Assembly: GCA_023299965.1 (NCBI GenBank)
Contig: JALZVN010000329.1
Coordinates: 1-37,930 of the forward strand
Length of the DNA: 37,930 nt
Reading direction: 5' to 3'
Origin: Saprospiraceae bacterium
Lineage (GTDB): Bacteria; Bacteroidota; Bacteroidia; Chitinophagales; Saprospiraceae
The position numbers were made by a program, and so were the translations under genes. This document shows positions 1 to 37,930 of the stretch, in pieces. Under the pieces are notes generated by a model that had not been told where the DNA came from, did not search any database, and saw nothing but the letters and a program-made list of their open reading frames with translations. Positions within the stretch are counted from its first letter, which is position 1. Each line of letters opens with the position of its first letter.

Positions 1-833
1 CTAATCTCTTCTACCTTTTGGCTGAATAGTTTCACCATAGCTTGGTAGTCCCATCCTTTGACTTTATATATCTTCATTCCCCCAGAGTTGTACTCATAAG
101 AGAAACCATCCAAGGCTTCTGAAATACTAGCTTTAGTGGTTTGATATTCTTTAGGTACAGAGATACCGTATCCGTCATCCCAAACAAATACTGCTAGAGG
201 CACTTTACTTACGGAAGCCGCATTGATTGCTTCCCAGAATACACCTTCTGAAGTACTCGCATCTCCAATCGTACAAAAGCTTACTTCATTACCATTGACA
301 GAAAAGTTCTGACCTGCATCTATGCTTGCATTTTCTCTATATTTTTTAGAGGCAAATGCAATCCCTAAACTTCTTGCCATCTGCCCTCCAGTGGAGGAGA
401 TACATGAAGTTACATTTTTGAGTTCTGTATGTTTAGTCCAATTACCTGCCTCATCAATGAGCGGAGTAGCGTAGTGATTATTCATCTGACGTCCTCCAGA
501 AAATGGATCATTGCTAGAATCTGCATATAGCTGTGCAAAAAACTCTTCAATCGAACAGAGTCCTAAGGCAAACATGAAAGTCTGATCTCTATAGTACCCT
601 GATCTAAAGTCTCCGTTCTTAAAGGCTCTTGCCATCGCCACCTGTGGAACTTCTTTGCCATCTCCTAATATCCCAAATTTACCTCTACCCGACAGTACAT
701 CTTTTCGACCTAGCAAACTTGCTTCTCTACTGATACAACAAATCCAATAATCACTCAAAACTTCCTCGTGATATTCGTTTTCATTGCTTACAGTTTTCAG
801 TAAATTCTTGTCAACAACAGGATTATCTATCAT
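1..833 (-). CDS. TPP-dependent 2-oxoacid dehydrogenase E1 component (fused alpha/beta type), N-terminal part; the 3' end runs off the window
   Basis: The minus-strand frame is open from the window edge to ATG at 833-831. My translation reads MIDNPVVDKNLLKTVSNENEYHEEVLSDYWICCISREA...KNVTSCISSTGGQMARSLGI...VNGNEVSFCTIGDASTSEGV, typical of E1 alpha TPP-binding modules. It is absent from the ORF track because no stop codon lies inside the window. Confidence 0.7.
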   Translation of the reverse strand, partial: MIDNPVVDKNLLKTVSNENEYHEEVLSDYWICCISREASLLGRKDVLSGRGKFGILGDGKEVPQVAMARAFKNGDFRSGYYRDQTFMFALGLCSIEEFFAQLYADSSNDPFSGGRQMNNHYATPLIDEAGNWTKHTELKNVTSCISSTGGQMARSLGIAFASKKYRENASIDAGQNFSVNGNEVSFCTIGDASTSEGVFWEAINAASVSKVPLAVFVWDDGYGISVPKEYQTTKASISEALDGFSYEYNSGGMKIYKVKGWDYQAMVKLFSQKVEEI

Positions 834-1127
834 ATTTTGGATTAATGGTTATAAATAAGGTTAATTATCGTGGTAATCACGCATCAAATATACGAATAAC
901 CGTTCGTATGACTACGATATTGGCTTTACATAATTAATGCATCCTTAGTAAAACTGTATTTTTGAGTCTTTTGTTTTGGGCTTTTCTTAACAGAATTAAC
1001 GCTAGTTTAACAAGGAAATGTGCCGTAGATATTTCATATTAGTATGATTATTGCTAATTTTGGGGTAGGAAAAGTGAACAACACCCCTTTTCCATTGTTT
1101 TTGTACAACAAGTTAAATCATTAAAAA

Positions 1128-1604
1128 ATGAAGAATATATTAACATTACTCACTTTATGCCTTTGTATTGGCTTTTTATCTGCTCAGGATGGTTCTTATG
1201 CACCAACTGATAATGCTGAAAAAGTAGCTTCTGAAGGACCAATTATGGAATTTTCAGATGTCGTAGTTGATTATGGTACGATAAAGCAAAATGCTGAACC
1301 GTTCAGAGTATTTAAGTTTACGAATAACGGTAACGAGCCATTAGTAATTAAGCACGCAAAAGGTAGCTGTGGTTGTACAGTACCAACTTATCCAAAAGAG
1401 CCTATCTTACCTGGTGAGACAAATGAAGTAAAAGTTAGATATGATACTAAGCGTATCGGCAAATTCACTAAGACGGTTACACTTACTACCAATGAAGAGG
1501 TTAGCAAAAGAGTTCTAACAATCAAAGGAGAAGTATTGAAGCCAGAAGCAGAGCCTGCAGCTGTGCCATTGAGTGAGCCTTCAATATTGAATGGAGGAAA
1601 CTAA
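1128..1604 (+). CDS. Secreted DUF1573 domain protein
   Basis: Has an N-terminal signal peptide (MKNILTLLTLCLCIGFLSAQ) and the DUF1573-like core HAKGSCGCTVP...PGETNEVKVRYDT. It is followed by a strong terminator. Confidence 0.75.
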   Translation: MKNILTLLTLCLCIGFLSAQDGSYAPTDNAEKVASEGPIMEFSDVVVDYGTIKQNAEPFRVFKFTNNGNEPLVIKHAKGSCGCTVPTYPKEPILPGETNEVKVRYDTKRIGKFTKTVTLTTNEEVSKRVLTIKGEVLKPEAEPAAVPLSEPSILNGGN

Positions 1605-1621
1605 TTCTGTTTTCTTTATCA

Positions 1622-1659
1622 AAAAAGCCTTTTTCGTAATAACGAAAAAGGCTTTTTTT
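1622..1659 (+). terminator. Rho-independent terminator after the DUF1573 gene
   Basis: Perfect stem AAGCCTTTTTCG / CGAAAAAGGCTT with loop TAATAA, flanked by an A-run and a T-run (symmetrical). It starts 18 nt after the stop codon. Confidence 0.8.
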
Positions 1660-1721
1660 ATGCCCTAACTCTATATTTCAGAAGCGGGTCTTACGATCTA
1701 TATAACAATATTTAGCCTGAA

Positions 1722-1775
1722 AAGAGGAAACCCTCACCCATAAAAGGCAAGGGCTCCTAACCCAAACAAATAAAC
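1722..1775 (+). repeat. Fragment (3'-terminal part) of the GC-rich intergenic element family (copy E)
   Basis: AAAAGGCAAGGGCTCCTAACCCAAACAAATAAA aligns by eye with the complement of 18431-18460 (AATAGGCAAGGGGAGCCCCCAAATCAAAATC). Confidence 0.4.
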
Positions 1776-2200
1776 ACAAAAACTTTTTTAACTGAATTAC
1801 CTTATAAAACTATATAAATAGGTTGCTTGTACCAACAGTGCAATCAAAATAATGTGACATTGAAATAGGGAGCATATGCTATAATATATTGCCTGAGTGT
1901 CTTCTGCACTTCAAGCTAAAACAGTATGGAATTTGAATCTGATGGATCACTATCACTCTACAGTTTAAAGCTTTTTACACAATTTAATTGCTAAACTAAA
2001 ACAACTTTGATCCTGTACAGTTAGTAGTGGATAAGTGGTGTTGCTATACAAAATGGTGACTTCGTTTTTCTAAGCTCCCGTAGCACAGAAAACCATGAAA
2101 GTTTAATTCTGGTAAAAAAATTAACTAAAATCAAATGCTCCCTTCAGCAGCTAAGCCTCTTTAATATTTTTTATATTCGACCCTACAAAAGGAAAAATTT

Positions 2201-2962
2201 ATGATACTCGTATTATCCCCTGCTAAAACCTTAAATGAAGAACCAAGTCAAATTAAGGATTATTCCGAACTGGTCTTTGCACCGGAAAGCCAAAAATTAG
2301 TTAAAAAGCTAAAAGATCTCAAACAGATAGAGCTAGAAAAACTAATGCACATTAGTAGCAAACTAGCTGAGCTAAATCTTGGTCGATACAAGAACTTCAA
2401 AAAAGAATTTAATACGGATACTGCTCTGCAAGCTATTCATATGTTTAAGGGAGACGTCTACGTTGGTCTTGATGCCCCTTCATTTGACAAAAATGACCTT
2501 AAATTTGCTCAGAAAACGGTTCGTATCCTGAGCGGACTATATGGCATAATCAAGCCATTGGATCTGATACAGCCATATAGATTAGAGATGGGTACTCCTT
2601 TCTCCAATGGGCATGGAAAGAATTTGTATGAGTTTTGGGGAACTAAGATCACTGATCAGCTTAATAAAGAACTTACTGCAAGCAAGTCTAGCCATCTTTT
2701 GAATTTAGCTTCAGTGGAATACTTCAAATCTATCCAAAGAGATCAACTAGTCAAGCCAGTTTTGGATATCGATTTTAGAGAAGAAAGAGACGGCAAACTG
2801 AAGGTTATATCCTTTACAGCTAAAAAAGCTAGAGGAGATATGGCTAGACAAATTGTTAGACAAAGAATCAAGAAGGCAAATGATCTGAAGCAGCTCAATA
2901 TCCTAGGATATACCTACAACGAAGGGGGATCTACAGATTCAAAATACTTATTTATAAAATAG
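2201..2962 (+). CDS. yaaA: Peroxide stress protein YaaA (UPF0246/DUF328 family)
   Basis: N-terminus MILVLSPAKTLN and ~250 aa length are characteristic of YaaA. Downstream motifs such as LSGLYGIIKPLDLIQPYRLEMG also fit. Confidence 0.85.
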   Translation: MILVLSPAKTLNEEPSQIKDYSELVFAPESQKLVKKLKDLKQIELEKLMHISSKLAELNLGRYKNFKKEFNTDTALQAIHMFKGDVYVGLDAPSFDKNDLKFAQKTVRILSGLYGIIKPLDLIQPYRLEMGTPFSNGHGKNLYEFWGTKITDQLNKELTASKSSHLLNLASVEYFKSIQRDQLVKPVLDIDFREERDGKLKVISFTAKKARGDMARQIVRQRIKKANDLKQLNILGYTYNEGGSTDSKYLFIK

Positions 2963-3230
2963 GAAACTCCTATTCAACGCTTATCTTACAATGGCGGTTT
3001 GGAAACTAACTTTTTCCAAGCGCCGTTGTAGATATGATGCTATTAATACCCAACTCTTCAATAGTCTACTTCCATTGTGGACAGGCTTATTCCTCTCTAG
3101 TCAGTTCAAAAAAGGGAGCATCCCACTCATTGTGAAAAACAGTATCAATCCCCCCTATACTTTATCAAAAGAAGTGCTTATCTTGGAAGAGCAATTGCGC
3201 TATAGAGATGAAAACCTAATGTAAATCAAA

Positions 3231-3614
3231 ATGGAAGAATACTACAAAGAAGCTAAGAAATTAGTCCAGAAGAAGAAAGGTTTTTATGGAAACTTTACCA
3301 GCTGGTTGATCATGTCTATATTTTTCTTTGTGTTGAATATGACTATGAATACTCATTTCCATTGGTGGATCTTTCCAGTATTAGGCTGGGGCATCGGAGT
3401 AGCTTATCAATATGTAGAAACTTTCGGAATCTTCAATTCAAAAAACTGGGAAAAGAGAGAAATCGAAAAAGAAATGTCTCGCCTTTATTATAGGGACAGA
3501 TATAAAGCCAATAGAGATGGTTTAACCTTGAATGATATCCCTGATAGAGAAGAATTAGATATTCCAGATTTTGAAAAACTCAAAAGAGAGTGGGACGATC
3601 AGGAGTATGTGTAA
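3231..3614 (+). CDS. 2TM domain-containing membrane protein
   Basis: KKKGFYGNFTSWLIMSIFFFVLN...HWWIFPVLGWGIGVAYQY gives two hydrophobic helices in the arrangement of the 2TM family, followed by a charged C-terminal tail. Confidence 0.65.
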   Translation: MEEYYKEAKKLVQKKKGFYGNFTSWLIMSIFFFVLNMTMNTHFHWWIFPVLGWGIGVAYQYVETFGIFNSKNWEKREIEKEMSRLYYRDRYKANRDGLTLNDIPDREELDIPDFEKLKREWDDQEYV

Positions 3615-3617
3615 GCG

Positions 3618-4616
3618 CTACTCGTAATATACCGCAACCAACTTACCTACCCTTTCTTTAAAGGTATCATACTCCTTCGCTAGCTTGTGAAAGAACAGCT
3701 CTCTGTACTGAAATCCCTCAGAGCTAATGAGCACAGATCTTCGCTTAATATTATCAACCCATACATTTGCCTGCTTGACAAAACTAGGACTGTAGGTAAT
3801 CATATAATGAGGCATATCTATACCTATAAATGCACTCTGAATATCATCAGAGTCATAGAGCAAAATATTCACAAAGTTGCCAAATTCATTCAAGTAAATG
3901 CGCGGTGCATGACTGCCAGGACTTACATCAGCCGCTTTAGGAGAGGTTACTTTTTGCAAGGTGGATAGCAATCTTTCTATATCCTTAAGCAGCAAACCAA
4001 TAAAATCTGCATTTGGAAAAGCACGCATAGTGATACAAAAAACAATCTGCTGATAGAGATTATTCAACATACTAGGATTCCAAATTTCGGTGACTTTTTG
4101 GCTCTTGTAATTGTACTGAATTTCTTTCCTCAAAGATTCCATTCGTTGATCGATGGAAACCGTTTTGTCTATGATCAACTTTGCTTCATTATAATGAAGG
4201 TGATTCCAGATAGAAATTAAGAAATGCAAGATATACTTATGCGAGAAGTAATAATTGATCGGCAGCTCATTCGCTAGATAAGTAATCTTACTACTCTTAT
4301 GCCCAGTGGTCGGCTTTAGATACACCGCAAAGCGATCTACAAAGTCGATGCTGGACGCATTATCTCTCTTCCAAAATGGATGAAAGAAAGGCATATAGCT
4401 TTCATTTTGAAAAATATTATCCAGAGATATTTTAAATATCCCAGCAAGTTGTACCATTTCACTCGCTGTAAGCGCAGTTGTTCCATTCATTCTTTTATAA
4501 ACAGCCCCTTTCCCTAGGTGCAACACCTCCATAGTAGTATGCAATACTTCTTCTGGCGAATGCCTTTCACTTACAAAGTCAAAAAAACGTTTTTGTATAT
4601 CTACTTGATTATTCAT
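3618..4616 (-). CDS. Helix-turn-helix transcriptional regulator, ~330 aa, with a C-terminal domain of unknown function
   Basis: The N-terminal segment LHLGKGAVYKRMNGTTALTASEMVQLAGIFKISLDNIF looks like an XRE-type HTH. I do not recognise the remaining ~260 aa. It is a clean ORF convergent with the 2TM gene (3-nt gap). Confidence 0.55.
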   Translation of the reverse strand: MNNQVDIQKRFFDFVSERHSPEEVLHTTMEVLHLGKGAVYKRMNGTTALTASEMVQLAGIFKISLDNIFQNESYMPFFHPFWKRDNASSIDFVDRFAVYLKPTTGHKSSKITYLANELPINYYFSHKYILHFLISIWNHLHYNEAKLIIDKTVSIDQRMESLRKEIQYNYKSQKVTEIWNPSMLNNLYQQIVFCITMRAFPNADFIGLLLKDIERLLSTLQKVTSPKAADVSPGSHAPRIYLNEFGNFVNILLYDSDDIQSAFIGIDMPHYMITYSPSFVKQANVWVDNIKRRSVLISSEGFQYRELFFHKLAKEYDTFKERVGKLVAVYYE

Positions 4617-5345
4617 AAAGGTCTCTCTATTCTATTGGATACTCTGTTTCTTTATCAGCTTCAAAATAGAAAATTTTACGCAGCTTATGCACTCAACAAG
4701 GATATCAGGGGTGTATTGGGCGCATTATTGTATAGTTATTTTTGTTATATGTTTTTTGTTATTTTATATTCACTTGACAAAAAAGTAAGTTTTGAAAAGT
4801 TTGAAAAAAAATCAATAAATAATTTTCTTCATATACACATTATATAATTTCGTTATATGTTCTTTTTCTGATAGTTATAATCTATTCGAAATAAAATTAC
4901 TTTTTTTTCAAAAAAAACGTAACCCTTGAAACCCTCTTGAGGAAACCTATCCATGATGTCCCGTTTAATTATAATAGGAAGACGGAACATACTTAGTCAT
5001 GAGAAAACTACTTACCCATCTTTCTCCATTTTACCCTAAATGGAATGAAATAAAAAAAATGATTGCTGATCACAAAGATATATTGGCAAGATGACCGAAA
5101 GTGGAAGCACTTTCTGAATGGACTGTTAGCTCTAAATCCGATTACAAAAAAAAGCTGCACTGGGCTTGAGACACCCGCGTAGTTTTATTCAATTTTGAAT
5201 TTATTTTAGGTTAACAAATAATGTAAAGTTTATGGCTTTAATTCAATCTGAGAACAAAGACCATCCACAGAGCTATACAGTCCATTCTTCATTTTTGCTA
5301 AAGTGTAGGGAGCTACACTAAAGAACTTCTGCTAAACTCGATTGT

Positions 5346-5396
5346 AAATCCGGATTCTGCATGGGGCGCTCGCCCTGGTAGATCCGGAATTTTTTT
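5346..5396 (+). terminator. Orphan intrinsic-terminator-like hairpin + T7 with no annotated gene upstream
   Basis: TCCGGA(5349-5354)...GGGCG-CT-CGCCC...TCCGGA(5383-5388) is followed by ATTTTTTT. The nearest upstream plus-strand ORFs are only 29-31 codons long. Confidence 0.4.
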
Positions 5397-5430
5397 GCCC
5401 CTACTCTATCTTTCCAAGTTTATATTTTAT

Positions 5431-5620
5431 GGGAGTATCCATCCTTTCTATTTCAAAAAAAATAGAAAGGATGGTCGCGCTATCCGTTTGTATTCGGCAC
5501 TTCTGATGCCCAGTATACATAGTCCTAGCTAGTCTTCGCCTATCGGCTCAGCCGTCGCTAGTCCTTGTATACTAGTGCATCATAAGCCCCTCATATCACT
5601 GCTATCGCTTACTCAAAATG
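5431..5620 (-). repeat. GC-rich hairpin-dense intergenic element, copy A
   Basis: 14-bp perfect stem CCATCCTTTCTATT(5439-5452)/AATAGAAAGGATGG(5461-5474) with an A-rich loop (U-rich on the minus strand). Carries the complement of the AAGCGAT box at 5604-5610 and a GATAGCG box next to the hairpin. It is a GC-rich island in an AT-rich spacer. Confidence 0.5.
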
Positions 5621-5687
5621 AATGTTGCGGACTGTCTTCAGTATGCGCTATTTTTTATACTTTTATGAGATTTTAACCAAGATTACG

Positions 5688-7811
5688 ATGTTTAGCGAAA
5701 GAATAGCGAATGCGCTCCATTTAGACAAAAAAAGAGTAAAAGCAGTTATAGAATTATTAGAGGAAGGGTCTACTATTCCATTCATTGCTAGATACCGAAA
5801 GGAAATGAGTGGATCTATGGATGAGGTCAAGATTGCCGATATTGCAGAGCACTTGAAGAAGCTCAATGAACTAGTAGCAAGAAAAGAGTATATCCTCAAA
5901 GCCATCAAAGAACAGGGCAAACTACATCCAAAATTAGAAAAACAAATCGTGCAATGTTGGGATCCCACCCTGCTAGAAGATCTTTATTTGCCTTACAAAA
6001 AGAAAAGGCAGACCAGAGGTGAGATGGCTAAAAAGAAAGGACTAGAATCCTTGGCAAAGTTAATCTTCGCGCAAGATAACACCTCTTTACAAAAGGCAAG
6101 TAAGACATATATCAATAAAGAAGTCGCAAATACTGAAGAGGCGTTAGCAGGTGCTAGAGATATCATCGCGGAATGGGTCAATGAAGACGGACAAATCAGA
6201 GATAAGGTCAGAAAACTATTCTCTAAAGAAGCGGAAATTCAATCTAAAAAAGTAAAAAGCAAAGAAGAGGAAGCAAAGATCTATAAAGACTACTTTGACT
6301 TTAATCAAGCTCTTGACAAATGCCCTTCTCATCGCCTCCTAGCTATCCGCCGAGCAGAAAAATTAGGTCTACTGCGGGTAAGCATAGACATAGATGCAGA
6401 AAGAGCTCAGCATAGCATAGAAACAAAAATTATCAAAAATCAAAGCGAATCTGCCAAGCAGGTACAGCTAGCTATTGCAGATGCATATAAAAGACTGCTT
6501 AAGCCATCCATTGAGACAGAATTCAAAAACATAAGCAAAGATAAAGCAGATGAAGTAGCCATGGAAGTCTTTGCAAGAAACCTGAGGCAATTATTATTAG
6601 CTGCTCCTTTAGGTGGTAAAGTGGTTTTAGGATTAGACCCTGGCTTTAGGACAGGCTGCAAATTAGTAGTGTTGGATAATACAGGATCGCTCCTTTTCAA
6701 TTCCACGATTTATCCTCATCCACCACAAAACAAATCATCAGAAGCAAAACATAAACTCGCGCAACTTATAGAAAAATATAAAGTCGAAGCAATTGCTATC
6801 GGCAACGGAACGGCAGGCAGAGAGACAATGCAATTATGCAAGAATATAGATCTCCCCTATCCACTCGACATTTACTTTGTCAATGAATCAGGAGCTTCTA
6901 TCTACTCCGCATCTAAAATAGCGAGAGAAGAATTTCCCCACCAAGACATCACAGTAAGAGGAGCCGTATCTATTGCTCGACGATTGATGGACCCTCTAGC
7001 AGAGCTGGTAAAAATCGACCCTAAGTCAATCGGCGTAGGTCAATATCAACATGATGTCAATCAAAATCGATTAAAAGAAAACTTGGATCAGGTTGTGTCT
7101 TCCTGTGTGAATGCAGTCGGCATCAATCTAAATACCGCTAGTGAACATTTGTTGAGTTATGTATCAGGATTGAATACCACTCTTGCTAAAAACATAGTTG
7201 GCTATAGAAATGAAAATGGCGTTTTTAAATCTAGGTCGGAACTCAACAAGGTAAAAAGACTTGGCAAGAAAGCCTTTGAGCAAAGTGCAGGATTTTTGCG
7301 TATCAAACAAAACAAAAATCCCCTTGACAATACTGGAGTGCATCCTGAACGCTACAAGCTAGTCAAAGAGATGGCCAGTTCTGTAAATTGCAAGGTCCCA
7401 GACCTTATAGGCAATGCTCCCAAGATTGACGAAATAAAATTGAGTACTTTTATATCTGTGGACGCAGGCCTTCCTACCCTGAAAGATATACAAAAAGAAC
7501 TCAAAAGACCAGGACTGGATCCTAGAGGAGAAGCCAAGCAAATAGATTTTAATGATAAAATAAAAAGCATTGAAGATTTAGAAATAGGGATGATCCTACC
7601 TGGTGTCATTAACAACATCACCAAATTTGGTGCATTCGTTGACATCGGAATAAAGAAAGGAGGTATGATTCATATTTCTCAATTGGCTAACAAATTTGTT
7701 AAAGATCCGGCAGACGTTGTACACCTTGAACAACACGTTCAAGTCAAAGTCCTAGAAGTAGATTTAGATAGAGGAAGAATCCAACTATCAATGAAAGATA
7801 TAAATCAATAA
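5688..7811 (+). CDS. tex: Tex-like RNA-binding transcription accessory protein (S1 domain)
   Basis: Contains STIPFIARYRKE near the N-terminus, the YqgF/RuvX-like LGLDPGFRTGCK, HhH repeats and a C-terminal S1 domain (GVINNITKFGAFVDIG...VKVLEVDLDRGRIQLS). The start is moved from 5622 to ATG 5688 (MFSERIANAL...), because the 22 upstream residues are not family-like. Confidence 0.9.
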   Translation: MFSERIANALHLDKKRVKAVIELLEEGSTIPFIARYRKEMSGSMDEVKIADIAEHLKKLNELVARKEYILKAIKEQGKLHPKLEKQIVQCWDPTLLEDLYLPYKKKRQTRGEMAKKKGLESLAKLIFAQDNTSLQKASKTYINKEVANTEEALAGARDIIAEWVNEDGQIRDKVRKLFSKEAEIQSKKVKSKEEEAKIYKDYFDFNQALDKCPSHRLLAIRRAEKLGLLRVSIDIDAERAQHSIETKIIKNQSESAKQVQLAIADAYKRLLKPSIETEFKNISKDKADEVAMEVFARNLRQLLLAAPLGGKVVLGLDPGFRTGCKLVVLDNTGSLLFNSTIYPHPPQNKSSEAKHKLAQLIEKYKVEAIAIGNGTAGRETMQLCKNIDLPYPLDIYFVNESGASIYSASKIAREEFPHQDITVRGAVSIARRLMDPLAELVKIDPKSIGVGQYQHDVNQNRLKENLDQVVSSCVNAVGINLNTASEHLLSYVSGLNTTLAKNIVGYRNENGVFKSRSELNKVKRLGKKAFEQSAGFLRIKQNKNPLDNTGVHPERYKLVKEMASSVNCKVPDLIGNAPKIDEIKLSTFISVDAGLPTLKDIQKELKRPGLDPRGEAKQIDFNDKIKSIEDLEIGMILPGVINNITKFGAFVDIGIKKGGMIHISQLANKFVKDPADVVHLEQHVQVKVLEVDLDRGRIQLSMKDINQ

Positions 7812-7815
7812 AAAG

Positions 7816-8871
7816 ATGAAAAAATATATTCCTTTACTTTTATTTTTCTGCAGCGCTGTATGCTTCACATGTAAGACAAAACCAGTCAGCGAAAAAGTAA
7901 TGTCTACTTCAGCTCCAGTGGTAGAAGTCTCTGTCCGTTTTTTAGATAGTTTAGATGCTTCAAATAGTGTTTTAGTGGATAATACCAATGAGATATTCAC
8001 AAGGCTTACCTCTTTAGATATGTGTATCCAAATGAAAGGAGACTGTAAAGAAGGAGAAAGTAAAGACAGCATCGTAAAGCGTTACAAAAAATATTTACAA
8101 AAAGATGTCACCAATTTTAGTGATGACGAAATAAACTGGCTGGGTGGAATATGGGCGGAAGCAGTCAACCTCTGCAACGGTCTCAATAAAAACATCTTGC
8201 CCGCTACTGTCAACCTCATCAAGTCTAAAGGATCATACTATGGTGGAGATGCTTTCTACACTCGAGAAAATTGTATTGTCATTCCTTCGGAAAGAATCGC
8301 CTTGAGACAAAATGAAGCGATGCTCTCCGTAATGTTGCACGAAATTTTCCATTTATATAGTCGTGAAAAACCTGCAAAGCAAAAAGCATTGTATAATATC
8401 ATTGGATTCGAAAGTATCGGAGACTCTAGAGATTTGATTATAGATAGTCCATTAAAAGAACGCCTACTTTGCAATCCTGATGGGCCTAATTTCGCCTACG
8501 GCATAGATCTTCAGTCTAGCAAAGGTGATATCAAATGTATCCCTATTATTAGTTCTACATTAGACAAATTTATTCCATCAAAAACTCAATTTTTTGACTA
8601 CCTCTATTTTGATCTTTTTGAAGTTCAGAAGCAATCCAATGGAAAATGGAAAGTCATCTCCGATGACAAAGGACAAGCTGTAGTACCGGATGATGCAATG
8701 CCTTCGTTCTTCGATCAAATAAAATTTAATACCCAGTACATCATACATCCTGATGAAGTACTAGCAGACAACTTTATGATATTGGCTCTATCCAAAAAAG
8801 ATCCATCCACTTTAGAAAACTTTGATGAAGCTGGAAAAACCTTACTCAAAAAAATAGAAGACGCATTGTAA
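7816..8871 (+). CDS. Lipoprotein with an HExxH motif (putative zinc metallopeptidase), family not recognised
   Basis: Has a signal/lipobox-like N-terminus (MKKYIPLLLFFCSAVCFTC) and HEIFH at aa 175-179 (nt 8338-8352). It starts 4 nt after the tex stop and ends 15 nt before pbpC. Confidence 0.55.
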   Translation: MKKYIPLLLFFCSAVCFTCKTKPVSEKVMSTSAPVVEVSVRFLDSLDASNSVLVDNTNEIFTRLTSLDMCIQMKGDCKEGESKDSIVKRYKKYLQKDVTNFSDDEINWLGGIWAEAVNLCNGLNKNILPATVNLIKSKGSYYGGDAFYTRENCIVIPSERIALRQNEAMLSVMLHEIFHLYSREKPAKQKALYNIIGFESIGDSRDLIIDSPLKERLLCNPDGPNFAYGIDLQSSKGDIKCIPIISSTLDKFIPSKTQFFDYLYFDLFEVQKQSNGKWKVISDDKGQAVVPDDAMPSFFDQIKFNTQYIIHPDEVLADNFMILALSKKDPSTLENFDEAGKTLLKKIEDAL

Positions 8872-8886
8872 CCGTTATATAGCCAT

Positions 8887-11292
8887 ATGACTCTAATCAA
8901 CAAGTACATGCCTAGCCAAAAGAGATATAAGCTACTTGGACTTTGCTTGATAGTATGTATCGTCTATTATATCTTTTGCCTACCCAGTAAGTTGTTTGAC
9001 ACCCCCTATGCAAAGGTATTGGTAGATGAAAGCGGACAACTCTTGAGCGCCAGTATCTCCGCAGATGGTCAGTGGCGATTCCCGCCTATTGATAGCGTTC
9101 CACACAAATTTGCTACTGCCCTTATTCAATTTGAAGATAGGCGATTTTATTCGCATTGGGGTGTAGATCTGCAAAGCGTAGCCCGTGCTATTCATCAAAA
9201 TATTAGTAATAGAAAAGTAGTCAGCGGTGCAAGTACGCTGAGTATGCAGGTCATGCGGCTTTCTGCTCCCCAAAACAAACGGAACCTCTTCAATAAAATT
9301 CAAGAGATGATAAAAGCTACTCGCTTAGAGTTCCGTTTATCAAAAGAAGAGATTCTAGAACTATACACCTCGCACGCTCCATTTGGGGGCAATGTGGTCG
9401 GTTTAGAAGCTGCATGCTGGAGATATTATAGCAAAGCTCCTGATCTACTTACTTGGTCAGAAGCTGCAACCCTAGCAGTGCTACCAAATGCTCCTGCTCT
9501 TATTCATCCAGGTAGAAATAGAAAAGAACTACAAGAAAAAAGAAATAGATTGTTGGCGAAGCTACTTGACACGGGTCATATAGATTCTCTGAGCTATAAC
9601 CTATCGGTAGACGAGCCCATCCCTGTTGCACCAAAAGCACTCCCTAGGTGGGCTAACCATCTCATGCATACTGCCTACAGATATGGAGATCAAAAAAGCA
9701 GAGAAGGCAAAATAAAATCTAGCATCGACATTCATCTTCAAAAAGAAGTGCATCGAATCATAGGTCAAAGCCATAGTGTAAATGATGCAGAATTCATCCA
9801 TAATAGCGCTGCTCTTGTTATACATGTCCCCAGTGGAAAAGTAAAAGCTTATATAGGTAATGCTCCCAATGCAGGTTTTAAAAATCAAGGCGATGTGGAT
9901 ATTGTGATGGCACCAAGAAGCACCGGTAGTATTTTAAAACCATTCTTGTATGCGCTCTGTCTGCAGGATGGGAAATATTTACCCGATGCTATGATCAAAG
10001 ATGTGCCTATCCAACTCCAAGGATACGCTCCTAAAAACTTTGATCGCAAATTTTCTGGAGTAGTCCCTTTTTCACAAGCATTGAGCAGATCACTCAATGT
10101 GCCTTTTGTCAATGCACTACAAGAGTATAATTTGGAAAAATTCTATGACTTTCTCCAAGACGCAGATTATAGTCACATCACAGCCTCTCCAAATCATTAT
10201 GGTTTGAGTCTTATCTTAGGAGGTGCGGAAGCCAACTTATGGGATCTGAGTTCGACTTATGTCAGTATGGCTAGAACCTTGCGTGACTATCCTAATACCA
10301 ATGGTACGTATCAAGCGAGCGATTTTGACAAAGCCAGCTGGCTTGCAAATCATGAAATTCCAACAATGAAAAGAACTGAGCATTCGGATTTTCTTTCAGC
10401 TTCGGCTATCTGGCATACCTTCAAGGCTATGCAACAGGTAAAACGTCCAGATGAAGAAGGCCATTGGGAAAACTTTGACTCCGCGGTAAACATCGCTTGG
10501 AAGACAGGAACTAGCTTTGGCTTTAAAGATGCATGGGCTATCGGTGTCAATGCTGAGTATGTGGTCGGCGTGTGGGTAGGCAATGCAGATGGGGAAGGTA
10601 GACCAGGTCTAATCGGCGTAAAGAAAGCCGCTCCTATCCTTTTTGATATTTTCAAACAACTACCAAGATCAGATTGGTTCGAGCCACCTTACGATGACAT
10701 GGTGCAAATGCCCGTATGCAGAAAATCTGGATATAGAAGCCACAAAGATGTATGCCCTACAGTGGACACCATCTGGGCTCCGCAACAAGGCTTAAAAGCA
10801 GATATATGCCCTATGCATCAAGTTGTATTTACCAATCAACAAGGCGATCGACAAGTGAACGCCACGTGTTATCCAAGAGCACAGATGCAGAAAAAGACTT
10901 TCTTCGTTCTCAATCCTACAGCTGCTTACTTCTACAAACGTTTTGACCCACAGTATCAAGCACTGCCCGTCCTAGCTCAAGGTTGCTCTACGACTAAAGC
11001 GAAGCAACGGAATATGGAATTCATCTATCCTAAAGCAAATGACAAAATCTATATTCCTATAGAACTAGATGGCAAACTTGGAAAAGCGATCTTCAAGGTA
11101 GCGCATATCCTAGATGGTGAAGTACTGTATTGGCATCTTGGAGAGGAATATCTAGGAAGTACTTCAGAGTTTCATGAGATGGCACTGCAGCCCCCTTATG
11201 GCAAAAATAAGATCACCGTTATAGATTCAAAAGGTAATCGAATTAGCCAAAATTTTGAAATCTTGAACAATCAAAAAACTGGAAATAAGTAG
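8887..11292 (+). CDS. pbpC: Penicillin-binding protein 1C (bifunctional transglycosylase/transpeptidase)
   Basis: GT51 motifs EDRRFYSHWGVD and GASTLSMQ; transpeptidase motifs STGSILKP (SxxK), SRSLN (SxN) and KTGTS; and a ~130 aa C-terminal extension typical of PBP1C. It has an N-terminal membrane anchor. Confidence 0.85.
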   Translation: MTLINKYMPSQKRYKLLGLCLIVCIVYYIFCLPSKLFDTPYAKVLVDESGQLLSASISADGQWRFPPIDSVPHKFATALIQFEDRRFYSHWGVDLQSVARAIHQNISNRKVVSGASTLSMQVMRLSAPQNKRNLFNKIQEMIKATRLEFRLSKEEILELYTSHAPFGGNVVGLEAACWRYYSKAPDLLTWSEAATLAVLPNAPALIHPGRNRKELQEKRNRLLAKLLDTGHIDSLSYNLSVDEPIPVAPKALPRWANHLMHTAYRYGDQKSREGKIKSSIDIHLQKEVHRIIGQSHSVNDAEFIHNSAALVIHVPSGKVKAYIGNAPNAGFKNQGDVDIVMAPRSTGSILKPFLYALCLQDGKYLPDAMIKDVPIQLQGYAPKNFDRKFSGVVPFSQALSRSLNVPFVNALQEYNLEKFYDFLQDADYSHITASPNHYGLSLILGGAEANLWDLSSTYVSMARTLRDYPNTNGTYQASDFDKASWLANHEIPTMKRTEHSDFLSASAIWHTFKAMQQVKRPDEEGHWENFDSAVNIAWKTGTSFGFKDAWAIGVNAEYVVGVWVGNADGEGRPGLIGVKKAAPILFDIFKQLPRSDWFEPPYDDMVQMPVCRKSGYRSHKDVCPTVDTIWAPQQGLKADICPMHQVVFTNQQGDRQVNATCYPRAQMQKKTFFVLNPTAAYFYKRFDPQYQALPVLAQGCSTTKAKQRNMEFIYPKANDKIYIPIELDGKLGKAIFKVAHILDGEVLYWHLGEEYLGSTSEFHEMALQPPYGKNKITVIDSKGNRISQNFEILNNQKTGNK

Positions 11293-11296
11293 GGGC

Positions 11297-11337
11297 AAAA
11301 AAAAATCCCTGCACCTAGAAGGGAGTTAAGGTGCAGG
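11297..11337 (-). terminator. Hairpin terminator between convergent pbpC and the histidine kinase (T-run on the minus strand; may act in both directions)
   Basis: Stem CCTGCACC(11308-11315)/GGTGCAGG(11330-11337), with an A9 run at 11297-11305 (T9 after the hairpin on the minus strand). Confidence 0.55.
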
Positions 11338-11497
11338 AAGATTAAACAAACATACTATGAGAAAACTAGGTCAAATATATGGGTGTTTTACGTTATATGT
11401 GGGGCACTATGACGTCTAGGTAGGCAAAACTTACTAAGCGGTAAGAATCGTTTAGAAAGCGGTCGTCTTCAGTGCCAAATTTTTGGTCAAATGTGGG

Positions 11498-13402
11498 TTA
11501 TTTGAGTTTAAAATCGACAACTGGGAGAATTAATTCCACTCTAGTCCCCATTGCATTCCCCGTTTGCTTGTCATAAAGATCAATCGTCTCTACAGATAAA
11601 TCAGGACTATTTAAACTAGATTTAAGAACATCTAATCTCTTTTGGGTAATAGAGGTCCCCATGGACTTGTGCTGCTCGTGGTAGCCTCCTTTGGCTTGGA
11701 TTTCTCCTGCTTTGACTCTGCCGATTCCATTATCCTCAACTATGCACTTGAGTGTGTCCTCAGTATGGTAAATAAATTCTACCAACAGTCTACCATCACT
11801 TCTAGTGCGAATGCCGTGTTCAAGCGCATTTTCAACATATGGCTGTACGATCATACTCGGTAGGCAGACCAAATCTTCCTCTAGTTCATCATCGACCTTG
11901 ACCACAAAAGTCATTTGGTCAGAATAACGAAGCTTTTTATTGATATCTAAATACTCCTTTAGGAACTCCACTTCGTCCTCTAAGGAGAGACTTTCAATAT
12001 CTGAATAATAAAGGCTCTTTCTAATTAAGCTAGCAAATTGAGCAAGATACTTAGCTGCATTTTCTTTTTCATTGGAACTGATATACCCTTGTATGGAGTT
12101 GAGTGCATTGTGAATGAAATGCGGATTCATTTGCGCCCGTAATGCTTTTAGTTGTAGTTTTTTAGATTCAAGACGAAGCAATTCTGATTCTTGCTCTTTG
12201 CTCTGCGCGTCATATTTTATTTGGAGCTCCGTTATCTTTCTTGCTTTGACTTCTTGTTGATATTCTTCATTGTGATTGGCGTGCATCAACTGATATCTAT
12301 AAGCCATTTCAAAATTTTCTTGCTCAGCGTAATATGCAGCAATACTTTGGTACATTATAGCCAATAGCTTATTGCTTTCACTGGCTTTTGCGTATTCAAA
12401 GGCTTTTAGCAAGGAATCTAACCTCTTTTGGTTTTTATCCAATTTGAGGTAGGCTTCTGCTTTCCAAAGCTGTAAGTAAAAGAGATTAGGAAGATCTTTC
12501 TTTTCTTGTTGATCATATATTTTCTCCGCTGTATTGTATTTTTCTAGTGCATTCTTGATATCGCCTTGCTCAAATAAACAAAAGCCAGCATTGGCGTACG
12601 CACCAGCCTTAGCCGCTACACTCGAGTCGTCCTTAATGATGATAGATTTTTCAAAAAAGGATTTGGCCACTTCGTAATTCTCTAAGGCGATATAACCCAA
12701 ACCAGCTAATAGGTAATGCCAACTCAGTCGTCCTTTGATGTCATTCTTCTCGCACAAATCTACCACGCTAGTGTATGCTCTCACACTCTTTTTGACATCT
12801 CCATTGTGCTCAAAGATATTACCTAGACCGCTTTGAATCACCGTCTGAAAGTAATAATCCTTTGTATCTAAAGCTTCTGCTTTATCGAATCGTTTTTGTG
12901 CTTTATGAAATAAAGAAAGCGCTTTATCATAATTTTCTTCTTTGAGATAAACTCCAGCCTCTCGGCACAACAATCTAGCTCTTAATTTTTTATCCGGAAA
13001 ATCTCTTAATATTCTTCTTGCTTTGGCGATATAGTGTCTTGCTATTTCTAGTTTATCTAGATTGATACATACTCCTACAAAATCAATATACCCCTCGAGC
13101 TGCTCCTTTGCGTCTCCAGAGATTTCTAGAATTTCAATAGCTGCTGTAAACTTACTTTCCGCAAGCTCATAATCATAGTCTTGATTGTGTATTACGCCCG
13201 CTTTCAGGAGATAGCTTAAAAATATTTCTGGTTCTTTATGATTCTTAAGCAAGACTTCCATTTGGTGAATGGCAAATTTTGCTTTCGTGTTGTCTGTATA
13301 AATTAACTGGTCCGTCAACTGATCTAGCATGCGTAGTTGCTGGATGGGTTCATCGCTAGAGAGGATGGCATCTTCAAGTTTTTGAATAGCGTCTGTAAAC
13401 AT
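11498..13402 (-). CDS. TPR-repeat sensor histidine kinase, LytS/YehU (His_kinase PF06580-like) type, with no predicted transmembrane segment
   Basis: About 380 aa of TPR-like repeats, then a coiled coil, then RAQMNPHFIHNALNSIQ (His_kinase box) and an HATPase_c region (QPYVENALEHGI, VEDNGIG). I see no signal peptide or long hydrophobic run in the translation. Confidence 0.85.
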   Translation of the reverse strand: MFTDAIQKLEDAILSSDEPIQQLRMLDQLTDQLIYTDNTKAKFAIHQMEVLLKNHKEPEIFLSYLLKAGVIHNQDYDYELAESKFTAAIEILEISGDAKEQLEGYIDFVGVCINLDKLEIARHYIAKARRILRDFPDKKLRARLLCREAGVYLKEENYDKALSLFHKAQKRFDKAEALDTKDYYFQTVIQSGLGNIFEHNGDVKKSVRAYTSVVDLCEKNDIKGRLSWHYLLAGLGYIALENYEVAKSFFEKSIIIKDDSSVAAKAGAYANAGFCLFEQGDIKNALEKYNTAEKIYDQQEKKDLPNLFYLQLWKAEAYLKLDKNQKRLDSLLKAFEYAKASESNKLLAIMYQSIAAYYAEQENFEMAYRYQLMHANHNEEYQQEVKARKITELQIKYDAQSKEQESELLRLESKKLQLKALRAQMNPHFIHNALNSIQGYISSNEKENAAKYLAQFASLIRKSLYYSDIESLSLEDEVEFLKEYLDINKKLRYSDQMTFVVKVDDELEEDLVCLPSMIVQPYVENALEHGIRTRSDGRLLVEFIYHTEDTLKCIVEDNGIGRVKAGEIQAKGGYHEQHKSMGTSITQKRLDVLKSSLNSPDLSVETIDLYDKQTGNAMGTRVELILPVVDFKLK

Positions 13403-13427
13403 AGGATATCAAATATGGACAATCTTA

Positions 13428-13464
13428 AACAAAAACGGGTACACAACATACATTGTGACCCGTT
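13428..13464 (-). terminator. Intrinsic terminator immediately downstream of the GG-leader peptide gene
   Basis: Stem AACGGGT(A)CACA (13434-13445) / TGTGACCCGTT (13454-13464), followed on the minus strand by TTTTTGTTT. It lies about 30 nt upstream of the kinase ATG (13402). Confidence 0.55.
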
Positions 13465-13484
13465 ATTTAATTCTTGACAGTGTA

Positions 13485-13622
13485 TCAGTGAGGTACAGTA
13501 CCTCCCCAACCACCAAACCAGAAAAATGCTCGCTTGCTTCCTCCTTTGATTTTTTTCATATCGTCAAAGTCGAGTACAAAGAGGTCTTTCTTCAAGTCTT
13601 GAAGTTTAACCAATTTTCCCAT
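13485..13622 (-). CDS. 45-aa double-glycine (bacteriocin-type) leader peptide; candidate pheromone or bacteriocin precursor
   Basis: My translation of the minus strand is MGKLVKLQDLKKDLFVLDFDDMKKIKGG-SKRAFFWFGGWGGTVPH, then stop (TGA = tca at 13485-13487). The leader ends in the IKGG motif. It falls below the 60-aa cut-off of the supplied ORF track, is flanked by hairpins, and lies between the LytTR regulator and the kinase. Confidence 0.6.
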   Translation of the reverse strand: MGKLVKLQDLKKDLFVLDFDDMKKIKGGSKRAFFWFGGWGGTVPH

Positions 13623-13669
13623 AGTACAGGATTTTCGTGTTGTTAAAAATTGTCAGTAAATATATATTA

Positions 13670-13687
13670 TACCCTTCGAAAAGGGTA
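13670..13687 (-). terminator. Short hairpin after the response-regulator stop (weak terminator or attenuator)
   Basis: TACCCTT-CGAA-AAGGGTA is a 7-bp perfect stem 22 nt downstream of the RR stop. The downstream tract is only AT-rich, not a clean U-run. Confidence 0.3.
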
Positions 13688-13709
13688 CAACTTCTTTAGC
13701 AAAGGAAAT

Positions 13710-14471
13710 CTACATCCCCATTTGCATTGCCTTCAACTGCTGTATAAATGCAGGTCTTCTTCTTCTTGACACCTCTATCTCTTTCTCATCATCCATGATC
13801 AAATATCCCCCTTCTCCCTTCACGAACTTTTGCATATAATTCAAATTGATTACATGCTTTTTATGCACTCTAAAGAAGTTCTTACTCTCCAATAAATCAG
13901 CATACCACTTGATCGTTTTGGAAACTGTAATCTTCTGCTTGTTCTCTAGATAAATGTGTGTATAGTTGTCCTCCCCTTCTAGTCGTATAATATCCTTGAT
14001 ATTGACAAAGTAGATGCCATCCACTGCGGAGATACTCATCTTTGAAAAGATGTTAGGATTGGTGTAGTATTCTTTAAACACCTCCAGGCGCTCGTTGATA
14101 GATTCGTCCGCACTAGGCGTATATCTACTAACTGCCTCTTTTAGCTTATCCGGATCTATTGGCTTTTGGATATAGTCTATAGAACTATATCTACAAGCCT
14201 GTACTGCATATTCTGAAAAAGCAGTCACAAAAATAATATTGAACGAGATGTTGGGATTCTGGTCTAGTAGACTAAAAATGAGCCCATCAGACAACTGAAT
14301 ATCCATGAATGCCAGGTCTATTTTAGTACCTAGATTCTGCAATAAAATTTGTCCTTCCGCTATACTCGTTGCCGTACCTAATAATTCAATATCAGGGCAA
14401 TATTCTTGGATCAAATTCTTTAAATTTTTGAGGCTATTCAATTCATCCTCAATAATAATCGCTCTTATCAC
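13710..14471 (-). CDS. LytTR-family response regulator (REC + LytTR DNA-binding domain)
   Basis: REC domain (IRAIIIEDE...DLAFMDIQLSDG...IIFVTAF) followed by a LytTR domain (IYFVNIKDIIRLEGEDNYTHIYLENKQKITVSKTIKWYADLL...FFRVHKKHVINLNYM). I prefer GTG at 14471 (MIRAIIIEDE); the ORF track starts 13 codons earlier, at GTG 14510. Confidence 0.85.
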   Translation of the reverse strand: MIRAIIIEDELNSLKNLKNLIQEYCPDIELLGTATSIAEGQILLQNLGTKIDLAFMDIQLSDGLIFSLLDQNPNISFNIIFVTAFSEYAVQACRYSSIDYIQKPIDPDKLKEAVSRYTPSADESINERLEVFKEYYTNPNIFSKMSISAVDGIYFVNIKDIIRLEGEDNYTHIYLENKQKITVSKTIKWYADLLESKNFFRVHKKHVINLNYMQKFVKGEGGYLIMDDEKEIEVSRRRRPAFIQQLKAMQMGM

Positions 14472-14884
14472 TATAATAATCTTGTTTAACTTGTTTACAA
14501 TAAATCGCACGCTCCTTTACTCCCGTTAAGAGAACTGGACCTTCGTTTCGACATAGATTGATTGTAAGTGTGGATAGCTGCTAAACTTTTCCGACGCTGT
14601 AAAGAAATAAAAAAATATTAATATAAAGTAAATACTATCTAAAAAATGTTGAAAATGAAGGTATAACATATCTAATTCGCTTTATTTTGAAAAATGTTAC
14701 CTTTTTTAGGCACAAATTTTGTTTCGTAACCTAGTCCCTTTTTTTACCCGCCTGTAGAGACCAAATCCTAAGCAATAAACCAAGATCATAAAATCACTAC
14801 ATTTTTTTGAACGCGCTGTAGGTCTTATACGAGCTATAAATCACAACAATTCTCTAACTATCTATCTAGTAGCTTCTTAGACTT

Positions 14885-15082
14885 AAAAAAAAAGCGATCC
14901 CGCTATACAGAAATCAACACGCTAAGACCTATACTTCGGGCAAAGGATATGGAAGGTGGCCCGATAGGGTCAGTCCCGATTTTTTTTTATCGGGACAGTA
15001 GCGAAGCGAATCCTGGAGGAGCCTGGCCTCGCTCTAGACGTAGGCTCCGCCTAGTCTAGAGCGAGGTGACCCCAAATCAAAC
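14885..15082 (+). repeat. GC-rich hairpin-dense intergenic element, copy B
   Basis: AAGCGAT box (14892-14898); GTCCCGAT-T8-ATCGGGAC (14973-14996); 13-bp perfect stem CCTCGCTCTAGAC (15027-15039)/GTCTAGAGCGAGG (15054-15066); terminal CCCCAAATCAAA (15070-15081). Confidence 0.55.
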
Positions 15083-15110
15083 AAATATCCTAGCACTCCT
15101 CTGCTATAGA

Positions 15111-15140
15111 TCTTCTTTTTGGGGCTCCACTTTCCAGTTT
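15111..15140 (-). repeat. Inverted fragment of the element terminal box
   Basis: TTTTTGGGGCTCCACTTTCC resembles 18437-18456 (TTTGGGGGCTCCCCTTGCC). It is the inverse of the CCCCAAA box 40 nt upstream. Confidence 0.35.
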
Positions 15141-15204
15141 TCACATATTTACTATATGTTTGTATCTAACATGGGGGCAACATCGTTCTTATTGGTAATA
15201 TAAA

Positions 15205-16074
15205 ATGGCAAAAAAAGCAAAATCAGAATTTAGTCCTTTTAGGGAGCGACTGCACGAAATCATCTTCGAGGCAGACACTAAGGCTGGAAAATGGTTTGAC
15301 ATCATACTGATGATGATCATCGTCCTCAGTGTGATCATGGTAATGCTGGAAAGTATAGAATCCTTTAGAGTCAAAAACGAAAAGATATTAGAGGTATTTG
15401 AATGGTTCTTTACGATCTTTTTTACGATGGAGTATATCTTGCGTTTGTACTGCGTACATAGTCCCTCTAAGTATGCGGGTAGCTTTTTTGGGATAATAGA
15501 TCTACTGGCCATCGCACCTACCTATCTTGAACTTATCATACCTAATACCCATTTCTTGATCGTGGTGCGTGCTCTGAGATTGCTGAGGGTATTTAGGATA
15601 TTCAAACTGGCTAACTTCCTGAAAGAGAGTAGGTACATCATGGCTTCATTGAAAGCGAGTAGCCAGAAGATTGGAGTTTTTCTAACATTTGTACTGCTCA
15701 TGACCATCATTATTGGCTCTGTTATGTACCTCGTCGAAGGGGGCTCAAACGAGGCCTTTTCTAGTATACCTCGATCGATCTACTGGGCAATTGTCACCCT
15801 GACTACGGTTGGATATGGGGACATTACGCCATCTACATCTCTGGGACAGTTCCTAGCAGCTGCTGTTATGATGATGGGGTACGCAGTACTGGCTGTCCCT
15901 ACAGGTATCGTATCTGCTGAAATGGTAAAGAAAAATGGGGCTGATGACATAGCGCTCAACACCCAAGTTTGTTCTGACTGTGGGGAAGATGAGCATGCAG
16001 ATGATGCGCTCTATTGCCGAATATGCGGGGAAGAGCTACATGTCTCTTTACTGAATCATTCACATGATGACTAA
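15205..16074 (+). CDS. Voltage-gated-type potassium channel (6TM ion transport protein) with a C-terminal CxxC...CxxC tail
   Basis: S4-like RALRLLRVFRIFKLANF, K+ selectivity filter TLTTVGYGD, and the C-terminal CSDCGEDEHADDALYCRICGEE. Confidence 0.85.
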   Translation: MAKKAKSEFSPFRERLHEIIFEADTKAGKWFDIILMMIIVLSVIMVMLESIESFRVKNEKILEVFEWFFTIFFTMEYILRLYCVHSPSKYAGSFFGIIDLLAIAPTYLELIIPNTHFLIVVRALRLLRVFRIFKLANFLKESRYIMASLKASSQKIGVFLTFVLLMTIIIGSVMYLVEGGSNEAFSSIPRSIYWAIVTLTTVGYGDITPSTSLGQFLAAAVMMMGYAVLAVPTGIVSAEMVKKNGADDIALNTQVCSDCGEDEHADDALYCRICGEELHVSLLNHSHDD

Positions 16075-16078
16075 GCCT

Positions 16079-16495
16079 CTATGACTTATTGTAGACGCGG
16101 GCAAAGATCCTCTTGACACTATACCTACCAGAATCATTCACATACAACATCAATAAGCCCCCTGCAATGGCCATGTTTTTCATAAACATAAGACTATGAA
16201 GACGACGCACGGCTTCGGGGTCATTCCACCAAGAGTAAAGTGTGAAAGTCAATGGTATCCAATAGATCAGTAGACAGATGGCTCCAAGTGAGGTGCGATA
16301 TCCAATCAAGATGAGGACCCCACCAAGAATAAGCAGAAGTATACTCGCATACATGAGGAAGTCTTGATTCCAAGTGACGCCATATTCGGTCATCATCTGC
16401 TTATTTGCCTTAAAGAAGGCAATAGAGTCATATGCTTCGAACAGAAATATAAAAGATAAGAATATTCGACCGATCAGGTCTGCCACATCCTTCAT
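16079..16495 (-). CDS. DoxX-family small membrane protein
   Basis: 138 aa with four hydrophobic helices and an N-terminal pattern (LIGRIFLSFIFLFEAYD) reminiscent of DoxX. Convergent with the channel gene (4-nt gap). Confidence 0.6.
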   Translation of the reverse strand: MKDVADLIGRIFLSFIFLFEAYDSIAFFKANKQMMTEYGVTWNQDFLMYASILLLILGGVLILIGYRTSLGAICLLIYWIPLTFTLYSWWNDPEAVRRLHSLMFMKNMAIAGGLLMLYVNDSGRYSVKRIFARVYNKS

Positions 16496-16589
16496 TGTTG
16501 TTTATTTTGTTTGTAAATGGCATGTCTGATTAACTAAAATTAGGCTAGCTAGCCATTTATGCGCCGCGAATTTACATTTTATTTAGCTT

Positions 16590-18146
16590 TTAGGCTAAGT
16601 ATCTCGCTACTGCTTTAGCTACATTTTGCCCATCCATCGCAGCGGAGACTATGCCACCAGCGTATCCAGCTCCTTCTCCACATGGAAACAATCCTTCTGC
16701 GTCCTCATGCATATAAGATTCTTTATTTCTAGGTATTTTGACTGGGCTACTGGTCCTGGATTCTACACCGATCACATTGGCCTCCTGAGTGTAGTATCCA
16801 CGCATCATTTTACCAAATTGCTGTACCCCCTCTCGAAGTCGCTGATAAATGCTCTCCGGTAGTAGCTCATGCATCGGCGCTGGATATAGCGTAGGGATAT
16901 AACTACTCGCCGCGAGATCAGTAGACAAGCTACCTTGTACAAAGTCTGTAAGACGCTGTGCTGGTGCTCTTTGTGATCCATCGCCATAGGCAAATAGCTT
17001 CTGCTCCACAGCTTGCTGAAAAGCTAAGCCGGCAAAAACGCCATGATCCTGATAGGCTTCGAGATCTTCTTTCTCTACAGCGACCACGGTGCCAGCATTC
17101 GCAAAGGGGGAATCTCTACGAGACAGAGACATTCCATTGACTACAATCTCACCAGGGGCAGTCGCAGCAGGTACCACCAAACCGCCTGGACACATACAAA
17201 AAGAAAATACTCCTCTCTCTCCTACCTGACAAGCTAATGAGTAACTCGCCGCAGGCAGATGCTCTCCCCTATCTTTTCGACTGTACTGGACTTCATCTAT
17301 AATAGTCTGGGGGTGCTCGATTCGCACACCAAGCGCAAATGGCTTGGCTTCAATAGTCACCCCACGCTTATGCAGCAATCTATAGACATCGCGTGCGGAA
17401 TGGCCAGTAGCTAAGATCACTGACTCAGCCCGGTGTTGTATATCGCCATCGACGATCACACCAGTGCATTTGCCTTTTTCCAAGATGAGGTCTGTCATAG
17501 TAGTATCGAAGTGCACTTCTCCCCCAAATTGTTCTATTGTTTCTCTTATGTTCTGTACGATTTTGGGCAGCTTATTACTTCCTATATGAGGATGCGCGTC
17601 GATCAGAATATCCGTCTGTGCCCCATGCTCTACCAACAATTCTAGCACTCTTATTATCTTTCCTCGCTTTTGTGATCGAGTATACAATTTTCCATCTGAG
17701 TAGGTACCTGCCCCTCCTTCTCCAAAACAATAATTGGACTTATCGTTGACGAAACCATCTTGCTGGATAGCCTTTAGGTCTTTGCGGCGTGATCGCACAT
17801 CCTTACCCTGCTCGATGATTATGGGTCTATATCCTAAGTCTATCAGCTCCAGTGCCGCAAAATATCCTGCTGGACCAGCACCAATAATTAAGATTTTAGG
17901 GCGATCTTTGACGATGTGAAAATGACTTAAAATAGTCTCTTTTTCCAGTGGATCTTCGTCCACATAAAACTTCAATCTATACACATAGACTGGATTGCGC
18001 TTGCGTGCGTCAATCGATCTACGCATCACCTCCCAGTGCTTGATCCGAGGTCGTTTTACAGACAGCTTCTTCGCACCTTTTTCGCACAAGTATTCTTCAT
18101 CCCCTACATGAGCTAAGTCTATTCTTACTTCGACCTCTTTTATCAT
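16590..18146 (-). CDS. NAD(P)/FAD-dependent oxidoreductase (COG2509-like)
   Basis: Rossmann motif ILIIGAGPAGYFAALEL, then GEGGAGTYSDGKLYTR and a C-terminal FPCGEGAGYAGGIVSAAMDG. The start is moved to ATG 18146 (MIKEVEVRIDL...), because the 67 upstream codons of the raw ORF are not family-like. Confidence 0.8.
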   Translation of the reverse strand: MIKEVEVRIDLAHVGDEEYLCEKGAKKLSVKRPRIKHWEVMRRSIDARKRNPVYVYRLKFYVDEDPLEKETILSHFHIVKDRPKILIIGAGPAGYFAALELIDLGYRPIIIEQGKDVRSRRKDLKAIQQDGFVNDKSNYCFGEGGAGTYSDGKLYTRSQKRGKIIRVLELLVEHGAQTDILIDAHPHIGSNKLPKIVQNIRETIEQFGGEVHFDTTMTDLILEKGKCTGVIVDGDIQHRAESVILATGHSARDVYRLLHKRGVTIEAKPFALGVRIEHPQTIIDEVQYSRKDRGEHLPAASYSLACQVGERGVFSFCMCPGGLVVPAATAPGEIVVNGMSLSRRDSPFANAGTVVAVEKEDLEAYQDHGVFAGLAFQQAVEQKLFAYGDGSQRAPAQRLTDFVQGSLSTDLAASSYIPTLYPAPMHELLPESIYQRLREGVQQFGKMMRGYYTQEANVIGVESRTSSPVKIPRNKESYMHEDAEGLFPCGEGAGYAGGIVSAAMDGQNVAKAVARYLA

Positions 18147-18430
18147 GGGGCAAAGATAGTTGAAATATTCTATGTTCACTTTTTCAATGAACTTAGCTAC
18201 ACTGAATGCGCTATGATCGATTGTGTACTCGTCTAGAGTGCCATTTTTATAAAACTCTGAATAAAACATACTAGCCCGCCAAAGATGAACTTTGCATCTG
18301 TTCTGGAAGAATTTCATGTAGACAATGAATGGGCTTGCTAGAGGCACCCTTTAATAATTACTTACTTGATGATGTGTCTGTCCTACAGGAACGCAGAATT
18401 GAACAGTGTACAATGAAATAATGATTGTTG

Positions 18431-18640
18431 ATTTTGATTTGGGGGCTCCCCTTGCCTATTGGAATTTTCCATTTTGATTCGTACTCATCTATGGTTCACA
18501 GCGCTGTTAAAGATTGGCAATTAGCAACGGCAAGGGTCGGGTCATTCGCAGCGCGGTCTCAGACAAAACGCTGAAAATAGCGCTTTGTCTGAGACTGGTC
18601 AGCACAGCTGCCCACTGCTACTACCCCTAGCCCGGAGGTT
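18431..18640 (-). repeat. GC-rich hairpin-dense intergenic element, copy C
   Basis: Stem GTCTCAGACAAA (18556-18567)/TTTGTCTGAGAC (18584-18595). Complements of the GACCCGAC (18536-18543), CCATAGATGAGTA (18482-18494) and CCCCCAAATCAAA (18434-18446) boxes are shared with copies D and B. Confidence 0.55.
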
Positions 18641-18823
18641 ATACCAATTGAACTATAAAATCACCCACATATTTAGATATAATTAACTAATCTCTGCGCC
18701 TTCCGGCCGGCATAGGCAGGTTAAAAATGCTCACGATAGCTGAGGCTATCATTGCGTTTTTTGCCTTGATATAAGTCATTTCTATTCTAAATCTTCTGGA
18801 TAGTTTTATAATACAATTGGTAT
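18641..18823. repeat. ~183-bp MITE-like unit bounded by 20-nt imperfect terminal inverted repeats
   Basis: ATACCAATTGAACTATAAAA (18641-18660) versus the complement of TTTTATAATACAATTGGTAT (18804-18823) gives 17 of 20 matches. The interior carries a GC-rich CCGGCCGG segment and the hairpin GATAGC-TGAG-GCTATC. I saw no clear target-site duplication. Confidence 0.4.
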
Positions 18824-18866
18824 TAGAGGCAAATTTATTGCTTGATTATTGATGATGTGAATCTAC

Positions 18867-18901
18867 AAAAAGAAAAGCCCAAGAGCGGGATGCTCTAGGG
18901 C
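18867..18901 (-). terminator. Intrinsic terminator after the 18944-19372 gene
   Basis: GCCC(A)AGAGC-GGGA-TGCTCT(A)GGGC hairpin (18877-18901), followed on the minus strand by TTTTCTTTTT. It lies 43 nt downstream of the stop. Confidence 0.5.
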
Positions 18902-18943
18902 CTTGTTAAATATATTATTTAAATCAAAAACTTAATTCTGATT

Positions 18944-19372
18944 CTACTTTTCTTCTTTCTCGTCTGTTGAGGAAAGTACAGATTCTTGACGTGTTATCTT
19001 TGAACCATTGATATTGAATGATTTGGGATAATAAATAACGGAGACTACTGATTCATTAACCACCAATTCTTTACGATCAACTGGTACAGCACTTATTTTT
19101 GCTGTAGCACTGGAAGCTTTTATTTCACAGAAATATCTTCCCTTTCCTACGTATCTAGTAAAGAGACTCTTTGGAGTATCCCATACTTTAACTGTCGTTT
19201 CTACGAGGACATAATCTGCTTCCCAAGGCTCGAATTTTATTTCACCAAAAAGGTCGAATTCAACTGCGTTGTAAGCATCAATTTCAAAGTCTTTGTTAAT
19301 TATTTTACCGTGTTGTGCTGTTGCTATCAGGGATGATAATAGCAGTACACCTAAAATCAGATATTTAGCCAT
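18944..19372 (-). CDS. Small secreted protein of unknown function (paralog 1)
   Basis: Signal peptide MAKYLILGVLLLSSLIATAQ. Body homologous to the neighbouring 19602-20036 product (shared K.F...V..DL.G.I....W....V.VE....GRY pattern). Confidence 0.6.
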   Translation of the reverse strand: MAKYLILGVLLLSSLIATAQHGKIINKDFEIDAYNAVEFDLFGEIKFEPWEADYVLVETTVKVWDTPKSLFTRYVGKGRYFCEIKASSATAKISAVPVDRKELVVNESVVSVIYYPKSFNINGSKITRQESVLSSTDEKEEK

Positions 19373-19601
19373 ATTGTTTAGTGTTTTTTATGTAACCGGA
19401 CAATGGCAAGATCGCTCAAAAAGTCGACTGGAGCAATCACCATATCAGGGTAATTTTTACATTATTATATGTTGTAATATAACACCATAACATACATAAA
19501 GATTGCAATACTAAACAAAAAATAAAATTTTATACGACATTAGAATCCGATACCCAGCAGAATGTGCTGAATGATAAACGCTAATCTAAGAGAATAACAA
19601 A

Positions 19602-20036
19602 TTACTTCTTATCATCTATACGAACAGAAGTCAACTCCGCTTCTCGGATATTAACTCCAGAAGGAACGCTGATTACGAAAGTAACCTCATCAATAAGCGT
19701 CTTGCCTTTGACTTTGACGTCTCTTTCGAGTCCCGGTATACTTATTTGAAAAGCATCCTCTGTCTCCGCTGATTTGAGATTATATCTTCCGGCTTTGATA
19801 AGCGATTTGAGCAACATTTCATTACCATTTTTCAGGGAAATAAGCATTTCTACGCGAACTACTGCGGAATTCCACTCTTTAACTTCGATATCTCCCTCTA
19901 AGTCTAAATCAACAACATCATTTCCTTGTAAATTAAATGATTTGACTAAAGTTTTCTCTACTGCTTGTTGAGCATGAAGAGCAATTACAAAACAAAAGGA
20001 GAATGCGAGTGAAATTAGTTTCTTATAGTAATCCAT
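19602..20036 (-). CDS. Small secreted protein of unknown function (paralog 2)
   Basis: Signal peptide (LISLAFSFCFVIALHAQ). Alignable by eye with paralog 1 over roughly 100 aa. Confidence 0.6.
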   Translation of the reverse strand: MDYYKKLISLAFSFCFVIALHAQQAVEKTLVKSFNLQGNDVVDLDLEGDIEVKEWNSAVVRVEMLISLKNGNEMLLKSLIKAGRYNLKSAETEDAFQISIPGLERDVKVKGKTLIDEVTFVISVPSGVNIREAELTSVRIDDKK

Positions 20037-20112
20037 AATAAATAGTTTGCGTATAGAAGTAATCTAAGAACAATAAACTAAATATTCAAGTATTTATAAA
20101 ATAATATTCTTT

Positions 20113-20922
20113 TTAACGGATGGAATGCCTAATATTAACAAGTTTCATCAACAACTCTTCCATTTCAGCTAAAGGAAGCATATTTGCTCCATCTGACTTA
20201 GCTTGACTAGGATCGGGGTGTGTTTCTATAAATAAGCCATCTACACCTACTGCTACACCTGCTTTGGCAATGGTATTAATCAAAGCAGGTTTACCGCCTG
20301 TAACCCCATTGGCTTGGTTGGGCTGCTGTAATGAGTGCGTGCAATCCAAGATGACTGGTACATTATAGCTTTGCATTACTGGAATTGCGCGAAAATCAAC
20401 GACTAAATCTCCATATCCAAAGGTTGTCCCCCGCTCCATGAGCGCCACGTTCGGATTACCACTGTCTTGTACTTTCTTTATCGCAAACTGCATGGCCTCT
20501 GGGGACATGAATTGTCCTTTTTTGATGCTGACAAAACGTCCACTCTTCGCAGCTGCTACCAACAAATCAGTTTGTCTACAAAGAAAAGCGGGTATTTGCA
20601 GTACATCCGCAACTTGAGCAGCAGCAGCTACTTCATTTACTGCATGAATATCCGTCGTAATAGGTACACTGAAGCGATCTTTTACCTTTTGGAGTATGCT
20701 CAAGGCAAGTGCATCGCCTATCCCAGTAAAGGAGTCTAAACGGGTTCTATTCGCTTTTCGATAAGAAGCTTTAAATATAAATGGAATTTTGAGTTTGTCT
20801 GTAATACTGACCATGTGTTCTGCTACAGCCATACAGATCTCCTCACTTTCTACCGCACAAGGTCCCGCTATAAGAAAGAAATTGCCGGCATCTCTATGCT
20901 TTATATTTTGGATTTGATTCAT
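20113..20922 (-). CDS. kdsA: 3-deoxy-8-phosphooctulonate (KDO-8-P) synthase
   Basis: Motifs FFLIAGPCAVESEE, FKASYRKANRTRLDSFTG, LQIPAFLCRQTDL, DCTHSLQQPN and KSDGANML. Start placed at MNQIQNIKH (20922), the usual family N-terminus; the raw ORF begins 12 codons earlier (20958). Confidence 0.9.
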   Translation of the reverse strand: MNQIQNIKHRDAGNFFLIAGPCAVESEEICMAVAEHMVSITDKLKIPFIFKASYRKANRTRLDSFTGIGDALALSILQKVKDRFSVPITTDIHAVNEVAAAAQVADVLQIPAFLCRQTDLLVAAAKSGRFVSIKKGQFMSPEAMQFAIKKVQDSGNPNVALMERGTTFGYGDLVVDFRAIPVMQSYNVPVILDCTHSLQQPNQANGVTGGKPALINTIAKAGVAVGVDGLFIETHPDPSQAKSDGANMLPLAEMEELLMKLVNIRHSIR

Positions 20923-20976
20923 CGAGTATGGTTTTGTGGCTGTAAACCAAGTAGTCAAAAGTATGTAGAAGGTGTT

Positions 20977-21975
20977 CTAGTACTTCAACCTAGCCCGCGG
21001 AAATTCTTTTTTGATCTCTATCATTAGCGCCTCTAAATCTTGCTCTGTCTGATATTCAAGAGTGATCAAAGTAGAAATCAAGCCGTTGCTTTTTTCAAAA
21101 CTGGACGCCTCATATCCAAGCTCTTTAATTAATCTCAACTGTTTGTTGACATTATCTAAGTTACCAAAGGTATTGGTGATGATAGTAGCTGTAAGGGATA
21201 CTGATGCCATGTAGTTATCGGCACTCATCAACTTTTGGCGTACTATAATATCCTCCATGTTTCCCATATCACTATCTGGAGCTAGACCATCACTAGATGC
21301 AATGATAACTTCTTGATCTTGTGGACTTACATTGTAGTTTGTAGGTACTTTTTTATACTCTGCTGTGGCAGCCTCTACCCATTGATATTTTGATAAAAAT
21401 ATCATTAATAAGGTAAAGCACGATAGTACCATACCTATTCTAACCAAGCTACTTCTAGACTTTGCAGGAGCAATAATACTTTCTTTGGTACCAGCGCCAG
21501 GGGTACCAGCACCAGGGGTATTCAAATCCTCAGGCTCAGCTTTAACTATAGCTTTTGATACGGGCTTAAGTTGCAAGGTCTTACTCGTAAAAGGTATCGC
21601 CTCATTATTAACATCGATAGGCTCAAAGCGTAATGCCCCTTGTTCATTAATAGAACAGATGCCCAACTCTGGGAGCTCAACTTTTTTGTGATCCGATAAC
21701 TGAGAAACAAACTTTGTGATAAAATCATCCATGATGGTGCTTTCAGGATGATTAAATGTAAAAAACTCAGAGAATCTAGTATCTGATTCTTCTAAATCAG
21801 CCACAAATGAAATATTAGAGGTAGCTGGATGTAGTGTCTTGGTATCTTCATCGACACTAGCTGTTTGATGCTCCACTATAAAGCGCCCAAAACCAGGGAT
21901 ACAAGCTTTATTTTCCAAGCTTAGAAAATAAGCAACCTCTTCACTGACCAACGATATAGTGTCCAATTCAACCAT
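20977..21975 (-). CDS. HU-like N-terminal domain / SPOR-like C-terminal domain protein with one membrane-spanning segment
   Basis: N-terminus IPGFGRFIVEHQ resembles the HU-CCDC81-type fold. A central hydrophobic helix (LVRIGMVLSCFTLLMIFL) and a C-terminal ~75 aa SPOR-like repeat follow. The assignment is from memory of this Bacteroidota architecture. Confidence 0.5.
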   Translation of the reverse strand: MVELDTISLVSEEVAYFLSLENKACIPGFGRFIVEHQTASVDEDTKTLHPATSNISFVADLEESDTRFSEFFTFNHPESTIMDDFITKFVSQLSDHKKVELPELGICSINEQGALRFEPIDVNNEAIPFTSKTLQLKPVSKAIVKAEPEDLNTPGAGTPGAGTKESIIAPAKSRSSLVRIGMVLSCFTLLMIFLSKYQWVEAATAEYKKVPTNYNVSPQDQEVIIASSDGLAPDSDMGNMEDIIVRQKLMSADNYMASVSLTATIITNTFGNLDNVNKQLRLIKELGYEASSFEKSNGLISTLITLEYQTEQDLEALMIEIKKEFPRARLKY

Positions 21976-22155
21976 TGCGCAAATATATATAAATAAATCT
22001 TAATCAGTCCTATTCGTAAAGGCTTATACCTTTTATAAAACGCATACTTTTCAAGAGCAGCATTGAAGTAGGAATAGTGTAAAATTGTATAGGCTAAGCC
22101 CTTTTCTTTAGTACATTTTCTACCTTTTGGACTAAAAGAATACTAGATTTGCTAT

Positions 22156-23463
22156 ATGAAATCTGTAGTAAAAAATAGAGAAAAGTCTGCTCAGCTGTTT
22201 GCTGAAGCCAAGCAATACTTCCCTGGAGGAGTAAATTCGCCTGTCCGTGCTTTCAAATCTGTATCTGGTCCACCTTTGTTTATTAAGGAGGCTATGGGGA
22301 GTAAAATTATTGATGAAGATGATAACACTTATCTTGATTTTTGCTGTAGTTGGGGACCACTAATCTTAGGGCATAACAACCCACACATCAGAGAGAAAGT
22401 AATTGCTACGATATCGAAAGGTACTTCTTTTGGGACGCCTACTAGACTTGGCAATGAACTTGGTAAACTGATAATAGAAAATAATAGATACATAGACAAA
22501 ATTCGATTTGTCAGTTCAGGTACGGAAGCGGTTATGTCGGCGATTAGATTGGCTAGAGGCTACACTGGTCGAAGCAAAATCATAAAATTTGAAGGCTGCT
22601 ATCACGGTCATGTCGATTCTCTTTTGGTAAAGGCGGGTTCGGGATTAGCTACTTTTGGCGAGAGTACATCAGCAGGTATTCCAGACGCATTTGTGCAAGA
22701 AACCATAGTCTTGCCTTTAGCGGACTCAGAAGCCCTCCATAATGTTATGCAAGAAATAGGTGATGAAATTGCTTGCATCATTATTGAACCTATCCCTGCA
22801 AATAACGGTTTGCTTTTGCAGGACAAGAACTTTCTAGAGTGCTTACGTAAGAAATGCTATCGCCATGGTGCACTACTTATTTTCGATGAAGTCATCTCTG
22901 GTTTACGGGTTGGCTTTGAAGGAGCAGCACATCATTATGGCATCCAACCTGATATCCTGACCTATGGTAAGATCATTGGTGGTGGTCTTCCGGTAGGTGC
23001 CTATGGCGCAAGCCATGAGATTATGGGTCATGTAGCGCCTGATGGACCTGTTTATCAAGCAGGTACCTTATCTGCTAATCCTGTCGCCATGGCAGCTGGT
23101 TACGCCGCCTTAGAGCAGCTATTAGAACCTAATTTCTATACAGACTTAACGAATAAGACTAAAGCTTTTGTTGAGGACATTATGCAATTTGCTACCGCTG
23201 AAAACATGCCCATAACGATTCCTACTATTGGTTCCATCTTTTGGATTGCCTTTACGGAAGATCGCATACAGCGCGCTGATCAAATAGATCCAGAGTCTAT
23301 GGAGAAATTCAAAGTATTGCATCATGAGCTATTGCAAAGAGGGGTTTATTTAGGACCTAGTGGGTATGAAGTAGGTTTTGTTTCTGCTGCACACACGGAG
23401 GAGGATCTAAAAGAGGCCGCACACCATATGAAGGAATGTCTCAAAATTGTATTCCATCAATAG
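22156..23463 (+). CDS. hemL: Glutamate-1-semialdehyde 2,1-aminomutase
   Basis: Motifs PGGVNSPVRAFKSV, SGTEAVMSAIRLARGYTGR, FDEVISGLRV and the PLP-lysine region TYGKIIGGGLPVGAYG. Confidence 0.9.
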   Translation: MKSVVKNREKSAQLFAEAKQYFPGGVNSPVRAFKSVSGPPLFIKEAMGSKIIDEDDNTYLDFCCSWGPLILGHNNPHIREKVIATISKGTSFGTPTRLGNELGKLIIENNRYIDKIRFVSSGTEAVMSAIRLARGYTGRSKIIKFEGCYHGHVDSLLVKAGSGLATFGESTSAGIPDAFVQETIVLPLADSEALHNVMQEIGDEIACIIIEPIPANNGLLLQDKNFLECLRKKCYRHGALLIFDEVISGLRVGFEGAAHHYGIQPDILTYGKIIGGGLPVGAYGASHEIMGHVAPDGPVYQAGTLSANPVAMAAGYAALEQLLEPNFYTDLTNKTKAFVEDIMQFATAENMPITIPTIGSIFWIAFTEDRIQRADQIDPESMEKFKVLHHELLQRGVYLGPSGYEVGFVSAAHTEEDLKEAAHHMKECLKIVFHQ

Positions 23464-23506
23464 TGACTTTTTACGCTGTTTCCGTTATCACATAAATCTT
23501 TACATT

Positions 23507-23878
23507 TTGAAAAAATTTAGCATTTTGTTATTTTTATTGGTCTCCTCCTCTATCCTACTAGTAAGCTGCGGAGAGGAATTGGCAGACGACGTGATTGGCA
23601 CATGGACGGTTATTTCCTGGACCGTAGAAGGAGCTGAAAAAGCAGATAACATCAAGGTTAAGTTCATCTTTAATTCAGACAAAAGCTACGAAGCGCATTA
23701 CGGTGCTACAGCCGAAAAAGGGACCTTTAGGATATTTGGAAGAAACCTATATACTACTGCTGAAGGTAAATTAGAAAAACTCGTAAAGTTTGATTTCGAT
23801 GAGGATCTCAATATGATTTTTGCGATGAATCGCGTAGGAACATCAGAAAGAATGGTCCTTCAAAAGGAAATGGAATAA
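23507..23878 (+). CDS. Small lipoprotein, lipocalin-like
   Basis: With a TTG start at 23507 the product begins MKKFSILLFLLVSSSILLVSCGEE (lipobox LVSC). GTWTVISW is typical of lipocalin-like domains. The raw ORF start (23447) overlaps hemL and adds a non-signal extension. Confidence 0.5.
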   Translation: MKKFSILLFLLVSSSILLVSCGEELADDVIGTWTVISWTVEGAEKADNIKVKFIFNSDKSYEAHYGATAEKGTFRIFGRNLYTTAEGKLEKLVKFDFDEDLNMIFAMNRVGTSERMVLQKEME

Positions 23879-23880
23879 TT

Positions 23881-25839
23881 TTATTCATTACATCCACTGG
23901 AAGAAAAAGTAACATCCCCTACTTTATATGCTACAAAGTCAGGTACTAATGCTGGTCCAGATAAGTTGGACACCTCGAATATCAAAGCATTATTCTGCCA
24001 CTGTGTTGATAGTGGGTTAATGTCCTCAAAGACCATATCAGTTCTTGCAATGATATAAGATTGTTGTTGCGGAAAATCTTCTATAAACTGCAATAATAAG
24101 AACTGAGTAAATAGGATATCATTTACACTAACTGCTCCATCATTATTCACATCTGCTACCAAATATTCGTAAGGATCATCAAATCGATTGACGAAGGTAA
24201 TGTGATTAATTGTTCTTGTGATATCTGAAATACTTAGACCATCTCTACTACAATTATCATTTGATGCGGACACAAAATAGTTTGAACTCATTTGCAAGTT
24301 AAAGAAGGCATAATTACCGCCATCATCTGTAAATGTAGAATCAATCATAGTACCTCGAGATTGAGGAAAGTTTCCATTGCTATTTAGATATACTTTTGAA
24401 TTTACCATAGGTCCTCCGTTGACATCTAATATTTTACCAGAAATGCTTCCAGTGTTAGCAGTAGCGTTGCTCGGATCTAAACCTTGTTGTACCAAATTTC
24501 CAGCGCTGATGGGATCAAGCCAATCTCTAAGACTAGTGCCAGAAGAGCCTCCTCCTGTCCAGGATAAGGACAGTCTTCCAGAATAGGCTTTTGCCTGATC
24601 ACATAATGCATCTCCACCATGAAGTTGAGCCAGAATTAATCCATCATTGTCGAATAAAGGCGAACCTGAAGATCCACCTTGATACGCACCAAGATCTATG
24701 AAAGCTCTATAGTGTGATCTAGGAGAAGTGGTCAAGTCGTTGTCCCAGTCAATTGTACTATTGAAAACAATAAGTCTATCAAATTCTTGTGAAATCTTTT
24801 TTACATCTCCCACTGGATGGTGAATAAGTGTGGTCGTATCAGGTCTATAATCCTGCATTCTATTCCATCCTGCAAAATAGGCATTATAAGAAGCCGGGAT
24901 AGAATTGAAAATTCTTAACAATTCAAAGTCACTATCAGCATATCCTGCAATCTGAGCACATCCCATCAACCAGTCAAAAGCTGGAGCTTCTCCTCCGGTA
25001 TTACAAAAAGGACTCGTAAAATTGAAGTCAAATCTATAGAAACTATACATTGGAGTCAATTCACTTACACAGTGAAATGCAGTCAAAACATAAGGTGTCA
25101 TATCCTGCGCGGTATTATTAATCAAGGAACCAGAGCAGTATACCATACCTTCTTCGGTAGACATGATAATTCTAACTACACTTCGCTCGGCGTCTTGGAA
25201 GGTGCTTTCTGTAAAGCAATTAATATTTACTTGGCATTCCCAAGAGTCTCCAAAATCTCTGTTGTTACTTGCGGAAACACTTTCAGGAAAGTAGTCTTTG
25301 TACATCCTTTCGATATTGAACAGATCAATACTCCCTTGCCCTTTGACATTTGCAGGTTCGTAATATTCTAAAATGATATCTGAACCAGCCACTGGTCCTG
25401 CCAATAGATTTCCTTCAGGGCCGACTTTCTCGCTTGTAATTCTTGAAAATATGTGCTTTCCAGTAGAAGAATAAAGATCAATGTAAGCCCCAGCAGGTAA
25501 ATCAATATTTTTAAGCATGAAAGCCATTCCATATGTGTTGTCACAATGGAAGTTTGCTCTCCATAGACGATCTCCATTTTTTAGTGTATGCCATGCGCCA
25601 GAATTTTCAAAATTGAGGTTTACCTTAGTGGGAATAGATACTCTATCCTGCCAATTATTGGCAGCATCAATTGATTTAACCGCATCATACTCTATATCAG
25701 GGAGATTTTGTTTTTTAAGTTCAGGAAGGTTTGAATTGGATATTCCAATAGGTGTCTGCGTTTGCGCAGCTAAAGATACCGTTATGCATAAAAATACTAG
25801 CGGTAAAAAAAGTTTTCTAAAGGTAGAAGTGTTGTCCAT
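23881..25839 (-). CDS. Secreted S1-family (trypsin/lysyl-endopeptidase-like) serine protease with C-terminal CarboxypepD_reg-like and dockerin-like modules
   Basis: Signal peptide, catalytic His in LTAFHCV and catalytic Ser in GGSSGSPLF. Further on come GSISGKILDVNGGPMVNSKVYL...DDGGNYAFFNL (Cna-B/CarboxypepD_reg-like) and ADVNNDGAVSVNDILF (dockerin/EF-hand-like Ca loop). Confidence 0.7.
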   Translation of the reverse strand: MDNTSTFRKLFLPLVFLCITVSLAAQTQTPIGISNSNLPELKKQNLPDIEYDAVKSIDAANNWQDRVSIPTKVNLNFENSGAWHTLKNGDRLWRANFHCDNTYGMAFMLKNIDLPAGAYIDLYSSTGKHIFSRITSEKVGPEGNLLAGPVAGSDIILEYYEPANVKGQGSIDLFNIERMYKDYFPESVSASNNRDFGDSWECQVNINCFTESTFQDAERSVVRIIMSTEEGMVYCSGSLINNTAQDMTPYVLTAFHCVSELTPMYSFYRFDFNFTSPFCNTGGEAPAFDWLMGCAQIAGYADSDFELLRIFNSIPASYNAYFAGWNRMQDYRPDTTTLIHHPVGDVKKISQEFDRLIVFNSTIDWDNDLTTSPRSHYRAFIDLGAYQGGSSGSPLFDNDGLILAQLHGGDALCDQAKAYSGRLSLSWTGGGSSGTSLRDWLDPISAGNLVQQGLDPSNATANTGSISGKILDVNGGPMVNSKVYLNSNGNFPQSRGTMIDSTFTDDGGNYAFFNLQMSSNYFVSASNDNCSRDGLSISDITRTINHITFVNRFDDPYEYLVADVNNDGAVSVNDILFTQFLLLQFIEDFPQQQSYIIARTDMVFEDINPLSTQWQNNALIFEVSNLSGPALVPDFVAYKVGDVTFSSSGCNE

Positions 25840-26061
25840 GGGCGACTAGAATATCCTTTTGTGATTTACACCAAAAAAACAATATAGTGGCTTTGAAATG
25901 GCATGTCAAAGATTATCAATTCTTATTGAGAAAAATAACCCCAATAGGGTACGTTTTCAGAACATAATGTGTGGGGATGGGCAATTATTTTGAAGCAATC
26001 TGAGTATATGTAACAAGTATACGTAATATCAATCTCCTCGTTCGCTAAAGGAAAAAAGAAT

Positions 26062-27402
26062 TTACACCTTTAATCCATGCCATCGTTCTGATCGTAAGAA
26101 CCAATATGAGGCAACAAATATAATAATCCAATAATATATTTCTGAAGCCCAGGCCCAACCTAAACCAGCTCCAAATACCTCAATAACAAAATATACGTAG
26201 ATAAGGTAAATCACTACCGAAACAGTCTGGATCATAAGTCCAAATACAGTAGCCCCCGTCGCAGCAAGTCCATTAAAGAACACGGCAGAAACAGAAAATA
26301 GAAGTAATATCACTCCCATTACATAAAAAATTGGTTGCGACTCTACAATGAGGGACATATCTTGCTTACCAAACAATGGATAAAGGATCAACTTTGGAAA
26401 AAGCAGAATTGGTAGCAACAAAACGCATGTCCATACAAGACACATCTTGCTTATCTTCCAAAGTAATGGGATAACCTCCTTTCCTTTGCCTTGCGCTATA
26501 TAATTGCTTATTAAAGTATTAGCCCCCGAAGCAAAACCCCAAGTCGGAATCGACAGAGTCAAATAAACCATCCTTACTAAATTGGTGATGGCTAGTGGTC
26601 TTTCTCCGAGATTTTCTATTATTCCAAAGAAGGCAAACCAAGACCCAAAACCAACCACAGCTTGCGCTACTACAGGCGCGGATATGCGATACTGCGTCTT
26701 TATGGCTTCAAAATCGATGATTTTAGGAATAGAAAAGAGCTTATACTTTCTTATTTTCTTGTCGAAAGCTATGTAGATCAAAAACAAGAAAAAAGTAAAA
26801 GCCTCAGCAATAGTACTTGCTATACCTGCTCCTTGGATACCTAATTCAGGTAGACCAAGATTTCCAAAGATAAATCCATAGTTCAGCACTACATTGACAA
26901 TAGCTAATATAATAGAGTCAATCAGAATAAATTTGGTACGAGCAATACCCGTATATAAAGCGATAATGCTCAAACCTACGTAGCTAAAAAAAACGCCGTA
27001 GGACCGAAATTCTAAATATTCAAGGCTTTTATAGAAGTAAATATCGTTGTCTGTAAAAAGAGAGAATATGTAGTAACTCCCATACTGCATAACGAGAAAC
27101 ATCACTATGGCTAGGAAGAACTCGAAGATTAAGGAGGCTTGAAAAACTTGCCCCACCTTTACTGGGTTATTTTCTCCAGCTCTTCTAGCAATCATAATTT
27201 GACCACCTTTGGAGAAATTATACCCAATAGCAGCAATCATAAGATAAAAAACGCCTACAAGACCGATTGCTCCAAAATCTGCCTCACTTTTATGATATAA
27301 AAATACCCCATCAGTTAGCACGATTATCTGCTGTACGGCACTGCCCAACATTATCGGTCCTGAAAGTGAGAAAATTTCTCTGTATGAGGTTTTTAGCTTC
27401 AT
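26062..27402 (-). CDS. MATE family efflux transporter
   Basis: About 446 aa and 12 predicted TM helices, with an N-terminus MKLKTSYREIFSLSGPIMLGSAVQQI typical of MATE/NorM. The start is moved from 27462 to ATG 27402. Confidence 0.75.
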   Translation of the reverse strand: MKLKTSYREIFSLSGPIMLGSAVQQIIVLTDGVFLYHKSEADFGAIGLVGVFYLMIAAIGYNFSKGGQIMIARRAGENNPVKVGQVFQASLIFEFFLAIVMFLVMQYGSYYIFSLFTDNDIYFYKSLEYLEFRSYGVFFSYVGLSIIALYTGIARTKFILIDSIILAIVNVVLNYGFIFGNLGLPELGIQGAGIASTIAEAFTFFLFLIYIAFDKKIRKYKLFSIPKIIDFEAIKTQYRISAPVVAQAVVGFGSWFAFFGIIENLGERPLAITNLVRMVYLTLSIPTWGFASGANTLISNYIAQGKGKEVIPLLWKISKMCLVWTCVLLLPILLFPKLILYPLFGKQDMSLIVESQPIFYVMGVILLLFSVSAVFFNGLAATGATVFGLMIQTVSVVIYLIYVYFVIEVFGAGLGWAWASEIYYWIIIFVASYWFLRSERWHGLKV

Positions 27403-27655
27403 GAAAGCATCAAAAAAACAACAATTACTATTCTTATCCAAGGCTTTTAGACGAATAAACATATTAATAGGCTCAACTCAATCCGTATTGTATTTTAATG
27501 CCAAATAATCCTTCTTTATGGGTGAATTCCAAACATTTACTATGCAACTTTCATCTTCCGATAAAGCCTTAAAATCAAGTTTACACTAAATTATACAACG
27601 AATCTGCTCCCTCAATGAATAAATCCTTTATGTTTGCAAGGCACAAAATGATCAA

Positions 27656-28207
27656 ATGATACTTTATTTCAAGGCAATACACATATTTGGTTTTGTAGCT
27701 TGGTTTTCAGGCTTGTTCTATCTAGTGAGGATGTTTGTATATCATGTAGAAGCTGGGAGTGAGGATCAACCCAAAAAGCGAATTCTGCAAGATCAATTTA
27801 CCTTAATGCAAAAGCGAGTGTTTAGCATCATTTGCAATACCGCGGCAATACTGACATGGTTCTGTGGATTAAGCATGATCTATCTTTATGGAATGGAATG
27901 GTTCAAGCTGAACACTTGGCTTCATGCTAAGTTGGTGCTTCTGGTAGTACTCACCGGTTATCACTTATATTGTAAAAAAATAATCGATGCTTTGGAGAAA
28001 GGTGATTTTGTTATGTCTGCCTTCAACTTTAGATTATTCAATGAATTGCCTTCTATTCTTTTATTGGCGATAGTGTTGCTAGCAAGCCTAAGAAGCCTAG
28101 GTGAATTTGTGGGTACCCTACCCTACATTCTTGCATTCATGATTAGCATATTTTTTATAGCAAAGTTCTATAAAAAGCTAAGAGAGAAGAAAAAGGGAAA
28201 GGTATAA
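27656..28207 (+). CDS. hemJ: Protoporphyrinogen IX oxidase HemJ (UPF0093/CopD-like)
   Basis: N-terminus YFKAIHIFGFVAWFSGLFYLVRMFVYHVEA is the hallmark HemJ motif. About 180 aa with 4-5 TM helices. Confidence 0.75.
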   Translation: MILYFKAIHIFGFVAWFSGLFYLVRMFVYHVEAGSEDQPKKRILQDQFTLMQKRVFSIICNTAAILTWFCGLSMIYLYGMEWFKLNTWLHAKLVLLVVLTGYHLYCKKIIDALEKGDFVMSAFNFRLFNELPSILLLAIVLLASLRSLGEFVGTLPYILAFMISIFFIAKFYKKLREKKKGKV

Positions 28208-28219
28208 ATCTTTTAAAAA

Positions 28220-28894
28220 CTACTTTCGTCCTCTTATAGTTTTTATCAAATCCAAAGTATCTCTTGTTTTTTTCTCTAGCGTCTCAAAGTCTCTGTTAGC
28301 TAAAATAGTTTTACTTATCAATTTTGACCCCATTCCAACACAAGTAACCCCCGCTTCAAACCAAGCACTAAGGTTCTCTTCCGTTGGCGAAACGCCACCA
28401 GTAGGCATAACAGATGTCCATGGTTGTGGCGCCTTGATAGACTTCACAAAACCTGGTCCATAAGTACTTCCAGGAAACAACTTGACAATGTCTACTCCAT
28501 ACTCTTCAGCAGTTCCTATTTCTGTCAGTGTACCACATCCAGGCATATAAGGTACTTTTCTTCGGTTGCAAACTCTAGCTATATCTTCCTTAAAAGCAGC
28601 TGTGACAATAAAGTTAGCCCCTAATTGCATATATAAAGCAGCAGTTCCTTGATCAGTGATTGACCCTACACCTAACATCATACCTGGCAATTCCTTGAGG
28701 CAGTACTTATTCAATTCCGCAAAAACTTCATAAGCAAAGTCTCCTCGGCTAGTGAATTCGACTACTCTTCCGCCACCATTGTAGCAAGCTCTTAAAACTT
28801 CTTTGCCCAATTCAATATCTGGATTATAGAATAAAGGAACCATTCCTTGTTCGTCTAAAAGACTTAGAACTTGTAACTTTGAAAAATGAGCCAT
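28220..28894 (-). CDS. eda: KHG/KDPG aldolase (4-hydroxy-2-oxoglutarate / 2-dehydro-3-deoxy-phosphogluconate aldolase)
   Basis: Motifs VPLFYNPDIE, VVEFTSRGDFA, GVGSITD, KLFPG and MPTGGVSPTEENL, the pattern of the Bacteroidota-type Eda. Confidence 0.8.
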   Translation of the reverse strand: MAHFSKLQVLSLLDEQGMVPLFYNPDIELGKEVLRACYNGGGRVVEFTSRGDFAYEVFAELNKYCLKELPGMMLGVGSITDQGTAALYMQLGANFIVTAAFKEDIARVCNRRKVPYMPGCGTLTEIGTAEEYGVDIVKLFPGSTYGPGFVKSIKAPQPWTSVMPTGGVSPTEENLSAWFEAGVTCVGMGSKLISKTILANRDFETLEKKTRDTLDLIKTIRGRK

Positions 28895-29137
28895 TGCTAG
28901 GTGTTATTAAAATGAAAAAGTAATTATACTATTTAACGCGCGCAAATATAATTGGTGTTCTGATTTACGCATACATTTTTCACCTTAATTTTAATTTTAT
29001 CTAAGCCTTTTGCTTTCAAGTTTTTAAATTTTGCGATTAAGGTTAAAAAGGCAGTTCTACTGACCCTGTGCTGGTCAAATGTGAACCAATTGTTGTCATT
29101 TTCGATAATTACACACATCAGAGTATATGTGGTAGGC

Positions 29138-29548
29138 ATGGTTACCAAAGAAATCAATAAGAACGTTGAAGAATACTTAGAGGCTATTAAAAGTGAATCT
29201 AAAAAGGAGGATAGTCGAGTACTCATGAAACTCAAGAAAGATGGTTCAGGGTTTTCACTAAGGTATGAGGTGATAACTTTTTGATTGGGTTCGGAAAATA
29301 TAGCTACCAAAGAAGAAAGAAGCATATGAATGGTTTCATCTTGGCTTTGCTGTTCGTAGTATAAAAATAACAATCTATCTTACTTTCGACATTTCAAAAG
29401 AAGAAACACTTTTGCAACCGCTAGGAAAATGCAAATCGGAAAAATGATGCTTATACACCAATAAATTAGCAGACATCAATTTACCTACTTTAAAGAAGCT
29501 AATTGTAAAAAGTAAAAACGTCCAATGGCATAAAGGACACCTCTATTG
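29138..29548 (+). pseudogene. Decayed DUF1801 (YdhG-like) gene with at least two frameshifts and an in-frame stop
   Basis: Frame 1: MVTKEINKNVEEYLEAIKSESKKEDSRVLMKL... Frame 2: ...GDNFLIGFGKYSYQRRKKHMNGFIL... Back in frame 1: ...GFAVRSIKITIYLTFDISKEETLLQPLGKCKSEK*CLYTNKLADINLPTLKKLIVKSKNV. Joined together these reproduce the usual DUF1801 order (VDEYL..., IIGFGSY.Y..., GFSPRKQ.LTIYL, LGK.K.GK.CLYI.KL.D..L..L..LI). Confidence 0.6.
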
Positions 29549-29775
29549 ACGATACTATTGGTTGAACAGAAAATCAAAAATCAGGCATGGAATACGCTAC
29601 CATCTTATCTTAATTATTTTTCATTATTACTTGCTACGTAAAAACTGAGCTATCTATCGATTAGAAGATAAGGTGTATATCTTTTGGAGGAACTAAGATT
29701 GTATTTGATGATCAAGGTCATAGAGATATTGTCATTCTAAACCATAGCTCTATCTCCAATGGTCATCTCGGCACA

Positions 29776-30831
29776 TTAGAATAGTGTACAAACACCACTT
29801 TCGAAACCGGTAGCATTAAAAGTCGTATTGACTGCCCCGTCTCCGTTCGCATCACTTACTTCTAATCTTAAACCATTTTCACCTGAACCATCTCGTTTTG
29901 GTGTGCAATATTCAAACAAGTAAAAACTGTTGGCTTCTGCAAAGATCGCATCAGAAATTTCTTGAAACTTATCAGCAAGTTCATCTGGATTATCTGTGGA
30001 TAATGCACTTTTGGGCCCTAAGGCTTCTAATACTTCATTATCTATTTCAGCTCCTAATCCAATAGTATAAAAATCGATAGTCGCTGATGCTGCTTCTACT
30101 GCATTAAAAGCGTCACTTTTCAGGTGACGAGCTGCTTGATCTGTACCATCTGTAAAGGTGATCACTGAAGCTGCAGATTGGAATCCACTTGCAATATTGT
30201 CGGCAATAACATTTTGAGCTCTTTCAGCACCCTTAAGAATGGCTCCATAAAGATCTGTTGATCTATCCGTGGACAGAGTTGCATCCATCCTTTCAATAGA
30301 ACTCGTCAGTAAATCAATGTCATCTGTGAAGCCAATCAATTCATGTAGCACATCCACTCCATCAAACCAGAAAATTCCAATTTTTGTAGATGAATTTTGA
30401 GTACTTAACAGATTGTTTACAAAAAGCTCTGCAGAAATCTTCAAAGCGTCTAAATCATTGTTTACTACTGATCCACTCAAGTCTAAAAGCAGAATGACGT
30501 TATTTCTGAATATATCATTGTTGTCAGAAATTATTCGATCCGCTTCATCTTCAGAAATCACTTTAAACTCAGAGTCGTTTCTACCTCTTTCAAGAATTGA
30601 AAAATTATCTTCTGTCAAATTTGACACTGGATTACCTAAACCATCAATCACTCTATAAAAAACAGAGACTTTTGAGGGTAGGCTTATAAATTCATTTTGG
30701 ATAATAATTTCATAGTCGCTGATGTCATTATTATTTGTAATGACGGACATTCCGTCATCTTTCTTACAAGACCATACAGAAACTAATAAAAGAAGGGTAA
30801 ATAAGTAGAATGCTTGATTTTTCATATCCAA
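29776..30831 (-). CDS. von Willebrand factor A (VWA) domain lipoprotein
   Basis: Lipobox LLLVSVWSC, MIDAS motif ILLLDLSGSV, and downstream ITFTDGTDQ. An N-terminal Ig-like spacer precedes the VWA domain. Confidence 0.75.
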   Translation of the reverse strand: MDMKNQAFYLFTLLLLVSVWSCKKDDGMSVITNNNDISDYEIIIQNEFISLPSKVSVFYRVIDGLGNPVSNLTEDNFSILERGRNDSEFKVISEDEADRIISDNNDIFRNNVILLLDLSGSVVNNDLDALKISAELFVNNLLSTQNSSTKIGIFWFDGVDVLHELIGFTDDIDLLTSSIERMDATLSTDRSTDLYGAILKGAERAQNVIADNIASGFQSAASVITFTDGTDQAARHLKSDAFNAVEAASATIDFYTIGLGAEIDNEVLEALGPKSALSTDNPDELADKFQEISDAIFAEANSFYLFEYCTPKRDGSGENGLRLEVSDANGDGAVNTTFNATGFESGVCTLF

Positions 30832-30917
30832 AAAGATTTAATATATACGTTCATAAAACGTACCAAGCACAATATAATGTGTAATGGTAATGTTAAAGTT
30901 TTTCTATATTTGATAAT

Positions 30918-31757
30918 ATGTTTAGAGGAACGCTGCCATATGAATTCTATCAGCTACTAGGATATTGGAAAAAGACCATATCCTACACTAAAACCTCTTT
31001 TCAACAATCGGAGAAACTCTCTTTTGGAAAGCACTCTAATCAATATCTTAAGCTGTATAGTCCAAGTACTCCTGATCCAGCTAAGCCACTACTGATATAC
31101 TATCACGGAGGTGGTTGGATTTTCGGAAAACCTGAGGTATTCATCAAAAAAGCATCTCTTTTTACGAGTCTTGGCTATCAAGTGGTGATGCCATGCTATC
31201 GCAAGGTTCCGCGCTTTCATGCAGATGATATCATAGAGGATGCAAAATTGATGTTAAAAAAAGTAATTGAGCTTTCAAATGAGGGCGTAATTCATAACAT
31301 AAAAAAAATTATTTTGGGTGGTGTGAGTGCAGGAGCGAATCTAACGGCTTTAATTTATTTTCGTAAAGAAATCCATGAGTGGGCAGGTATTACACAAGAT
31401 CAATTTATAGCTATGTTTATGTATGCCCCTCCGCTGGACCTAGAAAAGATGAGAAAAACTCCGGTCTTGTATAGATATGCTGGTGCAAGAGATTCGAAAC
31501 GGTTCTATAATACATCTCCAATCAACTTTATCCAAGATAGCCATCCAATACCTATCTTATGCACTCATGGCAAAAAAGATGCATTAGTTCAATTTGCTGC
31601 TTCACAAACATTTCGTAATCAATATAGAAAGTTGTATCCAGATTTATTGTCTTATCATGAACTAGAATCAGGAACTCATCTCGATGCTGCATCTTGGGCG
31701 CATACCGATAATGAAATGCGTAAACAACTCGTTTCTTGGTTAAAAAGTGTTTCGTAA
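30918..31757 (+). CDS. Alpha/beta hydrolase (HSL/Abhydrolase_3-type esterase)
   Basis: Oxyanion-hole motif YYHGGGW, nucleophile elbow GGVSAGANL, and a C-terminal HGKKD...GTHLDA that would supply Asp/His. Confidence 0.8.
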   Translation: MFRGTLPYEFYQLLGYWKKTISYTKTSFQQSEKLSFGKHSNQYLKLYSPSTPDPAKPLLIYYHGGGWIFGKPEVFIKKASLFTSLGYQVVMPCYRKVPRFHADDIIEDAKLMLKKVIELSNEGVIHNIKKIILGGVSAGANLTALIYFRKEIHEWAGITQDQFIAMFMYAPPLDLEKMRKTPVLYRYAGARDSKRFYNTSPINFIQDSHPIPILCTHGKKDALVQFAASQTFRNQYRKLYPDLLSYHELESGTHLDAASWAHTDNEMRKQLVSWLKSVS

Positions 31758-31904
31758 AAATACTCTAGTGTTTCATTCTGGGTAAAATCAAAGGCTACAA
31801 AAATTATACACTCTAAACTAGATTCTTGACGTTACATCTCATCTTAGTCTATATCTAAGAGTCTTGCATTTCATTACTATACAAGGTGAAAGCACTTATA
31901 TGTA

Positions 31905-32094
31905 CCTCCATCGCGGAACCGAAAGGTGGAGCTCGACAAGCGGAGCGCGTTAGAGACTAGGGGGTGAAGTGATATTGCTGTCGATGGCAATCGACAAAAG
32001 CGATACAAACGAAAGACCCGACACCATAGATCAGTAAGAAACGGTAGTGAATGACTGATCTATAGGTGAAGTCCCCAAAATGAAGGGCTATAAA
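31905..32094 (+). repeat. GC-rich hairpin-dense intergenic element, copy D
   Basis: Hairpin TGTCGAT-GGCA-ATCGACA (31979-31996); AAGCGAT (31998-32004); GACCCGAC (32025-32032); CCATAGATCAGTA (32034-32046); 10-bp stem ATAGATCAGT/ACTGATCTAT (32036-32073); terminal CCCCAAAATGAA (32083-32094). Confidence 0.55.
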
Positions 32095-32402
32095 CCGTCA
32101 AAATTTACAATATATAACAAGTTAATTATTAACTAAAATTAACCAAAAGTGTAATTCACCCAGGTCACAATAAAAGCTGCATGATCAGGCTCAAATTTCA
32201 TATATGTCTTAATCTAAACTACGAAAGGCTGAATAGTAGTCAAGTATACTTTATATATATTCATAATATAATAACCGGGATTTAAATCTATATCCAACTG
32301 AAATGTTCATCTAGTCACAATTAAGCAAGTATATCAAAATTCATTTATCTAATTCACTGCATAATTGTAGTGTAGGAAATCCCCTTATTCAAATTTATTG
32401 AG

Positions 32403-35162
32403 ATGAATAGAATTTATACTGTCATATTATTTTCTCTTTTTGTTGGTCAATTTGGCTTACTGTTTGGGCAGGCAGAAATTTGCTTTAATCGAATAGATGA
32501 TGATGGTGATGGTCAAATAGATTGTCAAGACTCAGATTGTGAAACGTTTGTATTCTGCTTTGAATGTGACGAAAGATTTTATCAAGTAATCAACAATAGA
32601 TTTCTTGCCACGCTTGATATCGAAAATCAATTCTATACAGATATATTCAGATTGAATGGAGTGAATGCGATAAATGGTGCTGCGATGAATCCTATAGATG
32701 GTCACGTATATGCATCTGCCATTTCCAATGGAAACCATATTTTAGTATTGGTCGGAAATAATGGCAATCTAGGATCTCTAGAATTAACTCTGCCAGGTGG
32801 TTCAGTGTATTTCATGGCTACAATAGATGATGCCGGTATTTTGTATATGGGAAATCTAGAAGGAAATTTACTACGCATAGATTTAAATCAAGCCAACCTA
32901 GCATGGGAAGACACTGGTATACCCTACCCTGGAGGTACGGACATTGCATTTCACTATGGAGATGAAAATCTATATGCCGTAGGGAATGATAATCGACTTA
33001 TTCAAATCAATCCCAATACTGGTGATGTAGTGTACACTGATCTTATCGGTTCTATAAATAACGACAATGGTTATTACGGTGCAGTTTGGGCAAATAGAGA
33101 TGGGACACTTTTTGTGTCAAATGGAGTTTCTGGAAAGGTATACTATATAGATATAGAAACTAATATCGCGATAGAGGTAATGAACGCTACGGCTAATCTA
33201 AGTTCTAATGACGGATTTAATTGTGGAGATGCATTGCCTCCTTTCGAAACAAACTGCGAAAATGGTATCGATGATGATGGTGATGGTTTAATTGATTGTG
33301 ATGATCCTGACTGTCTAAACTCAAATATTTGTATAGTAGAAATATGCAATAACGGGATTGATGATGATCAAGATGGCTTTGTAGATTGTGCAGATGTTGA
33401 ATGCCAACAAATAACTAGTTGTATTGAAATTTGCGATAATGGTATAGATGACAATGGCGATGGTCTGATTGACAATGAAGATCCACAATGTAATTCTACT
33501 AGAGGAAATGATGGTGGTTTAGAAAGCAACAGTAGACTAGGTGCTGCTATTGCACAAAGAAACTTCGTAAAGAAAAAAGAAGATAATGGGATTGAAGATT
33601 TTACTATTTTTCGGGAGAGAGCAATAGATCCAAATCAAAAGTCTGGTTTTGACATGTCTGTTTTCATACCTTCTGATGCCATCCCAGAGACAACAGCACA
33701 GATTACTTCTCCAGATGATTTAACTCACATCACTAATGCCACTGAAGTCTTTAGTGCTGACTACGTGCATGGAGATAGACGTCTAGCGACTATTTTACTT
33801 CTTAAAACTGAAAATGAAACTTATGAACACTCCAAGTTCATTTGCGACAGACTAGATGGCGCACAGATCAAAGACATTTCAACTTTGTTCTATAATGGCG
33901 AACAATTGATAGTAGCTGAATTGCTGCAAGCTGATGGTAATATAGAGTATGCTGTTTCATTTGCCGCTCATATAAATGAAAGGGGTGCACATATAGAAAA
34001 TCACTGGTTGAAGGAGCATTATACTATTCACTCAGAAATATACAATTTTCAAATCTGGTCAAATAACATGCAAGATTTGATCTATCTAATCGAAGCAACC
34101 TTCAACAGAATAAATCAACATACTGAAATAACATCTATAGAAACAAGTACACCACCTCAGGTATTTATCAGTCATGGTAAAATCGCTAATGGAAAATTGA
34201 ATCTGTATTTAATAAATAAGAATCAAAGTGAAAACATTTCCATTGAAGGTAAGCAGTCTAAAACAGAGCTATCTGAAGCCTTAGATACAAAGCTTGACTT
34301 TAATCTAAACAAGTCTCTCAGAGATATGATTAGTTTAGACATGAGCGATATATATGATATTGGATTTAGAGTCCATACTGAATTTGGAGCAATGGATGAT
34401 CTATTTTTTGCTGATGGTCCATGGGGAACTGAATTTGATGAGAATGAAAATAAAATAATTGAATATATTATAGAGGCATCAGATGACATAAAAAACAATA
34501 GCGTTTATAGTCTAAGCAGAAATGTGTCTTTCGAAGCAGAATTAAGTTCTTCGATTAATGTATTTAGAGGACTGGGGCCAAAGTTTAGAGCTAAAAATCT
34601 AGACAACTACAACAACTTCACCTTCACAGCTAAAGGAAATACTAGAATGAATGTCGTAATGGTGAAAGAAGGAATTACTCTTTGGGAAGATCAACCTAGA
34701 ATAGCTATTCAACTGACAGAAGAAGAAAAAAAGTATACGGTGAAAAAATCCCAATTCAACATTTCAGAATCAGGCTGGAGCGATTTAAAAATGGTTGTTT
34801 TTGAATTCGTAAATAATGAGGAAGGAACAAAAGATGTAGGCGTTGACTTGCGAAATTTAAACTTTAATAATGGTGAAGTGCCTTTGATAGGAAATGATAT
34901 AGAAATAGGTGAACTAATCGTTCAGCCAAATCCATTTAGCACTTCAACTCAATACTTTATCAACTCAGAGATAGATACTAATTATTCAATGAAGCTGACA
35001 GATAGTGCGGGTAGAGTTATAGAATCAAGTGAAGGTAATCTAGTAAAAGGTCTAAATACTTTTACTTTGAACAAAAATAATAATATGACACCTGGTATAT
35101 ATTTTATACAAATGATCTCGGGCAATGGTCAGATATATACTAGCAGAATAATAATGAATTGA
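32403..35162 (+). CDS. Large T9SS-secreted protein: Cys/Asp-rich metal-binding-type repeats flanking a beta-propeller-like region, an unknown central region, and a C-terminal Por secretion tail
   Basis: Signal peptide, then four copies of C-x-N-G-I-D-D-[DN]-x-D-G-x-[IV]-D-x-x-D-x-x-C (aa 27-52 and 285-363). The C-terminus LIVQPNPFSTSTQYF...PGIYFIQMISGNGQIYTSRIIMN matches the type-A T9SS sorting domain. Confidence 0.8.
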   Translation: MNRIYTVILFSLFVGQFGLLFGQAEICFNRIDDDGDGQIDCQDSDCETFVFCFECDERFYQVINNRFLATLDIENQFYTDIFRLNGVNAINGAAMNPIDGHVYASAISNGNHILVLVGNNGNLGSLELTLPGGSVYFMATIDDAGILYMGNLEGNLLRIDLNQANLAWEDTGIPYPGGTDIAFHYGDENLYAVGNDNRLIQINPNTGDVVYTDLIGSINNDNGYYGAVWANRDGTLFVSNGVSGKVYYIDIETNIAIEVMNATANLSSNDGFNCGDALPPFETNCENGIDDDGDGLIDCDDPDCLNSNICIVEICNNGIDDDQDGFVDCADVECQQITSCIEICDNGIDDNGDGLIDNEDPQCNSTRGNDGGLESNSRLGAAIAQRNFVKKKEDNGIEDFTIFRERAIDPNQKSGFDMSVFIPSDAIPETTAQITSPDDLTHITNATEVFSADYVHGDRRLATILLLKTENETYEHSKFICDRLDGAQIKDISTLFYNGEQLIVAELLQADGNIEYAVSFAAHINERGAHIENHWLKEHYTIHSEIYNFQIWSNNMQDLIYLIEATFNRINQHTEITSIETSTPPQVFISHGKIANGKLNLYLINKNQSENISIEGKQSKTELSEALDTKLDFNLNKSLRDMISLDMSDIYDIGFRVHTEFGAMDDLFFADGPWGTEFDENENKIIEYIIEASDDIKNNSVYSLSRNVSFEAELSSSINVFRGLGPKFRAKNLDNYNNFTFTAKGNTRMNVVMVKEGITLWEDQPRIAIQLTEEEKKYTVKKSQFNISESGWSDLKMVVFEFVNNEEGTKDVGVDLRNLNFNNGEVPLIGNDIEIGELIVQPNPFSTSTQYFINSEIDTNYSMKLTDSAGRVIESSEGNLVKGLNTFTLNKNNNMTPGIYFIQMISGNGQIYTSRIIMN

Positions 35163-35205
35163 TATGATATAAATCATGTAAGATATTTTGCAATGGATGA
35201 ATTTA

Positions 35206-35239
35206 AAGAGGAGTGTTTTACTATGTAAAGCCTCCTCTT
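35206..35239 (+). terminator. Weak terminator-like hairpin after the T9SS cargo gene
   Basis: AAGAGGAG (35206-35213)/CTCCTCTT (35232-35239), an 8-bp stem with an 18-nt loop and no clean T-run. Confidence 0.3.
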
Positions 35240-35293
35240 ATCCTCATTTACCTATTCAGATAATTTCGGTGTAGGTGTAAACAAATATAAAGC

Positions 35294-37363
35294 GTGCAGT
35301 TAGAGAAAAAGGCAATTATAGTATTAGTGTTATGCTTATTTGGTCAAATGGTTTTCGGTCAAATAAATATGCAAGATGGTTTTTCAATGCTTGAAGGAGG
35401 AGAATTTTCAGAAGCAAAAGAATTCTTTGAAAATGTACTCAGTAAGGAGCCTAATAACAAAACAGCTCAAATCTGTTATGCTCGTGCTCAAGGCCTATCT
35501 GGAGAAAAAAAGGCAGCCTTAGAAGAATTCAAACATCTACAGATTCATCATCCCGGAGACTTTGAAATACTATTAAATCTTGCAGAAGCATTCATGTGGA
35601 ATGAAAGATATGGAGAAGCTTCACAACTCTATGGAGAGTTGATAGAAATAGACTCAAGTAGCTTTGTTGCCAATCTAGGTTTCGCAAATGCAAATGCAGC
35701 CTTAAAAAATAACGATACAGCGCTTCAATATATTGACAAGTCGTTAGAAGTTGACCCCACAAACCCCAATGCTATTATTAGTAAGAAATACATATTACTT
35801 GCCATGTCTTCTGATTATAGAAATAAATTGAGCTACGATACTTCTATGATGCACTTGGATACTATCCTTGCCAGCCATCCAGATGATAAAGAAGCATTGC
35901 TGAATAAGGCTGTCAATTATTTATGGATGGATAAGCCACACAAAGCCAATAAGATCTATCAAGAAATTACGGATAAAGGGATTGAACCTTTAGAGGGAAA
36001 TATTGGACTTTCATATACTAACGTATTGCTTCATCAAAAATCTCAGGCACAAAGTTATGCTGAAATAGCCATGCTATTGGCTGAGAATCCAGATATCAGT
36101 AGAGCTAATAAAATCAGAGCTGGTGTGAATATGGTCAATGCATTAGGCTTTGACAGAAAATATAGTGAGGCACACAGTTTAATAGATTCTTTAATGCTCA
36201 GATTTGGAGAAGAAGAGAAAGACTTGATCTTAGCAAGAGGAAGGATGTTTGTCTGGGACAATGATACAGATAAGGGTTTAAAATATTATAATTTTCTTGA
36301 CAGTACATATGCACCATCTTTTGAAGTAAAGATGGGGTTAGCGGAAGCTAAACGAGGTGAAAAGAAATATAAAGAATCCGTGGACTATATTAATCAAGCG
36401 TTGGAGATTGTCCCCAACCAACCTGACGCGCTACGGTTAAGGGAAGTGGTAAAAGATGAATACCGACCTAAACTCACTTTAGATTACATGTATGCTCAAG
36501 ATGTTGGTGATAATTTTGCTTATGTAAGTCAAGCCAAATTTGAAGTCGGCGATAAGGGACGTTTTAGAACATTTATTCACTTTACTAATAGAAGACTTGA
36601 ACAAGTGAGCGAAGCGAATACGGCCAAAGCGAATAGTATAACCATTGGAACAAAATTTCAAGCAAACAAGAAATTAAGCTTTTTTGGGCATATAACCCCT
36701 TTTCAAAGTACAGATGGAGATGGGTCGACCATTGGAAAAGAAATATTACTAAACACTGGTGTAGAATATGATATAAACAAAAGTCAAACTGCAGGGTATT
36801 CATTTTCTCAAGAGATACATAATTACAATGCAGATCTACTTAGGGCTAATATCACTATGAACCATCATACCTTCTTTTACCATATAAGAACTCCATATAA
36901 GATTGGCTTATATACTCAGTTCATTAGCACAAATCAGAGTGATGGAAATTTAAGAAATTTATTGTATGCTTCTCTTTATTACAATTTAGTTGAGATTCCA
37001 TTTATAAGGTTTGGGGTTAACTATAATGTAATGACTCATCGAGATCAATTTCCACTACTCTACTTTAGTCCAGACTACTTTCAAAATGTAGAAGGGTTTA
37101 TAAACATCAACAATATAGAAAGGCGTAAGAATAAAATAATCTTTGACTTAACAGCTGCTTTCGGGCAGCAAACTACTAGAGAATCCCCTGCAGAATTAAC
37201 CAGAAGAATAGAAGCTAAATTAGGATTCAGATTTAATGAAAGTAGTTATATCCTAGGATACTATCGCCATAGTAATGCATCACAAGCTACAGTTACTGGA
37301 TTTAGCTATACTGCCATTGGACTACAAGGTGTGTACACATTTAGAAAAGCTAATAAAAAGTAA
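35294..37363 (+). CDS. Outer-membrane TPR + C-terminal beta-barrel protein (PgaA/PelB/BcsC-like polysaccharide export scaffold-porin architecture)
   Basis: GTG start and signal peptide (IIVLVLCLFGQMVFGQ), then ~380 aa of TPR-like repeats. The following ~300 aa have alternating-hydrophobic strands rich in Y/F/G/N, ending ...GLQGVYTF-RKANKK. Confidence 0.6.
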   Translation: MQLEKKAIIVLVLCLFGQMVFGQINMQDGFSMLEGGEFSEAKEFFENVLSKEPNNKTAQICYARAQGLSGEKKAALEEFKHLQIHHPGDFEILLNLAEAFMWNERYGEASQLYGELIEIDSSSFVANLGFANANAALKNNDTALQYIDKSLEVDPTNPNAIISKKYILLAMSSDYRNKLSYDTSMMHLDTILASHPDDKEALLNKAVNYLWMDKPHKANKIYQEITDKGIEPLEGNIGLSYTNVLLHQKSQAQSYAEIAMLLAENPDISRANKIRAGVNMVNALGFDRKYSEAHSLIDSLMLRFGEEEKDLILARGRMFVWDNDTDKGLKYYNFLDSTYAPSFEVKMGLAEAKRGEKKYKESVDYINQALEIVPNQPDALRLREVVKDEYRPKLTLDYMYAQDVGDNFAYVSQAKFEVGDKGRFRTFIHFTNRRLEQVSEANTAKANSITIGTKFQANKKLSFFGHITPFQSTDGDGSTIGKEILLNTGVEYDINKSQTAGYSFSQEIHNYNADLLRANITMNHHTFFYHIRTPYKIGLYTQFISTNQSDGNLRNLLYASLYYNLVEIPFIRFGVNYNVMTHRDQFPLLYFSPDYFQNVEGFININNIERRKNKIIFDLTAAFGQQTTRESPAELTRRIEAKLGFRFNESSYILGYYRHSNASQATVTGFSYTAIGLQGVYTFRKANKK

Positions 37364-37364
37364 T

Positions 37365-37682
37365 ATGCTTACCATAATAAACAATAAGATCGGAGATAAA
37401 CAGATCACTAAACTCAAAGGTAGGTTATGTGGTATTGATGCATTAGGCATGAGAGAAGACATCAATTTACTCCTTAAGGAAGAAACGAATCATTTTCATC
37501 TAGATCTCATTGAAGTATCTGATATGGATTTAACTGGATTTAACGCAATTGTAATGCTAAAAAAAGAACTAGACAATAGAGGAAAGGAATTGTTACTTAT
37601 TGCATCAAAGGAGAATTCTGTTCACGAATATATACATCTCAGCAAGTTATCATTTCATTGTTTACAAGCTAATAGTCATTAA
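37365..37682 (+). CDS. Single-domain STAS protein (anti-sigma-factor-antagonist fold)
   Basis: LKGRLCGIDALGMREDINLLL...HLDLIEVSDMDLTGFNAIVMLKKELDNRGKELLLI aligns with the SpoIIAA/RsbV pattern. ATG 37365 lies 1 nt after the upstream stop; the raw ORF start (37275) overlaps the barrel gene. Confidence 0.65.
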   Translation: MLTIINNKIGDKQITKLKGRLCGIDALGMREDINLLLKEETNHFHLDLIEVSDMDLTGFNAIVMLKKELDNRGKELLLIASKENSVHEYIHLSKLSFHCLQANSH

Positions 37683-37695
37683 TATTTAAGTAAGA

Positions 37696-37930
37696 ATGAA
37701 AAAATGGTTTGATAAATTTGGAGAAGGTGGTTTTCTATTCTTAAGCACCTTGATTGTAAACATAGGTAACTATGGTTTAAATCTATTGCTTGGTCGATAT
37801 CTTGGCCCAGAGGAGTTTGCGGCAGCAAATATACTAACTACCATAGTACTCGTACTATCCTTTACTGCTTTAGGTTTTCAATTAGCAACAGCAAAGTTTG
37901 TAGCAACTTATCAGGCGGAAGGACTGCAAG
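37696..37930 (+). CDS. Polysaccharide flippase-like MOP/PST family membrane protein, N-terminal part (runs off the window)
   Basis: MKKWFDKFGEGGFLFLSTLIVNIGNYGLNLLLGRYLGPEEFAAANILTTIVLVLSF... is the usual N-terminus of Wzx/PST (also PelG-like) transporters. The frame is still open at the window edge. Confidence 0.55.
   Translation, partial: MKKWFDKFGEGGFLFLSTLIVNIGNYGLNLLLGRYLGPEEFAAANILTTIVLVLSFTALGFQLATAKFVATYQAEGLQ

Follow-up and report, generated by a model that had tools for sequence, protein, structure and literature searches.

A conserved double-glycine-leader peptide gene between a LytTR response regulator and a soluble TPR histidine kinase in the Saprospirales, a candidate for peptide signalling

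Cell-cell signalling by peptides is regarded as a trait of Gram-positive bacteria, and our literature search found no report of a peptide signalling system in Bacteroidota. The described systems that resemble the locus reported here come from several sources. In the three-component modules of the Firmicutes (ComC/D/E, BlpC/H/R, PlnA/B/C/D and SppIP/K/R), a gene for a propeptide, which combines a double-glycine leader with a short, cationic mature peptide, is likewise found next to the genes for a histidine kinase and a LytTR regulator, and a terminator follows the peptide gene, as here. The kinases of these modules are AgrC/ComD-type (HPK10) receptors with 5-7 transmembrane segments, and autoinduction of the ComCDE/BlpCHR/PlnABCD type uses LytTR direct repeats of ~9-10 bp, which are spaced ~21 bp. 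In the RRNPP systems (Rap/Phr, NprR/NprX, PlcR/PapR, PrgX, AimR/AimP), which to our knowledge occur only in Firmicutes and their phages, a cytoplasmic TPR receptor is encoded beside a small propeptide gene. Within Bacteroidota, the TIGR04149 'GG-Bacteroidales' precursors of rSAM-modified RiPPs have the same Bacteroidota-type leader as the peptide described below (L..L...EM..IxGG), and FimS of the FimS/FimR pair of Porphyromonas gingivalis is a sensor kinase with TPR repeats, as here. FimS resides in the membrane, has its TPR domain in the periplasm, is partnered by an OmpR-type regulator and lacks an associated peptide gene.

The locus lies in a window of 37,930 nucleotides, by which we mean the whole stretch of Saprospiraceae DNA that was analysed. 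It contains a previously undescribed peptide gene on the minus strand (13622->13485, 45 codons, product MGKLVKLQDLKKDLFVLDFDDMKKIKGGSKRAFFWFGGWGGTVPH), which is composed of a leader part of 28 codons that follows the double-glycine rule (13539..13622, MGKLVKLQDLKKDLFVLDFDDMKKIKGG) and a core peptide of 17 codons with the TGA stop (13485..13538, SKRAFFWFGGWGGTVPH). On the same strand, the gene is flanked by that of a LytTR-family response regulator (13710..14471, 253 aa, GTG start at 14471; Pfam Response_reg 2.4e-10, LytTR 5.5e-19) and by that of a soluble sensor histidine kinase (11498..13402, 634 aa), which consists of TPR-like repeats, a coiled coil and a PF06580 plus ATPase core (Pfam TPR_12 1.6e-15, His_kinase PF06580 4.9e-21, HATPase_c weak). 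These domains agree with a preliminary description of this DNA, which had placed the 45-codon ORF between a LytTR regulator and a histidine kinase, and its statements on the sequence of the ORF all hold on re-reading.

The preliminary description had called the ORF an unannotated double-glycine-leader peptide gene and had proposed conservation of the reading frame as a check. The ORF is in frame in 6/6 orthologous loci, these being from six related Saprospiraceae genomes whose kinases are 56-88% identical. Differences in the peptide gene fall mostly on third codon positions (third 295, first 141, second 111), its dN/dS is 0.03-0.47, and a 3-nt deletion in one locus (L001) keeps the frame. Judged by these substitutions, the peptide gene is shown to be under purifying selection. 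We also searched for the canonical leader pattern ([LIVMF]-15, [LIVMF]-12, [DE]-8, [LIVMF]-7, [LIVMF]-4, x, GG), which in the window occurs only in the peptide ORF (three nested starts among 805 entries) and did not occur once across 30 shuffles of the window. Frame conservation and leader pattern bear out the claim of a genuine gene, and on these comparative grounds we regard the 45-codon ORF as confirmed. The alternative of a chance ORF, or of a non-coding regulatory RNA element of the intergenic spacer, could draw on the shortness of the ORF, the AT-rich genome and the two flanking hairpins described below. However, ~190 clusters keep the frame, the substitutions are biased towards synonymous changes, an indel is in frame, the leader pattern is absent from the shuffles, and an Rfam search of the peptide region matched no family. 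We give this alternative practically no chance and consider it already refuted by frame conservation, the substitution pattern and the family found by profile search.

This peptide family comprises ~190 clusters and was found only in Saprospirales; the profile search gave 99 clusters at 50% identity and 129 at 90%. All members are annotated as 'hypothetical' or are uncalled, none matches a curated model, and a literature search returned no publication on the family, in line with the earlier remark that no characterised example was known. In the leader of the window peptide, the double glycine is preceded by I-4, M-7, D-8, L-12 and L-15, as is proper to a double-glycine leader. Among 188 members, position -4 is I/V/L in 94%, -7 is M/L in 80% and -8 is D/E in 89%, while -12 is hydrophobic in 100%, -15 is hydrophobic in 88% and the GG is invariant. 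Leaders are 28-31 aa long and are followed by cationic cores of 13-25 aa (median net charge +3), of which 73% have a single Trp and 96% end in P-Q (188 members). The family motif at the C-terminus is G-G-I-V/L-P-Q, and cores end in G-G-I/T-V-P-Q/H. One conserved Cys is found in the core of 80% of the members and is absent from 37/188, the window peptide among these. The window lineage is atypical in having Trp for Cys and His for Gln (2/188 each); in all orthologues of the window peptide, FFWFGG, G41 and V-P are invariant. By these features, the window peptide is the local and somewhat atypical representative of a propeptide family that spans the Saprospirales and had not been described.

The best HMM match of the window peptide is TIGR04149 (GG_sam_targ_CFB), with 14.3 bits and E = 0.029, where the curated NCBIfam cutoff is 25 bits. 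Weak matches to this model were found in 27/56 family members and weak matches to TIGR01847 (bacteriocin_sig, curated cutoff 15.7 bits) in 14/56, with best E-values of 4.5e-05 and 0.0071, respectively; by the curated cutoffs, membership follows for neither model. Weak matches of family members extend to models of class II bacteriocins, bactofencin A among these. In contrast to the TIGR04149 RiPP systems, the peptide described here scores below the curated cutoff and has neither an adjacent rSAM/SPASM maturase nor a peptidase-ABC transporter, its core constitutes a distinct family, and its context is that of a two-component system and not a biosynthetic one.

Regulator orthologues (57-94% identity) are located upstream of the peptide in 10/12 lineages, and kinase orthologues directly downstream of it in 10/12. 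The order LytTR regulator, peptide, kinase is found in 8/12 lineages; 2/12 have peptide and kinase without the regulator, and another 2/12, Haliscomenobacter hydrossis included, have regulator and peptide without an adjacent kinase. This synteny, proposed earlier as a second check, is thus conserved well beyond close relatives. The conserved wider synteny reads DAHP synthase, FAD protein, DoxX, ion channel / regulator, peptide, kinase / PBP1C, with one peptide copy per locus. The peptide gene is shown to belong to the core chromosome and to be inherited vertically. With a degenerate DNA pattern for WNxG[C/L]GGIVPQ, 13 loci were gathered from metagenomes. Among other Bacteroidota and Firmicutes, distant LytS-type kinases (L007-L076) matched in the kinase core only, and no family peptide was found near the kinase in 32 loci on the Bacteroidota side (L007-L036, L057, L072).

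As the preliminary description had noted, the gene content of the window includes neither a C39-type peptidase-ABC exporter nor an immunity-like gene. Within 10 kb, no C39 exporter, immunity gene, maturase gene or second peptide was found in any locus with genes listed. The term 'self-contained', which had been used for the cassette, is thus to be abandoned, since no exporter is linked in any of these loci. No rSAM/SPASM maturase was found next to the peptide, either in the window or in any locus with genes listed; the only Radical_SAM match is a MoaA-type protein in L077, 6 kb away. Taken as a setting, a single copy in conserved synteny with no immunity, exporter or maturase gene nearby fits signalling better than a bacteriocin.

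The two hairpins that were said to bracket the peptide gene are both present on its strand. Just past the regulator stop (13666..13691) there is a terminator-like hairpin with an 11-bp stem and a UUCG loop (dG -12.9 kcal/mol, z -2.8), which is likely a terminator or insulator of the regulator gene. At the same position, L001-L006 have a hairpin of different sequence, which in L005 and L006 is followed by a T-run. The gap between peptide and kinase contains an intrinsic-terminator-like hairpin with a T-run (13427..13464, AACGGGTCACA...TGTGTACCCGTT); the hairpin proper (13434-13464) has a dG of -18.9 in a 65-nt context (z -3.7), with TTTTTGTTT after it. In 17/21 loci the peptide stop is followed by a hairpin (-7 kcal/mol or lower) and a T-rich tail, and the stems vary in sequence (e.g. 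GGGTCACA/TGTGTACCC, GGGCTGCA/TGCAGCCC). Because of these terminator-like hairpins, and with a promoter-like box upstream, the peptide gene appears as its own transcription unit. This box, TATATTTA (13657..13664, minus strand), is a candidate for a Bacteroidota-type -7 element (consensus used: TAnnTTTG) and is located 35 nt upstream of the peptide ATG. A TAnnTTTAC-like box, from which promoter function may be inferred, is found ~30-75 nt upstream of the ATG in most lineages, and up to ~100 nt in two. A scan with a sigma-70 promoter model, which is not applicable to Bacteroidota, performed no better than on shuffles. When the 260 nt upstream of the peptide were searched for direct repeats with 18-24 bp spacing in 22 loci, no motif common to the lineages was found; the repeat pair GATCTACACA/GATTTACA[AG]A is restricted to a single clade.

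The sensor part of the kinase consists of ~400 aa of cytoplasmic TPR-like helical repeats, and its core is of the LytS/YehU type. No transmembrane segment was detected in the window kinase (maximum Kyte-Doolittle 19-residue mean 0.79, compared to 2.08 for a membrane control) or in 16/17 of the listed orthologues (KD19 <= 1.30); the exception, L093 (KD19 2.07), is explained by an over-extended ORF start. In place of the 5-7-TM receptor of the Firmicutes modules, the locus thus encodes a soluble TPR sensor with a LytS/YehU-type PF06580 core, which is not a polytopic AgrC/ComD-type (HPK10) receptor. Lacking a membrane segment, the kinase cannot act like ComD or AgrC and, as judged from its sequence, cannot detect an extracellular peptide at the membrane. 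Further differences from the Firmicutes modules are the order regulator-peptide-kinase, in which the peptide gene forms a transcription unit of its own, the diderm Bacteroidota host, and the fact that no ComAB/BlpAB-type exporter and no bacteriocin/immunity operon is found nearby.

The peptide, moreover, is highly conserved and without the pherotype division of the Firmicutes modules. The peptide, over its whole length and with the leader counted in, shows stronger conservation than the kinase and also than its neighbours. Cores are near-identical across genera, and L079 and L103 have a core divergence of 5% and a TPR-domain divergence of 50%. Co-variation of peptide core and TPR domain beyond phylogeny was not detected (partial Mantel r = 0.12, p = 0.08, controlling for kinase-core distance). 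By its sequence variation, the peptide is unlike known pherotype signals and does not diversify as they do. The analogy to ComCDE, BlpCHR and PlnABCD that had been drawn in the preliminary description is not upheld in that form, given the soluble TPR and PF06580 kinase, the peptide without pherotype divergence and the missing linked exporter in the loci with genes listed.

The likeness to the RRNPP systems lies in the placement of a cytoplasmic TPR receptor beside a small propeptide gene, which is found here in 10/12 lineages and would imply cytoplasmic sensing of the processed peptide. However, RRNPP receptors have an HTH DNA-binding domain or a Rap-type phosphatase or protein-binding domain as their output, whereas here a histidine-kinase core feeds a response regulator, and RRNPP propeptides carry a Sec or PptAB signal instead of a double-glycine leader. 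No sequence homology to RRNPP proteins was detected; a PDB sequence search returned only a kinase core and designed TPRs, and no RRNPP protein. An AF2 single-sequence model of the TPR domain has 20 helices in hairpin repeats (pLDDT 71.7, middle poorly resolved). With this model, Foldseek found the peptide-binding TPR domains of LGN/Pins as best matches and NprR and Rap at ranks 33-35 with a TM of ~0.4. Such matches are generic TPR superhelices from a single-sequence model, and we rejected them as evidence of membership; peptide binding is plausible for a cytoplasmic kinase with such matches. The match of the kinase to the FimS model NF053520 is weak (26.8 bits, compared to an equivalog cutoff of 600).

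As the best explanation, we propose that the two-component system has the peptide as its ligand, in a signalling or regulatory role and not as a weapon. A secreted peptide that is coupled to the system and that the cell senses in its cytoplasm is a tentative assignment, which we place a little short of probable. The leader would be cut at the GG by a C39-type peptidase/ABC exporter encoded elsewhere, and cleavage would release a 17-aa peptide (13-25 aa across the family). Without a membrane segment, the kinase would have to encounter the peptide in the cytoplasm with its TPR domain, either after re-uptake, as in the RRNPP systems, or by monitoring the pool of precursor still to be exported. 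Binding would change autophosphorylation of the kinase, and the promoter of the peptide gene, along with further target genes, would then come under the control of the LytTR regulator. The invariant free C-terminus of the core would be the likeliest epitope for recognition by the TPR groove. A more far-reaching version, which we consider doubtful, is that this is the first peptide-pheromone system of Bacteroidota and has a new receptor architecture, an RRNPP-kind cytoplasmic TPR domain fused to a histidine-kinase core, which binds the free G-G-I-V-P-Q C-terminus of the GG-processed peptide after re-uptake or before export and signals by phosphorelay to the LytTR regulator. Several observations speak against a signal: no exporter is linked in any locus with genes listed, no LytTR-type direct repeats turned up ahead of the peptide gene, co-variation of core and TPR domain beyond phylogeny is missing, conservation is higher in the peptide than in the kinase, a cationic peptide of 17 aa would have to be taken up again through two membranes, which is hypothetical, and the structural match of the TPR domain (TM ~0.4, single-sequence model) is generic.

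The same observations can be read in other ways. The lineages in which regulator and peptide persist without an adjacent kinase raise the possibility that the peptide is an output only. It might then be a regulated effector, a cationic Trp-containing bacteriocin or antimicrobial that the two-component system switches on upon another cue, with a kinase that does not sense the peptide. The double-glycine leader, the cationic core (median +3, one Trp in 73%), the weak matches to class II bacteriocin models such as that of bactofencin A and the missing co-variation with the TPR domain all suit such a product. Nevertheless, we regard it as unlikely, given that the loci with genes listed contain no immunity gene, exporter or second peptide within 10 kb and that peptide-kinase adjacency survives in two lineages without the regulator. 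Bacteriocin loci are usually strain-variable islands, but this is a single-copy gene of the core chromosome, inherited vertically and with near-identical cores across genera.

If the 45-aa product were never exported, its N-terminal amphipathic helix or C-terminal tail could bind the TPR domain and tune the kinase from within the cell, in the way that the small protein Sda acts on KinA. An entirely cytoplasmic kinase, a peptide that is more conserved than the kinase over its whole length, leader included, and an exporter that is linked in no locus with genes listed would all be expected of such a modulator. A purely cytoplasmic binder, however, needs neither the positional rule of C39-peptidase substrates, which the leader obeys, nor an invariant GG; the leader also matches export-leader HMMs, and the peptide persists where no kinase adjoins, so that we find this improbable. 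Even less credence is given to a TIGR04149-like RiPP precursor, of the Bacteroidota GG kind, the core of which would be modified, e.g. at the conserved Cys, by a radical-SAM or other maturase encoded elsewhere, and which would be compatible with a role as signal or toxin. TIGR04149 is indeed the best HMM match (27/56 members), and one Cys is conserved in 80% of the members, while the C-terminal motif is invariant. Against this, all of the matches score below the curated cutoff, no maturase was found in any locus with genes listed, and 37/188 members, the window peptide included, have no Cys, so a Cys cross-link cannot be essential.

The family also represents ~190 clusters of a conserved small gene that is labelled 'hypothetical' or missed by annotation, and it is a concrete, conserved candidate for peptide signalling in Bacteroidota. 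If the peptide is indeed a pheromone for the TPR kinase, two known logics of Gram-positive peptide sensing would be merged in a diderm bacterium. Saprospirales are abundant filamentous bacteria of activated sludge and marine particles, and a signalling circuit in their core genome could thus bear on filamentation, bulking or predation. Since the mature peptides are predictable and accessible by synthesis, and purification of the soluble receptor domain is expected to be straightforward, the use of pheromones in Bacteroidota is directly testable. Cultured hosts exist: Haliscomenobacter hydrossis DSM 1100 has regulator and peptide (AEE52373.1), and Phaeodactylibacter luteus has the full trio (WP_170254682.1), with KGKKNYNNGCSDIVPQ as its predicted mature peptide.

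Three consecutive minus-strand genes in the window encode a LytTR response regulator (14471..13710; Response_reg and LytTR domains, 253 aa, GTG start at 14471), a 45-codon peptide ORF (13622..13485, translation MGKLVKLQDLKKDLFVLDFDDMKKIKGG/SKRAFFWFGGWGGTVPH) and a histidine kinase (13402..11498; 634 aa with TPR repeats, a PF06580 His_kinase domain and an ATPase part). The small ORF is present as the preliminary description had placed it. In the mechanical ORF list, the regulator begins at GTG 14510 (266 aa). The GTG at 14471 yields MIRAIIIEDE, the usual start of a receiver domain, and regulator orthologues with called starts are 251-255 aa long; the 13 extra codons (14471-14510) are probably not translated. 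The peptide region matches no Rfam family.

The canonical double-glycine leader pattern is found in the peptide ORF as the only small ORF of the window (three nested starts, 805 entries) and does not occur in 30 window shuffles. With the window kinase as probe, six orthologous loci were gathered from uncultured Saprospiraceae genomes, with kinases 84-88% and 56-57% identical to that of the window. At the corresponding position and in the same frame, all six carry an ORF of 44-45 codons, so that the reading frame, which the preliminary description had proposed to check in relatives, is kept; the translations of the two most distant loci are MGKNAKLDDLRKDLFILDDAELSRVKGGRKKVFFWFGGCRGIVPQ and MGRIAKLDDLRKDLFVLDNAELSKIRGGQKKSFFWFGGCRGFVPQ. 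Due to the pairwise dN/dS of 0.03-0.47, the excess of third-position differences (295, against 141 at the first and 111 at the second position) and a clean 3-nt deletion in one orthologue (L001), the ORF is, by these sequence comparisons, under purifying selection as a protein. A chance ORF was excluded.

Searching 1.84 billion representative proteins with a profile made from the first relatives (E <= 1e-3) gave 99 clusters, nearly all of 45-55 aa; a second, word-indexed search gave 129 clusters at 90% identity. The source names are Saprospiraceae, Phaeodactylibacter, Haliscomenobacter and "Bacteroidota bacterium", which places the family in the order Saprospirales. Members are all annotated as hypothetical proteins, except for one JGI label "bacteriocin-like". 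Two cultured type strains have one, Haliscomenobacter hydrossis DSM 1100 (AEE52373.1) and Phaeodactylibacter luteus (WP_170254682.1), and the system is experimentally tractable. Across 188 members the residue pattern is that of a textbook double-glycine leader, as had been read from the window alone: relative to the invariant GG (100%), position -4 is I/V/L in 94%, -7 M/L in 80%, -8 D/E in 89%, -12 hydrophobic in 100%, -15 L/I/V/F in 88% and -19 mostly Leu (141/188). The cores have a median length of 18 aa (range 13-25) and a median net charge of +3; 73% contain one Trp and 80% one Cys. They end in G-G-I-V/L-P-Q, and 96% have P-Q at the very C-terminus. The window lineage departs from the norm, with Trp at the usual Cys place and His for the final Gln (2/188 each). 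No curated model covers the family among the 56 members scanned; the suggested leader models TIGR04149 (GG_sam_targ_CFB) and TIGR01847 (bacteriocin_sig) do match 27 and 14 of them, but always below threshold. Many cores contain N-W-N-N (e.g. member P0007, KNDKKKKNWNNGLGGIVPQ), the central residues of the Escherichia coli "extracellular death factor" pentapeptide NNWNN; this likeness is probably a coincidence.

The kinase is not a ComD/AgrC-type receptor. It has no hydrophobic segment (maximum 19-residue Kyte-Doolittle mean 0.79, compared with 2.08 for a membrane LytS-like control kinase), and no upstream extension of its ORF is possible. Its orthologues stay at or below 1.30, apart from L093, whose high value stems from an over-extended ORF start. 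The ComD-like receptor implied by the earlier analogy to ComC/D/E is thus not borne out. Residues 1 to ~400 form helical-hairpin repeats (Pfam TPR_12, TPR_2 and others; 20 helices in an AF2 model, pLDDT 71.7), followed by a coiled coil and a LytS/YehU-type core. The best Foldseek matches of the TPR region are peptide-binding TPR domains of LGN/Pins, and ranks 33-35 are the quorum receptors NprR, a phage Rap with bound peptide, and RapI; all matches have a TM of ~0.4, and the structural similarity is therefore generic. Relative to the window proteins, identity drops as low as 33-39% in the TPR domain, compared with 50-58% in the kinase core and 57-65% in the regulator, which makes the sensor domain the fastest-evolving part.

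Genomic contexts were read for 12 distinct lineages, using the six genome loci, 13 metagenome loci recovered by a degenerate DNA pattern for WNxG[C/L]GGIVPQ, and exact-protein look-ups. Eight lineages, including the cultured P. luteus, have the whole regulator-peptide-kinase trio, in line with the synteny proposed from the window. Peptide and kinase without an adjacent orthologous regulator occur in two (L077; L079-82 with L091), and regulator and peptide without an adjacent kinase in two others (L087/89/95; L099/100, the Haliscomenobacter type). A single family peptide is present at each locus. The window contains neither a peptidase-ABC exporter nor a radical-SAM enzyme nor an immunity-like gene, and no C39/ABC exporter, maturase-type radical-SAM (rSAM/SPASM) or immunity-like gene lies within 10 kb at the loci with listed genes; the sole Radical_SAM match is a MoaA-type protein 6 kb away in L077. 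The cassette is flanked in the window by housekeeping genes, and this neighbourhood (DAHP synthase, FAD protein, DoxX and ion channel on one side, PBP1C on the other) is conserved between families of the order. Judged by this gene order, the cassette belongs to the core chromosome, where it has long been inherited vertically, and is no mobile bacteriocin island.

Both hairpins noted previously were found again, with stabilities above those of shuffled sequence: one at 13666-13691 (11-bp stem, UUCG loop, dG -12.9, z -2.8) and one at 13434-13464 (dG -18.9 in a 65-nt context, z -3.7), followed by U5GU3. A terminator-like hairpin (at most -7 kcal/mol, T-rich tail) lies 3' of the peptide stop at 17 of 21 loci, with stems that vary in sequence and pair equally well. 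The regulator stop is followed by a hairpin of differing sequence in 7/7 close loci, with a T-run in L005 and L006. The Bacteroidota -7 element is TAnnTTTG; most lineages have a TAnnTTTAC-like box resembling it (TATATTTA at 13664-13657 in the window) at ~30-75 nt before the peptide ATG, a distance that reaches ~100 nt in two. Because of the hairpins and the promoter-like box, we infer that the peptide forms its own short transcription unit and that the kinase would be supplied by read-through. In a comparison of start-codon contexts (window 13623-13660 and L001-L006, L086, L093, L101, L103), the bases right before the peptide start were conserved across distant lineages as AAAATCCTnTACT-ATG, or at least TACT-ATG. 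The window clade also has TGACA upstream and TGTCA just past the stop, bracketing the coding sequence. These elements could be a translation-initiation context or a regulatory site.

In the cassette, a conserved gene that looks expressed and encodes a peptide with a leader of the export type is closely and anciently linked to a LytTR two-component system, whose sensor is cytoplasmic and built from repeats of the peptide-binding type. Its function is inferred so far. A C39 peptidase/ABC exporter encoded elsewhere would cut after GG and export the 17-aa core, and the TPR domain would read the core, or the not-yet-exported precursor, in the cytoplasm. The invariant free C-terminus might be the epitope, on the model of the TPR "carboxylate clamp", which recognises EEVD or PTS1 tails. 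The kinase would then set the phosphorylation state of the regulator, which would control the peptide promoter and further targets. Re-uptake is conceivable by analogy, as the SusCD-like RagAB is an oligopeptide importer in P. gingivalis. We hold this explanation as a whole tentatively, its chances falling just short of even.

Several observations count against a private "pherotype" signal and leave room for a regulated bacteriocin or effector. The peptide has diverged less than its partners (L079 vs L103 divergence: core 5%, leader 10%, kinase core 32%, TPR domain 50%); after correction for kinase-core distance, peptide-core distances are not partially correlated with TPR distances (r = 0.12, p = 0.08); a search for shared LytTR direct repeats gave none; and two lineages have no kinase beside the peptide. 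We nevertheless consider a bacteriocin or effector unlikely, since the gene sits in the core genome, an immunity gene, exporter or second peptide is absent from its vicinity, and cores are near-identical across genera. A small protein that modulates the kinase without being exported would leave the strict export-leader rule unexplained and seems distinctly improbable. Compatible with the other readings, yet very improbable itself, is a Cys-cross-linked RiPP: 37 of the 188 members, the window peptide among them, lack Cys altogether, nor is a maturase linked.

Among known systems, the cassette that we tentatively read as a peptide sensor is closest in working to the three-component peptide modules of Firmicutes. 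It matches them in its three gene types and its leader type and resembles them in mature peptide size, but lacks their defining receptor feature and, within 10 kb at the loci with listed genes, a linked exporter. With RRNPP systems it shares the logic of a cytoplasmic TPR receptor beside its propeptide, whereas output domain, leader type, homology and taxon differ; with TIGR04149 RiPP precursors only the leader type is shared. In a review of two-component quorum sensing, Com pathways are confined to bacilli and clostridia, with alpha-proteobacteria as the one additional group for the Agr pathway (PMC8895600). We found no description in the literature of the peptide family or of any Bacteroidota peptide pheromone system, in agreement with the earlier statement that no characterised example was known. 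The cassette represents a variant in which a peptide is coupled, within a diderm phylum, to a two-component system whose kinase is a soluble TPR protein. The observation in the preliminary description is thus confirmed, and its interpretation as a peptide-signal cassette or controlled bacteriocin is supported in part only.

Some loci and neighbouring genes have features of their own. In L077 (8225-10132), where no regulator adjoins in the contig, a stop separates the DHp region of the downstream TPR kinase from its ATPase part and leaves pieces of 507 and 117 aa; this reflects either a pseudogene or an error in the assembly. Directly upstream of the peptide in L079 (7265-7834; also L080-L082) lies a 189-aa protein without Pfam match, whose N-terminus has a signal-like segment and whose sequence shows a regular Trp repeat; a separate pair, formed by a LytS-like membrane kinase (357 aa) and a LytTR regulator, follows 1.3 kb further up. 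By far the most widely seen family member is the AEE52373.1 type of L099/L100 (10001-10150; 180 contigs, 467 index blocks), where a T9SS-secreted Big_7 protein on the opposite strand occupies the place expected for the kinase. In the window, Pfam gave no match (E <= 1e-3) for the ORFs at 3618-4616 (-, 332 aa) and 7816-8871 (+, 351 aa). A 919-aa DUF6923 protein with a T9SS C-terminal sorting domain (32403-35162, +) is followed by a 689-aa protein with TPR repeats nearly throughout (35294-37363, +), and both appear unrelated to the cassette.
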